NCBI GenBank assembly: GCA_018652335.1
Contig: JABICI010000023.1
Location: 1 to 48,703, forward strand
Length of the DNA: 48,703 nucleotides
Source of the DNA: Flavobacteriales bacterium
Lineage (GTDB): Bacteria; Bacteroidota; Bacteroidia; Flavobacteriales; BACL11
Direction: 5' to 3'
The notes beneath the pieces are model-generated. The model worked only from the letters and a program-made list of their open reading frames with translations. It had not been told where the DNA came from and made no database searches. Shown piece by piece: positions 1 to 48,703 of this stretch (positions within the stretch are counted from its first letter, which is position 1; the number at the start of each line of letters is the position of its first letter). The translations under genes and the position numbers were made by a program.

Positions 1-1
1 A

Positions 2-637
2 TTGTAGAGAAAAATCTTTATTATTTAATACACTTGTTTTTGTTAAATCAATAAAAAAAACTCTATTAATATTTTTTTCTTTTCTAATTATTTTTACTTT
101 TTTTCTGTTGCCAAACTGTGTTATATCACCGGATAAACTTAAAGCATATAAGATGTTTACATTAGGGTCAACAATTTTGTATGTACCCGGTTTATTAACT
201 TCACCAAGAATAGTGATTTCAAAATTTATAATATTTAATTTAACAACAGGATTTTCATAAAAAGATTTAGAAATTTCCTTGATAATATTTTCTAACTCAC
301 TTAGAGTGAATCCCACTGCTTTAACAAAACCTAATGATGGAAGTTCTAAATCACCGTTATCATCTACAAGAAAACCGTATAAATAAGGATTTTGAATCAT
401 TAATTGTGCATTATTACTACTTTCCATATTAAAGAAATCATGCTGCTCTTCAGTTGCCGAAGTAATTTGAACAGATAGTAAGTCTCCTCTTTGTAATCTA
501 TAATCTTGTGTATAAACTTCTTTCACTGTTAATTCCTTATTTGATCGCATATACTCTAAATCACGATTTGTAATACAAGAAGATAATATACAAAATGATA
601 TTAAATAAACAAATATAAATTTAGCTCTTGAATTCAT
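2..637 (-). CDS. Polysaccharide biosynthesis/export lipoprotein (Wza/Poly_export family), runs off the left edge
   Basis: Read manually, not in the ORF track. ATG at 637 gives MNSRAKFIFVYLISFCILSSCITNRDLEY with lipobox LSSC, then YRLQRGDLLS..., YLYGFLVDDNGDLELPSLG...VKAVGFTLSELE...NPVVKLNIINFEITILGEVNKPG...IYALSLSGDITQFGNRKKV, the typical Poly_export + SLBB pattern. Confidence 0.88.
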   Translation of the reverse strand, partial: MNSRAKFIFVYLISFCILSSCITNRDLEYMRSNKELTVKEVYTQDYRLQRGDLLSVQITSATEEQHDFFNMESSNNAQLMIQNPYLYGFLVDDNGDLELPSLGFVKAVGFTLSELENIIKEISKSFYENPVVKLNIINFEITILGEVNKPGTYKIVDPNVNILYALSLSGDITQFGNRKKVKIIRKEKNINRVFFIDLTKTSVLNNKDFSLQ

Positions 638-719
638 AGTAAGTTCTATTCAAAATTTAATGTTTTAACTTAAACAAATATCGTATTTTTTTTCAGATAT
701 ACATCTGATTAAAAAAAAA

Positions 720-2696
720 TTAATAATTAAGCAAATCCTTAAGCTGTTTCTCAAATCTAGATTTAGGTAAAAACTGATCTTCAAGATTAATAGAGAAAGG
801 TACAGGTGTATCTAATGATGAAGATCTTTTTACAGGCGCATCTAAAAACTTAAAACATTTATCAGAAACTAAAGAAGCTATATCTGCTCCAAATCCACCT
901 AACATGCAATCTTCATGTAAAACGATAGCTCTTCCTGTTTTCTTTACTGATTCAATAATCGTATTTTCATCAAGAGGAATTAATGTTCTCAAGTCAATTA
1001 AATCAGCTGAAATATCATTATTTCGATTCAACACATCCAAAGCCCAATGAACTCCCATCCCATAAGAAATAATAGTAACATCACATCCAGATCTTATTAG
1101 CTTAGCTTTGCCAAGCTCAATGGTAAAATAATCATCGGATACTAAGCCAGAAACACTTCTGTAAAGAGCCTTGTGTTCAAAAAACATCACAGGGTTTGGA
1201 TCATTAATAGAAGAAATAAGTAAACCCTTAGCATCTTCTGGAAAAGCAGGATAAACAACTTTTAAACCTGGAGTATGAGTAAACCAAGCTTCATTAGATT
1301 GTGAATGAAAAGGTCCTGCTCCTACTCCAGCCCCAGTTGGCATTCTTAAAACAACATCAACATTCTCACCCCATCTATAATGTGTTTTAGCTAAATTATT
1401 TACAACGGGATTAAATCCGGAAGTTACAAAGTCAGCAAATTGCATTTCCATAACAGCTTTGAAATTATTTATAGATAATCCAAGGGATGCGCTTACAATA
1501 GCAGATTCACATATAGGTGTATTTCTAACTCTTTCTTTTCCAAATAAATTAACAAATCCATCAGTAATCTTAAAGACCCCCCCATATTCTGCAATATCCT
1601 GACCCAACAAAACTAAGTTATCATGTTTAAACATTGATTGCTTTAAACCATCTGAAATTGCATCAACTAATCGTTTCTCTGATTTTTTATCTGAAGGCGG
1701 AATTGACAAAGAAGTATAAGAACAAAAGATATCCCTGAGTTCATCATTAACATTTGGCATTATCGAGGGTTCTTTATCAGCTTGTTCCCATGATAAATTA
1801 ATTTCATTCTTGATTTTTTCTTTATAAAAACTTACATCATCTAAGTTAATAATTGACTCATCAATAAGAAAAGATTCAAAGTTATTGATTGGATCTAGTT
1901 TTTGCCATTTTTTCATTAATTTATCAGGAACATATTTAGTTCCGGAAGCCTCTTCATGACCTCTCATTCTAAAAGTCATACATTCAATAATAAATGGCCT
2001 TGCTTTTTTTGAAATTTTATTTTTAATCTTTTTAACAGTATTGTAGACATCTAATATATTATTTCCATCAATCGTATGAGCCTCTATTCCATAACCAATT
2101 CCCTTATCTGCAAAATTTTTACATCTAAACTGTTCAGAACTTGGCGTTGAAAGACCATACCCATTATTTTCTATTATAAAAATAACTGGTAAATCCCAAA
2201 CAGCCGCAACATTTAAAGCTTCATGAAAATCCCCTTCACTTGTCGCACCATCTCCAGTAAAAACAGCTGTAACCTTATTATTTTTTTTTAGTAAATTTCC
2301 TAACGCAATTCCATCAGCAACACCAAGTTGAGGTCCTAAGTGTGATATCATTCCAATGATATGATTTTTTTTTGAACCAAAATGAAATGACCTATCTCTC
2401 CCCTTTGTAAAACCATTTGCTTTTCCTTGAAATTGAGAGAAAAGTCTTCTAAATTCAATATTTTTTGTAGTAAAAACACCGAGATTTCTATGCATCGGCA
2501 AAATAAATTCATCTTCATCTAGTGCAGATGTTACTCCGACTGAAATAGCTTCTTGTCCAATACCTGAAAACCACTTTGATATTTTACCTTGCCTTAAAAG
2601 AATAAGCATTTTTTCCTCAATTAATCTAGGAACAAGAAGTGATTTGTATAAATCAACAAGATTAGTATCTGATAATCCTTTTCTATTAAATTGCAT
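720..2696 (-). CDS. 2-oxoacid (probably branched-chain, 2-oxoisovalerate) dehydrogenase E1, fused alpha/beta subunit
   Basis: TPP-binding GDGATSEGDFHE...NN motif, RMRGHEE, and beta-half motifs GQDIAEYGGVF, NTPICE, EMQFADF, HSQSNEAWF. Confidence 0.92.
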   Translation of the reverse strand: MQFNRKGLSDTNLVDLYKSLLVPRLIEEKMLILLRQGKISKWFSGIGQEAISVGVTSALDEDEFILPMHRNLGVFTTKNIEFRRLFSQFQGKANGFTKGRDRSFHFGSKKNHIIGMISHLGPQLGVADGIALGNLLKKNNKVTAVFTGDGATSEGDFHEALNVAAVWDLPVIFIIENNGYGLSTPSSEQFRCKNFADKGIGYGIEAHTIDGNNILDVYNTVKKIKNKISKKARPFIIECMTFRMRGHEEASGTKYVPDKLMKKWQKLDPINNFESFLIDESIINLDDVSFYKEKIKNEINLSWEQADKEPSIMPNVNDELRDIFCSYTSLSIPPSDKKSEKRLVDAISDGLKQSMFKHDNLVLLGQDIAEYGGVFKITDGFVNLFGKERVRNTPICESAIVSASLGLSINNFKAVMEMQFADFVTSGFNPVVNNLAKTHYRWGENVDVVLRMPTGAGVGAGPFHSQSNEAWFTHTPGLKVVYPAFPEDAKGLLISSINDPNPVMFFEHKALYRSVSGLVSDDYFTIELGKAKLIRSGCDVTIISYGMGVHWALDVLNRNNDISADLIDLRTLIPLDENTIIESVKKTGRAIVLHEDCMLGGFGADIASLVSDKCFKFLDAPVKRSSSLDTPVPFSINLEDQFLPKSRFEKQLKDLLNY

Positions 2697-2758
2697 GTTT
2701 AAATATATTTGTGGCCAAATCTAGTTAATATTTTCTTTACTTTGTTAAAAATTAATAG

Positions 2759-2869
2759 ATGAACTGGCAAGACTTAGTTGTAAGTATAATTTTGATAATT
2801 GCGATTTATTATCTTTTTAATAGATTATATAAAAAGAAAGATTGTAATGATCATAACTGTTCCTGTTAG
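2759..2869 (+). CDS. Small Cys-rich membrane peptide (FeoB-associated Cys-rich membrane protein-like), 36 aa
   Basis: Read manually: MNWQDLVVSIILIIAIYYLFNRLYKKKDCNDHNCSC*. One TM helix, a basic patch and a Cys/His tail. Its stop codon abuts the ATG at 2870. Confidence 0.75.
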   Translation: MNWQDLVVSIILIIAIYYLFNRLYKKKDCNDHNCSC

Positions 2870-4702
2870 ATGTTATTCTTACTCAACTACTTACTGAAAT
2901 TAGCAGGTTTACTTGTAATATATACTACAACTAGGATTTATTTCTTTTTGAATAATAGAATAAACTTAGAAAGTTTTTCTTATATTGATTTTGTTGAAGG
3001 AATTCGGTTTGATCTGTCAGCATTAGTTTATATTAATATTCCAATTTTAATTCTACTTTTAGTTCCAACAAAATTAAGACACAATAAGGAATATCTAAAA
3101 TTAACAAATTCTTTATTTTATATTCTAAATTTCATTTTTATTGTTTTTAATAATATTGACATTGAATATTATAGATTTACTCAAAAAAGAAGCACATTTG
3201 ATTTCATTGAGCTAATTTTACTGGGAAAAGATGCAAGAAATATTATACCACAATATTTAAGTGAATACTGGAAAATTACATTATTTACTGCAGTTCAAAT
3301 TTGGTTTCTTTTTAAAATAAATAACAAATATCAATTGTATAATAGCTCTTTAAAAAAGAATATTTTTAAAAGAATTCTGCCACTTTTACTTGGAACTTTA
3401 ATATTTATAATTTTAGCTAGAGGTGGCTTTCAATTAAAACCAATAAAACCAATAAATGCTGGAGAAATAAGCAACTCAAAAAACACATCTTTAATTCTAA
3501 ATACTCCATTTACTATTTTACATTCTTTAGATGAAAACAAATTAATATCTTATAGCTATTTTGATAAATTTGAGCTAGATAGTATTTACAAAACAACTCA
3601 TATTTTCGATAATAAAGATAATAAACCAAATATAATTATCTTAATAATGGAGAGTTACTCAAAGGAATATATTGGCTTTTACAACAAAGGAAATGGAAGT
3701 ACACCTTTTTTAGATAGTTTAATGCATCATAGTCTAGTATTTACAAATGCTTATGCAAATGGCTTGAAATCCATAGAAGCACTACCAGCTATTACAGCAT
3801 CTATCCCATCACTAATGGATGATCCATTTATTACTTCTAATTATGCTCAAAATAGTTTTGAAAGTATTGCATCATTACTTAATAAACAAGATTATAACAC
3901 ATCATTTTATCATGGTGGCTACAAAGGAACTATGGGCTTCTACAGTTTTTGCAAAAAAGCAAGATTTTCTGATTACTTTGGACTTGAAGAATATGATAAC
4001 ATTAATGATTTTGATAAAAGCTGGGGTATATATGACAAACCATTCTTCCAATATTTTGCAGAAAATGTAAACATAAAAGGAGAACCTTTCTTTAGTACTT
4101 TCTTTTCCTTAAGTTCTCATCCACCATACACTTTACCAAATGATTATTTAAAAGAAATTGACGAGGAAAGTAGAATTGGAATTAGAGAAACGATTTTATA
4201 TTCAGATTTTTCGATGAAAAATTTCTTTAATAATGTAAAAAATAAAAAATGGTTTAATAACACAATTTTTATAATAACAGCTGATCATACATCTGCAGAA
4301 AATTTTAATATCAAATACAATAATAAAATTGGTAGATATACAATACCATTAATTATTTATGCTCCTGACAGTTCATTTAAAGGAATAAATAGTAATGTGG
4401 TACAGCAAATTGACATCATGCCTACAGTTTTAGATATAATCGGATATAATAAGCCATTTTTCTCATTTGGAAAGTCAATGTTTTCAGAAAATAATTGGGC
4501 AATCAACTATATTCAGAATGAATATTGTTTAATAAAAGATAATTCAATTATCTTAAGTAAAACTGAAAATTATAGTTCTTATAAAGATTGGAGTTTAACT
4601 GATACAAACATGATTAATGTTAATAACATCAATTTATTAAAAGCAATAAAGCAAGATTACAACTACAGGATGATAAATAATAAAATTAAATATGAAAACT
4701 AG
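2870..4702 (+). CDS. LTA synthase-family (LtaS/OpgB-like) sulfatase-fold phosphotransferase
   Basis: About five N-terminal TM segments (GIRFDLSAL, ARGG), PNIIILIMES, NGLKSIEAL, SSHPPY, ITADH, QQIDIMPT. Confidence 0.88.
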   Translation: MLFLLNYLLKLAGLLVIYTTTRIYFFLNNRINLESFSYIDFVEGIRFDLSALVYINIPILILLLVPTKLRHNKEYLKLTNSLFYILNFIFIVFNNIDIEYYRFTQKRSTFDFIELILLGKDARNIIPQYLSEYWKITLFTAVQIWFLFKINNKYQLYNSSLKKNIFKRILPLLLGTLIFIILARGGFQLKPIKPINAGEISNSKNTSLILNTPFTILHSLDENKLISYSYFDKFELDSIYKTTHIFDNKDNKPNIIILIMESYSKEYIGFYNKGNGSTPFLDSLMHHSLVFTNAYANGLKSIEALPAITASIPSLMDDPFITSNYAQNSFESIASLLNKQDYNTSFYHGGYKGTMGFYSFCKKARFSDYFGLEEYDNINDFDKSWGIYDKPFFQYFAENVNIKGEPFFSTFFSLSSHPPYTLPNDYLKEIDEESRIGIRETILYSDFSMKNFFNNVKNKKWFNNTIFIITADHTSAENFNIKYNNKIGRYTIPLIIYAPDSSFKGINSNVVQQIDIMPTVLDIIGYNKPFFSFGKSMFSENNWAINYIQNEYCLIKDNSIILSKTENYSSYKDWSLTDTNMINVNNINLLKAIKQDYNYRMINNKIKYEN

Positions 4703-5549
4703 ATTTATTATTAATCCAATTTCTGGTACTGGAAAACAAATAGGAATTGAACATTATATTTCAAAAAAATTTGACAATTATGATCTTTATTTCACTGAGC
4801 ATTCAGGTCACGCAAAAATTTTAGCTAAACAAGCAGTGTGTGAGAATATAAATTTATTAGTTATAATCGGTGGAGATGGTACTATTAATGAATGCTTAGA
4901 ACCGCTTGTGAACTCAAACACAATTCTATTCACAATACCATGCGGTTCTGGAAATGGATTTGCTAAACATTTAGCAATTAATACTAATATTAAAAAAGCT
5001 CTAACTAGTATTAAAGATTCATCAATAAAATTAGTTGATGTTGGATATGTTAATAATAAACCATTTATTAATGTTGCAGGAATAGGTTTTGATGCGCATA
5101 TAGCAAAATTATTCTCTAAATCTATTAAAAGAGGACTTTTAAGCTACGTACTTATTATTTTAAAAGAATTTTTTTACAGTGCTAATGAGTATCAAATAGA
5201 GTTTGAAAATATTAGTAAAAAAGTATACGCATATATGATTTCATTTGCTAACTCAAGTCAATTTGGCAACAACGTTAAAATTTCTCCTTTAGCTAAAATA
5301 AACGACGGATTAATTGATTTTGTTATTGTGAAAAAGTTTCCTAAATGGAAAATACTATTTGTATTGTACAAGCTTTTAAATGGATCAATTCATAATTCAA
5401 GTTTTGTAGAAATCATTAGATGTAATAAAATGAAGATTAATTCTAATAATTATTTAGTGCATCTAGATGGAGAACCTCATATATTTAATGAGCAAATCAA
5501 TATAACTATTTTAAAAAAATCAATAAAAGTATTAACTCCAAATGGCTAA
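4692..5549 (+). CDS. Diacylglycerol/lipid kinase family protein (YegS/DagK)
   Basis: IINPISG, GGDGTINE, PCGSGNGFA, GIGFDA and HLDGE motifs. Confidence 0.92.
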   Translation: MKTRFIINPISGTGKQIGIEHYISKKFDNYDLYFTEHSGHAKILAKQAVCENINLLVIIGGDGTINECLEPLVNSNTILFTIPCGSGNGFAKHLAINTNIKKALTSIKDSSIKLVDVGYVNNKPFINVAGIGFDAHIAKLFSKSIKRGLLSYVLIILKEFFYSANEYQIEFENISKKVYAYMISFANSSQFGNNVKISPLAKINDGLIDFVIVKKFPKWKILFVLYKLLNGSIHNSSFVEIIRCNKMKINSNNYLVHLDGEPHIFNEQINITILKKSIKVLTPNG

Positions 5550-5877
5550 AAAAAATAAACGAAAAGGAATAATGTATTCAACTAATCCTGATTATGACTA
5601 TGAATATGAAGACAGTGAACAAGAGACGATTTTAAATGATATGCAACTATTACATGTGCATATTGATAAGCATAGAGCTGGTAAAACTGCTGTTATCATA
5701 AAAGGTTTCATTGGCACTAAAAATGATTTAATTTCTCTTAGTAAAATATTAAAAAAGAATTGTGGTGTAGGTGGTAGTGTTAAAAATCAAGAAATAATTA
5801 TTCAAGGTAATTTTAGAGAAAAGATTATGACTATTCTTAACAATGAAGGATATAAAACTAAAAGAATAGGTGGATAA
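5542..5877 (+). CDS. yciH: Translation initiation factor SUI1/YciH family protein
   Basis: MYSTNPD start typical of Bacteroidota, RAGKTAVIIKGF, LKKNCGVGGSVK, IIIQG, terminal KRIGG. Confidence 0.9.
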   Translation: MAKKNKRKGIMYSTNPDYDYEYEDSEQETILNDMQLLHVHIDKHRAGKTAVIIKGFIGTKNDLISLSKILKKNCGVGGSVKNQEIIIQGNFREKIMTILNNEGYKTKRIGG

Positions 5878-5878
5878 G

Positions 5879-5960
5879 TGCCCAGAGCGGGAGTCGAACC
5901 CGCACATCCTAGGATACATGACCCTCAATCATGCCTGTCTACCAATTTCAGCACCTGGGC
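5879..5960 (-). tRNA. tRNA-Leu(GAG)
   Basis: Reverse complement GCCCAGGTGCTGAAATTGGTAGACAGG-CATGA-TT-GAG-GG-TCATG-...GTGCGGGTTCGACTCCCGC-TCTGGGCA, with a long variable arm. Confidence 0.95.
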
Positions 5961-5996
5961 AAAAAAGAAAAAAATCTCACTAAGTGAGATTCTTTC
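5961..5996 (-). terminator. Intrinsic terminator-like hairpin between tRNA-Lys and tRNA-Leu
   Basis: Minus strand AATCTCAC-TTA-GTGAGATT followed by TTTTTCTTTTTT. Confidence 0.7.
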
Positions 5997-6000
5997 TATG

Positions 6001-6073
6001 TGACCTGGCTGGGGCTCGAACCCAGGACCCCATCATTAAAAGTGATGTGCTCTACCAACTGAGCTACCAAGTC
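6001..6073 (-). tRNA. tRNA-Lys(TTT)
   Basis: Reverse complement GACTTGGTAGCTCAGTTGGTAGAGCA-CATCA-CT-TTT-AA-TGATG-GGGTCCTGGGTTCGAGCCCCAG-CCAGGTCA. Confidence 0.96.
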
Positions 6074-6083
6074 AAAACGGCTG

Positions 6084-6091
6084 CAAATATA
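6084..6091 (-). promoter_or_regulatory. Bacteroidota -7 promoter element (TATATTTG) for tRNA-Lys
   Basis: Exact TAnnTTTG match 10 nt upstream of the tRNA. Confidence 0.7.
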
Positions 6092-6202
6092 TTACTTTTA
6101 ATTAATCAGTATATTTTTTTTAGTTACAATTTTTAAAAATTTTAATACACATTGAGATTAAATTAAAAACTTTTATTTTTACATTAAATTAATCTAGATA
6201 AT

Positions 6203-6709
6203 ATGATTTTTATTATTGGTTTTATGGGCGTAGGAAAATCTACTATTGGTAAACAACTTGCTTTGCAGATGAATGTTAATTTCGTCGACGTTGACAAAGA
6301 AATAGAATTATCTGAAGAAACTTCAATAGCAGAAATTTTTAATGAAAGAGGAGAAGAATATTTTAGAAAAATTGAATCTAGAATAATAAGAAGATTACAA
6401 CCAAATTCAATTATTGCTTGCGGAGGCGGATTACCATGTTACAATGATAATATAAAATATATCAACGATAAGGGAGTTAGCATATATTTGTATGCAGATG
6501 AAAGCAATATTTTAAAAAGAATAAAAAAAAATATTGCAAATCGTCCTTTAATTAATGATATAAAAAAGAAAGATTTAAAATCTTACGTTAAATCAAAAGT
6601 CAGAGAAAGATCGGATATTTATAATAAGGCTAATTTCACTATAAACACAAATAATAAATCAGAGACAGAAATATTAACTCAAATACACTCCTTGCTCAAC
6701 TCCATCTAA
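6203..6709 (+). CDS. aroK: Shikimate kinase
   Basis: GFMGVGKST P-loop, DVDKEIE, GEEYFRKIE, ACGGG, NRPL. Confidence 0.93.
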   Translation: MIFIIGFMGVGKSTIGKQLALQMNVNFVDVDKEIELSEETSIAEIFNERGEEYFRKIESRIIRRLQPNSIIACGGGLPCYNDNIKYINDKGVSIYLYADESNILKRIKKNIANRPLINDIKKKDLKSYVKSKVRERSDIYNKANFTINTNNKSETEILTQIHSLLNSI

Positions 6710-7177
6710 AACAACACTAATATATTCTTGAAGAGTTGTTGCTAGAGAAAAACCAATATAATCAGCTTTAACAGGAAAGCGTGTATGTGTTCTATTTACT
6801 AATACTAAATTAGATAATTTTTTAAGTTTAATATTTAAAAAAGATGCATTTGCATACATTAATGTTTTACCTGAGTTAAGCACATCATCAATTAAAATCA
6901 CGATTTTGTTAGTACAATTAATTTTATCAAAATTGGTTGAAATTTTATTAAGAGATGGCTGATCCTTATTTAAAGTAATCACCCCTAAATTAATCTTTAA
7001 TGAAGATATATCATTTAAAATTATTGATAATTCAGAACAGATTATTTCTCCACGCCCTTTAATACCTACTAGAAAAATTTCAGACTCACCTAAATTATTC
7101 TCATATATCTGCCAAGCTAGCCTAACAAGTTTGTTTCTAATCTCTTCTCTACTTAATATTTTATTCTTATTCTTCAT
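6674..7177 (-). CDS. Phosphoribosyltransferase, PyrR-like
   Basis: RLAWQIYENN, ILIDDVLNSGKTL PRPP loop, RFPVKADYIG. Confidence 0.85.
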   Translation of the reverse strand: MKNKNKILSREEIRNKLVRLAWQIYENNLGESEIFLVGIKGRGEIICSELSIILNDISSLKINLGVITLNKDQPSLNKISTNFDKINCTNKIVILIDDVLNSGKTLMYANASFLNIKLKKLSNLVLVNRTHTRFPVKADYIGFSLATTLQEYISVVLDGVEQGVYLS

Positions 7178-7182
7178 ATTCG

Positions 7183-7190
7183 CAAATATA
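7183..7190 (-). promoter_or_regulatory. -7 promoter element TATATTTG, 5 nt before the PyrR-like ATG
   Basis: Minus strand TATATTTG-CGAAT-ATG. Confidence 0.65.
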
Positions 7191-7361
7191 AATAATTGGG
7201 AAAGACAATTAACAAAAAGTTAATATTTGATTCTAAGTAAATACAAATACGTAATTATAATTTTATTATATTTGTTGTAACATGATTTACAAGTGATTCC
7301 ACCCTTTTTGGAAATGTACAAATATTTTTTTCGTAAAATGTCGATTTAAAAAAAAAAAAAA

Positions 7362-8120
7362 ATGAACAAACTACTTACCTCTTTATGTATAACTTTTGCA
7401 TTCTTAATTTCTTTATACCCAACAATATCTATTTCAAACAGTACCGGTTCACCTGGAGGCAAGACAGGATCACCTTCAGATGTAAGTAACTGTATGGGTT
7501 GTCACTCCGACGCCGGACCAGGTGATGGTGCAGATATAACAACAAATATTCCTATCAATGGGTATATACCTGGATCAACATATAGTATTACTGTATCATC
7601 ATCTGGTAACTTATTTGGAACAAATGGGTTTGAATTCACCTGTGAAGATAATATGAACAATAAAGTTGGGAATTTTGCTATAACTAATTCATCTTTAACA
7701 CAATTCGTAAACAATAGCAACGCTGTAACACATACACCTTCAGGAAATTCATCAAGTTCATGGAGTTTTGACTGGATAGCACCTCCACCTGGAACTGGTG
7801 ACATCACATTTTATACAGCGATAATACAGGGTGGCTATCCAATAGGACAAAATAATGGAGATTTTTTCAGCTCTTCATCGCTAACTTTTAATGAAGCTAT
7901 TGTTAACACTGTAAATAATTTAGAAAAAAAGGATGATTTCTTATTCAACTCTAAATTAAAAACAGTTAATCTTTTAAATTGTGATAATATTTCAATCTAT
8001 AACACTAATGGAAAGCTAGTGGTGAGTTCATCTGAAAAAACACTAAATCTAAATACTTTGTATAAAGGAGTCTATATATTAAAATCTAATAATAAGATTC
8101 AAAAAATAAGTATTAATTAA
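7362..8120 (+). CDS. Secreted Reeler-like (choice-of-anchor V type) protein with CxxCH motif and T9SS C-terminal sorting domain
   Basis: Signal peptide; GKTGSPSD..NCMGCH; GYIPGSTYSITV; GFE; WSFDWIAP..GTGDITFY; C-terminus IYNTNGKLV...LYKGVYILK..KIQKISIN. Confidence 0.78.
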   Translation: MNKLLTSLCITFAFLISLYPTISISNSTGSPGGKTGSPSDVSNCMGCHSDAGPGDGADITTNIPINGYIPGSTYSITVSSSGNLFGTNGFEFTCEDNMNNKVGNFAITNSSLTQFVNNSNAVTHTPSGNSSSSWSFDWIAPPPGTGDITFYTAIIQGGYPIGQNNGDFFSSSSLTFNEAIVNTVNNLEKKDDFLFNSKLKTVNLLNCDNISIYNTNGKLVVSSSEKTLNLNTLYKGVYILKSNNKIQKISIN

Positions 8121-8278
8121 TTTTATAATTTTTAAAAATACCCTAATCAAACAATTTAGATAAACTTTTTAAAAAACTGAAAAACAAGTATTTAAATTAA
8201 AAAAATGACATTTTGTCATACTACTCTAATCATAAATATTGATTAAAATAATACTTTCTATAAATACTTTTTGCCAAA

Positions 8279-8956
8279 ATGAGAATAGACATAATTACAA
8301 TTTTTCCAGATTTTTTTAACAACTTTTTTAATTATTCGATTATTAATCGAGCACAAGAAAAAAATATAGTTGAACTTCATATTCACAATTTAAGAGATTA
8401 TTCAGCTAATAAGCAAAAAAGTGTAGACGACTACCAATATGGAGGTGGAGCAGGCATGGTAATGACAATACAACCAATAGACGAATGCATCAATACACTA
8501 AAGAGTCAAAGAGAATATGATGAAATTATTTACCTATCTCCCGATGGACATACATTAAATCAAAAAATATGTAATAAATTATCTATTAATGAAAATTTAA
8601 TTTTTTTATGTGGCCACTACAAAGGAATTGACCAAAGAGTTAGAGATATACATATAACAAAAGAAATAAGTATTGGAGATTATGTTCTCACTGGAGGAGA
8701 GGCAGCTGCAGCTATATTGGTAGATGCAGTAGTTAGACTTATTCCTGGTGTAATTTCAGATGAAACATCAGCTTTGACAGATTCTTTTCAAGATAATTTA
8801 CTTGCTCCTCCAATTTATACAAGACCATCAAATTTTAACGGACATAAAGTACCTGATATATTACTATCTGGCAATGAACAAAAAATCAATACTTGGAGAG
8901 ATGAAGAATCATTAAGAAAAACTAAAGCATATAGACCAGATTTATTAGAAGAATAA
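8279..8956 (+). CDS. trmD: tRNA (guanine37-N1)-methyltransferase
   Basis: [50 protein letters not shown]. Confidence 0.97.
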
Positions 8957-9032
8957 AATTATATAAATCTTATACTGTATTAAAAAATATCCTTAATATT
9001 GCAAACCGATTTTGAAACTAACATTTATAAAA

Positions 9033-9380
9033 ATGAACATTACAGATACCATTGCAAATGAATTAGTACCTTCTAGAGATTTTCCATCTTTTAAGGCAGG
9101 TGACAATATAACTGTCTACTACACTATTAAAGAAGGAGATAAACAAAGAACTCAGCTTTTTAAAGGTGATGTTTTACAAACTAAAGGCACAGGTGCAACA
9201 GAAACTTTTACTGTAAGAAAAATTTCTCATTCAGTAGGTGTTGAAAGAATATTCCCATTAAACTCTCCGTTAATAGAAAAAATTGAAGTAAATAAGAAAG
9301 GTAGAGTGAGAAGGGCTAAAATTTACTACTTAAGAGAATTAACTGGTAAAAAAGCTAGAATTAAAGAAGTTAAGTCATAA
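9033..9380 (+). CDS. rplS: 50S ribosomal protein L19 (ATG at 9033 preferred over TTG at 9012)
   Basis: [55 protein letters not shown]. Confidence 0.97.
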
Positions 9381-9385
9381 ATAAT

Positions 9386-9413
9386 AAAAATCCTGCAGTT
9401 TGCAGGATTTTTT
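9386..9413. terminator. Bidirectional intrinsic terminator between convergent rplS and OmpA-family gene
   Basis: AAAAATCCTGCA-GTT-TGCAGGATTTTTT. Confidence 0.85.
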
Positions 9414-11334
9414 ATTTACTTAATACTCTAAATTCTGTTCTTCTATTCTTACTTCTTCCTTTTTCGGTCATATTATCTGCAATTGGTTTTTTCTCACCGT
9501 ATCCGTTAAATGAAACTCTTGAACGGTCAACACCTTTCGACAATAATATCTCTACTACGGCCTTTGCTCTATTTTTTGATAAAATCTCATTACTTAACAT
9601 ATCACCAACATTATCTGTATATCCATTAATTTCAATAATTAATTTTTTATTTAACTTAAGGAACTCAGAGAACTCTATTAAGACCTCTTTAGTAATATCA
9701 TTAATATGGTATGAATCAGTATCAAAATAAATATTTTCAACTTTAAAAGAACTACCTTCTTCAAGAGATTCTAAATTAAAACTAAATTTTTTTGGAGAGG
9801 TAAAAGTGGTATCTTTACTTGAAATAAATTTAGACTTAAAAGCTATACCCTCTTCTTTAATAGTAAGAATCACATCATCATCATCACCTATTGGTATTGC
9901 GACTACATATGAGCCAGAAGATAGGCTAACTATTGATTTATCTTTTGTATTAATATTTTTAATTTCTAATTCAACATTATCTAGATTAATATTATCTCCT
10001 AAAATATCTCCTTTTAAAAATAAGACTCTTTGTGGTTTTGCAGATTTATGCAAATCGAAAGAATAAATATTCCAACCTCCAGAATCTTCAATATTGTTTG
10101 AGGCGAAATAAGCCTTTTCCCCATCAGTACTTACAAAAAGTGAAATTTCATCAGATACTGTATTAATTGGATAACCAATATTTAATGGTTTATTCCAAAA
10201 CCCTAGACTATCTTTTCTTGAATAAAAGATATCAAAACCACCAATACTTGGAAAATTTGTAGATGAAAAAAATAAAGTTTTACCATCAGTATGAAGATAT
10301 GGAGATTTCTCAGATTGACTGCTGTTAATATTCGGACCTAAATTGACTGGTTTAGACCACTTTCCATTAACTTTATTGATTTCATACAAATCCATCTTTC
10401 CAAAACCACCTTTTCTGTCACTAGAAAAAAATATAGTATTTCCATCTGAAGAAACTGTCGGTTGAGACTCCCATGAATCTTTTTTTGATATATATTGCGG
10501 GAAACTTTGAATCTCAGAGTAAGTCGAGTCATTAAAAAGATATACATAATAAATATCACAATTATTATATCCTTTTTTATTTCTAATACACTTAGTAAAA
10601 TACAATATCTTATTATCTATAGTCAATGAAGCTCCTCCTTCATTATTTGATTGATTAAATGGAAAACCAAGTGGTTTTCCAATTTCGAAATTCTCACCAA
10701 CCCTCTTACTAATAATAAAATTTTCAACTATGCTAGTTGTAATTGAATTTAAGCTTTTTACCTTAGATCTTCTAGTAAAAAATGACAATTCTTGATCAGG
10801 TGAAATTATTGGTAAATATTCATCATTATCTGTAGACAAATGTTTAACAACTTCGGGCTCAAAATCTACAGGGTTATTAATAATTTCTGCTATCTCCTTA
10901 GCTTTATTATAAAGTCTAATTGCATCAGAATAATATGGATCAGATATTTCTAAATCAATAGCCTTTTGAAGATACAAATTAGCTTTAATAAAATTATTTC
11001 TATAAAAGTTTATTTGACCAAGAAAATAAAATGCATTTGGAAAATTATCAGGGCAAACCGTTATACAATCTAGTGCAAATTTCTCAGACTTAAAATAATT
11101 GGCATTAATCCATTCAATTTCTGATCTTAACTCTAAAAATATGGGCTTAACTTCAACTTTACTAAGAGCATCTATTGCATTATAATAAGAATTCTCAGAA
11201 ATTAGCTTATTAATCCTCTTAAGTTGCCTTTTTTCTGTTCTATTTTTAGGAGCACAAACTTGCGCAAAGAGTCCATTGGCAAACAATAAAAAGCAAAAAT
11301 ATATTAATATCCTCATTAAACAATTAACAATCAA
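9412..11334 (-). CDS. OmpA-family peptidoglycan-binding protein with TPR and PD40/WD40 propeller (PorE-like architecture)
   Basis: N-terminal TPR-like helices; PD40 repeats (FFSSDRKGGFGKMDLY, LGPNINS, GGFDIF, NIGYPINT); OmpA_C (NIYFDT, GYTDNVG..N..LS..RA, GYGE..P, NRRTE). Real start is probably MRILIYF. Confidence 0.85.
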   Translation of the reverse strand: MIVNCLMRILIYFCFLLFANGLFAQVCAPKNRTEKRQLKRINKLISENSYYNAIDALSKVEVKPIFLELRSEIEWINANYFKSEKFALDCITVCPDNFPNAFYFLGQINFYRNNFIKANLYLQKAIDLEISDPYYSDAIRLYNKAKEIAEIINNPVDFEPEVVKHLSTDNDEYLPIISPDQELSFFTRRSKVKSLNSITTSIVENFIISKRVGENFEIGKPLGFPFNQSNNEGGASLTIDNKILYFTKCIRNKKGYNNCDIYYVYLFNDSTYSEIQSFPQYISKKDSWESQPTVSSDGNTIFFSSDRKGGFGKMDLYEINKVNGKWSKPVNLGPNINSSQSEKSPYLHTDGKTLFFSSTNFPSIGGFDIFYSRKDSLGFWNKPLNIGYPINTVSDEISLFVSTDGEKAYFASNNIEDSGGWNIYSFDLHKSAKPQRVLFLKGDILGDNINLDNVELEIKNINTKDKSIVSLSSGSYVVAIPIGDDDDVILTIKEEGIAFKSKFISSKDTTFTSPKKFSFNLESLEEGSSFKVENIYFDTDSYHINDITKEVLIEFSEFLKLNKKLIIEINGYTDNVGDMLSNEILSKNRAKAVVEILLSKGVDRSRVSFNGYGEKKPIADNMTEKGRSKNRRTEFRVLSK

Positions 11335-12598
11335 TTTCTGTTACCTCATTAAGCTTACCCTCTGAAGAAGCAACCACAGTCGCTACAGTAGCATCTCCAG
11401 TCACATTAACTACTGTTCTTAACATATCTAGTATTCGATCTACTCCAAAAATTAGCGCCAACCCCTCAGCTGGAACATTTATAGCACCTAAAACAATAAC
11501 AAGCATTACCATTCCAGCTCCTGGAACAGCAGCAGCTCCTATTGAGGCTAACGTAGCTGTTAAAACAATTGTTAGTTGCTGATTCAAATCTAGGTCAATA
11601 CCAAAAGCTTGGGCTATAAAAACAGCAGCTACTGCTTGATATAGAGAGGTTCCATCCATATTTATTGTTGCTCCTAGAGGTAAAACAAATGATGATATTT
11701 CCTCAGATACGCCTAAGTGCTCTTCACATCTTTCCATTGTTACTGGAAGTGTTGCTGCACTAGAGCTTGTAGAAAAAGCTAACATCTGTGCTGGTGACAA
11801 TGCCTTAAAAAAATTAAAATAATTAATTTTTGTAAAACTTTTAATTATTGATGGATAAATAACAAGAATCATTATGAGGAGTCCAATTATTACAGTAATA
11901 GAATATTTAGCAAGAGCAATAAACAATGAAGAACTTGCTCCAAAATCAACAACTAATGAAGCTAACAAAGCAAAAACACCATAAGGTGAAATTAGCATGA
12001 TTAAATCAACTATTTTTAATATAATATCATTTATTCCATTGAAAAACCCTTTTACAAATTTTGTATTTTCATCTGGAAGCATTACCATTGAGATACCAAA
12101 TAGAATTGCAAAAAAGATAACTTGCAACATATTACTATTATTAGCTGAAGCATTTATAATATTAGTTGGAACAATATCCACTACAAATTGCAAAGGACCT
12201 TCTCTACTAACTGTTTCAGCATCAATAATTTTTTCAGTAGTGTTTTTATTTGTTAAATCTATAGAACTTTTATCAAAATCAGATCCAGGCTTTATTATAT
12301 TAACTAATACTAATCCTATTGATACAGAAACAACTGTAGACATTAAATAGAAAGCTATTGTCTTTGCTCCAATTCTACTAAGCCTTGAAATATCAGACAA
12401 GGATGCAACACCTTTAACTAATGAGGCAAAAACAAGGGGTACTGCAATTAATTTTAATAAGTTAACGAAAATTACTCCCCAAGGTTTAATCCAATCATTT
12501 GTAAAGTCGGTCCATAATAGTTTTGATGCAATTAACCCATAAACAACACCAAGTAACATACCAATTATTATTTTCCAATGTAATGCAATTTTCTTCAT
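11324..12598 (-). CDS. Dicarboxylate/amino acid:cation symporter (DAACS, GltP-like)
   Basis: AFSTSSSAATLP, LPLGATINMDGT, ASIGAAAVPGAG, DRILDMLRTVVNVTGDA. Confidence 0.95.
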   Translation of the reverse strand: MKKIALHWKIIIGMLLGVVYGLIASKLLWTDFTNDWIKPWGVIFVNLLKLIAVPLVFASLVKGVASLSDISRLSRIGAKTIAFYLMSTVVSVSIGLVLVNIIKPGSDFDKSSIDLTNKNTTEKIIDAETVSREGPLQFVVDIVPTNIINASANNSNMLQVIFFAILFGISMVMLPDENTKFVKGFFNGINDIILKIVDLIMLISPYGVFALLASLVVDFGASSSLFIALAKYSITVIIGLLIMILVIYPSIIKSFTKINYFNFFKALSPAQMLAFSTSSSAATLPVTMERCEEHLGVSEEISSFVLPLGATINMDGTSLYQAVAAVFIAQAFGIDLDLNQQLTIVLTATLASIGAAAVPGAGMVMLVIVLGAINVPAEGLALIFGVDRILDMLRTVVNVTGDATVATVVASSEGKLNEVTEIDC

Positions 12599-12624
12599 TT
12601 TTTTAATTAATGTTACAATTTAAG

Positions 12625-14040
12625 TTAATAAATAATTTTTCTTTTTTCTGCACTGCCATCATTAAAGATATATATATGTAATTGATTAGATGGTTTTAAA
12701 GTTTTTCTTCCAAACAAATCTGTTATTTTATAAATACTTTTAGAAGGTAGTTCACTATTATACATACTTGTTGATAGAAGTGTTATACAATCATTCATAT
12801 CAGAACATGTAACAAGAGGGTCATATTCTAAATACAAAATATCTCCACAACCATTTGGCAAATCACATAATCCATTATCAATATTAGCAGTAGAATCATA
12901 ATTACAAGCAATAGAATCTACACAACCAAAAATTGGAGTTTGAGGAGTATAGAAAAACCAATCAAATTTATGAGCTCTATAAAGATTATTTCCATTATTG
13001 TATTCTAGTTGAAAAACAATCTGATTATTGGAATCAACTTCAGTAATAATTGATCCTAGATTTAACATCTGTAAATTACCAAAATTAATTAAGGTATTAC
13101 CGTTAGGAAGTCTTTGTACACCTCCAATTGATGGAGTAAATAATGAGTCAGGGTGAATAAATTCCCAAACCTTGGTAGCTGTCATTAAAACAGTATCGAG
13201 TTCATATTCAACAGCTCTAGAAATATTTACTGTTCCAGTATATTGTGAGCTAAAATTTCCGTTATCAAACAAAAGATAGCGATTACTTCCTAAGCTCTTA
13301 ATAGAATGTTGATGAGTAAATGGATAATCATTAATAAAAGTAAATTCATTTTGAGAACCTCCAAATCTCCAGATAATATCACCAGTAACTCTATTAATTT
13401 TGGTTATCTCATCAAGGCCTCTACTTGATAACAATAAATTATCATCAAAATCAATATCAATTGCATTTGCATGTATAAAAGGCAAATTAGAAGATGTCCA
13501 TGGAGCAAGATAACTATTTTCAGTAACATGAAAATGATCCCAACTCTTCCATTCAAAAACTAAATTATGATAAGTATCCATTTCTTGTATAACTAATCCC
13601 TCAACAATAGCATTTGGATCTCCTCCAACAACAACTGTATCCATAGCATATACCTGCTCATCATAAGCAAAAAGGATATAGTTTCCATTTGAAAGGGCAA
13701 GGAAATCATGATTATCAGCAATATAACCATTTAGACCATAAATTGAATCGACTTCGTTATATAGTGAGTCCATAATAAACCATCCTTTTGATGATCTATC
13801 AAAATAAGAAAGTTTATTATTATAGTTAACTTTAAAATCCCACCCTTTCATTCCCATATTTTGAGAATAAATCTCTACATGGCTAGAATCAAGTATTTTT
13901 ACTGGCCTAGGACTTGATCCGCCTTTTTGAAAAAATAAATTACCACTGTACGCATTTGTATTGCTGTAAGTTATATTATAATCAATTTGAGAAAACAACA
14001 AGGATGGCACTAAAAATATTAAGTAAAAAAATAATTTCAT
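12625..14040 (-). CDS. Secreted arylsulfotransferase (ASST)-family propeller protein with Cys-rich repeat and short T9SS-like C-terminal domain
   Basis: Signal peptide; NHDF, FEWKSWDH, HANAID, LLSSR, HQH, LFDNG, SRAVEY, QRLPNGNTLI; GCVDSIACNYDSTANIDNGLC; tail KITDLFGR...YIFNDGSAEKR. Confidence 0.8.
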   Translation of the reverse strand: MKLFFYLIFLVPSLLFSQIDYNITYSNTNAYSGNLFFQKGGSSPRPVKILDSSHVEIYSQNMGMKGWDFKVNYNNKLSYFDRSSKGWFIMDSLYNEVDSIYGLNGYIADNHDFLALSNGNYILFAYDEQVYAMDTVVVGGDPNAIVEGLVIQEMDTYHNLVFEWKSWDHFHVTENSYLAPWTSSNLPFIHANAIDIDFDDNLLLSSRGLDEITKINRVTGDIIWRFGGSQNEFTFINDYPFTHQHSIKSLGSNRYLLFDNGNFSSQYTGTVNISRAVEYELDTVLMTATKVWEFIHPDSLFTPSIGGVQRLPNGNTLINFGNLQMLNLGSIITEVDSNNQIVFQLEYNNGNNLYRAHKFDWFFYTPQTPIFGCVDSIACNYDSTANIDNGLCDLPNGCGDILYLEYDPLVTCSDMNDCITLLSTSMYNSELPSKSIYKITDLFGRKTLKPSNQLHIYIFNDGSAEKRKIIY

Positions 14041-14042
14041 AT

Positions 14043-15116
14043 CTATATTCTATTAGAAAGACTTAAAAAATAGCTGTCTATAAGTGTTAAAGCTAGCATA
14101 CTCGCAACAATTGGCACTGCTCTAGGAACAACACATGAGTCATGCCTTCCCTTGCCACTTATTTGTGAACCTGCCCCTTTACTGTCAATAGAATTTTGTT
14201 TCTGCATAATTGTAGAAACTGGTTTAAATGATATTTCGCAATAGATATCGTTTCCATTACTTATACCGCCTTGGATTCCTCCAGAAAAATTAGTCTTTGT
14301 TTTTCCATTATTATTAATAAATATATCATTAACCTCACTTCCTTTACTTGATGGTATATCAGTATTTTCAAAGCCGTATTTAAAACCGTGAACAGCATTT
14401 ATACTTAGCAAAGATTTACCAATTTCTGCGTGTAATTTATTAAAAACAGGCTCACCCCATCCAATAGGTACACCAATAGCAATTGCAACTATAGAACCTC
14501 CAATTGTATCACCTAAGCTAGAAATTGTATTAATTTCTTCAATCATCTTTTTAGCAAGAACATTATCTGGACATCTGACTATATTACCGTAAATATTAGA
14601 TAAATCTAATTCTTTATAGCATTTATTTAATTTTACATTACCAACTGAACTAACATAAGCAAATATTTTAACTCCTAATCCATCAAGTAGTTGCTGAGCA
14701 ATAGATCCAGCAACCACACGACAAGCCGTTTCTCTTGCAGATGAACGACCACCTCCCCTATAATCTCTAAAACCATACTTCTTCTCATAGGTAAAGTCAG
14801 CATGGGATGGTCTAAATTTATCTTTAATATGCATATAATCATCAGAGTTATGATCTTCATTCTTTATAATGAAACCTATAGGCGTACCAGTAGTCTTGCC
14901 ATTAAAAATTCCAGAAAAGAACTCTACTTTATCACTTTCTCTTCTTTGAGATACAATAGAGCTAATACCAGGCTTACGATTATCTAAATTGCTTTGAATG
15001 CTATTAAAATCAACATTTAAACCGGCAGGACAACCATCAATAACTCCTCCAATAGCTTTACCATGAGATTCACCAAATGTTGTTAATTTAAATATTTTAC
15101 CGAATGTATTTCCCAC
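14043..15116 (-). CDS. aroC: Chorismate synthase (start re-called to GTG at 15116)
   Basis: GNTFG...[45 protein letters not shown]. The longer track start overlaps hutI. Confidence 0.96.
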
Positions 15117-15119
15117 ACG

Positions 15120-15160
15120 CAAATATAACACATTTGATATAAGTGAATTTTGTACTTTTG
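15120..15160. promoter_or_regulatory. Back-to-back -7 promoter elements for divergent aroC (TATATTTG, minus, 15120-15127) and hutI (TACTTTTG, plus, 15153-15160)
   Basis: Two exact TAnnTTTG matches within a 51-bp gap. Confidence 0.65.
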
Positions 15161-15167
15161 TAATAAT

Positions 15168-16412
15168 ATGAAAACTATAATTAAAAATATATCTGAACTT
15201 ATTCAAACTGAAACATCTCAAGTTAATTTTGTCTCAGCAATGGATATGCAAAATATAAATACAATTAAAGATGCATTTTTAGAAATAACTGATGGCTTAA
15301 TCTCAAGTTTTGGTAGTATGGATGAATGGGCAGGAATTGATGATTGGATAAATACAAATATTATTGATGCTGATGGTGGAATGGTATTTCCAACTTACTG
15401 TGATAGTCACACTCACTTAGTTTTTGCTAAAAGTAGGGAATCAGAATTTATTGATCGTATTAAAGGATTATCATATCAAGAAATTGCTGATAAAGGAGGT
15501 GGAATCTTAAACTCTGTAGAAAAACTAAGAAATACTAGTGAAGAGAAATTATTTATTGATGCAAAAATTAGATTAGATAATATAATAAAACTTGGAACAG
15601 GTGCTGTTGAAATAAAAAGTGGGTATGGCTTATCTATTGAATCTGAACTTAAAATTCTTCGAGTAATAAAAAGATTAAAAAAGTGTTCTGAAATGACAAT
15701 AAAGTCTACATTTCTTGCAGCACATGCTATTCCAAATGAGTTTAAAAATAATAAGGAGGGATATTTAGATTTGATTATCTCAGATATGCTCCCAAAAGTT
15801 GTAAATGAAAATCTTGCTGACTATATAGACATTTTTTGTGAAAAAGGTTACTTCACCAATGATGACACAAATAAACTCTTAACTGCAGCAAATAAATATG
15901 GATTACGTGCAAAGACTCATGTAAATCAATTTAATTCCTTAGGAGGTGTAGAAACATCAGTAAGACACAATGCTTTGTCAGTAGATCATTTAGAAATTAT
16001 GAAAGAAAATGATATAGAAGCATTATTCGAATCTAGTTGCATGCCAACAGTATTACCTTCATGTTCATTTTTTTTAGGAATTCCATATAGTCCAGCTAGA
16101 AAAATGATAGACAAAGGACTTCCAATAGCTCTAGCATCTGACTTTAATCCTGGTTCCTCCCCAAGTGGAAATATGAATTTTGTCTCATCCTTAGGATGTA
16201 TAAAGCTTAAAATGACATCAGAAGAGGTAATTAATGCTACCACTATTAATAGTGCATACGCAATGGGAGTTGAAAAAGAACTTGGAAGTATAGCTTTAGG
16301 AAAAAAAGCTAACTTTTTTATCACAAAACAAATACCTTCCTATTCATATCCTCATTACAGTTTTGGTGAAAATTTAATTGAGAGTGTTTACTTAAATGGA
16401 AAAAAACAATAA
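15168..16412 (+). CDS. hutI: Imidazolonepropionase (start re-called to ATG at 15168)
   Basis: [57 protein letters not shown]. Confidence 0.95.
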
Positions 16413-16423
16413 TTAATTTTAAT

Positions 16424-16801
16424 TTATTTTTTAAGTCTCTTCATATAATAAAAATGTAGTAGCGCTCCATTTGAAACTACAACATTAGAGCTTATAAACT
16501 CCCAACCATCTTTAGATACTACATTAACAGCATGCGCTAATGATCTATACTTCATCTCGTTTAATGATTCATTCATATTAGCACCAACAAAATCAAAAGA
16601 TATCTTCGCTCTAGTTTGATTCATACTAGATGTGCCAACTGCATCAAGGTCATTAGAAGAATAACCTTTAATTATCATAAATTCATATTGAGCTGTTGTA
16701 TTTTTATTTGGAAAGACAGACCTATCACTTTTTGATCTCTTTTGAGAGAATGATTGAAAAGAAATCAATCCAACAGCTAATAACAATAATATTTTTTTCA
16801 T
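16424..16801 (-). CDS. Hypothetical exported protein
   Basis: Sec signal peptide; C-terminal AVNVVSKDGWEFISS...HFYYMKR resembles the DUF4177-type motif. Confidence 0.65.
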   Translation of the reverse strand: MKKILLLLAVGLISFQSFSQKRSKSDRSVFPNKNTTAQYEFMIIKGYSSNDLDAVGTSSMNQTRAKISFDFVGANMNESLNEMKYRSLAHAVNVVSKDGWEFISSNVVVSNGALLHFYYMKRLKK

Positions 16802-16819
16802 TTAATAAGTTTTAATTCT

Positions 16820-17638
16820 TTATTGACCACCTAAAATAATTGGCAAGTCTCCATCTCCATTACCGATAACAATAACTTTAGAGTTTGGTGATTTCGATAT
16901 CTCTTGAGTAGCTTCAACACCCTTCCATTTTAATAATTGTGGTGTAATAGTTTGATTAACAATCTTTTGAAATTTTGCAATTCCATTAGCCTCAATTTCT
17001 TTTCTTTCAGCTTCCTTTCTAGCTTTATCAATCTTAAACTCATACTCTAATGATTCTTGCTCTTGCTTAAGCTTTTGCTCAATTGCAGTTCTTAAAGTTT
17101 GAGGCAAGGTAACATCTCTAATAAGTATAGCATCTAATAAAAGATATTTTGCTTCAATATTAATTTTTGTTGCAGCAAAAATCTCATCTTCAATAGCTTC
17201 TCTCTTAGTTGAGTACAATTCTTCAGGCAAATAATTCCCAATAACTTCTCTTGTTACAGATCTAATTTCAGGCTTTATAATTCTTTCTAAATAATCTTTT
17301 CCAATATTATCATGTAAATATCCTATTTGATTTGATACTGGTTGGTATCTAAATGACAAATCAATTTTAATAGACAATCCATTTTTTGAAAGAACCTCCA
17401 TCTTTTCAAATGTGTCTTTAAGTTTTACATCATAAATATGCATAGTATTCCATGGTGCAATTATATGAAACCCCTGGTCATATACAGTTTCAATATCTAA
17501 ACCTCCAGCAAATTTTTTAAATAAAACACCTTTTTCGCCTGGCTCAATTGTCACAAACATACTTGAACTAAACATTACAATAAATATTAATCCAACAACT
17601 CCAAGAATTAAAGGTTTAGGTAGACTTTGATTTTCCAT
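16820..17638 (-). CDS. Prohibitin/SPFH (band 7) family protein
   Basis: N-terminal TM, GEKGVLF, GFHIIAPWN, VLSKNGL, RDVTLP, EAERKEIEA.GIA coiled coil. Confidence 0.92.
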   Translation of the reverse strand: MENQSLPKPLILGVVGLIFIVMFSSSMFVTIEPGEKGVLFKKFAGGLDIETVYDQGFHIIAPWNTMHIYDVKLKDTFEKMEVLSKNGLSIKIDLSFRYQPVSNQIGYLHDNIGKDYLERIIKPEIRSVTREVIGNYLPEELYSTKREAIEDEIFAATKINIEAKYLLLDAILIRDVTLPQTLRTAIEQKLKQEQESLEYEFKIDKARKEAERKEIEANGIAKFQKIVNQTITPQLLKWKGVEATQEISKSPNSKVIVIGNGDGDLPIILGGQ

Positions 17639-17740
17639 TATTTTTTTTTTAATTATATAAATTATTTTACACTTCTAATATTGTTTTACAAAGATGCAAA
17701 ATTATAATGAAATTAAAATATTAAAATATTAAAATATAAA

Positions 17741-19741
17741 TTAAACTAATCCATTATATTTTCTTAAAAAATACTCTAATAAAATTAAAAATATCAGCAA
17801 AATTAATAGATTAGTAATACCTAAAAAACTTACTATATTTTGTTTTGAATGAATAATTTTTTTGTTTAATGCAGATGAATTAATAACAGATTCCAATTCT
17901 TTTAAAGAATTCAAGTAAAAAAACTTTCCCCCACTTTGATTTGAAATATGATTCAATGTTTTGTGATTAACATCATCTGAAAACTGCTCTAATTGTATTT
18001 TTTTAACGTTAAAGAAACCCTTTTTATTTTCATCGCTTCCATCAACTCTTGCTACATAATTATACCTGCCAGGCTTTAATATTCCAAGATCAACAAATAA
18101 AGTATTTGACTTTTTAGAAAATAAATATTCTTTAGTATTTAATGAATTATCAGAAATAGAAAATTTAATCTCCTTGTCATTAACTAATTCATAAGATTCA
18201 TTATAAAGTTCAGCATTAATAACAACGCTTTCATCTTGATCATAATCATTCTTATATTTTATCCTTAATAAACTTTTTTCATCATCAATAATTAAATATT
18301 GTGTAAGCTTTAAGAAGATCTCATCAAAAGCTATATTTGAATTATTTATCTTATAATCAAAAAACTTCCATCTCCAAAATCCTTCAGCTGTAACAAAAGC
18401 AATTTTTTTTTCATCTATATACTTTATCATCATCACAGAACTCTTAGATAAAGATTCCTCTTGTTTATTTTTTAAAATAAAATCAAAATTTCCTTTAAGT
18501 TTTTGATTAATATCTGATGAAAATAAAGGCGGTGCATAATTAACAAGATTATTTAACTCATCAGAAAATGTAAATTTTGAGAATCTATTATTTAAAGAAA
18601 TAGTAATAGGATATTTATTTTTATCATTATAAAATTCTCTATTTTTTTCAAAATTTTCAAAATAATAATCCACAGAATTAAATACGATGAGAGATACTTT
18701 ATTATTAAGTAAATTATCAGGTATAATATTTACACCAAAAAGAACAATAAGCTGGTATTTATCAATATTGTATTCTTCATCTATGTCTTTAATAACTACA
18801 TTATATCTTGGATTTTTGCTTATTGAATTATTAAAAGCTGCTAAATCAGGTGTATTGGTGTTTTTTAAAATTAAAATACTTGATGAGTAGTCTATAACAT
18901 CAATATATTTTGTAAAAGAATTATTTGTTAAATTTTCTTCCCCATTTATAGGAATTATTTTAACATCTAAATTTAGTAAACCAACTTTTTCAGCAACTAA
19001 GTCTAGTTCAAAAATCTTATAATTATTATCTTTCTTAAAAGTAACAATTTCATCATACAACTTGATTTTTCCATCTTTAATAACTAAACGACTTTTAACA
19101 TCATTTTTAATTGAAGATGCAATTGAAACTTCTAGAGGAAAAGAATTGCCTAGGAATGTAACTTCGTTAGTTTCAACTTTATCAATTCTAAGATCTTTTT
19201 TAAATGTAGTATCTCCCAATGCAATACAATATACAGGAAAATTATAAGATAAGTATTGAGGATTAAGACCTGTATTATAACTTCCGTCACTAGCTAATAT
19301 AAGCCCAGCTACGTTACGGCCTTCAAATTTATTATTTAATTCAGCAAATAAATTTGAAAAATTAGACTTTAAGCCAGTATTTTTTATAAATCCATTGTAT
19401 ATCTTATCAGAAAAAGAAAATTCATACGACTTGAAATTAATAAGATTGTTTTTAAGTGAAATTAATTCATCAGTAATATCTTCATTAATTGATGTAGAGT
19501 TATCTTTAGCAAATATTAAGATTGGATCTTCAAAATAATTATTATTTAATTTTATTATTGGATTTAAAAGCAACAATAAAATAACACTTAAATAAAAAAA
19601 TCTAATTACAAATAGAAATAAATTAACATTTTTAGATATGAGTTTTGCCTTATTATTGTAAAGCAGATAGGTAAAAATAAATCCAAAAGAAACACATATT
19701 AGGACATAAAAATAAGATGAATCAATATTTATTTCAAACAT
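17741..19741 (-). CDS. vWA-domain membrane protein
   Basis: Two N-terminal TMs (LLLLNP), MIDAS-like DNSTS, LILASDG, Ig-like middle, GFWRW, C-terminal TM ending EYFLRKYNGLV. Confidence 0.75.
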   Translation of the reverse strand: MFEINIDSSYFYVLICVSFGFIFTYLLYNNKAKLISKNVNLFLFVIRFFYLSVILLLLLNPIIKLNNNYFEDPILIFAKDNSTSINEDITDELISLKNNLINFKSYEFSFSDKIYNGFIKNTGLKSNFSNLFAELNNKFEGRNVAGLILASDGSYNTGLNPQYLSYNFPVYCIALGDTTFKKDLRIDKVETNEVTFLGNSFPLEVSIASSIKNDVKSRLVIKDGKIKLYDEIVTFKKDNNYKIFELDLVAEKVGLLNLDVKIIPINGEENLTNNSFTKYIDVIDYSSSILILKNTNTPDLAAFNNSISKNPRYNVVIKDIDEEYNIDKYQLIVLFGVNIIPDNLLNNKVSLIVFNSVDYYFENFEKNREFYNDKNKYPITISLNNRFSKFTFSDELNNLVNYAPPLFSSDINQKLKGNFDFILKNKQEESLSKSSVMMIKYIDEKKIAFVTAEGFWRWKFFDYKINNSNIAFDEIFLKLTQYLIIDDEKSLLRIKYKNDYDQDESVVINAELYNESYELVNDKEIKFSISDNSLNTKEYLFSKKSNTLFVDLGILKPGRYNYVARVDGSDENKKGFFNVKKIQLEQFSDDVNHKTLNHISNQSGGKFFYLNSLKELESVINSSALNKKIIHSKQNIVSFLGITNLLILLIFLILLEYFLRKYNGLV

Positions 19742-19745
19742 TCAA

Positions 19746-20489
19746 TCAGGTTAGCATTCCACCACAAACATTAATAACCTGGCCAGTAATATATGATGAG
19801 AGGTCTGAAGCTAAAAACATAGATACATTTGCAATATCTTCAGGATCACCAACTCTTTTAAGAGGTATTTGATTTCGCCAATTATTAATTGCATCATCTT
19901 CAAGCGATTCAGTCATTTCAGTTTCAATAAAACCAGGTGCGATTGCATTGCATCTAATATTTCTTGACCCCAACTCTAGTGCAGTTGATTTTGTAAATCC
20001 AATTATACCAGCTTTGGAAGCAGAATAATTAGTTTGACCAGCGTTTCCTTTAACCCCTACAACAGAACTCATATTAATAATTGAACCTTTTTTAGCTTTC
20101 ATCATAGTTTTAATGACAGCTTTTGTCATATTAAAAACTGAATTCATATTAATTTGCATTACTAAATTGAAATCATTTTCAGTCATTCGCATTAAAAGAC
20201 TATCCTTGGTAATTCCTGCATTATTTACTAAAACATCAATAGATCCAAAATCTTCTATTACAGATTTTGAAAGTTCTTGTGCAGCAATAAAATTAGAAGC
20301 ATCTGATTTATATCCTTTAGCCTTAACTCCAAAACATGCTAGTTCATTCTCCAATGATTTTGCTTTAGTTGCTGAAGAAAGATAAGTAAAGGCAATATTA
20401 GCTCCATTTTTTGCAAAAACTGTTGCAACTCCCCTACCAATACCTCTACTAGCTCCTGTTATTATTACATTTTTACCTTCTAATAGCAT
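19746..20489 (-). CDS. fabG: 3-oxoacyl-ACP reductase
   Basis: TGASRGIG, NNAGITKD, NMSSVVG..GNAGQTNYSASK, PGFIETEMT. Confidence 0.93.
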   Translation of the reverse strand: MLLEGKNVIITGASRGIGRGVATVFAKNGANIAFTYLSSATKAKSLENELACFGVKAKGYKSDASNFIAAQELSKSVIEDFGSIDVLVNNAGITKDSLLMRMTENDFNLVMQINMNSVFNMTKAVIKTMMKAKKGSIINMSSVVGVKGNAGQTNYSASKAGIIGFTKSTALELGSRNIRCNAIAPGFIETEMTESLEDDAINNWRNQIPLKRVGDPEDIANVSMFLASDLSSYITGQVINVCGGMLT

Positions 20490-20565
20490 CTTATTTTTTT
20501 TTCAAAAGTAAAAAATATTATACACTAAATATAAAAAGACAATCTAAATTATGAAGAGAATAAAG

Positions 20566-21186
20566 TTATTTTAAATATATTGATTTTTGAATAGATCCAT
20601 CACTATAAATATAAAAGTATAAACTGTTATAATGAACATCTACAACTTCTCTTCCATAAAAATCAATAATCTTAGTTATTTTTCTTTTGGATTGTAACTC
20701 AACTAAAGAAGAAACTGAACAATTAGTACTAAAAACAGCTGTGTTATCAATTTGCCATGAGTAATTAGCAAGGGAGATATTATCAACTTCAACACAAAGT
20801 AAACTAGGATTATCAACTGCGGTAAAATACCAAAGTCCTGAGGGATTGCCATTTTTAACAGATAGTGATATAAGCTGATTATTACTACAATTAACTTCAA
20901 ATAAGTTACCATTACTACTTAAATCTAAACTTACAATTTGATTATCATAGCAAAAAAGTTCTGTTAAACTACTAAAATTTTCAATTCCTGTAAGATCACT
21001 AATACCCAAATCTGGAATATAAAGATAGACTACAGTATCAATGGCACTTGTAAAAACACTATCATTTAATACGTCATCAATGCCTAAATTTATTAATTCT
21101 TGTTCAAAAGCATCATCTGGAATGAAAGTGTTTTGTGTTGCTCCAACAAAAGGGAAAATTAAAATTATAAAAATTATATTTTTCAT
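20566..21186 (-). CDS. Small secreted leucine-rich-repeat protein with short T9SS-like C-terminal domain
   Basis: TFIPDDAFEQELINLG cap, ISDLTGIENF, LFCYDNQIVSLDLS LRRs, NPSLLCVEVD; tail KIIDFYGR...YIYSDGSIQK. Confidence 0.8.
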   Translation of the reverse strand: MKNIIFIILIFPFVGATQNTFIPDDAFEQELINLGIDDVLNDSVFTSAIDTVVYLYIPDLGISDLTGIENFSSLTELFCYDNQIVSLDLSSNGNLFEVNCSNNQLISLSVKNGNPSGLWYFTAVDNPSLLCVEVDNISLANYSWQIDNTAVFSTNCSVSSLVELQSKRKITKIIDFYGREVVDVHYNSLYFYIYSDGSIQKSIYLK

Positions 21187-23918
21187 TATTTCTTAATAAT
21201 TTGTTTTACAAGAGATTTTTCTCCTATAGACACATCAATAAAGTACACACCTGATTTAAATCCATTAAGAGAAAGATTAATCTGATTAACACCATTAATT
21301 ACATTAATATTTTTGTCAGCAAACATCTGTCTTCCAAGTTCATCATAAATAGTAATATTACAAGTAGAAACATTTTTTAAATCTAGCAACAAAGAAAAAT
21401 TATCAGCTACAGGATTTGGGAAAATTGTGTAATCATAATTCTTATTATTGATATTTGAGACGCTTAATATCTCCCCTATTGAATTAATATTTGTTTGATA
21501 TACACCATTTCCAAATGTTCCAACAATTAGTAAACCGTCAGACTGTCTGTATTCAATATATTCAACAATTGTAGACCCTATGGTAGAGCTTGCAACCTGC
21601 TCCCATGTAGTATTTATTCCATCAATTTTTGAAGTTGCAAATAAGCCAACTGTAGTACCGACTAAATATAGGGTGTCATCACCCAAAGGGATAATTTGAG
21701 CATCTCGACATGATGGTCCATTTCCAGATCCACTATTATTTTGTTCAAGATTCCCACCTGCTTTTTGCCAATTCTGACCACCGTCTAAACTATGCCATAA
21801 AGAATATACACTGTAATTTGAAAACACTACCATAATTTCATCAGCATTATCTGGATTTATTGCAATATCTGTACAATACGAACCACTTCCAGTTAAAATA
21901 TTTGGTAATTGAATAACATCTGGGTCACCAACACTTGCATTATCAACTCGAAATAAATATTTGTTCTGAGTTCCAACATACATAATATCTGCAGGATTAG
22001 TTGATGTAGACAATACTGATATTTTAATACTTTGTGGAGATAAAGAGTCAGAAAATAATTCCCAACCAAAATCTGATTTATCATGAGAGCCGTTGTATTG
22101 AATATTATTTAGATTATTATTTCTCCAAATTTTATTTGCTTCGGCCCAATAAATAACATTATCATTATTTGCATCCATTTCCATAGGATTCATCCACATA
22201 TAATTATTACTATCACAAGAAGCCGGATCCATTCTTTGAAATCCAAGTCTTTCTGCGTTAGTATCTAATTTCATTTTGTACATAACTCCTCTTTGAATTG
22301 TTAAATAAAAATCTTCTTCATTGTCTGCTATTCCAGCATGAGAACCATCTCCATTAAATGGCATATTCCAATTAGCATTTATATCTGGACTAAAAGTAAT
22401 TCTACTTCCATTATCTTGAAAACCTCCTTGAAGAACATCTGAATTTTCATTTTTACTTATTGCCACTGTATATAATTGAGTTGTATTATATCCATTATTT
22501 AAAGACAGCCAGTCAACAGAATCCTTGTAAATATTATTAGTTTTAAATACACCACCATCATTACCATTAATCATTATACTATCATTAGATGGAAGGTACA
22601 AAATTACATGTTGATCTGGATGATGATTTGGGTAAGAACCCCAGTTGCCATCTCCTTCAGATGACCCTGCTCTGTAACCACCAATTATTGTTGTATTTGA
22701 TGAAGTTGTAAAACCGTCTGTTGATCTCCAGAGGTTAGTACCTCCAATTATAACAAGATTACTATCTGTTGGATGCACATTAACTACAAGGTCATATGAA
22801 CCTTGAGCATTAAAATTATCAAATGAAGTATTCTGGTTAGTTGGTATGCTAGATGAAAGGTCAGTCCATTGCCCACCAGCACCTGTTCCATCTCCAGAAA
22901 TATATTCATACTTCCACAAAGAAGTCCAAGTTTCTCCACCAAAAAAGACATCTGTATGTTGACCATAACCTGTAGTCTCAGCAGCTAAGAAATATATCTG
23001 ATTTTCATTAGAAGGATTAATACCAATAACTACACGACTATACACAGGAGGAAATAGAGAATCTGCAATATTTATCCAATTTTGCCCGTCACTTGATCGC
23101 CAAATCCCATTGTCACTACAGTTACTACTAATTGTGGCATAAACTACACCCTGGCTAGTAACATTAACATCAGTGTATTGATAATAATTTGTATTAGATC
23201 CACCAAGTTGCTTTGTCCAACTTAACCCACCATCAACTGATTTGTAAATATCACCCCTTGTAGCAACATATACTACATCTAATGAATCATTGCTGAAATC
23301 TGTTTTTATACTAAATGTAAAATCAAAATCACCATCTAAAACTGTGGGAGTATTTGAAGTAGTAATTGGTAATGAGTCCCAGCTCAAACCACCGTCTATT
23401 GATTTCCAAATACCATTACCATAAATAGAAACGTCACTCAGATATGAGCCTCTATTTTCTCCAGTACCAAAATACCAGATATTTTCTTTACCATCTCTTC
23501 TATCTTGAGTTAAACATGAAATTCGATGTTCCTGACTGGGTTGAGTTGTCATTGTCCAGCTAGCTCCGGCATCAATAGAACGAAACATACCTCCTGAAGC
23601 TCCTCCTGCAAGTATAATATTCTCGTCTAAAACATCTAATGCCAAGGCTCTTGTTCTTCCGCCTACATTAAAAGGACCTCTATTTATCCAGTTTGATTTA
23701 CTAAAATTCTTAGAAATTGGAATAGTTTTTGCAAATGTCATTTCTTTCTTTCTAATATTTTTTGGGATTTCTCCAGTTGCAGGGTCAATTAATCTCATTT
23801 GTTCCCATACAATTCTTTCTGATGGATTATCAGAGGGGTAAAAAACAGATTTATTTTCTTTCTCACTAATTGAGGAAGCTATTACTAAACTTAAAATAAA
23901 GGGTAGAATTTGAAACAT
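21186..23918 (-). CDS. Secreted BNR/Asp-box (VPS10/Ycf48-like) beta-propeller protein with T9SS type A CTD
   Basis: WINRGPFNVGGRTRAL; repeated S.DGG.SW Asp-boxes; HPDQH; GNDGGV; CTD IFPNP...IYDELGR...GVYFI...KQIIKK. Confidence 0.85.
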   Translation of the reverse strand: MFQILPFILSLVIASSISEKENKSVFYPSDNPSERIVWEQMRLIDPATGEIPKNIRKKEMTFAKTIPISKNFSKSNWINRGPFNVGGRTRALALDVLDENIILAGGASGGMFRSIDAGASWTMTTQPSQEHRISCLTQDRRDGKENIWYFGTGENRGSYLSDVSIYGNGIWKSIDGGLSWDSLPITTSNTPTVLDGDFDFTFSIKTDFSNDSLDVVYVATRGDIYKSVDGGLSWTKQLGGSNTNYYQYTDVNVTSQGVVYATISSNCSDNGIWRSSDGQNWINIADSLFPPVYSRVVIGINPSNENQIYFLAAETTGYGQHTDVFFGGETWTSLWKYEYISGDGTGAGGQWTDLSSSIPTNQNTSFDNFNAQGSYDLVVNVHPTDSNLVIIGGTNLWRSTDGFTTSSNTTIIGGYRAGSSEGDGNWGSYPNHHPDQHVILYLPSNDSIMINGNDGGVFKTNNIYKDSVDWLSLNNGYNTTQLYTVAISKNENSDVLQGGFQDNGSRITFSPDINANWNMPFNGDGSHAGIADNEEDFYLTIQRGVMYKMKLDTNAERLGFQRMDPASCDSNNYMWMNPMEMDANNDNVIYWAEANKIWRNNNLNNIQYNGSHDKSDFGWELFSDSLSPQSIKISVLSTSTNPADIMYVGTQNKYLFRVDNASVGDPDVIQLPNILTGSGSYCTDIAINPDNADEIMVVFSNYSVYSLWHSLDGGQNWQKAGGNLEQNNSGSGNGPSCRDAQIIPLGDDTLYLVGTTVGLFATSKIDGINTTWEQVASSTIGSTIVEYIEYRQSDGLLIVGTFGNGVYQTNINSIGEILSVSNINNKNYDYTIFPNPVADNFSLLLDLKNVSTCNITIYDELGRQMFADKNINVINGVNQINLSLNGFKSGVYFIDVSIGEKSLVKQIIKK

Positions 23919-23995
23919 GGCAGTTTTTTTGTAAAAATAACAAAATATATATCAAATATAATTGACAATAAACTCGCTATACTAAAAAAAATATA

Positions 23996-24379
23996 TCACT
24001 CTTTACTATTAAAAGAGATAAATATATTTATCCAAATTAATCTTGATAAAAAATAAACAACAGGAGAGATAATAATTAGTGAAATTGAAATAATAATAAT
24101 TTCATTTATAACATTTATACTATTAAAAAATAAACTTAAAGCTAGCCAAATTATCAAAAATACAGATACTGAAAGTGCGTAACTAACATACATAGCGCCA
24201 TACCAAAAACCTAATTCTATCTCAAATTTAAGATTACAACTTTTACAGCTACCTAAATCGCCATTATTTTTAACAAAAATATTAGTATATGGATTATTTC
24301 TAGGCCAAAATTTTGAGGATTGGCACCTAGGACAAACATTGTTTAAAATACTATATGCTTTTGTTCCTTTTGTAAACAT
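23996..24379 (-). CDS. DUF983-family membrane protein
   Basis: CPRC...CKSC, E.GFWYGAMYVSYAL, SRLIWINIF. Confidence 0.85.
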   Translation of the reverse strand: MFTKGTKAYSILNNVCPRCQSSKFWPRNNPYTNIFVKNNGDLGSCKSCNLKFEIELGFWYGAMYVSYALSVSVFLIIWLALSLFFNSINVINEIIIISISLIIISPVVYFLSRLIWINIFISFNSKE

Positions 24380-24387
24380 AATTTAAT

Positions 24388-25461
24388 TTAAAACTTAATT
24401 TCTTTTTTAACATTATTCCAAAATTTAAAAAAGGATGGAAAATCACCTTTCACACTACACAACCAATCTCTATTATCTTCAATTCCTTTATAGTTAAAGT
24501 TTAGAGGATGTTCCTTAAAAAAAATATTATTAGATTTTTTCGGTATATCTTGAAATTCACCAACGAAAACCTTAATATCTTTAATGTTTTTTGATAATTC
24601 AAGCATGAAATTCATTGAATTATCACTAATAGGATACTTTTTAAAAATACTGGGTTCTATTAAAAGAATTCTATGAGCATCAATATCATTACGCCAAACT
24701 GGGTCAAGATTATAATAATTATATACACATATATCCTTATTATCATTTAAAATTAATTGATCAGATTCTGGAAAATTTGTTTCTCTTATTTCTTTAGAAA
24801 TTTCTGAAAATATTGCAGGTTGTGACATTTCAGATATTACATCATAGCTAGTATCTAAGAATGTATTTTTTTGAATGACTTTTGTGTATTTATTAATATT
24901 ATCTTGATTTGCTATATATTTCTTGTTACTGTTAGCTCCACAAACCCATTGCCAGCTTAATGAATTAGATGCTAAATCTCCATCGAGCAAATAAAAGTAC
25001 ATCCAATTTGCAGGATCATTCCATCTAAATTTTGCAATGTTTGTTGCTAAAAAAGCAATATACATCCTTAAATGATTATGCATGTAGCCAGTCTTATATA
25101 ATTCTTTAATTGAGGAGTCGAGGACATTAATACCAGTCTTTGCATCAGTTATACACTTAGAAATACCATTTTCATTAACATCTGTTTGGATATTTTTAAT
25201 ATCCTTGTTTATATCTTTTAACTGCCAGATTAACTGCCAATAATCTCTCCAAGCTAATTCCTGTACAAATTTTTCAATTTCATTAAAATGATATTCTTTT
25301 TCTTTTAAGTTTTGAAAAACTTGCTTTGTAGATATTACACCTCTAGAAATAAAAGGAGATAGCATAGATACTGATCCATCAATAAAATTTCGAGTTCTAG
25401 CATACTGTACTGGATTGATTAAGTCAATTCTTTTTAAAATATCAGCATATTTAGTAATCAT
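24388..25461 (-). CDS. Short photolyase with N-terminal FAD-binding domain (domain-inverted class)
   Basis: Begins YARTRNFIDGSVSMLSPFISRG, ELAWRDYW, LYKTGYMHNHLRMY, LLDGDLASNSLSWQWV. A short alpha/beta segment follows at the C-terminus. Confidence 0.85.
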   Translation of the reverse strand: MITKYADILKRIDLINPVQYARTRNFIDGSVSMLSPFISRGVISTKQVFQNLKEKEYHFNEIEKFVQELAWRDYWQLIWQLKDINKDIKNIQTDVNENGISKCITDAKTGINVLDSSIKELYKTGYMHNHLRMYIAFLATNIAKFRWNDPANWMYFYLLDGDLASNSLSWQWVCGANSNKKYIANQDNINKYTKVIQKNTFLDTSYDVISEMSQPAIFSEISKEIRETNFPESDQLILNDNKDICVYNYYNLDPVWRNDIDAHRILLIEPSIFKKYPISDNSMNFMLELSKNIKDIKVFVGEFQDIPKKSNNIFFKEHPLNFNYKGIEDNRDWLCSVKGDFPSFFKFWNNVKKEIKF

Positions 25462-25937
25462 AATATAATTTTATTTTTAACTAAATCTTGAAATGTTAAA
25501 ATATTTGATTCAGAAAATGTTTTGAATTTATCTACATTAAAAAGAAATAACTCATGATCTCCATTAATTGCAAATGAGTTTTTCTTATCAATTTTAATTA
25601 AAGCAATTGTTCCATGTAAAACTTCAAAATCATTCCAGTTAATTAATAACTTTTTATCTCTTAAAAATTTATCCTTATTAAATTTATATCCAGATTTTTT
25701 ACCAAATTTCTTAACAAGTTCAATTTGATTTTTTGATAAAAGTTGTAAAACAAATTGATTAGAATTTTTAACATTTTTGTATGTTAAAGTATTATAATCT
25801 ATTGCAATTGCATAAATTTTAGGTTTCATACTTACTGCAGTGACATAAGTACAAATATTCATATTAATTTTACCTTTTTCATCAACAGTTTGAAGACTAT
25901 AGATTGGAGAATCAATTATATTCCAAGGACGTTTCAT
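25458..25937 (-). CDS. Flavin reductase-like protein
   Basis: NMNICTYVTAVSMKPK, FGKKSG, GDHELF; overlaps the photolyase start by 4 bp. Confidence 0.85.
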   Translation of the reverse strand: MKRPWNIIDSPIYSLQTVDEKGKINMNICTYVTAVSMKPKIYAIAIDYNTLTYKNVKNSNQFVLQLLSKNQIELVKKFGKKSGYKFNKDKFLRDKKLLINWNDFEVLHGTIALIKIDKKNSFAINGDHELFLFNVDKFKTFSESNILTFQDLVKNKIIL

Positions 25938-25955
25938 TTTAAGCTTTACTATTAA

Positions 25956-26687
25956 TTATCTTCTTGAACTTAGCTTTGCAAGTAATCGTAGGATTTCAAG
26001 ATATAACCAAATTAATGTTACAAGAAGACCAAATGCCCCATACCACTCCATATATTTAGGTGCGCCTCTTTCAGCACCATTTTCAATAAAGTCAAAGTCC
26101 ATCACTAAATTTAATGAAGCTATAACAACCACAACAAGAGAAAAACCAATGCTTATCATTGAAGAATTATTTGGATTCATTACAGGCAATCCTCCACTTC
26201 CAAATATACTCATAAAAAAGCTAATTAAATATACTATGCCAACACCTGCGGTGGCGGCAAAAAGTCCAAGCTTAAAGTTTTCAGTAGCTTTTATAATTTT
26301 AGTTTTATAAGCAAACAATAATGCAAATAATATACCTAAAGTTAACATAATTGCCTGCGGAACAATTCCAGGAACAAATGCATCTGCATACATCTTGGAA
26401 ATTCCACCTAAAGCTAAACCTTCAAGCAAAGCATAAATAGGAACTGTAGTTGGAGACCATTCTTTTTTAAAAATAGTAATTAAAGCAAGAATTAAACCAC
26501 CAATAGTTCCAACTAATATATAATCCATTATCGCATTACTATATGTATAATATCCAGCAAGTAATAAAATACCCATACTAATTGCTGTTTTATTAACAGC
26601 GCCATCTAGTGTCATAACATCACTTGATGAAGATGATAAATTTTCAAAAGTCTTGTTACTTAAGGCTGGGTTACCTGATCTAATCAT
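25956..26687 (-). CDS. Bax inhibitor-1/YccA family membrane protein
   Basis: RSGNPAL, MTLDGAVNKT, LNLVMDFDFIE.G...GAPKYMEWYGAFGLLVTLIWLYLEILRLL. Confidence 0.92.
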   Translation of the reverse strand: MIRSGNPALSNKTFENLSSSSSDVMTLDGAVNKTAISMGILLLAGYYTYSNAIMDYILVGTIGGLILALITIFKKEWSPTTVPIYALLEGLALGGISKMYADAFVPGIVPQAIMLTLGILFALLFAYKTKIIKATENFKLGLFAATAGVGIVYLISFFMSIFGSGGLPVMNPNNSSMISIGFSLVVVVIASLNLVMDFDFIENGAERGAPKYMEWYGAFGLLVTLIWLYLEILRLLAKLSSRR

Positions 26688-26840
26688 AATATTATTTTAT
26701 TACAAATTTAGAACAAAATATTTAATAATTTTGAACAAAATACATATTCATATCAAAATGTATAAACACAGAAACTATGCTTTGCATATAATTCAAATTT
26801 AAATATCTTTATTTAGCAAAAATTAACAAAATAGAAAAAA

Positions 26841-27395
26841 ATGAAAAAAAAAATATTAACAATAACATTAGGCATCTTTATTTTAACAGCTAACGCACAG
26901 ATTGAGAAACTAGCAGGACCAAGACTTGGAATAACATTTATTGGTGCAGGACCAGTTGCAGATTTCTTACATGAAGGGTTTGATTTTAATGAAAGTGATA
27001 AATATGGAAGTACTGGATCTGCTATGACAACACAATACGGATGGCAATGGGAATCAAGATTTGCAGATGGAGGTGGCGATGTAGTTGGAATAGTAGAATG
27101 GATGTTTCTAGTATCAGGAATGGAACAAGGAAAATTTTTACCATCAGCAACTTCAATAATAGGAGTTAGAAAAGGAAATGGCTATGAAGTAGGTGTTGGT
27201 CCGAATCTATCATTATCTGGAATTGGAATGGTATTTGCAGTTGGTTATAATTTTAAATCTGGTAATTTAAATTTACCAGTGAATATTGCGTTTATGCCAG
27301 GAAGACAATTAACAGGTGAGGCTGATGGTCAAGAATATAAATACAGCTCTGGTGAAAGAATATCACTTATGATTGGATTTAATATGAGTAAATAA
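26841..27395 (+). CDS. Hypothetical exported protein, probable small outer-membrane beta-barrel
   Basis: Signal peptide ending ANA-Q; alternating beta-strand pattern (GPRLGITF, QYGWQWE, EVGVGPNLS, RISLMIGFN). Confidence 0.7.
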   Translation: MKKKILTITLGIFILTANAQIEKLAGPRLGITFIGAGPVADFLHEGFDFNESDKYGSTGSAMTTQYGWQWESRFADGGGDVVGIVEWMFLVSGMEQGKFLPSATSIIGVRKGNGYEVGVGPNLSLSGIGMVFAVGYNFKSGNLNLPVNIAFMPGRQLTGEADGQEYKYSSGERISLMIGFNMSK

Positions 27396-27405
27396 AAAAA
27401 TAATC

Positions 27406-27744
27406 TTAGTAGTCATGATCTCCATGATCTTCACAATGAATTTCATATTGTGAATTAGCACTTCCTGGCCCATATTCACCTGGAAGTAGAGGAATTCCGT
27501 CGCTGGAGTATAGTGTGTCTGTAACAGTGTACACATAACTTGATGATTCTGCATCTCTTAATTCATCTTCACAAAAATCTTCTCCTCCTGATGCATTTAG
27601 AATTTCCCATTGAGTCTCTGATTTATCAGGCAGGGCAATATGACACTCGTGACAAAGCTCAGCATCATCATCTTTAGAGCAAGAAGTCATACTGCTAATT
27701 GCTAAAAATGCAACACCCATTACTAAATAATTTACTTTTTTCAT
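27406..27744 (-). CDS. Surface lipoprotein with CxxCH motif and His/Asp-rich tail (putative metal-binding TBDR partner)
   Basis: Lipobox MTSC then SKDDD (Bacteroidota lipoprotein export signal); CHECH; tail IHCEDHGDHDY. Confidence 0.8.
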   Translation of the reverse strand: MKKVNYLVMGVAFLAISSMTSCSKDDDAELCHECHIALPDKSETQWEILNASGGEDFCEDELRDAESSSYVYTVTDTLYSSDGIPLLPGEYGPGSANSQYEIHCEDHGDHDY

Positions 27745-27762
27745 TTTTATATATATTTAATT

Positions 27763-27814
27763 AATACTGACACCTTAAGAGGTGTTTCGCTTCTTTAAAG
27801 CTCATCAGAGTATT
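27763..27814 (-). ncRNA. Hammerhead ribozyme, type I; predicted cleavage after GUC (between 27769 and 27768)
   Basis: Minus strand AAUACU-CUGAUGA-GCUU-UAAAG-AAGC-GAA-ACACCU-CUUA-AGGUGU-C-AGUAUU. Stem I AAUACU/AGUAUU, stem II GCUU/AAGC and stem III ACACCU/AGGUGU are all perfect Watson-Crick, and every conserved core nucleotide is present. Confidence 0.93.
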
Positions 27815-30040
27815 TTAAAATTCATATTTTAAATTAATATTGAAAAATCTTCCAGGATTAGGTACTCCACCAGCAACTCCTCTTACTCTTGATATATGAG
27901 GTGAATATACTTCATTAAATAAGTTGTTTAAACTTAATACACAATGTAATTTATCATTAAATTTTAATCCTAGTTGTAGATTTATAACATTGTATTCTGG
28001 AGTTAAAGATTCATATTCAGCGTAACTATTTTGCTGAAATTTATAAACATGATAAATAGATATATAATCAAATTTATATTTAATAATTTTTTCATATTTA
28101 TTAAAATCAAATAAAACTTTTGTTTTAATACTATTTGCAGGCACTAGAGCCAAACCGTACACATCATCTTTATTTTTAGTATGTAAAAAAGAATAAGATT
28201 GCTCAATATGTAAATTATGTAATTGATGAGGATGATAGTGTAAATTGAATTCAACACCTTTAATTTCAACTTTTTCATATTGTGTGTAATTATACACCTT
28301 GTAACTATCTTGAATTGAGTCTGTTGGAGTTATTGAAATAAAATCAGATATATATTGTGCAAATGGATTTAAAACAATCCCTATATGTTCATTAGACCAT
28401 TGATATTTAAAATCAAACTGATTAGCATATTCAATTTTTAATTGATTATCTCCAATTTCATACCTGTTTGTACCATGATGAACACCATCTGAAAAAAGCT
28501 CAGAAAAATGCGGTGCTCTATACGCTCCAGAATATGTAAATCTTAAAATATGATCAATGAATTTATAATAAAATCCTGTAGATAGACTTGTATTAGAAAA
28601 GACTTGATCATAATTAATATTGAATTTTTCGCTCTGATCATTAACCTTCAAATTTTTATAATCGTAGCGAATACCTGAATTAAATCCAAAATCATTTTTT
28701 TCATAATCAACTATAAAATAAGGACCTACATTAAATGACGAGGCATCTGGAACTAATCTATCTATTTCATTATTCTTATTATTAAGTATTGTAATTTGAG
28801 AACCAAAATTGACAGTAATACTTCCTAAATTATATCTAACACTAGGAGATATCTGCGTATTAGATAAATCAATATCAAACGCTGGTTTAGTCCACTTTTC
28901 CCACTCTTGTAAATTATTTATAAAATGACCAACATATAAGTTAAATTTTAAGTTATTCTGAAGGAAGATAGACTCATAAATAATCAGCTGATTGTTAACT
29001 ACCTGATTAGGTCTAGATGTATCATAGTCAGTTGAGAAATCTAAAGATGATGAAGTAAGATCAATAAGATTAGACTCTTGAGGATCGCCATGAATATGGC
29101 CCGGAATTCCTGGTGCTTCGGTATGCCTATGATATCTAAAAATATTTTGCCAGTTCTTAAGCCTATGTGCTAATGAAAATTTTATAGCATTTTGTTTGAA
29201 TCTTGAATTAAACAAATACCAACTATTGGGTAAGCGATAATCTGAAGAAATTGCATACTGACCATACAAATTAAAATAAAAATTCTTTTCACCCCACTTA
29301 ATTCCAAATTGATTACTACTTAAATAGCTACTATTATTAAATTTCGTAGAAAGGAAACCTTTTATTTTTTTACTATCAACAAAAGGATGATCTTTAAAGT
29401 ATAATACACCTCCAATAGCTTCTGAGCCATACTTCAATGCACTAGAACCCTTGATCAATTCTACTTCATTTAAACCTAAATCTGTAAATCCTATACCATG
29501 ATCATTTGCCCATTGCTGATTATTTATTTGCATACCATTTAAATAAGTAACAACACGCATTCCAGATAATCCCCTAACAACTACTTTTTGTATACCTAAA
29601 CCAGATGAGATCATATCTACTCCATTTAACTGAGAAATACTCTCAACCATAGAGTTAGATTCTAAAAAATTAAGTGATTTCTTTTCAATATTTGTTAACT
29701 TACTATTTCCTAATTTATTATGGGTACTTGATATACCAACTTCATCTAAACTAACATGAAGTTTATTAAGAACAATCTCCAATGTCATATTAGATGTATA
29801 TTTAATTTTTTTGGTTGAATATCCATTCTTGTAAAAATTTATATAACTATTATTGGGAATATCGGATTCAGTGACAAACTCACCATTTCCATCACTATAC
29901 AATAGTATATTTTGATCAGATAGATATATATCAACCTGATTTATTGGTTTGTTATTATCATCTAAGATAATACCTATAGTTTGAGAATAAATTGTAAAAA
30001 CATTCATCACAATTAGTGATGAAAAAAGTAACTTTTTCAT
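27815..30040 (-). CDS. TonB-dependent receptor, probable metal uptake type
   Basis: Signal peptide, N-terminal extension, plug (VVRGLSGMRV...QQWANDHG, ELIKGSSALKYGSEAIGGV), His motifs GHIHG and ELFSDGVHHGT, terminal NPGRFFNINLKYEF. Confidence 0.92.
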   Translation of the reverse strand: MKKLLFSSLIVMNVFTIYSQTIGIILDDNNKPINQVDIYLSDQNILLYSDGNGEFVTESDIPNNSYINFYKNGYSTKKIKYTSNMTLEIVLNKLHVSLDEVGISSTHNKLGNSKLTNIEKKSLNFLESNSMVESISQLNGVDMISSGLGIQKVVVRGLSGMRVVTYLNGMQINNQQWANDHGIGFTDLGLNEVELIKGSSALKYGSEAIGGVLYFKDHPFVDSKKIKGFLSTKFNNSSYLSSNQFGIKWGEKNFYFNLYGQYAISSDYRLPNSWYLFNSRFKQNAIKFSLAHRLKNWQNIFRYHRHTEAPGIPGHIHGDPQESNLIDLTSSSLDFSTDYDTSRPNQVVNNQLIIYESIFLQNNLKFNLYVGHFINNLQEWEKWTKPAFDIDLSNTQISPSVRYNLGSITVNFGSQITILNNKNNEIDRLVPDASSFNVGPYFIVDYEKNDFGFNSGIRYDYKNLKVNDQSEKFNINYDQVFSNTSLSTGFYYKFIDHILRFTYSGAYRAPHFSELFSDGVHHGTNRYEIGDNQLKIEYANQFDFKYQWSNEHIGIVLNPFAQYISDFISITPTDSIQDSYKVYNYTQYEKVEIKGVEFNLHYHPHQLHNLHIEQSYSFLHTKNKDDVYGLALVPANSIKTKVLFDFNKYEKIIKYKFDYISIYHVYKFQQNSYAEYESLTPEYNVINLQLGLKFNDKLHCVLSLNNLFNEVYSPHISRVRGVAGGVPNPGRFFNINLKYEF

Positions 30041-30057
30041 ATAATAATAAATAAAGT

Positions 30058-30084
30058 AAAAAAACGCTTAACTATATAGTTAAG
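30058..30084 (-). terminator. Terminator/attenuator-like hairpin between the upstream ORF and the TBDR
   Basis: Perfect 18-bp palindrome CTTAACTATATAGTTAAG (30067-30084) followed on the minus strand by CG-TTTTTTT. Confidence 0.6.
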
Positions 30085-30120
30085 AGGTGAAATCATACTT
30101 AGTCATGTAAGACTATTTAT

Positions 30121-30528
30121 CTATATTATGAAGGGGGGAGATTTATTTTGAAAGCTAGTAAAATCAGTTAAGTTTAATGAATCAAATGATTGATGCATTA
30201 CTGATGTTAAAGATTTAAAAACAAGATTTGAATATTTATCTAAAAAAGCAAATTTTACATTAGAAAAATGATCACAAATATTGCATTTTTCTAAAGTATT
30301 TGCAAGATGAGAGTCATGTGAACATTCTTTTTCAAAATTTATTTTTTGAAAAAGAGCCTCACAAAATAAAACATTTATTTCTTCATCATGATGATCACAA
30401 CAATAGTCTTGATCATTTTGATTTATTGAATGACTATGAAAAGAGAACAAAGATAATGAACCAAATAAATAAATTAAAAGTAATGTACCGCTTAAAATTC
30501 TATTATGTAAGATTATACTTTTTTTCAT
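30121..30528 (-). CDS. His/Cys-rich upstream ORF of the TBDR (CruR/DUF2946-like leader protein); start re-called to ATG at 30528 or 30531
   Basis: Basic N-terminus and hydrophobic segment, FHSHS, CCDHHD, CSHDSH, CNICDH, C-terminal NKSPPFII. Confidence 0.72.
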   Translation of the reverse strand: MKKSIILHNRILSGTLLLIYLFGSLSLFSFHSHSINQNDQDYCCDHHDEEINVLFCEALFQKINFEKECSHDSHLANTLEKCNICDHFSNVKFAFLDKYSNLVFKSLTSVMHQSFDSLNLTDFTSFQNKSPPFII

Positions 30529-30532
30529 CATG

Positions 30533-30540
30533 CAAAAATA
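30533..30540 (-). promoter_or_regulatory. -7 promoter element TATTTTTG directly before ATGATG of the upstream ORF
   Basis: Minus strand TATTTTTG-C-ATG-ATG-AAA. Confidence 0.6.
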
Positions 30541-30647
30541 TAATTCTAAATTCATATTTTCTTAAAAACTAAACTAAAATTGAAATTTATTTATTTAAAA
30601 AAATTTTCTAGTGCAATTAAGATTGCTTACTTTTAAAAAAAAAAATC

Positions 30648-32102
30648 ATGAAAAGAATTTTAACAATCTGTATTGCATTAGTATTTGCTTTATCCTCTCA
30701 TGCAACTCATTTAATGGGAGGTCAAATAACAACAACTTATATTTCTTCTGATACATCTGGCTCCCATTATTTTTTAGAATTAGATTTATATAGAGATACA
30801 TTAGGCATAAATGTTGATACGATACAAGAAATAGAAATATGGTCATTAGATGTAATGGGCAATTACAATCTATTATCAACCAATACATTAACTTTGGGTA
30901 CTTCAGGCGCACTAGCAACCATGTCATCTGCTTATGGTGTCGAAATTTATCATTTTACTGATTCAATTATATTCCCTGCTAATGGAAATTATATTGTGAA
31001 ATGGAAAAATTGTTGCAGAAATAATGCTATAATAAATATGGCTACTCCAGGATCTGAAACAATGACTCTTCTAGCATATGTTAATGTCAATAATCTATCC
31101 CCAAATTCATCTCCAACATTTCTAGCGCCACCAATTATTTATCTTCCAACTAATAATATTTGGCAATACAATCCATTACCATTTGATATAGATGGTGATT
31201 CGTTAGTATGGAATTTAACAGTTCCATTATCAGCATCAAGTAACCCTCCAATACCAGACTCAGTAACAGGTTACGAATTTCTTTCTGACACTATACTTTA
31301 TTCAAACTCTTCAGCACCTTTTGCAGTAAATAATTTTACAGGAGAAATAACTTGGAGTCCAAAAATGATAGGAAATTTTGTTGCTTCATTAACAATACAA
31401 GAATATAGGAACGGAACTCTTATTGGGGCAATGAATAGAGATATGCAATTCGTTGTTGTTGCTGATTCAACAAACTTCACTCCAATTATTTCTAATATGC
31501 AAAGTTTACCAACAAATAATCTTGGAAATCCCTACGTTAAAATTGCACCTGGACAAAACTATCAACTTCATTTACTTGCATCTGATCAAGACTTAAATGA
31601 TGTAATTAGTATGGATGCATTTGGAGAGCCTTTTAGCTTATCAAATGGGGCAAGCTTCAGTTATTCTTTGACGGGAAATAATAACGAGATAGATGGTGTT
31701 TTCTCTTGGACACCAGATATAAATCATCTTCGCGAAAATCCATATCTTGTTGTATTTAGGACAACTGATAATTTCTTTTATTTTGATGAGACTGTTCAAT
31801 TTGAAGTAACGTACAATACATCTATTAATGAGGATCAAAATAATTTATTTGTTCAAACTATTTATCCTAATCCAGCAAGAAACTCCTTTACACTACCTAT
31901 TCTAATAGAAAAAAACAATAACATTAAAATAGACATTTATAATAATCTTGGGATTAAAGTCTCTAGTAGAAACTTAGAACTAAGTGCGGGTTCACATCTG
32001 ATAGTCAATAACTTTAATCTTAATAATGGACAATATTTTGTAAATATTACAGATGAATTTGGAACTATCAAAACAACAAAGAAATTACTCATATTAAAAT
32101 AA
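30648..32102 (+). CDS. Secreted protein with THxxGGxI N-terminal domain, Ig/cadherin-like modules and T9SS type A CTD
   Basis: SHA-THLMGGQIT, LYRD, CCRN, NSSPTF, DIDGDSL, TGEITWSP, RDMQF; CTD IYPNP...IYNNLG...GQYFV...KKLLILK. Confidence 0.82.
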   Translation: MKRILTICIALVFALSSHATHLMGGQITTTYISSDTSGSHYFLELDLYRDTLGINVDTIQEIEIWSLDVMGNYNLLSTNTLTLGTSGALATMSSAYGVEIYHFTDSIIFPANGNYIVKWKNCCRNNAIINMATPGSETMTLLAYVNVNNLSPNSSPTFLAPPIIYLPTNNIWQYNPLPFDIDGDSLVWNLTVPLSASSNPPIPDSVTGYEFLSDTILYSNSSAPFAVNNFTGEITWSPKMIGNFVASLTIQEYRNGTLIGAMNRDMQFVVVADSTNFTPIISNMQSLPTNNLGNPYVKIAPGQNYQLHLLASDQDLNDVISMDAFGEPFSLSNGASFSYSLTGNNNEIDGVFSWTPDINHLRENPYLVVFRTTDNFFYFDETVQFEVTYNTSINEDQNNLFVQTIYPNPARNSFTLPILIEKNNNIKIDIYNNLGIKVSSRNLELSAGSHLIVNNFNLNNGQYFVNITDEFGTIKTTKKLLILK

Positions 32103-32108
32103 CTTAAA

Positions 32109-33251
32109 ATGAAAAAAATAGTATACTTAACATTACTGTCTGTATTTATTGCAAGTTGCAATAGTAATTTAGATAATAAAAAAGTAGAGAACTTTGTTGT
32201 AGAGCATTTTAAAAATCAAACGATTGAGTCAGAAGCAATATCAACCTTTGATGTTAATATTAGCGATTCAGTAATACTTTTTAATTTATCTAACGGATGG
32301 GTAGGGAGACCAAATTGGGTTAATGACAAAAGTAAAATTAAAACAGATTGGTTTTACGAAGACTCTGTTGCAACAGAAGTTTCAGATGTAGAAATTTTTG
32401 GAGAAATTGCTAGCGTATATGGAAATGTAAGTTTCTTTACTAATGGAATTAGCACTTCAAATGCCGGATTCCATTCATTAGTTGGCAATGAAAAAGGAAA
32501 ACTAGTTTTCAAAAGACACTCATGGATGAATTGGAATATGAATAAAGCAGCAAATTCATTTGTGTGGCCATCTTCAGATGTTGAAGGATCTCTTTCTATG
32601 TATAATAAAATGAGATATGCAATGGCTAATCTTAGAAATAACGATGCCTTAGCTTATTCTGACAGTTTAGTTAAATTAGATCCTAATTTAGCTGTAGCAC
32701 ACATTGGAAAACTACACTACTTGTTTATAAACGGAAAAGCTGATGAACTAGTTGCTCTTTTAGATGAGATAAAGCCTAAACTAGAAGATGCTACAATTGC
32801 AGAAAGATACTACATAGAGACAATGACTCCTTCATCTTCAAGAAATGAAATACTTAAAAAGTTTGAAAATGCATTAATCTATGCTGCAAACGACCCACTA
32901 CTAAGAGGTTGGTATTCATACTACCTTCTAGATTTAGATAAAAGAATCGAAAATATAAATATTGGACTTAAACGATTCCCCGAAAGTAGCTTGTTAAATA
33001 ACATGATGGGGTATCTAATGAAAGAAAAAGGAGATTACAAGGCGGCAAAACAATATTTAAATGTATACATAACAATACATCCGGAAGAACCAAATGCATA
33101 TGATTCAATGGGAGATATTCTTTTAGCATCAGGAGATAGAATTCAAGCTAAAGAAATGTTTTTAAAAGCCTATGAGTTAAGTAGAAACTTGAAAACTGGT
33201 CCTGAAGATTTTTTCGAAAGATCTAAGAATAAGGCAGAGGCAATTAATTAA
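32109..33251 (+). CDS. Tetratricopeptide-repeat lipoprotein
   Basis: Lipobox IASC; C-terminal TPRs (NNMMGY...GDYKAAK, PNAYDSMGDILL..GD...AKEMF.KA). The N-terminal part looks NTF2-like (inference). Confidence 0.75.
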   Translation: MKKIVYLTLLSVFIASCNSNLDNKKVENFVVEHFKNQTIESEAISTFDVNISDSVILFNLSNGWVGRPNWVNDKSKIKTDWFYEDSVATEVSDVEIFGEIASVYGNVSFFTNGISTSNAGFHSLVGNEKGKLVFKRHSWMNWNMNKAANSFVWPSSDVEGSLSMYNKMRYAMANLRNNDALAYSDSLVKLDPNLAVAHIGKLHYLFINGKADELVALLDEIKPKLEDATIAERYYIETMTPSSSRNEILKKFENALIYAANDPLLRGWYSYYLLDLDKRIENINIGLKRFPESSLLNNMMGYLMKEKGDYKAAKQYLNVYITIHPEEPNAYDSMGDILLASGDRIQAKEMFLKAYELSRNLKTGPEDFFERSKNKAEAIN

Positions 33252-33307
33252 ACTATTCATTATACTACCTACTATCAAATACAGTAGATTAATTTTAAAA
33301 ACTAAAA

Positions 33308-34393
33308 GTGATATATTTAATTGTTAAAGTTCTATTTGCAACATATTTGCTTTGGAAAATTTCATCAACTTTTGATTTAGCAGCAAATTTTCTAACAAGA
33401 AACATTGGAGAGGGTATAAAAGGTCCAACAATTAATGCAATTGCTTCTTCTCTTCCTGAATTATTCATCTCTACAATGTTTCTTTTTTATTATGGAGACA
33501 TAAAAGGTTTTTCGGCGAGCTACGCAACTATAATTGGTAGTTCAGCATTTAATATTGCTGTAATTCCAGTTGTATCATTTCTTGTTGTTTACTTTAAAAA
33601 TAATACTAAAAAGTTTGAAGTTGATAAAGTAATTGTAAAACAAGATGGTATATTTTTAATTGGTGCAATCATATTGTTTTTGTTAGGGTTTTTGTACGGA
33701 ATAAATACATGTTTTACTTATATACTAATTGGTTATTACATAGTCTATGTTTATTCACTATATATAAGTAGAAAAAGTAATAAATCTGATTTTGAGAGTA
33801 ATAATATTGTAGAAACTGAATATAGTAATGGAATATTTTCAGACATTTTAAATTTAAAATTGTTTAGTTTGTTTAATTCAGGAAAAATAACTACTAATTC
33901 CTCATTACTTATAATACTTTTATCAATAGTAGTTATAGGTTTGAGTTGTGACATACTTATAACATCAACAGAACATATTTCAAAATTTATTGGAATTAAT
34001 TTGTTTTTTGTTTCCTTTTTTATCGCCTCAATTGCATCAAGTATTCCAGACACTTTTTTATCCGTTAAAGATGCAACTAATGGTAAATTTAAAGATTCGT
34101 TTTCTAATGCATATGGATCAAATATGTTTGATATTTGTATAGGACTTGGGCTTCCTTTATTTGTTTACACAACAATTAATGGAACAATAAATACTGATTT
34201 TCCAATTACTAGGATAGGGTTTTTAGGAGATTCATTTTTAAATGGAAATGTGTTATTATGGTCAATAATTTTACTTTTAGTTTTCACAATTACAACTACA
34301 TTAATTTATTATTACAACACTTTAAAATTCCAAAATGCAATTATAATAATAGCCTTGTATTTATTATTTATGTTTGGATTAATTATCTTTTAA
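33308..34393 (+). CDS. Cation/Ca2+ exchanger (CaCA, YrbG-like) antiporter
   Basis: Alpha repeats AIASSLPELF...IIGSSAFNI and SIASSIPDTF...AYGSNMFDI. Confidence 0.88.
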   Translation: MIYLIVKVLFATYLLWKISSTFDLAANFLTRNIGEGIKGPTINAIASSLPELFISTMFLFYYGDIKGFSASYATIIGSSAFNIAVIPVVSFLVVYFKNNTKKFEVDKVIVKQDGIFLIGAIILFLLGFLYGINTCFTYILIGYYIVYVYSLYISRKSNKSDFESNNIVETEYSNGIFSDILNLKLFSLFNSGKITTNSSLLIILLSIVVIGLSCDILITSTEHISKFIGINLFFVSFFIASIASSIPDTFLSVKDATNGKFKDSFSNAYGSNMFDICIGLGLPLFVYTTINGTINTDFPITRIGFLGDSFLNGNVLLWSIILLLVFTITTTLIYYYNTLKFQNAIIIIALYLLFMFGLIIF

Positions 34394-34479
34394 ATTATTA
34401 AGCATTCTGTTATTATATTAAGAATAAAACTACTTATATAACAATTTAAAATTAGGTTTTACAAAATTAAAATTGTGAT

Positions 34480-34656
34480 TTAGTATTTGATGATTTTCTC
34501 TGTTATATTATTACTTTCAAGTAAGTAAATATCATTATTAAAATTACTAATCTCAATTAATCTACGACTTCCACTCATCACAACATCAACTAAAATGTTA
34601 AACATCTAAATTCTAAAAGATTGGATAAATAAAATTACTGCGAGAATTCTTTTCAT
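34480..34656 (-). pseudogene. Collapsed T9SS-cargo gene remnant: signal-peptide start, TAG, then CTD tail
   Basis: Read manually: MKRILAVILFIQSFRI*MFNILVDVVMSGSRRLIEISNFNNDIYLLESNNITEKIIKY*, one frame with TAG at 34608-34606. Confidence 0.6.
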
Positions 34657-34703
34657 TTAACAATCTCTCCTAAATCAAAAAAAAAAAAAAATGAAATATA
34701 TGC

Positions 34704-34739
34704 AAATAAAAACCCACTCAATTGAGTGGGTTTTTATTT
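34704..34739. terminator. Perfect 36-bp palindrome, terminator downstream of tRNA-Pro
   Basis: AAATAAAAACCCACTCAA/TTGAGTGGGTTTTTATTT. Confidence 0.85.
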
Positions 34740-34745
34740 TAAAAG

Positions 34746-34820
34746 TCGGGGTAGCAAGATTCGAACTTGCGACCTCCTGCTCCCAAAGCAGGCGCGATAA
34801 CCGGGCTACGCTATACCCCG
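34746..34820 (-). tRNA. tRNA-Pro(TGG)
   Basis: Reverse complement CGGGGTATAGCGTAGCCCGGTTATCGCG-CCTGC-TT-TGG-GA-GCAGG-AGGTCGCAAGTTCGAATCTTGC-TACCCCGA. Own -7 element TAAATTTG at 34831-34838. Confidence 0.96.
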
Positions 34821-34879
34821 AAAAGGTTGGCAAATTTATACTTTTTTAATTCTTATGTAAAGAATTTTAAATATAATTG

Positions 34880-34966
34880 CGGAGAGGAAGGGATTCGAAC
34901 CCCCGGTACGCGTAAGCGCACAACTCCTTAGCAGGGAGCCCCGTTCGGCCACTCCGGCACCTCTCC
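34880..34966 (-). tRNA. tRNA-Ser(GCT)
   Basis: Reverse complement GGAGAGGTGCCGGAGTGGCCGAACGGG-GCTCC-CT-GCT-AA-GGAGT-...GGGGGTTCGAATCCCT-TCCTCTCCG, long variable arm. -7 element TACATTTG at 34995-35002. Confidence 0.95.
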
Positions 34967-35117
34967 AAATTTTAAAGAACATTTTAAAGGATTGCAAATG
35001 TATACTAATCTTAATATTTGACAAATTATATTTTAACTAAATTTAGAATGAACTTTAGAACTATTTAGAGCTATTAATTTTCACCAAATGTTATATTTGC
35101 AGACATATACAAATATT

Positions 35118-36881
35118 ATGAACAAAAAAGTACTTTTAATATCATTTATAGCTACAATTCTAATATCATGTGTTAACAATAGAGATTTATCAAAAAACAC
35201 AGTTGTTGCTCATATACTTTCACAGCCAGATGGTCTGCATCCTTTTAATGATAATTCTGTTATGAGAAGCTATGTTTTTAATTATACACAAAAGACATTA
35301 ATTAAACTTGATTTAGAAACCCTTGATTATATTCCATCTTTAGTTAAAAGGATGCCAATTGCATCAGATGACAATTTATCTTTCGAATATGAAATCAAAG
35401 ATGGTGTATTATGGGATGATGGTACAGAAATGAATGCATTAGACGTTGCCTTTTCTGTAAAACTTATGCTTTGTCCCCTAACTAATAACGCACAGATAAG
35501 AAGTAATTATTCAACAGTTATTAAAAGTATTGTGATTGATAAAAATAATCCAAAGAAATTTACAATGAATGCTCAAAACATTCATTGGGATAATAAATTT
35601 ATTTTTTCAGAATTATATATCGTACAAAAAAGCTTTTGGGACCCTAAAGGTATTCTTGACGAATTATCTTTTGAAGAAATACTTTCAGATAAATTCAACG
35701 AAACAGAAGTTCTATCAGATTGGTTTAACTCATATAATGATGCAGACAATTCCTATAAACCAAATTTGTTAGTTGGTCTTGGAGCTTATCAAGTTACAGA
35801 ATGGGAAGCGAGTCAATATATCACAATTGAAAAGAAACAAAATTGGTGGGGTGAGAATGACACATCAATCTACAATAAAGCTTACCCTGAAAAAATTATT
35901 TTTAAAATTATAAAAGAGGACGCTTCTTCTTACTTAGCATTAAAAAATCAAGAAATAGATGTGACAACAAATATTGGCACAATAAAATTGATGAAACTAC
36001 AGGAAAGAGAATACTTTAACAACAATTATGAATCTGATTTTCTTGATCAGTATTCATTTGGTTATTTAGGTATGAATATGAAACCTGATGGAATTAAACA
36101 AAAACCATTTTTTATTGATCAAAAAGTTAGAAGAGCAATGGCATACATGATTCCAGTAGATGAAATCATAGAAGTAATGATGCATGGTAAGGCAAGTAGA
36201 CAAGCTTCTTTAATTTCACCTCTTAAGAAAACATATAATGACACCTTACAACTTATCCCTTTAGATATTGATAAAGCAAAACAACTTTTAGATGAAGCTG
36301 GATGGGTTGATACTGATGGTGACAATATTAGAGACAAAGTCCTTAATGGAGTAAAAACACCATTCTCTTTTAAACTTAGTTACATGAGTTCTCCAACATC
36401 AACAGAGATAGTTTTAATGATGAAAGAAAGTATGTATAAAGCTGGAGTTGTTGCAGAACCAACTCCAATGGACTTTTCACTTTTCTACAAAAATGCAATG
36501 GATCACAACTTTGACGGTATGCTAGGTGGCTGGGGAGGAAGTGCTTCTTATTCCAATCCTATGCAATTATGGCATACATCCTCATGGGTAAATAAAGGAT
36601 CTAATTTTTGTGGTTTTGGTGATGCAGAAAGTGATGCATTAATTGAAGAAGCTAATCTAACATTAGATCCAGAAATACACAATAATGCTCTTCTTAAGTT
36701 ACAAGCAAAAGTCTATACAGATCAACCTTATGTTTTCTTATATGCGACAAAAAGAAAATTTGCAATTCATAAAAGATTTAATAACATCAACATGTACAAT
36801 GAGCGTCCTGGAGTTATGTTACAAAATCTAAATTTAAAAGCAGAGTTTAGTAATAAAAATTTAGCCCCAACAACTAATTAA
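35118..36881 (+). CDS. ABC transporter substrate-binding lipoprotein, family 5 (OppA/DppA-like); start re-called to 35118
   Basis: Lipobox LISC, WDDG.E..A.DV.FS, VGLGAYQV..W, DQKVRRAM, AKQLLDEAGW.DTDGD. TATATTTG lies at 35092-35099, inside the longer track ORF. Confidence 0.9.
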   Translation: MNKKVLLISFIATILISCVNNRDLSKNTVVAHILSQPDGLHPFNDNSVMRSYVFNYTQKTLIKLDLETLDYIPSLVKRMPIASDDNLSFEYEIKDGVLWDDGTEMNALDVAFSVKLMLCPLTNNAQIRSNYSTVIKSIVIDKNNPKKFTMNAQNIHWDNKFIFSELYIVQKSFWDPKGILDELSFEEILSDKFNETEVLSDWFNSYNDADNSYKPNLLVGLGAYQVTEWEASQYITIEKKQNWWGENDTSIYNKAYPEKIIFKIIKEDASSYLALKNQEIDVTTNIGTIKLMKLQEREYFNNNYESDFLDQYSFGYLGMNMKPDGIKQKPFFIDQKVRRAMAYMIPVDEIIEVMMHGKASRQASLISPLKKTYNDTLQLIPLDIDKAKQLLDEAGWVDTDGDNIRDKVLNGVKTPFSFKLSYMSSPTSTEIVLMMKESMYKAGVVAEPTPMDFSLFYKNAMDHNFDGMLGGWGGSASYSNPMQLWHTSSWVNKGSNFCGFGDAESDALIEEANLTLDPEIHNNALLKLQAKVYTDQPYVFLYATKRKFAIHKRFNNINMYNERPGVMLQNLNLKAEFSNKNLAPTTN

Positions 36882-36895
36882 ATAACAGCATAAAA

Positions 36896-38374
36896 ATGTT
36901 CAAATACGCAATTAAAAGAATTTTAACTTTTATACCAATGCTAATAGCGATATCTTTACTTTCTTTCGTTATAAGTATTAATGCTCCAGGAGATCCTGTT
37001 GAAAGATTATCTAAGGCAGCAGGAAATGAAGGCTCTGCTGAAAAACAATCAGGTGCATCAAAAAAAATTAAGCAAGAATTAAGAAAAAAATTAGGTTTAG
37101 ATCTTCCTATATTCTATTTCAGCGTTACTGATTTAGCATCATGTGATACACTGTACAGAATACAGGACAAATATCATAAAAAGAATCTTGAAGCGCTTAC
37201 ACACCAAAGCGGTAATTGGCAAGCAGTTTCTGATTATTACAATGCATTACTAAAGCTTCAAAAATCACATCAGAGCATTAACATCAAATCTATCACGGCA
37301 AAAGACAGTTCATTAAACATTAATGAGGTTACTGAAGCAAATAATCAGTTTGGTGTTGAGATTGGAAGTTTATTAGAAACATCTAACAATCTTTTAATTG
37401 CTGGCAAATTTGATAAAATGAACACTCTATTAATGGAAAATATTTTTTTATCTGACATTAAACAAGAATTAAAAGAAGTTCAATATGCTAATAATAATTT
37501 AATATCTGAATCACAAACTTGGAAAACATATATACCAAACATGAACTTTTATGGAGCTAAAAATCAATACCATCTTTGGTTATTTGGTAACGGTAAAGAA
37601 CGTAAAGGTTTAATACGGGGTGACTTTGGAATATCTTACATTGATAGTCAGCCAATACAAGATAAAATTTGGCAAAAGGTAGGAATATCTTTTTCACTTT
37701 CATTAATATCAATATTCTTAGCATATTTAATTAGTATCCCTATTGGAATTTATTCAGCTTATAAAAAAGATTCAGTTGCTGACAAAGGAATGTCACTCAT
37801 ACTTTTTATTCTATACTCAATGCCATCTTTTTTTGTTGGTACATTATTATTACTTCAATTTGCAAACCCTGATAATTTAAGTTGGTTTCCTGTCTCTGGT
37901 ATTCAAGATCCAACATTATTTGATCCAGAATGGAACATGTGGCAAAAAATTAAGCATCGATTACCATTCTTAATATTACCAATCATTACTTATACATATG
38001 GTTCATTTGCATTTTTAAGTAGAATTATGAGAGTTGGTATGATTGATATAGTCACACAAGATTATATTAGAACTGCAAGAGCGAAGGGACTTGGAGAGTC
38101 TAAAGTTATTTTAAAACATGCTTTAAGAAATTCATTATTGCCAGTTATAACTGTTTTTGCTGCAATATTTCCAATGGCAATAGGAGGAAGTATAATTATA
38201 GAGGTAATATTCTCAATACCTGGAATGGGAGTTGAAATTTTTAATTCAATATTAAATTATGACTATCCAATGATTATTACTGTATTTACACTTTCAGGCT
38301 TCCTAACAATGATTGGATATTTAGTATCTGATATTTTATACGCAGTAGTGGACCCTAGAATTTCATACAAATAA
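36896..38374 (+). CDS. ABC transporter permease (OppB/DppB-like) with long insertion
   Basis: YAIKRIL...APGDP, GDFGISY, EAA loop DYIRTARAKGL...HALRNSL, DILYAVVDPRI. Confidence 0.92.
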   Translation: MFKYAIKRILTFIPMLIAISLLSFVISINAPGDPVERLSKAAGNEGSAEKQSGASKKIKQELRKKLGLDLPIFYFSVTDLASCDTLYRIQDKYHKKNLEALTHQSGNWQAVSDYYNALLKLQKSHQSINIKSITAKDSSLNINEVTEANNQFGVEIGSLLETSNNLLIAGKFDKMNTLLMENIFLSDIKQELKEVQYANNNLISESQTWKTYIPNMNFYGAKNQYHLWLFGNGKERKGLIRGDFGISYIDSQPIQDKIWQKVGISFSLSLISIFLAYLISIPIGIYSAYKKDSVADKGMSLILFILYSMPSFFVGTLLLLQFANPDNLSWFPVSGIQDPTLFDPEWNMWQKIKHRLPFLILPIITYTYGSFAFLSRIMRVGMIDIVTQDYIRTARAKGLGESKVILKHALRNSLLPVITVFAAIFPMAIGGSIIIEVIFSIPGMGVEIFNSILNYDYPMIITVFTLSGFLTMIGYLVSDILYAVVDPRISYK

Positions 38375-38378
38375 GATT

Positions 38379-39701
38379 ATGCATAATACTAACAAAGAAT
38401 TTTCGTTTAAAAAATACGCTTGGACACAATTTAAAAAGAATAAAATAGCTTTAGTCTGTTTATATTTACTTTTTACATTAATTATTTTAGCTGTTTTTGC
38501 ACCATATATTGCAAACGACCGCCCACTCTATGCTGTTTACAACGGCAAAACATTATTCCCGGCATTTGCAAGTGAAACGAGATCTGATTCTATTTACAAA
38601 AATGGAGAATTTACTCATGTATTGCAATATGATATAACTGATTGGAGAAGCTTAGACTTAAAATCAGTAGTATGGGCTCCTATCCCATATTCTCCATCTA
38701 GTATGGATAGATACAATAGAGATTATGCATCTCCCTCAGGAAAGCAAAGGTTTAAAAATAAAGAAGGAAATATTGTTGAAATCCCTTCTAAATTCAGACA
38801 TAAATTAGGTACTGATGGTATTGGAAGAGATCTTGCTGCTGGATTAATACATGGTACTAGAATTTCATTAATGGTAGGCCTTGTCTCAATGGGAATTGCA
38901 GCTCTAATCGGTATAATATTAGGTGCACTAGCAGGTTTTTTTGGTGACAATAAATTACAAATGCCAAGAATTAAATATTGGATGACTTTATTTGGTCTAT
39001 TTATGGGAATTTTTTATGGATTTGGTCAAAGAAAATACATTTTATCTGATGCATTTGGAACAAGTATATCAAACGGAATATTACAAACGTTAATAAGTGT
39101 TATAATTATTTTTGGAACAATTTTCTTATTTAGAAAATTAAGTTTACTACTAAAATTTAGATATCTAAAAGATGAAACGAATATACCTATCGACACATTC
39201 GTATCAAGAGGAATAGAGCTATTAAATTCAATTCCAAGATTATTGTTAATTATTACAATAACTGCTGTAGTAGAAAGAAGCATTTGGATTGTAATGATAA
39301 TTATTGGTCTAACTAGTTGGACAGGAATTGCAAGATTCACAAGGGCTGAATTTCTTAGAATTCGTTCTTTAGAATTTGTTCAAGCAGCTGAATCTTTAGG
39401 ATTTTCATCAGTAAGAACAATATTCAAACATGCGTTACCTAATGCGCTTGCACCTGTTTTTGTAAGTATTGCATTTGGAATAGCATCAGCAATCTTAATC
39501 GAAAGTGGATTATCGTTTTTAGGAATAGGTGTCCCAACTGATATTGTAACTTGGGGCTCATTATTAAATCTGGGAAGACAAAACCTAGAAGCATGGTGGT
39601 TAATTATATATCCAGGTATGGCTATATTTATTACAATAACAATATATAATATGATTGCTGAAGCTTCAAGAGATGCATTAGATCCAAAACTAAAAAGTTA
39701 A
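38379..39701 (+). CDS. ABC transporter permease (OppC/DppC-like) with extra hydrophobic insertion
   Basis: LGTDGIGRD...GTRISL.VG, EFVQAAESLG...HALPNA, ESGLSFLGIG, RDALDP. Confidence 0.92.
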   Translation: MHNTNKEFSFKKYAWTQFKKNKIALVCLYLLFTLIILAVFAPYIANDRPLYAVYNGKTLFPAFASETRSDSIYKNGEFTHVLQYDITDWRSLDLKSVVWAPIPYSPSSMDRYNRDYASPSGKQRFKNKEGNIVEIPSKFRHKLGTDGIGRDLAAGLIHGTRISLMVGLVSMGIAALIGIILGALAGFFGDNKLQMPRIKYWMTLFGLFMGIFYGFGQRKYILSDAFGTSISNGILQTLISVIIIFGTIFLFRKLSLLLKFRYLKDETNIPIDTFVSRGIELLNSIPRLLLIITITAVVERSIWIVMIIIGLTSWTGIARFTRAEFLRIRSLEFVQAAESLGFSSVRTIFKHALPNALAPVFVSIAFGIASAILIESGLSFLGIGVPTDIVTWGSLLNLGRQNLEAWWLIIYPGMAIFITITIYNMIAEASRDALDPKLKS

Positions 39702-39719
39702 GAAAAAGTTTATTATAAA

Positions 39720-40760
39720 TTACATTTCGTCAAAATCAACAACAACTTTATCAGATGCTGGCCTAGCTTGACAACCTAAGACGTAACCTTCCTTAACTTC
39801 ATCTTCTGAAAGAGAATAATTAGCGTCCATTATAACGGAACCTTGCATGACCTTTGCTCTACAAGTACAACATACAGCCCCTTTACAAGAAAAGGGAACA
39901 TCTGCACCTTTTTCCATTGCTGCATCTAAAATTGTTTGTCCTTTACTTGATAATGTAAATTCAAAATCTTCACCATCAACACAAACAGTAACATTTGAAA
40001 TTATCTCATCATTGTTTAAAGAATTAGTATCATCTTTTTTATCTACTGAAAATCTTTCAAAATGAATATTTGATTGATTAATATTGTTTAATAGAAGTAA
40101 CTCATTTGTATTATCAATAATTTGTCCAGGCCCACAAATAAAGAAATCATTAGCTTGTTTTATTTCACTAAATGTATTTAGTAAATTTTGTAAACTATCT
40201 TTATCTATTCTTCCAAAAAAAGAAGATTGAACTTTTTCTTGAGAATAGAACCAATGAATTTTCAATCTGTTTGGATAATTTTTTTCTAATTCTTCAAGAA
40301 CAATCTTGAACATTACACTTGATGAATTACGATTACTATAAATTAAAGTAACTTTTGAAGTTGTAGAACTATTTAATTCTGATTTAATCATAGATAGAAT
40401 CGGAGTAATACCACTTCCTGCACAAATACCTACAATATGATTATTTTTAGTAGATAAAGTAAAATTACCACTTGGAGGCATAATATCTAATGAGTCTCCA
40501 ACACTAATATCTTTTGTTAGAAATGTAGACATTTTACCACCTTCAACTAATTTAACACCTATTGCTAATCCCTCATCTAATGTTGAGCATATTGAATATG
40601 CTCTTCTCTCCTCAATTCCATTAATAACTGACTTTACAGTAATGTATTGACCAGCAATAAAGTTAAAATCAGATGAATTTTCTGTGTCAAAACTTAATTG
40701 TACAGAATCTTTAGTTAATCTTTTAATAGACTTAATTGGAAGAGAGAAAAATGAGTTCAT
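39720..40760 (-). CDS. paaE: Phenylacetyl-CoA epoxidase reductase subunit (FAD/NAD + 2Fe-2S); start probably 40760
   Basis: RRAYSIC, AGSGITP, FICGP, HFERF, PFSCKGAVCCTC...LGCQ; divergent from paaA. Confidence 0.9.
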   Translation of the reverse strand: MNSFFSLPIKSIKRLTKDSVQLSFDTENSSDFNFIAGQYITVKSVINGIEERRAYSICSTLDEGLAIGVKLVEGGKMSTFLTKDISVGDSLDIMPPSGNFTLSTKNNHIVGICAGSGITPILSMIKSELNSSTTSKVTLIYSNRNSSSVMFKIVLEELEKNYPNRLKIHWFYSQEKVQSSFFGRIDKDSLQNLLNTFSEIKQANDFFICGPGQIIDNTNELLLLNNINQSNIHFERFSVDKKDDTNSLNNDEIISNVTVCVDGEDFEFTLSSKGQTILDAAMEKGADVPFSCKGAVCCTCRAKVMQGSVIMDANYSLSEDEVKEGYVLGCQARPASDKVVVDFDEM

Positions 40761-40922
40761 TATTTTTTTTTGCAAAAATAACCAATTTTTATGTAAATAT
40801 TATACTATGCAATACAACTATGTTTTATTAAAAAATTAAAGTAAGTAACAATAATTCAAATTATAATATCAATCAATAAAGAACTATTATTTATTACTTA
40901 AATTTGCAAAAAAGAAATAACT

Positions 40923-41846
40923 ATGACAGAGGAGAAATTTCAAAAACGTATTGATAGAGAAGAGAAAATCGAACCAAAAGATTGGATGCCTGAAGGATAC
41001 AGAAAGCATTTAATTAGGCAAATATCTCAGCATGCACATTCTGAAATTATTGGTATGCAACCTGAAGGTAATTGGATTTCAAGAGCTCCTTCACTTAGAG
41101 CAAAAATGATTTTACTTGCAAAGGTACAAGATGAAGCAGGTCATGGACTCTATCTATATTCAGCTTGTGAGACATTAGGAGTTAGCCGCCAAGAACTTGT
41201 TTCACAATTACATTCAGGTAAAGCAAAATATTCCTCAATCTTTAATTACCCGACTCTAAGCTGGGCTGATATGGGTGCTATTGGATGGTTAGTTGATGGT
41301 GCTGCGATTGTTAACCAAGTCTCACTACAAAGAACTTCATTTGGCCCTTATTCAAGAGGGATGGTTAAGATTTGTAAAGAAGAAAGTTTTCATCAAAGGC
41401 AAGGATATGAAATAATGGCTCAAATGGCACAAGGAACATCTGAGCAGAAAGCTATGGCGCAAGATGCGCTGAACAGATTCTGGTGGCCATCTATAATGAT
41501 GTTTGGTCCTAATGACTCAGATTCTCCAAGAACAGGTAATGCTATGAAATGGAAAATTAAAAGAAAAACAAATGATGAGTTAAGACAGGAATTTATTGAT
41601 AAAACTGTAAATCAAGCTGAGATAATAGGACTTACTATTCCAGATAAAGACTTAAAATGGAACGATGAAAGACAACATTATGATTTTGGTGAAATGGATT
41701 GGGATGAATTCTGGAGTGTTGTTAATGGTAATGGACCTTGCAATAAACAACGATTAAATCATCATAAAAAAGCACATGATGATGGTCAATGGGTACGTGA
41801 AGCTGCCAAATCATATTCACAAAAAAAAGAACTAATAGCAAACTAA
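40923..41846 (+). CDS. paaA: Phenylacetyl-CoA epoxidase subunit A
   Basis: [45 protein letters not shown]. Confidence 0.97.
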
Positions 41847-41856
41847 ATATATTTAT

Positions 41857-42141
41857 ATGTCAGAAAACAGAACTGTCTGGGAAGTATTTATACAGAGTAA
41901 AAATGGACTTGCTCACAAACATGTAGGCAATGTTCATGCTGAAGATAAAATAATGGCATTAGAAAATGCCAGAGAACTCTATACAAGAAGAAATGAAGGT
42001 TCTTGTATTTGGGTTGTAAAATCAAAGGACATCATTTCTTCTGAGTCAGAAGATGGTGAAGCATTCTTTGATCCATCTAACGATAAAATGTATAGACATC
42101 CAACTTTCTACACAATGCCTGAAGGATCAAAATATATTTAA
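41857..42141 (+). CDS. paaB: Phenylacetyl-CoA epoxidase subunit B
   Basis: WEVFI...GL.HKHVG.VHA, ARELYTRRNEG, YRHPTFY. Confidence 0.96.
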   Translation: MSENRTVWEVFIQSKNGLAHKHVGNVHAEDKIMALENARELYTRRNEGSCIWVVKSKDIISSESEDGEAFFDPSNDKMYRHPTFYTMPEGSKYI

Positions 42142-42142
42142 T

Positions 42143-42892
42143 ATGAATAATGAATTATTAACATACACACTTAGAATAGCAGATAACTCATTAATTTTAG
42201 GCCAAAGAATGAGCGAATGGTGTTCAAAAGGACCTACCTTAGAAGAAGACATAGCATTGTCAAATATCTCACTTGACTTATTTGGTCAAGCAAATGGATT
42301 CTACTCATATGCTTCACAATTAGACGGAAATAAATCTCCTGATGATTTGGCATTTCTTAGAAACGAAAGAGAATTCTTTAATCAGCAAATTGTTGAATTA
42401 GAAAATATAGATTTTGGTAATACTATTGTAAGAAACTTTCTGTATGATAGTTATAATTTTTTGTTTTATTCTTCATTAAAAAATAGTAAAGATGACACTC
42501 TCTCTGCACTAGCTTCAAAATCACTAAAAGAAGTAAAATATCATCTAAGACACTCTAAAAACTGGCTAATTAGACTTGGTGACGGTACAGAGTTTTCAAA
42601 AGAAAAAGTACAAAAATCATTAGAAAGTATTTGGCAATATACACACGATATGTTTAGCATGGATGAAATTGATAATAAAATGTATAGATTAAATATTGGT
42701 GTAAACAATTCTAATTTGAAAGTTGAGTGGGACAGAATTATTAATGAAACATTAATAGAAGCAAAATTAGTTCGTCCTAAAGATGGGTATAATGCAAAAG
42801 GTGGAAAAAATGGAATGCACACTGAGCATTTAGGTTTTCTATTAGCAGAAATGCAATTTTTACAAAGAGCATATCCAAATGCAAAGTGGTAA
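42143..42892 (+). CDS. paaC: Phenylacetyl-CoA epoxidase subunit C (start re-called to 42143)
   Basis: DNSLILGQR.SEWC..GP.LEEDIA, KEVKYH, RLGDGT, HTEHLG.LLAEMQ.LQRAYP..W. Confidence 0.96.
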   Translation: MNNELLTYTLRIADNSLILGQRMSEWCSKGPTLEEDIALSNISLDLFGQANGFYSYASQLDGNKSPDDLAFLRNEREFFNQQIVELENIDFGNTIVRNFLYDSYNFLFYSSLKNSKDDTLSALASKSLKEVKYHLRHSKNWLIRLGDGTEFSKEKVQKSLESIWQYTHDMFSMDEIDNKMYRLNIGVNNSNLKVEWDRIINETLIEAKLVRPKDGYNAKGGKNGMHTEHLGFLLAEMQFLQRAYPNAKW

Positions 42893-43331
42893 AATAAAAG
42901 AGATATGGAAACTATTAGATTCTGTTCCAGATCCTGAAATTCCTGTAATTTCCGTTGTAGAACTTGGCGTAGTTAGAAACATTTCATTTACTAATAATGC
43001 TTACCAAATTTTAATTACACCAACCTATTCAGGATGTCCAGCAGTTAAAACATTCATTGATGACATTAAAAGTTGTTTAAAAACAAACAAAATATTTAAT
43101 TTTGATATAAAAATTATTTATGCTCCAGCTTGGACAACAGATTGGATGTCAGTAGAAACAAAAGAAAAACTTAGAAAATATGGTATATCTCCACCATCTA
43201 ACAAAGTTGTTTGTCCTCAATGCAACTCATCAAATACAGTACTTGTAAGTGAATTTGGAGCAACAGCATGTAAATCTTTTCATAAATGTTCAGAATGCTT
43301 AGAGCCGTTTGAACACTTCAAATGCATCTAG
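42879..43331 (+). CDS. paaD: Phenylacetyl-CoA epoxidase subunit D
   Basis: VPDPEIPVISV.ELG, TPTYSGCPA, AWTTDW, CPQC...FGATACK..C..C.EPFEHFKCI. Confidence 0.96.
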   Translation: MQSGKIKEIWKLLDSVPDPEIPVISVVELGVVRNISFTNNAYQILITPTYSGCPAVKTFIDDIKSCLKTNKIFNFDIKIIYAPAWTTDWMSVETKEKLRKYGISPPSNKVVCPQCNSSNTVLVSEFGATACKSFHKCSECLEPFEHFKCI

Positions 43332-43414
43332 TTAATTGATTCATTTTAAGGTAATTTTAAAGAGTTTAGAAATCAATTTGAAATTAGTATTTTAGCAATA
43401 AATCTAAAGATATA

Positions 43415-44185
43415 ATGATACAATTTGAAATTATTAATAACGTAGGTAAAATTACATTAAATAGACCTGAAAAATATCATTCATTTGTAAAAGATATGGC
43501 AATACAACTGCAAAATATCTTAGATAAATGCAATGAAAATAAAAGTATAAGAGCTATTATGATTACAGCATCAGGCAAAGCATTTTGTGCAGGTCAAGAC
43601 TTAGCTGAAGCTACTAATAAAAATGGTCCTTCACTAACTGAAATTGTAGAAAATCATTACAATCCTATAATACGAAAAATAAGAAATATTGAGAAACCAG
43701 TTGTTGCTGCAGTTAATGGTGTTGCAGCGGGAGCTGGTGCTAGCCTTGCACTATGTTGCGATATTGTACTTTGCAATGAGAATGCAACATTTATTCAAGC
43801 ATTTAGCAAAATTGGATTAATTCCTGATAGTGCAGCTACCTTTTTTCTTCCTAGATTAATTGGAATGCAAAGAGCAACAGCCTTAATGATGTCGGCAGAA
43901 CCAATTGTTGCTTCAGAAGCATTAAAAATGGGTATGATTTATAAGATTTTTTCTAATGATGATTTTGAAAGTAGTAGCTTAGATTTCGTTTCAAAATTAT
44001 CTCAAATGCCAACAAAAGGACTAGGGCTAACTAAAAGACTTCTAAACAGTTCTTATTCAAATAACTTAGAAGAACAATTAGAAATGGAGAAGCAATGTCA
44101 GGAAATTGCTGGTAAAACAAATGATTTTGATGAAGGTGTTCAGGCATTTTTAGATAAAAGAAAACCAAATTTTAAAGGAAACTAA
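43415..44185 (+). CDS. paaG: Enoyl-CoA hydratase/isomerase, 1,2-epoxyphenylacetyl-CoA isomerase
   Basis: AFCAGQDL, VNGVAAGAGA, FSKIGLIPDS; paa context. Confidence 0.88.
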   Translation: MIQFEIINNVGKITLNRPEKYHSFVKDMAIQLQNILDKCNENKSIRAIMITASGKAFCAGQDLAEATNKNGPSLTEIVENHYNPIIRKIRNIEKPVVAAVNGVAAGAGASLALCCDIVLCNENATFIQAFSKIGLIPDSAATFFLPRLIGMQRATALMMSAEPIVASEALKMGMIYKIFSNDDFESSSLDFVSKLSQMPTKGLGLTKRLLNSSYSNNLEEQLEMEKQCQEIAGKTNDFDEGVQAFLDKRKPNFKGN

Positions 44186-44186
44186 T

Positions 44187-45338
44187 ATGAAAGTAAGTGT
44201 GATTGGTTCTGGAACTATGGGTATGGGAATAGCTCAAATAGCAGCTTCAAATGATTCGAAAGTATGTCTTTACGACTCTTCAGCTAATGCAACAAATATT
44301 GCAAAAGAAAAACTAAACACAATATTAAGTAGACTTACAGAAAAAGAAAAGATTACTAAATCTAGAAAAAAAGAAATTTTATCTAACATTCAATTCTCTC
44401 AAGATCTTAATGACATTAAAGGAAGTAACTTAGTGATCGAGGCTATTATTGAAGATCTAAAAATAAAAAAAGAAGTTTTTTCAGAAATTGAAAAGATAAT
44501 AGATGACAATTGCATTTTAGCAACTAATACTTCCTCACTATCAATTGCTTCAGTTGCATCATCATGTCAAAAAGCAAATAGAGTAATTGGAATACATTTT
44601 TTTAATCCTGCACCAATAATGCCTTTAGTTGAAATTATTCCTGCTGTTCAAACATCTAGCAACACACTTAAAACAGCAAGATCAATTATTGATAAGTGGG
44701 GAAAAGCAACTGTAATTGTTAAAGATACACCTGGATTTATTGTTAATAGGATTGCTCGCCCTTTCTATGGTGAAGCCTTACGAATTTATGAGGAGGGAAT
44801 AGCAAATTTTGAAACAATTGATTGGGCACTTAAAGAAATTGGAGGGTTTAAAATGGGGCCATTTGAACTAATGGACTACATTGGAAATGACATTAACTAT
44901 ACAGTTACTGAGACAGTATTTACAAGCTTTTATTTTGATCAAAGATACAAACCGTCATTTACACAGAAAAGAATGATAGAAGCAGGATATCTTGGTCGTA
45001 AATCTGGGCAAGGATTTTATAATTATTCTTCAGAAAGTAAAAAAAATATAAATGAAAATCGGCAGTTAGGAAAAATTATTCTTTGGAGAATACTAGCAAT
45101 GCTAATAAATGAGGCATCAGACGCCTTATTTTTAAATATTGCAAGTAGAGAAGATATTGATCTTGCTATGACAAAAGGTGTGAACTACCCTAATGGTTTA
45201 CTTAAATGGGCAGATGAACTAGGAATTGAAAATGTTCTTAATCAGCTTAATAAGTTATATGAAGAATATGGTGAAGACAGATACAGACCTTCTCCCCTGT
45301 TAAAAAGAATGGTAAAAAGTCAAACAAAATTTTATTAA
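44187..45338 (+). CDS. paaH: 3-hydroxyacyl-CoA (3-hydroxyadipyl-CoA) dehydrogenase
   Basis: GSGTMGMG, EAIIE, TNTSSLS, HFFNPAP, DTPGFIVNRIARPFYGEA. Confidence 0.9.
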   Translation: MKVSVIGSGTMGMGIAQIAASNDSKVCLYDSSANATNIAKEKLNTILSRLTEKEKITKSRKKEILSNIQFSQDLNDIKGSNLVIEAIIEDLKIKKEVFSEIEKIIDDNCILATNTSSLSIASVASSCQKANRVIGIHFFNPAPIMPLVEIIPAVQTSSNTLKTARSIIDKWGKATVIVKDTPGFIVNRIARPFYGEALRIYEEGIANFETIDWALKEIGGFKMGPFELMDYIGNDINYTVTETVFTSFYFDQRYKPSFTQKRMIEAGYLGRKSGQGFYNYSSESKKNINENRQLGKIILWRILAMLINEASDALFLNIASREDIDLAMTKGVNYPNGLLKWADELGIENVLNQLNKLYEEYGEDRYRPSPLLKRMVKSQTKFY

Positions 45339-45757
45339 TGGAATTAGCATCAAAAATAGTTAATAAGATGATGAGCAATGACAGCTTTAGTAAATGGCTT
45401 GGTATTGAAATAATTGAATTATCTGAAGGTTTCTGCAAACTACAAATGAAAATTAGAGATGATATGACAAATGGTTTTAAGATTGCACATGGAGGAATAA
45501 CATATTCTCTAGCTGATAGTGCATTAGCTTTTGCATCAAATTCAAATGGATTTCAATCTTTAACAATTGAAAGCTCCATAAATTATTTCAAAAAAGTTAA
45601 CTCGGGAGATATATTATCTGCTATTACAAACGAAATAAATAAAACAGAAAAAATTGCTAAATACAGTATTGTTGTTAGCAATCAAAATAATGAGAAAATT
45701 GCTAGCTTTAATGGAAAAGTACATAGAACACAAAAACAATGGTTTGCAGAAGATTAA
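45338..45757 (+). CDS. paaI: Hotdog-fold acyl-CoA thioesterase
   Basis: DSFSKWLG, NGFKIAHGGITYSLADSALAFASN. Confidence 0.9.
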   Translation: MELASKIVNKMMSNDSFSKWLGIEIIELSEGFCKLQMKIRDDMTNGFKIAHGGITYSLADSALAFASNSNGFQSLTIESSINYFKKVNSGDILSAITNEINKTEKIAKYSIVVSNQNNEKIASFNGKVHRTQKQWFAED

Positions 45758-45796
45758 ATACTAATAAATTCCTTTAAATAAAAATAGAATAATTTT

Positions 45797-46999
45797 ATGA
45801 ACACTTATATTATTGATGCAATACGAACTCCGATTGGAAATTTTTGCGGAACTTTAAAAAATATTAGAACAGATGATTTAGCGGCAATTTCTATAAAAGA
45901 GCTTGTTAAAAGAAATAAAATTGATCCATCAAAAATTGATGATGTAATATTGGGCTGTGCAAACCAAGCTGGAGAAGACAATAGAAATGTAGCAAGAATG
46001 GCAAGTCTTTTAGCAGGATTACCATTTACAGTACCTGGTGAAACTGTAAATAGATTATGTGCTTCAGGAATGTCAGCTGTAGTTCATGCTCATAGAGCAA
46101 TATCAGCGGGAGATGGTGATTTATTTATTGCTGGTGGTGTAGAGAATATGACTCGAGGCCCGTGGGTAATATCAAAAGTATCAAAACCTTTTGGAAGAGA
46201 TGCAAAAATGCATGATTCATCTTTTGGGTGGAGATTTATAAATCCCAAGATGAAAGATATGTATGGTGTTGATAGTATGGGAAAAACCGCTGAAAATCTA
46301 GCTTCTAGATACAATATATCAAGAGAAGATCAAGATAAATTTGCATATAATTCGCAGATGAAAGCCTCATCCGCCAGAAAAAAAGGAAGATTTATTAATG
46401 AAATTGTATCTGTAGAAATACCTCAAAGAAAAAAAGATTCAATTATTTTTAGCGAAGATGAATTTATCAAAGATAAAACTTCCATTGAAATATTATCTAA
46501 ATTAAGAACTGCATTTAAAAGTGAAAATGGTACTGTAACGGCCGGAAATTCTTCTGGTCTAAACGATGGGTCAGCTGCGATGCTATTAGCTTCAGAACAA
46601 GGTGTAAAGGAGAATAACTTATCCCCTATTGCAAGAATTGTAAGTTCAGCTATAGTTGGTGTAGAACCTTCTATAATGGGAATAGGTCCAGTACTTGCTT
46701 CAAATAAAGCATTAGAAAAAGCAAATCTTAAGATGCATGATATGGATATTATTGAACTTAATGAAGCGTTCTCAGCACAAGCTCTTGCATGTATTAGAGA
46801 ATGGGGATTGGAAGATAATGACCCACGAATTAATCCAAATGGCGGAGCAATTTCCTTAGGACATCCTCTGGGAGTTAGTGGTACAAGAATATTACAAACT
46901 GCAGCAATTGAACTTCAAAATCAAAATAAGAAATATGCACTTGTTACCATGTGTATCGGAGTCGGACAAGGTTATGCAACGATAATTGAAAAAGTATAA
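45797..46999 (+). CDS. paaJ: 3-oxoadipyl-CoA/3-oxo-5,6-dehydrosuberyl-CoA thiolase (PaaJ/PcaF)
   Basis: GCANQAGEDNRNVARM, NRLCASG, NEAF, GHPLG, MCIGVGQG. Confidence 0.92.
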   Translation: MNTYIIDAIRTPIGNFCGTLKNIRTDDLAAISIKELVKRNKIDPSKIDDVILGCANQAGEDNRNVARMASLLAGLPFTVPGETVNRLCASGMSAVVHAHRAISAGDGDLFIAGGVENMTRGPWVISKVSKPFGRDAKMHDSSFGWRFINPKMKDMYGVDSMGKTAENLASRYNISREDQDKFAYNSQMKASSARKKGRFINEIVSVEIPQRKKDSIIFSEDEFIKDKTSIEILSKLRTAFKSENGTVTAGNSSGLNDGSAAMLLASEQGVKENNLSPIARIVSSAIVGVEPSIMGIGPVLASNKALEKANLKMHDMDIIELNEAFSAQALACIREWGLEDNDPRINPNGGAISLGHPLGVSGTRILQTAAIELQNQNKKYALVTMCIGVGQGYATIIEKV

Positions 47000-47594
47000 T
47001 ATGATTTACGAATTTAATGGATATAAACCTGTAATTCACTCGAGTGCATATGTGCACAAGGAAGCTACACTAATAGGAAACGTTATCATTGGTAAAAATG
47101 TTTATATCGGTCCTGGAGCAAGCTTAAGAGGTGATTGGGGACAAATTACAATTGAAGATGGTTGTAATGTTCAAGATAATTGCACAATACATATTTTTCC
47201 TGGAAAAGATGTTTTATTAAAGAAAAACGCACATATCGGTCATGGTGCCATTATTCATGGTGCTAATATTGGAAAAAATAGTTTGGTAGGTATGAATGCT
47301 GTAGTAATGGATGATGCAAAAGTTGGTGATGAGTGTATTATCGGGGCTCTTTGCTTTATAAGAGGTGAAATGCAAATTCCAAACAGAAAAATAGTTGTAG
47401 GAAATCCTGCAAAAATAAAAGGTGATGTTACAGATAAGATGTTAGACTGGAAAACTAAAGGAACAGAGCTTTATCAAACATTATCGAAAGAGTGCTCTGA
47501 GTTGATGAAAGAATGCACTCCTTTAGCTGAAATTGAAAAACATAGAAAAGAAAAACAAAAGAATACATTCAATACATGGAAAAAAACATTATAA
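46986..47594 (+). CDS. paaY: Hexapeptide-repeat gamma-carbonic anhydrase-like protein (real start probably MIYEF at 47001)
   Basis: LRGDWG, NVQDNC.IH, HIGHGAIIHG; paa context. Confidence 0.85.
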   Translation: MKKYNMIYEFNGYKPVIHSSAYVHKEATLIGNVIIGKNVYIGPGASLRGDWGQITIEDGCNVQDNCTIHIFPGKDVLLKKNAHIGHGAIIHGANIGKNSLVGMNAVVMDDAKVGDECIIGALCFIRGEMQIPNRKIVVGNPAKIKGDVTDKMLDWKTKGTELYQTLSKECSELMKECTPLAEIEKHRKEKQKNTFNTWKKTL

Positions 47595-47595
47595 T

Positions 47596-47687
47596 ATGAA
47601 GAAAATATTTACGATACTTTTTACACTTTCAATTTAGGAATAGAAACTAAAAATGGTATAATTAATAAGAAACTAATATTGCAATAA
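47596..47687 (+). pseudogene. Collapsed T9SS-cargo gene remnant inside the paa operon
   Basis: ATG at 47596 gives MKKIFTILFTLSI* (signal-peptide start). The overlapping frame from 47634 gives LGIETKNGIINKKLILQ* (CTD terminal strands), stop at 47685-47687. Confidence 0.6.
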
Positions 47688-47693
47688 AATTTA

Positions 47694-48703
47694 ATGAAAA
47701 ATTATAAAAATTATGCATTAGGGAGTTGGGTTAAAGGAGAAGGAGAAGGTACAGCACTTTTCAATTCAATTTCTGGTAATCAAATTGGTACTGCATCTTC
47801 TAAAGGTCTTGATTTTGCAGAAATGATGAATTATGCTAGAAAAACTGGCGGACCTGCACTAAGAAAAATGACCTTTCAAGAAAGAGGTTTAATGCTAAAA
47901 TCCCTAGCATTACATTTACATTCTGTCAAAAATAAATTCTATGCAGTAAGCGCTGAAACTGGAGCTACAAAAATTGACTCATGGATAGACATTGAAGGTG
48001 GAATAGGAAATGTATTTGCTAATGCATCATTAAGAAAAAACTTCCCTGACCTTCCTTATCATATAGATGGAGATATGGCCCCATTGTCAAAAAATGGATC
48101 ATTTATTGGTCATCATATTATGACTCCAAAAGAAGGTGTTGCTATTCATATAAATGCATTTAATTTTCCAATTTGGGGGATGCTAGAAAAAATTGCAGTT
48201 AATTTAATGGCAGGCGTACCAGCAATTGTTAAACCTGCAACACTAACATCATTTCTAACTGAGTATATGGTTCGTGAGATAGTGGATTCTGGGATACTTC
48301 CTGAAGGTTGTCTTCAGCTAATATGTGGTAGTGCAAGAGGAATAATTGACAGTGTAGAAACTGGAGATATTGTAACTTTTACAGGATCTGCAGATACTGG
48401 TAAAATGTTAAAATCACATCCCAGATTGATAGATAAAGCAGTACCGTTTAATATGGAAGCTGACTCTTTAAATTGTTCAGTTCTTGGTACAGATGCAGTA
48501 CCTGGAACAGTTGAATTTGATTTATTCATTAAAGAAGTTCAAAAAGAGATGACAGTTAAAGCAGGCCAGAAATGTACTGCAGTTAGACGAATCATAGTTC
48601 CTGAAAGTTTAGTAGAAGATGTTCAAATTGCACTAGGAAAAAGATTATCTAAAACAACTATTGGTAACCCTTCAGTAGATGGTGTAAGAATGGGTTCTCT
48701 TGC
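47694..48703 (+). CDS. paaZ: Oxepin-CoA hydrolase/aldehyde dehydrogenase PaaZ, N-terminal part, runs off the right edge
   Basis: Read manually: MKNYKNYALGSWVKGEG...GGPALRKMTFQERGLMLK...DSWIDIEGGIG...HINAFNFPIWGMLEK...FTGSA.TG...MEADSLN...MTVKAGQKCTAVRR. Confidence 0.93.
   Translation, partial: MKNYKNYALGSWVKGEGEGTALFNSISGNQIGTASSKGLDFAEMMNYARKTGGPALRKMTFQERGLMLKSLALHLHSVKNKFYAVSAETGATKIDSWIDIEGGIGNVFANASLRKNFPDLPYHIDGDMAPLSKNGSFIGHHIMTPKEGVAIHINAFNFPIWGMLEKIAVNLMAGVPAIVKPATLTSFLTEYMVREIVDSGILPEGCLQLICGSARGIIDSVETGDIVTFTGSADTGKMLKSHPRLIDKAVPFNMEADSLNCSVLGTDAVPGTVEFDLFIKEVQKEMTVKAGQKCTAVRRIIVPESLVEDVQIALGKRLSKTTIGNPSVDGVRMGSL

What the first reader, a model, noticed from the sequence alone, without database searches (positions are those of the whole stretch)
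27406..30540. Candidate new multilayer RNA-controlled metal-uptake system: sensor uORF, attenuator, TBDR, ribozyme, metal-binding lipoprotein
Seen: one -7 promoter, three co-oriented genes all carrying His/Cys motifs, a hairpin + U7 in the first spacer and a hammerhead in the second. No transcription-factor gene is adjacent. Inference: uptake is regulated post-transcriptionally, with nascent-peptide sensing deciding whether the TBDR is expressed and self-cleavage tuning the lipoprotein, an economical design for a streamlined genome. I know of no described system combining these parts, but cannot run a literature or database search.
Basis: partly seen in the sequence, partly recalled or inferred. 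Interest (0 to 1): 0.88.

Follow-up and report, generated by a model that had tools for sequence, protein, structure and literature searches.

The report
Hammerhead ribozyme inside metal-uptake operon
A real self-cleaving hammerhead RNA sits between an outer-membrane metal receptor gene and a small metal-binding lipoprotein gene in many small marine bacteria, giving a rare case where a bacterial hammerhead has a fixed cellular job that can be tested.

Summary
On the minus strand lie a 135/144-aa Cys/His-rich ORF (30528/30555..30121), a ZnuD/heme-type TonB-dependent receptor (TBDR, 30040..27815) and a 112-aa lipoprotein (27744..27406). There is a hairpin+U7 in spacer 1 and a type I hammerhead (27814..27763) in spacer 2.

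The hammerhead is the strong result. All Rfam hammerhead models score it below cut-off. It recurs directly 3' of the orthologous TBDR and 5' of the lipoprotein in 33 further intact loci from four families of one order. The catalytic core is invariant in these. 13 of 18 stem pairs show compensatory changes (0/500 shuffles reach this).

It is not universal. 15 related TBDR–lipoprotein pairs have short spacers and no ribozyme. The same hammerhead subtype is common in phage contigs.

The first ORF matches the published CruR/CutF (DUF2946-like) metal-sensing upstream ORFs: export signal, invariant CxxC, 43-residue spacing, KSPP three residues before the stop.

The hairpin+U7 is lineage-specific. 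Among the 32 intact loci whose upstream side could be read, 22 have a Fur-family operator or gene instead of the uORF.

Verdict: a new, conserved cellular context for a known ribozyme class. Cleavage, metal identity and regulation are untested.

The parts
30613..30626 (-). Imperfect copy of the regulon palindrome (GCAA-N6-TTGC; relatives have N5), about 85 nt upstream of the ORF-A start
   Evidence: The spacing is one base longer than in the conserved operator. Function here is doubtful.
30533..30540 (-). Candidate Bacteroidota-type -7 promoter box (TAnnTTTG) ending 1 nt before the ATG at 30531 and 4 nt before the ATG at 30528, implying a leaderless or very short-leader mRNA
   Evidence: The same arrangement is seen in relatives L007 and L013. 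This is a motif match only.
30121..30528 (-). ORF-A: CutF/CruR-like (DUF2946-like) exported Cys/His-rich upstream ORF, 135 aa. CxxC at 30285..30274. KSPP at 30144..30133, three codons before the stop.
   Evidence: Papers PMC9426467 and PMC9973294.
30058..30084 (-). 7-bp A/U-rich hairpin (30084..30067) + CG + U7 (30064..30058) in spacer 1. A possible weak intrinsic terminator or pause site, specific to this lineage.
27815..30040 (-). TonB-dependent receptor of the heme/ZnuD branch, with invariant His clusters
27763..27814 (-). Type I hammerhead ribozyme. Stem I 27814..27809 pairs with 27768..27763. Core CUGAUGA at 27808..27802. Predicted cleavage after C at 27769.
27406..27744 (-). Small lipoprotein of an unnamed family: lipobox Cys, invariant CxxCH, a third Cys, H-C-E-x-H and a His/Asp tail

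Best explanation
This is a TonB-dependent uptake operon for a transition metal. Zinc is the most likely metal, copper second. The host is a small-genome (1.57 Mb, 29.7% GC) marine bacterium of Bacteroidota.

The constant core of the system is TBDR gene, type I hammerhead ribozyme, lipoprotein gene. The ribozyme starts at the base after the TBDR stop codon. It is predicted to cut the dicistronic transcript 24 nt upstream of the lipoprotein start codon. That would leave two products:
- a TBDR mRNA ending in the folded ribozyme with a 2',3'-cyclic phosphate;
- a lipoprotein mRNA with a 5'-OH and a short A/U-rich leader.

The most likely purpose is to uncouple the stability and translation of the two messages, so that receptor and lipoprotein can be made in different amounts from one promoter.

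The front end of the operon is interchangeable between lineages. In this genome and 9 relatives it is a CutF/CruR-like exported peptide. Its CxxC motif and C-terminal KSPP arrest-like motif probably couple metal binding by the nascent chain to ribosome stalling, and so to read-through into the TBDR. In this genome the hairpin+U7 is the likely termination or pause point. In most other relatives the front end is a Fur-family repressor with a palindromic operator.

Shown here: the sequences, the conservation, the covariation, the synteny and the motif layout.

Inferred: self-cleavage in vivo, co-transcription, the effect on expression, the metal, and the stalling mechanism.
For: Hammerhead, structure:
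- In 25 of 25 loci examined, CUGA[U/C]GA follows the TBDR stop codon (24 orthologues including the window, plus one fragment).
- Alignment of 23: 95.8% of cells paired, 11 of 18 pairs with compensatory changes, 0/500 shuffles as high, and slid controls 28-45% paired.
- Alignment of 34: 95.1% paired, 13 of 18 compensatory pairs, 0/500.
- C3 U4 G5 A6 G8 A9 G12 A13 A14 U16.1 are identical in 34/34. N7 is U in 32 and C in 2. A15.1 and C17 change only in the one decayed copy, which sits beside a truncated TBDR fragment with no lipoprotein gene. This matches the core definition in PMC3088659 (methods passage).

Hammerhead, distribution:
- All 24 family genomes with the TBDR orthologue have a strong model hit (69-88 bits) at that place, once per locus.
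- In the order sample 16 of 151 genomes hit. All 10 new loci have the TBDR upstream and the lipoprotein downstream.
- 0 of 150 other genomes hit in the class sample.
- In a TBDR C-terminal tree, 33 of 34 hammerhead rows form one group.
- 37 of 80 stored metagenome contigs carrying the stem II pattern also encode the TBDR.

uORF:
- CxxC and NKSPP are invariant in 20 sequences.
- 142 of 148 profile hits end in [KRN]xPP (141 of them [KR]xPP). The CxxC-to-motif spacing is 43 in 102, 44 in 21 and 45 in 10 of them.
- CruR has CXXC at 90-93, RAPP at 139-142 and 45 residues between, three residues from the end. It has an export signal and heads a TBDT operon.
- Global profile-profile match to Bacteroidota proteins at the PF11162 cut-off: 96.7%, E 4.6e-10, 123 columns.

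Metal:
- The nearest solved chain is ZnuD (4rdr, E 1.2e-12), then PhuR.
- A Fur-family gene abuts the TBDR in 7 loci and is divergent in 1.
- In the window's own genome the same palindrome precedes a Fur-like gene, next to a MerC-like gene and an ABC-2 transporter.

Lipoprotein-TBDR contact: weak support only. Score 0.52 against a best control of 0.00. The three runs gave 0.00, 0.52 and 0.52, agree in at least 0% of contacts, and give a partner pLDDT of at least 67. The mark was reached by 58 of 80 solved complexes and 2 of 110 mismatched pairs. At 0.60 or under it was reached by only 7 of those 80, and by both mismatches that passed. My own alignments were used, so these counts hold only roughly.
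Against: - No experiment or read data show cleavage or co-transcription.
- All Rfam hammerhead models score the site below cut-off: 26.1 vs 56.3 and 22.3 vs 52. RF00163 does not find it.
- Stem I is only 6 bp. No tertiary contact could be assigned, so the rate at physiological Mg2+ is unknown.
- 15 related TBDR-lipoprotein loci have spacers of 8-107 nt without the ribozyme, so it is not needed for the proteins to work.
- One hammerhead locus (G187) sits inside the ribozyme-free clade, so at least two gains or losses are needed.
- A TAnnTTTG box inside the TBDR 3' part (28076) could be an internal promoter for the lipoprotein.
- ORF-A fails Pfam PF11162. There is no hit in the window's genome at E <= 10, 2 of 50 relatives hit at E <= 0.01, and the 5 of 10 RAPP-ending relatives that hit do so below the cut-off.
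- The Fur-family subtype is unresolved by NCBIfam.
- A CxxC sensor argues for copper, and a CxxCH motif could mean heme.
Confidence: 0.72

Rival explanations
1. The conserved element is a three-way-junction RNA that no longer cleaves, or cleaves negligibly. It would then act as a structural 3'-end, terminator or protein-binding element for the TBDR message. The lipoprotein would be made from its own promoter.
For: - Below all Rfam cut-offs.
- Short stem I and no identifiable tertiary contact.
- The stem III hairpin on the opposite strand is picked up as terminator-like.
- A TAnnTTTG box lies at 28076 inside the TBDR.
Against: - Every one of the 13 core positions that catalysis requires is invariant in 33 intact relatives while the three stems change freely by compensation. 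A mere hairpin or junction would not constrain CUGAUGA, GAAA and UC.
- The only copy with core changes lies next to a decayed gene fragment.
- The same subtype occurs in multiple copies in phage contigs, as active phage hammerheads do (PMC3088659 passages).
Confidence: 0.1
2. One reading: a purely RNA-level, three-layer control. The sensor uORF decides termination at the hairpin+U7 attenuator, the hammerhead tunes the lipoprotein, and no protein regulator is involved.
For: - In this window all the parts are present in the right order.
- The uORF fits the CruR/CutF layout.
- In this window's spacer 1 there is no TAnnTTTG box, and in the 9 uORF-bearing loci compared no Fur-type palindrome lies between uORF and TBDR.
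- CutF works through a stem-loop in the spacer, and CruR through termination in the spacer.
Against: - The U-tract is unique to this genome among 9 uORF loci, and the hairpins differ.
- The hairpin is weak: 7 bp, A/U-rich, within a spacer fold of -12.4 kcal/mol with z = -1.7.
- A palindrome related to the Fur-type operator lies upstream of ORF-A here (N6 spacing). A proper N5 copy lies upstream of the uORF in L009, so protein-level control may be layered on top.
- The window's genome encodes two Fur-family proteins.
Confidence: 0.12
3. The hammerhead is a passenger: a remnant of a phage or mobile-element insertion that persists neutrally next to the TBDR.
For: - The same stem II subtype is abundant in viral contigs. 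72 contigs carry the pattern and give 111 model hits, none with TBDR or lipoprotein.
- Presence and absence differ within one genus (G187 vs G180).
Against: - It is single-copy per genome and always in the same 65-110-nt slot between the same two genes.
- It is kept while the TBDR diverges to 37-50% identity, with compensatory substitutions and an intact core.
- In the 1.5-kb flanks of the 34 hammerhead loci the searches found only the TBDR, the lipoprotein and the upstream genes listed in this report; the flanks were not screened specifically for phage or integrase genes.
- Neutral remnants decay, as the G040 second copy shows.
Confidence: 0.05

Closest known systems
Type I hammerhead self-cleaving ribozymes of bacteria and phages (Perreault et al. 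2011, PMC3088659; passages read)
   Same: - Identical catalytic core.
- Three stems, with stem I open.
- It sits between genes of one transcript, where processing of polycistronic RNA was proposed.
- The same stem II sequence (GCUUU..AAGC) occurs in many phage contigs, often several per contig.
   Different: - Here it is single-copy and chromosomal.
- It is tied to one specific cellular gene pair across four families. The paper states that the flanked prophage genes 'are not constant'.
- It scores below every Rfam hammerhead cut-off, as do 10 tested phage relatives.
- I could not see Dataset S1 of that paper, which may already list such sequences from marine metagenomes.
CruR (Bp2923, DUF2946) of Bordetella pertussis: copper-responsive upstream ORF controlling a TonB-dependent transporter by Rho-dependent termination (PMC9426467; abstract, sections 10 and 11, and passages read)
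   Same: - First gene of a three-gene operon with a TBDT second.
- About 140 aa with an export signal.
- Invariant CxxC.
- A basic-small-Pro-Pro motif three residues from the C terminus.
- Fixed spacing: 43 here, 45 +/- 2 there.
- A sizeable untranslated spacer before the TBDT.
   Different: - KSPP rather than RAPP.
- Extra invariant Cys/His positions and His runs.
- An 80-nt A/U-rich spacer with a hairpin+U7, instead of a 162-nt G+C-rich spacer with a Rho site.
- Fails PF11162.
- The third gene is a lipoprotein, not PepSY_TM.
- The metal is unknown.
CutF of Rhodobacter capsulatus and the catalogued 'CutF-like' proteins (PMC9973294, abstract and sections 10-11 read; preprint 10.1101/2025.02.05.636593, abstract read)
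   Same: - Meets that paper's rule set: under 150 aa, PP within the last 15 residues, an N-terminal signal, and a same-strand downstream gene within 1 kb.
- The paper reports that 19% (raw) of its list is from Bacteroidota, and that TonB-like proteins are the second commonest neighbours.
- A stem-loop in the spacer takes part in control.
   Different: - In CutF, copper strengthens stalling and opens a stem-loop over the ribosome-binding site.
- Here the hairpin ends 26 nt before the TBDR ATG and does not cover it.
- I could not see File S1, so I cannot say whether this very family is listed.
ZnuD of Neisseria meningitidis (4rdr) and Zur-regulated TBDRs such as Caulobacter ZnuK, which lies next to the ABC-2 transporter genes znuGHI (PMC4176598; one table passage read)
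   Same: - ZnuD is the best solved-structure match.
- His-rich conserved segments.
- A Fur-family regulator and operator in relatives.
- The window's genome pairs the Fur-like gene with an ABC-2 transporter.
   Different: - Only 97 bits against a ZnuD model cut-off of 950. The heme-receptor subfamily models score higher.
- No ZnuD system is known to me (recalled) with a ribozyme or this lipoprotein.

Membership tests
Hammerhead ribozyme (type I) | Core C3 U4 G5 A6 N7 G8 A9, G12 A13 A14, A15.1-U16.1, H17 (definition as in PMC3088659 methods) | tested here: met
   Present in the window. Invariant in 34/34, except for the allowed N7 (U 32, C 2), and A15.1 and C17, which change only in the decayed copy L031.
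Hammerhead ribozyme (type I) | Three helices around the core, supported by covariation. Stems II and III are closed by loops and stem I is open. | tested here: met
   95.1% of 597 cells paired. 13 of 18 pairs have compensatory changes. 0/500 shuffles are as high. Slid controls give 27-41% paired.
Hammerhead ribozyme (type I) | Score at or above the gathering threshold of an Rfam hammerhead family | tested here: not met
   RAGATH-1-hammerhead 26.1 vs 56.3. HH9 22.3 vs 52. RF00163 gives no hit at the site. Phage relatives also fail: 0 of 10 loci.
Hammerhead ribozyme (type I) | Tertiary contact between loop II and stem I, or a pseudoknot, needed for fast cleavage | tested here: inconclusive
   Loop II has an invariant U and a near-invariant A (32/34). 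Invariant A residues flank stem I on both sides. No pairing partner could be assigned.
Hammerhead ribozyme (type I) | Site-specific self-cleavage | not testable with these tools
   Needs in vitro transcription or end-specific RNA-seq. Contigs from RNA runs gave no cover over the element.
CruR/CutF-like (DUF2946) sensor uORF | Small protein (<150 aa) with an N-terminal export signal or TM segment | tested here: met
   135 aa. A conserved hydrophobic segment (..LLLIYLFGSLS..) follows a basic N-terminus in 20/20 aligned sequences. This was judged by inspection; no signal-peptide predictor was run.
CruR/CutF-like (DUF2946) sensor uORF | Invariant CxxC and a C-terminal [RK]-x-P-P arrest-like motif a few residues from the stop, at fixed spacing (45 +/- 2 in DUF2946) | tested here: met
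   CxxC and NKSPP are invariant. The spacing is 43. 142 of 148 profile hits end in [KRN]xPP (141 of them [KR]xPP), with spacing 42-45 in 137.
CruR/CutF-like (DUF2946) sensor uORF | First gene of an operon with metal-homeostasis genes (often a TBDT), separated by an untranslated spacer | tested here: met
   The spacer to the TBDR is 80 nt here, and 55-100 nt in the 9 uORF loci compared.
CruR/CutF-like (DUF2946) sensor uORF | Match to Pfam PF11162 at its cut-off (23.7 bits) | tested here: not met
   No hit for ORF-A or 3 orthologues at E <= 10. 2 of 50 relatives hit at E <= 0.01. 5 of 10 RAPP-ending relatives score 11.7-18.3 bits. Distant homology is supported by hhalign -glob at 96.7%.
CruR/CutF-like (DUF2946) sensor uORF | Metal-dependent change of ribosome stalling that controls the downstream gene | not testable with these tools
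   Needs reporters or toeprinting.
ZnuD-type zinc TBDR | Plug + 22-strand barrel, with a match to the ZnuD model at its cut-off | tested here: not met
   Plug and barrel domains are present. NF038289 scores 97.4 vs a cut-off of 950, and TonB-hemin 146.7 vs 316.85. ZnuD is the nearest solved chain. The protein is therefore filed only as 'heme/ZnuD branch'.
Intrinsic terminator / attenuator in spacer 1 | Stable G+C-containing hairpin followed by a U-tract, conserved among relatives with the same leader ORF | tested here: not met
   The hairpin+U7 is present in the window. It is missed by the terminator scan, which needs 3 G-C pairs. The U-tract is absent in the 8 other uORF loci compared.
Fur-family-controlled operon | Palindromic operator GCAA-N5-TTGC at or near the -7 box upstream of the operon | tested here: inconclusive
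   Present in 22 of 32 assessable hammerhead loci, and upstream of the window genome's Fur-like gene on C77. Upstream of ORF-A there is only an N6 variant (30626..30613).

The most novel reading that the evidence does not exclude
The hammerhead is a phage-derived ribozyme domesticated as an RNA-level metal gauge. With its short stem I and weak tertiary bracing, its cleavage rate in the cell would depend on the free concentration of the very divalent metal that the operon imports. The lipoprotein:receptor ratio would then be set directly by the metal acting on RNA, in series with a nascent-peptide sensor (uORF) or a Fur-type repressor at the front of the operon.
Probability: 0.08. Interest if true: 0.9.

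Novelty: new variant of a known kind. Interest (0 to 1): 0.62.

Why it matters
Reviews state that most genome-encoded bacterial hammerheads are functional orphans. They are mostly seen near phage genes, and mRNA processing is only a suggestion (PMC6765202 passage; PMC3088659).

Here a hammerhead is fixed between two named cellular genes across four bacterial families. Natural controls exist: related gene pairs without it, and one decayed copy. That makes the question 'what does a bacterial hammerhead do for its host' directly testable, by comparing message ends, half-lives and protein ratios with and without the ribozyme.

The finding also shows two further things. A whole hammerhead subtype, phage and cellular, escapes Rfam's cut-offs. 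And one metal-uptake module has swapped its sensor between a CruR/CutF-like nascent-peptide device and a Fur-type repressor. This extends the uORF mechanism to streamlined marine Bacteroidota that are abundant in ocean metagenomes.

The lipoprotein is an unnamed family with a confident predicted core and no solved fold relative.

Tried and rejected
**RNA evidence.** One search found 24 runs. Contigs of four marine metatranscriptome runs were laid on 27300-30700.
- No contig covered 27756-27869 in any run. The lipoprotein contigs stop at different places (27683-27739). Nothing can be said about cleavage or co-transcription.
- Contigs from RNA libraries do cover the lipoprotein gene in 4 of 4 runs, as well as pieces of the TBDR and ORF-A. 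The tool warns that this does not show transcription.
- Record 12 of X2 (30041-30286) runs through the hairpin+U7. It has fewer than 31 letters beyond it, so it does not count as bridging.

**Single-sequence statistics.** These are unconvincing: folding z-scores of -1.6 to -2.1, and a descriptor scan giving 1 hit against 0-1 in shuffles.

**Rfam.** Nothing reaches a cut-off.

**Weak model hits.** The hits in G059, G061 and G039 (about 29 bits) lack GAAA and stem III, and are not hammerheads.

**Lipoprotein.**
- No family in Pfam; only two sub-threshold N-terminal matches in NCBIfam.
- All 121 homologues are unnamed or 'hypothetical'.
- The Atlas gives unnamed clusters only.
- Foldseek against the PDB gives 0 matches at E <= 0.001.

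**ORF-A and DUF2946.**
- The third homology search, with P0246, returned only the query.
- Local hhalign aligned only the N-terminal 28 columns, at 82.5%. The global mode was needed.

**Fur subtype.** Not resolved.

**Anti-terminator in spacer 1.** I looked by eye for pairing between the two spacer-1 hairpins and found at most 4 bp. I dropped the idea.

**Promoters and terminators.** The sigma-70-type promoter scan is at chance (33 found vs 30.5 expected) and does not apply to this phylum. A mid-spacer promoter for the lipoprotein was not found by the TAnnTTTG motif, but this does not exclude one.

**Closed resources.**
- Supplements were closed. Dataset S1 of PMC3088659 and File S1 / Figs S5-S7 of PMC9973294 could already list these RNAs or uORFs.
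- 'Not in print' rests on the searches: 'hammerhead ribozyme' with 'TonB-dependent' gave 0 papers; with 'Flavobacteria' and 'metagenom' gave 0; with 'Bacteroidetes' gave 7, none relevant by title or abstract.

Full report
**1. What is there.**

The window belongs to a 1.57-Mb, 143-contig, 29.7% G+C genome that is 87.6% complete. I infer that it is a Bacteroidota member. The grounds are a type IX secretion sorting domain next door, the promoter style, and the relatives found by the genome search.

On the minus strand lie three genes:
- ORF-A, 30555/30528..30121.
- A TonB-dependent receptor (TBDR), 30040..27815, with Plug, barrel and an N-terminal CarboxypepD_reg-like domain.
- A 112-aa lipoprotein, 27744..27406.

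Spacer 1 is 80 nt. It has a 7-bp A/U-rich hairpin followed by CG and U7.

Spacer 2 is 70 nt and begins, one base after the TBDR stop codon, with a complete type I hammerhead. The parts are:
- stem I, 6 bp;
- CUGAUGA;
- stem II, 4 bp;
- GAAA;
- stem III, 6 bp with a 4-nt loop;
- U, then C, the predicted cleavage site, which is 24 nt before the lipoprotein ATG.

**2. Is the hammerhead more than chance?**

Not on this sequence alone.
- Rfam scores are far below cut-off: 26.1 vs 56.3 and 22.3 vs 52.
- RF00163 misses the site.
- Folding z-scores are about -2.
- A simple descriptor finds one hit in the genome, against 0-1 in shuffled genomes.

The comparative evidence is decisive.

*Family-level search.* Searching the TBDR in the 68 genomes of the family gave 24 near-full-length orthologues, counting the window's own (49-69% identity), plus fragments and three to four 27-30% paralogues. 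In 25 of 25 loci examined (the 24 plus a fragment), CUGA[U/C]GA follows the stop codon.

*Covariation.*
- An alignment of 23 gave 95.8% paired cells and 11 of 18 pairs with compensatory changes. No shuffle out of 500 was as high, and slid controls gave 28-45% paired.
- A covariance model built on that alignment found one strong hit (69-88 bits) in each of the 24 genomes that have the orthologue, always at that place. It also found a second, degenerate copy in G040.
- Three 29-bit hits elsewhere lack the core.

*Order and class samples.*
- In a 151-genome sample of the order, 16 genomes hit. They come from four families (f1, f2, f8, f9).
- All 10 new loci have the TBDR 3' end upstream (37-60% identity) and the lipoprotein gene downstream.
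- In a class-level sample, 0 of 150 other genomes hit.

*All 34 sequences together.*
- 95.1% of cells are paired.
- 13 of 18 pairs have compensatory changes, with 0/500 shuffles as high.
- All positions required by the published core definition (PMC3088659, methods passage) are invariant.
- The exceptions are the free position 7 and two changes in the G040 second copy. That copy lies beside a truncated TBDR fragment with no lipoprotein gene.

One caveat applies. The 34-row alignment was fitted to the model, which favours the structure. The independent MAFFT alignment of 23 gives the same picture.

**3. Limits of the association.**

The lipoprotein family is wider than the ribozyme. It occurs in 38 of 151 order genomes.

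I examined 18 loci from 17 of the genomes that have the lipoprotein but gave no model hit.
- With filters off, none has the hammerhead.
- In 15 of them the TBDR (27-52% identity) is followed by the lipoprotein gene after only 8-107 nt.

A maximum-likelihood tree of the TBDR C-terminal 216 residues has 52 rows, comprising 34 with the ribozyme, 15 without and 3 paralogues.
- 33 of the 34 ribozyme-bearing rows fall in one group. Its sister is a ribozyme-free f8 locus.
- One ribozyme-bearing locus (G187) lies inside the ribozyme-free f9 clade.
- At least two changes are therefore needed.

So the protein pair is older. The ribozyme was gained, or repeatedly lost, and then kept under selection in one large branch.

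**4. Relatives of the ribozyme.**

The stem II sequence pattern occurs in 72 IMG/VR contigs.
- None encodes the TBDR or the lipoprotein.
- The model finds 111 hits (30-71 bits) in them, often several per contig. This is the arrangement described for prophage hammerheads (PMC3088659).
- In 10 of these contigs Rfam at gathering finds only tRNAs. The whole subtype therefore goes unannotated.

Of the 80 stored, 37 encode the TBDR and 35 the lipoprotein.

The cellular copy thus looks like a domesticated member of a phage-rich type I subtype. The direction of transfer is an inference.

**5. ORF-A.**

ORF-A has no Pfam or NCBIfam match.

Its 16 close homologues and three orthologues from loci share these features:
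- a basic N-terminus and a hydrophobic segment;
- His runs;
- an invariant Cys and CSHxSH;
- an invariant CxxC;
- an invariant NKSPP followed by three hydrophobic residues and the stop.

A profile search of 1.84 billion representatives gave 268 proteins at E <= 0.001, nearly all 110-145 aa. Of the 148 listed beyond the query's own set, 142 end in [KRN]-x-P-P within the last 10 residues:

| Motif | Count |
|---|---|
| KSPP | 49 |
| RGPP | 44 |
| KGPP | 32 |
| RAPP | 10 |
| KDPP | 4 |
| KAPP | 2 |
| NRPP | 1 |

The CxxC-to-motif spacing is 43 in 102 of them, 44 in 21, 45 in 10 and 42 in 4.

This is the architecture of CruR. That protein is 145 aa with an export signal, CXXC at 90-93 and RAPP at 139-142. 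[quoted passage not shown] Copper sensed by the nascent chain relieves stalling and lets Rho terminate before the TBDT (PMC9426467).

It is also the architecture of CutF, where stalling opens a stem-loop in the spacer (PMC9973294 and preprint abstracts).

Membership in PF11162 is not met:
- nothing in the window's genome at E <= 10;
- 2 of 50 relatives at E <= 0.01;
- 5 of 10 RAPP-ending relatives at 11.7-18.3 bits, below the 23.7 cut-off, though end-to-end on the profile.

Distant homology is supported:
- In a 401-genome sample of the phylum, 30 genomes have PF11162 matches at E <= 0.01, and 4 are over the cut-off.
- 11 of those proteins end in RAPP/RGPP, and several precede TBDR-like genes or a COG0523-like gene (the COG0523 naming is by eye).
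- The broad ORF-A profile matches them globally at 96.7%, E 4.6e-10, over 123 columns, with CxxC on CxxC and PP on PP.

The CutF paper already reports that Bacteroidota supply 19% (raw) of its CutF-like list, and that TonB-like genes are frequent neighbours.

**6. Spacer 1 and other regulators.**

Nine uORF-bearing loci were compared. Their spacers are 55-100 nt, and each folds into some hairpin. Only the window has a U-tract. Its hairpin sequence is shared with one genus only.

Across the 34 intact hammerhead loci the upstream side is as follows:

| Upstream element | Loci |
|---|---|
| CruR/CutF-like uORF | 10 |
| Fur-family gene abutting the TBDR on the same strand | 7 |
| Divergent Fur-family gene with two palindromes | 1 |
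| MerC-like gene preceded by palindromes | 2 |
| Palindrome directly upstream of the TBDR | 12 |
| Unreadable (contig ends) | 2 |

The palindrome is GCAA-N5-TTGC, often extended to AACGCAAC..GTTGCGTT. It frequently overlaps or is followed by a TAnnTTTG box.

The same palindrome precedes the Fur-like gene on contig C77 of the window's genome. That gene is flanked by a MerC-like gene and an ABC-2 transporter. Upstream of ORF-A there is only an N6 variant.

So the module has interchangeable sensors. 'No protein regulator' is a feature of some lineages only.

**7. Which metal?**

For zinc:
- ZnuD is the nearest solved chain.
- Fur-family control.
- The link to an ABC-2 transporter, which resembles the Caulobacter Zur regulon table (PMC4176598 passage).
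- His/Asp tails on the lipoprotein.

For copper:
- The CxxC sensor of CruR/CutF type.

For heme:
- Heme-receptor subfamily models score highest, though far below cut-off.
- The lipoprotein's invariant CxxCH.

The Fur subtype is unresolved. I rate zinc at about 0.5, copper at 0.25, and other metals or heme at 0.25.

**8. The lipoprotein.**

The invariant positions are the lipobox Cys, CxxCH, one further Cys, H-C-E-x-H and one further His.

AlphaFold2 with 24 sequences gives a mean pLDDT of 77, with 57 residues at 90 or above. No PDB fold match reaches E <= 0.001.

Co-folding with the TBDR gave weak support only:
- The score is 0.52 against a best control of 0.00.
- The three runs gave 0.00, 0.52 and 0.52. 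They agree in at least 0% of contacts, and the partner pLDDT is at least 67.
- The mark was reached by 58 of 80 solved complexes and 2 of 110 mismatched pairs. At 0.60 or under it was reached by only 7 of those 80, and by both mismatches that passed.
- My own alignments were used, so the counts hold only roughly.

**9. Mechanism proposed.**

Transcription starts at or near the ORF-A start codon. This is inferred from the -7 box ending 1 nt before the ATG at 30531 and 4 nt before the ATG at 30528.

The ribosome translating ORF-A pauses at KSPP. Whether it stays there depends on metal binding by the emerging CxxC/His segment. This sets how often RNA polymerase reads through the hairpin+U7 into the TBDR gene. 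All of this is inferred by analogy with CruR and CutF.

Once the TBDR gene and the next 52 nt are transcribed, the hammerhead folds and cuts. The TBDR message keeps a structured 3' end. The lipoprotein message starts 24 nt before its ATG with a 5'-OH (inferred from hammerhead chemistry, which is established).

In ribozyme-free relatives the two genes are 8-25 nt apart in most cases, a distance that would suit coupled translation. The ribozyme would therefore replace coupling by independence. This is the simplest reading of why it is retained.

**10. Novelty and score.**

The ribozyme class, its subtype and the uORF class are all known. What is new is a hammerhead held in one cellular operon slot across four families, with natural presence/absence controls, and its combination with a CruR/CutF-like sensor.

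I found no paper linking hammerheads with TonB-dependent receptors or with this group of bacteria.

I rate it a new variant of a known kind, with interest 0.62.

Noticed in passing
Own genome contig C71 (2.5 kb), positions about 1549-2500: A pirin-like gene, the AACGCAAC..TTTGCGTT palindrome, a TAAGTTTG box and the first ~170 nt of a TBDR. The region is nearly the same as the locus of genus g7 genomes (L010, L004). It is either a second TBDR copy cut by the contig end, or a contaminating contig in this bin (contamination 3.57%).
   Followed up: partly
Own genome contig C77, about 1375-5729: A MerC-like membrane protein gene is divergent from a Fur-family gene, with the GCAAC-CAA-GTTGC palindrome and a TAGTTTTG box between them. 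An ABC-2-type transporter (ATPase + two permeases) follows. This is probably the regulator and part of the regulon that controls the TBDR operon in relatives.
   Followed up: partly
L031 / L048 (G040:C3:28995-29723): A second, decayed copy. It has only the last 221 residues of the TBDR, a hammerhead with G at 15.1 and U at 17, and no lipoprotein ORF downstream. It is a natural example of what the element looks like without selection.
   Followed up: partly
IMG/VR loci L107-L178: Phage contigs carry one to four type I hammerheads of the same stem II subtype, often just upstream of gene starts. None of the 10 contigs tested reaches an Rfam gathering score, so this phage hammerhead subtype seems to be systematically unannotated.
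   Followed up: partly
L050, L051, L053, L055, L056, L058 (f8/f2 loci), start of the Fur-family gene: The first ATG of the open frame of the Fur-family gene lies inside the palindromic operator, which itself directly follows a TAnnTTTG box. This suggests a leaderless, autoregulated message, or a start codon further downstream.
   Followed up: no
L095 (G147:C42:13500-14500): The closest ribozyme-free relative of the hammerhead clade has a 107-nt TBDR-lipoprotein spacer. It holds a long hairpin (GTTGAAGG..TTCTTCAAC) but no hammerhead core. It may be a replaced or eroded element.
   Followed up: no
window 27406-27744 (-): The lipoprotein's invariant CxxCH is the classical heme c attachment motif. 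Whether it binds heme or a metal ion is open, and it has no structural relative in the PDB.
   Followed up: partly
window 26841-27395 (+) and 30648-32102 (+): The flanking genes are a 184-aa signal-peptide protein with no family match, convergent with the lipoprotein gene (10-nt gap), and a 484-aa protein with a type IX secretion C-terminal sorting domain, divergent from ORF-A. Neither is conserved next to the operon in the relatives I looked at.
   Followed up: no
L014 and L018 (G042, G040): A MerC-family gene sits 7 nt upstream of the TBDR, with two operator palindromes before it. MerC-like proteins may be the inner-membrane step of this uptake route.
   Followed up: no

Follow-up and report, generated by a model that had tools for sequence, protein, structure and literature searches.

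A complete type I hammerhead ribozyme of 52 nt lies on the minus strand of the window, the whole 48,703-nt stretch of Flavobacteriales DNA analysed here, between a TonB-dependent receptor gene and a small lipoprotein gene. By the criteria of topology, core sequence, an A15.1-U16.1 pair and a residue other than G at position 17, the minus strand at 27763-27814 is a hammerhead ribozyme, and the sequence comparisons described below are best explained by a functional element in the receptor-lipoprotein transcript that would separate the fates of the two cistrons, a reading to which we give a probability of roughly 0.75. The ribozyme class is known; what is new is a chromosomal hammerhead dedicated to one operon. 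The features of the locus, all on the minus strand, are as follows.

30121..30555, minus strand: upstream Cys/His-rich ORF, 144 aa, on the same strand and 80 nt before the receptor gene
27815..30040, minus strand: TonB-dependent receptor gene, 741 aa, with Pfam Plug and TonB_dep_Rec_b-barrel
27763..27814, minus strand: complete type I hammerhead, 52 nt, from sequence, MFE fold and covariation in 35 orthologues
27809..27814, minus strand: 5' strand of stem I, first base directly after the receptor stop codon
27802..27808, minus strand: core CUGAUGA (C3-A9), unchanged in 35/35 apart from N7
27789..27801, minus strand: stem II (4 bp and a possible U-G pair) and loop II
27786..27788, minus strand: core GAA (G12-A14), identical in 35/35
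27770..27785, minus strand: stem III (6 bp, first pair A15.1-U16.1) and its 4-nt loop
27769, minus strand: C17, with cleavage predicted between 27769 and 27768
27763..27768, minus strand: 3' strand of stem I, which would form the 5'-OH end of the downstream mRNA
27745..27762, minus strand: A/U-rich leader from the ribozyme to the lipoprotein start codon
27406..27744, minus strand: small lipoprotein gene, 112 aa, of an unnamed family

Structure and conservation of the hammerhead

The receptor gene ends with a TAA at 27817-27815 and the lipoprotein gene begins with an ATG at 27744-27742, leaving a spacer of 70 nt, 52 of which are ribozyme, with the ATG 18 nt past the ribozyme end and a predicted leader of 24 nt on the 3' product. 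These coordinates agree with the figures of a first-pass annotation of the sequence, which had placed the start of the element right after the TAA, and every part of the complete type I hammerhead that it described was found on the minus strand. The 70-nt spacer holds no extra conserved domain and shows no sign of a cofactor pocket.

Folding of 27755-27825 gave exactly the three-helix junction as the MFE structure, at an energy that is ordinary for an A+U-rich sequence (z -1.5; 18 of 200 shuffles equally stable); the MFE fold of a 146-nt context lacked stem I, and stems II and III were present in every context folded. A loose type I descriptor matched a single site in the 1,565,531-base genome, the window element itself. 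Because the same descriptor found a match in 2 of 40 second-order Markov random genomes, a single genome cannot exclude chance in a scan of many windows; chance is excluded by the conservation of the element in orthologues.

Comparison of related genomes, as the first-pass annotation had proposed, revealed conservation of both the core and the helices. The motif was present in all 13 orthologous loci found by DNA similarity, and in a hand-built alignment of 14 sequences 99.1% of 224 pair cells were paired, with compensatory changes in 10 of the 16 pairs and a covariation score reached by none of 500 shuffles; slid partners were 27–45% paired, and RNAalifold, run unaided, returned the same 16 pairs. 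Across 35 loci from four families of small-genome Flavobacteriales, the hammerhead occupies the same receptor-lipoprotein spacer, 98.4% of 558 pair cells are paired and 11 of the 16 pairs have changed on both sides, in 83 cells. Again, none of 500 shuffles matched the covariation score (slid controls, 24–44% paired), and the top six mutual-information column pairs all fall within the three helices.

In these 35 sequences helix 1 (6 pairs) is 98.6% paired, with both-side changes in four pairs; stem II is 100% paired, with two of its four pairs altered on both sides; and stem III shows both-side changes in five of six pairs, its length and loop being free to vary. C3, U4, G5, A6, G8, A9, G12, A13 and A14 are unchanged in 35/35, while N7, the only place where the hammerhead core is known to accept substitution, is U in 33 sequences and C in the other two. 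C17 is a C and the A15.1-U16.1 pair is retained in 34/35, C17 and A15.1 each deviating once, both times in a decayed copy described below. The cleavage triplet is GUC in 21 loci and AUC in 13, the first base of loop II is U in 35/35 and its third base A in 33/35, and helix I is flanked by invariant A residues. Judged by these patterns, the hammerhead is genuine and selectively maintained on the coding strand of the receptor-lipoprotein pair, and the window element is very probably catalytically active.

A mutual-information scan of the 35 sequences for tertiary pairing or a pseudoknot detected no covarying pair outside the three helices, and with no such contact linking loop II to stem I, rapid cutting at cellular Mg2+ cannot be taken for granted. 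The same scan gave no covariation behind an extension of stem I through the stop codon, which the first-pass annotation had put forward; the stem I flanks are A/U-rich and pair trivially, and we have dropped the extension. Its further suggestion of metal tuning found no support either, the core being canonical and A6 invariant in 35/35; the sole natural core substitution reported to alter the choice of metal is A6C, which favours Mn2+ (PMC7151607).

The group is poorly served by existing models. We obtained no match to the Rfam hammerhead models at gathering score in the window, in 20 orthologous loci or in 8 viral loci, and the Infernal check proposed at the outset returned hammerhead matches in the window below that score (E-value mode: RF02275, 22.3 bits against a gathering score of 52; RF03152, 26.1 against 56.3), whereas our covariation model R1 scores the window element at 82.8 bits. 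A gathering threshold is a curated score rather than a biochemical criterion, and the Rfam models are built on other, longer subgroups. As the thresholds miss the whole group, annotation of genomes and phages probably records too few elements of this kind.

Association with the lipoprotein gene and conserved geometry

In the family to which the window belongs, strong R1 matches (at least 65.9 bits) occur in 24 of 68 genomes, and the same 24 are those that carry the lipoprotein gene at E <= 1.1e-23. Each has one hammerhead copy, with the exception of genome G014, which has a second, decayed one, and the position of the element is syntenic in this and three further families. Weak R1 matches of 28–28.6 bits in G071, G078 and G079 lack the core and were excluded.

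In G014 the extra copy sits behind a paralogue of the receptor gene, where only a 5-codon stub and a terminator-like hairpin stand in place of the lipoprotein gene. Position 15.1 is a G and position 17 a U in this copy, loop II is shortened and stem I contains a mismatch; decay of the hammerhead is confined to this locus, which has lost the downstream gene. Fifteen related operons lack a hammerhead altogether, and their spacers measure 6–21 nt, apart from one of 58 nt, indicating that the role of the ribozyme is dispensable in some lineages and that it modulates expression rather than being essential to the operon.

The geometry of the spacer, to which the first-pass annotation gave weight, is also conserved: in 30 of 33 loci the core begins 5–17 nt past the stop codon, and the distance from cleavage site to start codon is 22–27 nt in 33 of 34 loci as scored, the 34th having a 25-nt leader if the homologous start codon is used. 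In genus g13 the stop codon has naturally shifted some 30–40 nt upstream. Leader length stays fixed despite a stem III of anywhere from 3 to 10 bp and a leader sequence that is itself unconserved; the leader is 56% A, 36% U and 8% G+C, and for the window no structure is predicted in it (-2.1 kcal/mol, z 0.0). From comparative sequence data, then, the hammerhead is tied to the downstream lipoprotein gene, and three comparisons (the decayed copy, the hammerhead-less operons and the fixed leader) point to a role in expression of that gene.

Decay of the ribozyme after loss of the downstream gene is compatible with either direction of effect on expression. On a tree of receptor C-termini (a quick method, 47 rows, unrooted; loci L025, L036 and L051 were left out as no long upstream ORF was recovered), presence of the hammerhead requires at least two changes, gain and loss being indistinguishable on an unrooted tree.

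Proposed mechanism and alternative explanations

We assume that receptor and lipoprotein genes are co-transcribed, given the 70-nt spacer and the common orientation; the lipoprotein message could alternatively come from a promoter within the final part of the receptor gene, a point on which a promoter scan, with 35 matches against 32.2 expected, was uninformative. After transcription, the ribozyme would fold once the stop codon beside stem I is free of ribosomes, and the RNA would cut itself between 27769 and 27768. The receptor mRNA should then retain its stop codon together with the whole ribozyme body, and its 3' end, formed by stems II and III, would by established hammerhead chemistry bear a 2',3'-cyclic phosphate. 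The lipoprotein mRNA would come away through the weak, A/U-rich 6-bp stem I with a 5'-OH, followed by a fixed-length leader (24 nt in the window) that is A/U-rich and predicted to be unstructured. From this point the cistrons would part ways, the lipoprotein message being translated from its own fresh 5' end, with a stability decoupled from that of the receptor message. The predicted consequence, a lipoprotein message that is independently and favourably expressed, has in our estimate about an even chance of being correct. Gating of cleavage by the terminating ribosome is plausible from the conserved position of the stop codon, a position that is also common among phage hammerheads (57/99).

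RNA evidence comes from assembled contigs of four marine metatranscriptome runs (X1, X3, X4 and X5), whose depth gives no ranking of genes; all four runs have contigs over the lipoprotein region. Among the pieces listed, none bridges 27769/27768 with 31 letters on each side and none ends exactly there, and one X4 contig (27613-27771) ends 3 nt beyond the predicted end. Concerning the fate of the products, RNase J, which degrades the 5'-OH glmS product in Bacillus, scored over the cut-off in 0/5 genomes and RNase E/G in 5/5, making it more likely that a 5'-OH end is protective in these bacteria.

Cleavage might instead lower expression by opening one or both of the two messages to decay, a glmS-like brake on the lipoprotein. 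We consider this unlikely, since the enzyme that clears 5'-OH products in the glmS case is the RNase J that is over cut-off in none of the five genomes, and since the fixed, A/U-rich and unstructured leader of 22–27 nt resembles a translation-initiation feature for which a doomed message would have no need. What speaks for a brake is that the 6–21-nt spacers of hammerhead-less relatives would permit coupled translation, so that insertion of a ribozyme could lower downstream output, and that the sole well-understood bacterial self-cleaving ribozyme acts in this way (review PMC6765202).

Alternatively, the element could be a conserved RNA structure that does not cut itself, serving as stabilising 3' hairpins of the receptor message, as a site for a protein or RNase, or as a terminator on either strand. 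Such a role would fit the formation of stems II and III irrespective of context and a terminator scan that detects stem III on the opposite strand, and cleavage of the window element is itself a prediction. Simple hairpins, however, leave unexplained why 13 unpaired core positions are invariant or nearly so in four families while the helices change by compensation, and why the only variable core position is the hammerhead-tolerant N7; moreover, stem III is A/U-rich with no U run after it in most orthologues, and we regard this explanation as quite improbable. Still less can be said for a passive phage or mobile-element remnant, or a coincidental match, that does nothing for the host: the same hammerhead type is common in viral contigs and the loose descriptor also matched in 2/40 random genomes of the same composition, but a single syntenic copy in 24/68 genomes of one family and in three further families, with compensatory changes, no mobile-element genes within ~10 kb and decay only where the downstream gene is gone, already contradicts it. 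The 18 ORFs scanned between 16.8 and 38.4 kb gave no mobile-element or phage Pfam match (6/18 had no match of any kind), so the earlier remark that no mobile element is nearby holds for the window, though not as a statement about the class, which is abundant between phage genes.

Known relatives of the element and the genes it serves

The closest known counterparts are phage and prophage type I hammerheads (PMC3088659), which share topology, canonical core and stem II sequence with the window element and in which, likewise, a stop codon abuts stem I and a leader of ~25 nt precedes the next start codon. A type I pattern matched 72 IMG/VR contigs, and R1 scores those matches at up to 71.3 bits. 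Among 99 type I sites in phage contigs, an ORF ends within 12 nt at 57, an ORF begins within 40 nt at 82, and both hold at 52, compared with 20, 115 and 5 of 432 random positions, and the median phage leader is 25 nt. A blastn search of named phages with the 64-nt element gave only two short, irrelevant matches. For phages, processing of long transcripts into gene-length mRNAs has been proposed (Perreault et al. 2011, PMC3088659). The window element has the stop codon and leader of the phage-type module (0 nt to helix I, 24-nt leader) but not its phage or prophage location: it is chromosomal, away from phage genes, present once per genome and always with one gene pair in four families, whereas phage elements often occur several to a contig with changing neighbour genes (PMC3088659). 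The module may be viewed as a chromosomal, vertically inherited counterpart of the phage unit of stop codon, hammerhead, ~25-nt leader and start codon.

Other self-cleaving RNAs offer partial parallels. The glmS ribozyme is also dedicated to one bacterial gene and leaves a 5'-OH on the coding part (PMC6765202), but it has a different fold, lies in a 5' UTR, uses GlcN6P as cofactor and triggers decay, whereas the window element has no sign of a ligand pocket and sits between two cistrons. An HDV-like ribozyme before glmM in Faecalibacterium prausnitzii resembles it in being small and in lying shortly before one particular gene, in a chromosomal mRNA unrelated to phage, but belongs to another class and a single species, with no comparative evidence of the present kind mentioned in the review PMC6765202. 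Type I hammerheads in the 5' UTRs of fungal and plant RNA viruses are likewise found just upstream of an ORF, and their cleavage creates a 5' end where translation starts, in a eukaryotic setting of cap-independent translation (PMC13725137). By analogy, a similar translation-enabling effect could operate in bacteria. In synthetic insulators of the RiboJ type, a hammerhead before a cistron gives a defined 5' end independent of upstream sequence; these are engineered parts, of which the window element would be a natural counterpart.

On a possible though rather doubtful reading, the host has adopted a phage-derived expression module whose essential product would be a 5'-OH set at a fixed ~24 nt ahead of the start codon; ribosomes would load directly at this new end in bacteria without Shine-Dalgarno pairing, the abutting stop codon making cleavage or release depend on upstream ribosome traffic. 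If true, the rule would extend to intercistronic hammerheads of bacteria and phages in general, as natural insulators that also promote translation, and it would give a bacterial hammerhead its first defined role. A 2019 review names glmS as the only bacterial self-cleaving ribozyme with a well-understood function, and treats processing of polycistrons by hammerheads as merely suggested (PMC6765202). Our literature search found no paper linking hammerheads to TonB-dependent receptors or Flavobacteria; the main text of Perreault et al. 2011 (PMC3088659) makes no such link, and its supplementary lists may include metagenomic examples. In many uncultured Flavobacteriales, which are widespread marine bacteria, the hammerhead goes with a single defined pair of chromosomal genes, making this a rare bacterial case in which the job of a hammerhead becomes testable. 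With natural comparisons at hand (orthologous operons with no hammerhead, a decayed copy, and a fixed cut-to-start distance shared with phage), the question of what bacterial hammerheads are for becomes a set of specific experiments.

Receptor and lipoprotein together resemble an uptake system for a trace metal or haem, of unknown type, adding ecological interest. The receptor is below cut-off on the haem and ZnuD NCBIfam models, and its closest solved chains are ZnuD (E 1.2e-12) and PhuR. For the lipoprotein we found no Pfam match, no useful NCBIfam match and no solved relative by sequence; its 121 relatives are unnamed or 'hypothetical', as are all of its Atlas neighbours ('hypothetical protein'). 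Its AlphaFold model, good over residues 31–105 (mean pLDDT 77.7), gave 0 PDB matches at E <= 0.001 in Foldseek. The family has an invariant lipobox Cys, a C-x-x-C-H motif, two more Cys and a His-rich tail, a sequence pattern that gives the protein a metal-binding look. The Cys/His-rich 144-aa ORF is conserved directly upstream of the receptor gene in genomes G021 and G081 and is probably the first gene of the operon, co-transcribed with the other two.

A type I hammerhead between receptor and lipoprotein genes

As the first-pass annotation had claimed, every part of a type I hammerhead ribozyme is present in the sequence at 27763–27814 on the minus strand, between genes for a TonB-dependent receptor and a small lipoprotein. 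The TAA stop codon of the receptor gene occupies 27817–27815 and is directly followed by helix I, while 18 nt separate the end of helix I from the start of the lipoprotein ORF, so that the ribozyme takes up 52 of the 70 nt of the spacer and a predicted cut after 27769 leaves 24 nt before the lipoprotein gene, again as annotated.

Features of the operon and parts of the ribozyme (parts read from the sequence, in 5′ to 3′ order)
30121–30555 (−), 144-aa ORF immediately preceding the receptor gene; N-terminal hydrophobic stretch, multiple Cys/His clusters
27815–30040 (−), receptor ORF, Plug and barrel domains
27763–27814 (−), type I hammerhead, made up of the next six parts
(−), helix I, 6 bp, open-ended, its return strand following C17
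(−), core strand CUGAUGA, after the 5′ strand of helix I
(−), helix II, 4 bp, loop-closed
(−), core GAA, between helices II and III
(−), helix III, 6 bp, first pair A-U, 4-nt loop
(−), C at the cleavage position, predicted cut after 27769
27406–27744 (−), lipoprotein ORF, unnamed family

The minimum-free-energy fold of 27755–27825 is exactly the three-helix hammerhead junction, with a folding energy ordinary for its composition (z −1.5). Across the whole genome (1.57 Mb, 30% G+C, 87.6% complete), a loose descriptor requiring at least 4 bp in helix I and at least 3 bp in helices II and III found one site, the ribozyme in the window; second-order Markov random genomes gave any match in 2 of 40 cases and a match with at least 16 helix pairs in 1 of 40. 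Since a match in a single genome could arise by chance in a scan of many windows, comparison across genomes had to decide. A terminator scan also flagged helix III on the opposite strand (27769–27786 (+), followed by a T-rich run), a signal that is probably incidental because helix III is A/U-rich in most orthologues.

Among 40 related genomes, a DNA similarity search found 13 loci whose alignments run from the 3′ end of the receptor gene through the lipoprotein gene, all 13 with the motif at the equivalent place. Covariation in relatives, named as a check in the first-pass annotation, was borne out by a hand-built alignment of 14 sequences (A1), in which standard pairs filled 99.1% of 224 cells and 10 of the 16 pairs showed two-sided compensatory changes. 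The covariation score of A1 was reached in none of 500 shuffles, sliding the 3′ partners by 1–3 columns reduced pairing to 27–45%, and RNAalifold recovered the same 16 pairs with no structure supplied. When 35 loci were aligned to R1, a covariance model built from A1, 98.4% of 558 cells were paired and 11 of 16 pairs were compensatory; this alignment is biased towards the model to which it was fitted, and the independent A1 agrees with it. The top six column pairs by mutual information all fell inside the three helices. Helix III varied from 3 to 10 bp and the loops were free, while the core was unchanged in 35 of 35 sequences except at N7, a hammerhead position tolerant of change (U in 33, C in 2). 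Helices that change by compensation while the unpaired bases between them stay fixed are the pattern predicted by catalysis, and a plain hairpin would not show it. We conclude that the element is real, under selection and a canonical hammerhead, its novelty being that of a known ribozyme class in a new, dedicated chromosomal setting.

An Rfam scan, also proposed in the first-pass annotation, did match hammerhead models, all of them below the gathering threshold: in E-value mode the site scored 22.3 bits with Hammerhead_HH9 (threshold 52) and 26.1 bits with RAGATH-1-hammerhead (threshold 56.3). No hammerhead reached gathering score in 20 orthologous loci or in eight viral loci carrying elements of this kind, and routine annotation would overlook this group. 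At gathering thresholds, the whole window returned four tRNAs and nothing else; the tRNA genes form two pairs, at 5879–6073 (−) and 34746–34966 (−).

Distribution and operons with and without the ribozyme

Within the window's family, R1 matched 26 of 68 genomes at E ≤ 0.01, 24 of them strongly (65.9–90.1 bits); two genomes with matches of only about 28 bits were rejected, as the core was absent. An even sample of the order gave matches in 16 of 151 genomes from four families (f1, 5/14; f2, 1/2; f8, 6/14; f9, 3/14) and none in the other 14 families sampled, and 150 genomes sampled from the class outside these groups gave none, although many sampled genomes are incomplete and a missing match is not proof of absence. 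Five named records reached through the lipoprotein, all metagenome-assembled genomes or single-cell assemblies (four titled as uncultured or unnamed Flavobacteriales, one as 'uncultured Bacteroidetes bacterium'), carry the ribozyme directly upstream of the lipoprotein gene.

The association with the gene pair is close. At 33 loci with a core match, a long upstream ORF ends like a TonB-dependent receptor and the downstream ORF encodes a lipoprotein of 91–124 aa with a C-x-E-C-H motif, one locus being cut by a contig end so that the downstream gene alone is visible. In the window's family, a lipoprotein match (E ≤ 1.1e-23) and a strong ribozyme match occur in the identical set of 24 genomes. In 30 of 33 loci, CUGAUGA comes 5–17 nt after the stop codon, which places the stop 0–11 nt before a 6-bp helix I; in the three loci of one genus (g13) the interval to CUGAUGA is 39–40 nt. 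In 33 of 34 loci the lipoprotein ATG lies 22–27 nt beyond the predicted cut (median 24); the remaining locus was given 1 nt, through an upstream in-frame ATG, and measures 25 nt with the start used by its homologues. The leader itself is unconserved in sequence, 92% A+U and, in the window, predicted to be unstructured. A leader of fixed length but free sequence suggests that it is the spacing between the new 5′ end and the start codon that matters.

One genome, G014, has a second match (65.9 bits) after a paralogous receptor gene (L048 1501–1566 (−), corresponding to G014:C3:28996–29061). In place of a lipoprotein gene, a 5-codon ORF and a terminator-like hairpin are all that lies downstream of it. 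This copy is degenerate, with G at 15.1, U at 17, a shorter loop II and a mismatched position in helix I; the ribozyme thus decays where a following cistron is missing.

Conversely, a lipoprotein alignment search of the order found the gene in 39 of 151 genomes, many of them with no R1 match. We examined 16 such regions; in 15 a receptor-like ORF precedes the lipoprotein gene, and the 16th has no co-oriented upstream ORF. The spacer is 6–21 nt in 14 of these operons and 58 nt in one (G147; L084, G147:C42:13300–14460), where it forms a hairpin, includes a stretch resembling the 3′ part of a hammerhead and may be a deletion remnant. In a quickly built maximum-likelihood tree of the C-terminal 250 receptor residues (47 rows, with three loci left out), G147 groups with 31 ribozyme-bearing rows and is the only operon of that group lacking a ribozyme. 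G187, which has a ribozyme, is sister to G180, which has none, inside an otherwise ribozyme-less group. The tree thus requires at least two changes of state, which means more than one gain or loss of the ribozyme. These comparisons indicate that the operon can function without it.

Phage counterparts and the consequences of cleavage

A pattern of core plus helix II matched 72 IMG/VR contigs, on which R1 gave 114 matches at E ≤ 1 (best 71.3 bits), often several per contig, and a type I descriptor located 99 sites in 66 viral contigs (within L093–L164). At 57 of the 99 sites an ORF of 50 aa or more stopped within 12 nt of helix I, mostly at −1, 0 or +1, at 82 an ORF started within 40 nt, and 52 sites had both; the counts at 432 random positions were 20, 115 and 5. 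For 69 distinct sites the median distance from cut to next ATG-initiated ORF, by naive ORF calls, was 25 nt. Many of these type I phage sites thus share with the element in the window a stop codon adjoining helix I and a leader of about 25 nt, and this match in sequence and layout marks the latter as a chromosomal member of a phage-typical class. It differs from that class in lying away from phage genes: among 18 ORFs scanned with Pfam between 16.8 and 38.4 kb, covering about 10 kb to either side, none matched a phage or mobile-element family, in agreement with the first-pass annotation. Bacterial hammerheads are described by Perreault et al. 2011 (PMC3088659) as often near integrases and flanking genes in prophages, with transcript processing proposed as a role. 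The viral contig with the best-scoring hammerhead (L158) also carries a DUF805b RNA (RF02914; 9224–9258 (+), 45 bits, gathering score 35.6).

Hammerhead cleavage leaves a 2′,3′-cyclic phosphate on the upstream product and a 5′-OH on the downstream one. Because this type I ribozyme would be cut close to its 3′ terminus, the upstream receptor message would retain its stop codon and gain a structured 3′ end, and the lipoprotein message would keep six helix I bases and the leader; helix I being short and A/U-rich, the products should part readily. We favour a reading in which the two cistrons are uncoupled and the lipoprotein is expressed from its own 5′ end. A less likely alternative is that cleavage acts as a trigger of decay. 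Effects of a 5′-OH on message stability are known from E. coli and Bacillus, and in five family genomes RNase J was over cut-off in none, RNase E/G in all five and RNase Y in four; by analogy, this pattern makes it more likely that the 5′-OH would protect the lipoprotein message than condemn it. Metatranscriptome contigs covered the lipoprotein gene in all four runs; among the assembled pieces listed, none bridges the cut site and none ends exactly there.

A ribosome terminating at the adjoining stop would sit over helix I and some of the core, so interplay between cleavage and translation of the receptor gene is plausible and, as a design rule, is supported by the phage data. The further suggestion of metal tuning in the first-pass annotation finds no backing in the core, which is canonical with A6 invariant in 35 sequences; an A6-to-C change is described as favouring Mn2+ (PMC7151607).

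Our literature searches on hammerheads with TonB, Bacteroidetes, Flavobacteria, polycistronic or stop-codon context and gene context returned nothing on this element, and supplementary lists of surveys may include metagenomic examples. A 2019 review (PMC6765202) describes glmS as the only well-understood bacterial self-cleaving ribozyme and polycistronic RNA processing by hammerheads as a suggestion; the element in the window offers a clean handle, both comparative and experimental, on the unanswered question of what hammerheads do in bacteria. For the favoured expression of the lipoprotein from its own 5′ end, a eukaryotic parallel comes from a 2026 paper (PMC13725137), in which type I hammerheads lie in 5′ UTRs of fungal and plant RNA viruses and cleavage enables translation.

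Genes of the operon and its neighbourhood

The receptor is below cut-off on haem-receptor and ZnuD models; among proteins of solved structure, ZnuD and PhuR are closest to it. The lipoprotein and its 121 relatives form an unnamed marine family, whose invariant features are the lipobox Cys, C-x-x-C-H and two further Cys, together with an E-I-H-C motif and a His-rich tail; the predicted fold of the lipoprotein, confident over residues 31–105, had no PDB match at E ≤ 0.001. The lipoprotein may bind metal or haem. The position of the 144-aa ORF upstream of the receptor gene is conserved in two related genomes (G021 and G081), and its product had no match in Pfam or NCBIfam. At a guess from their motifs, the three genes together would form a metal or haem uptake system. 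Two large ORFs in the window, at 21186–23918 (−) and 30648–32102 (+), end in a C-terminal type IX secretion sorting domain (Por_Secre_tail), in keeping with a Bacteroidota genome.
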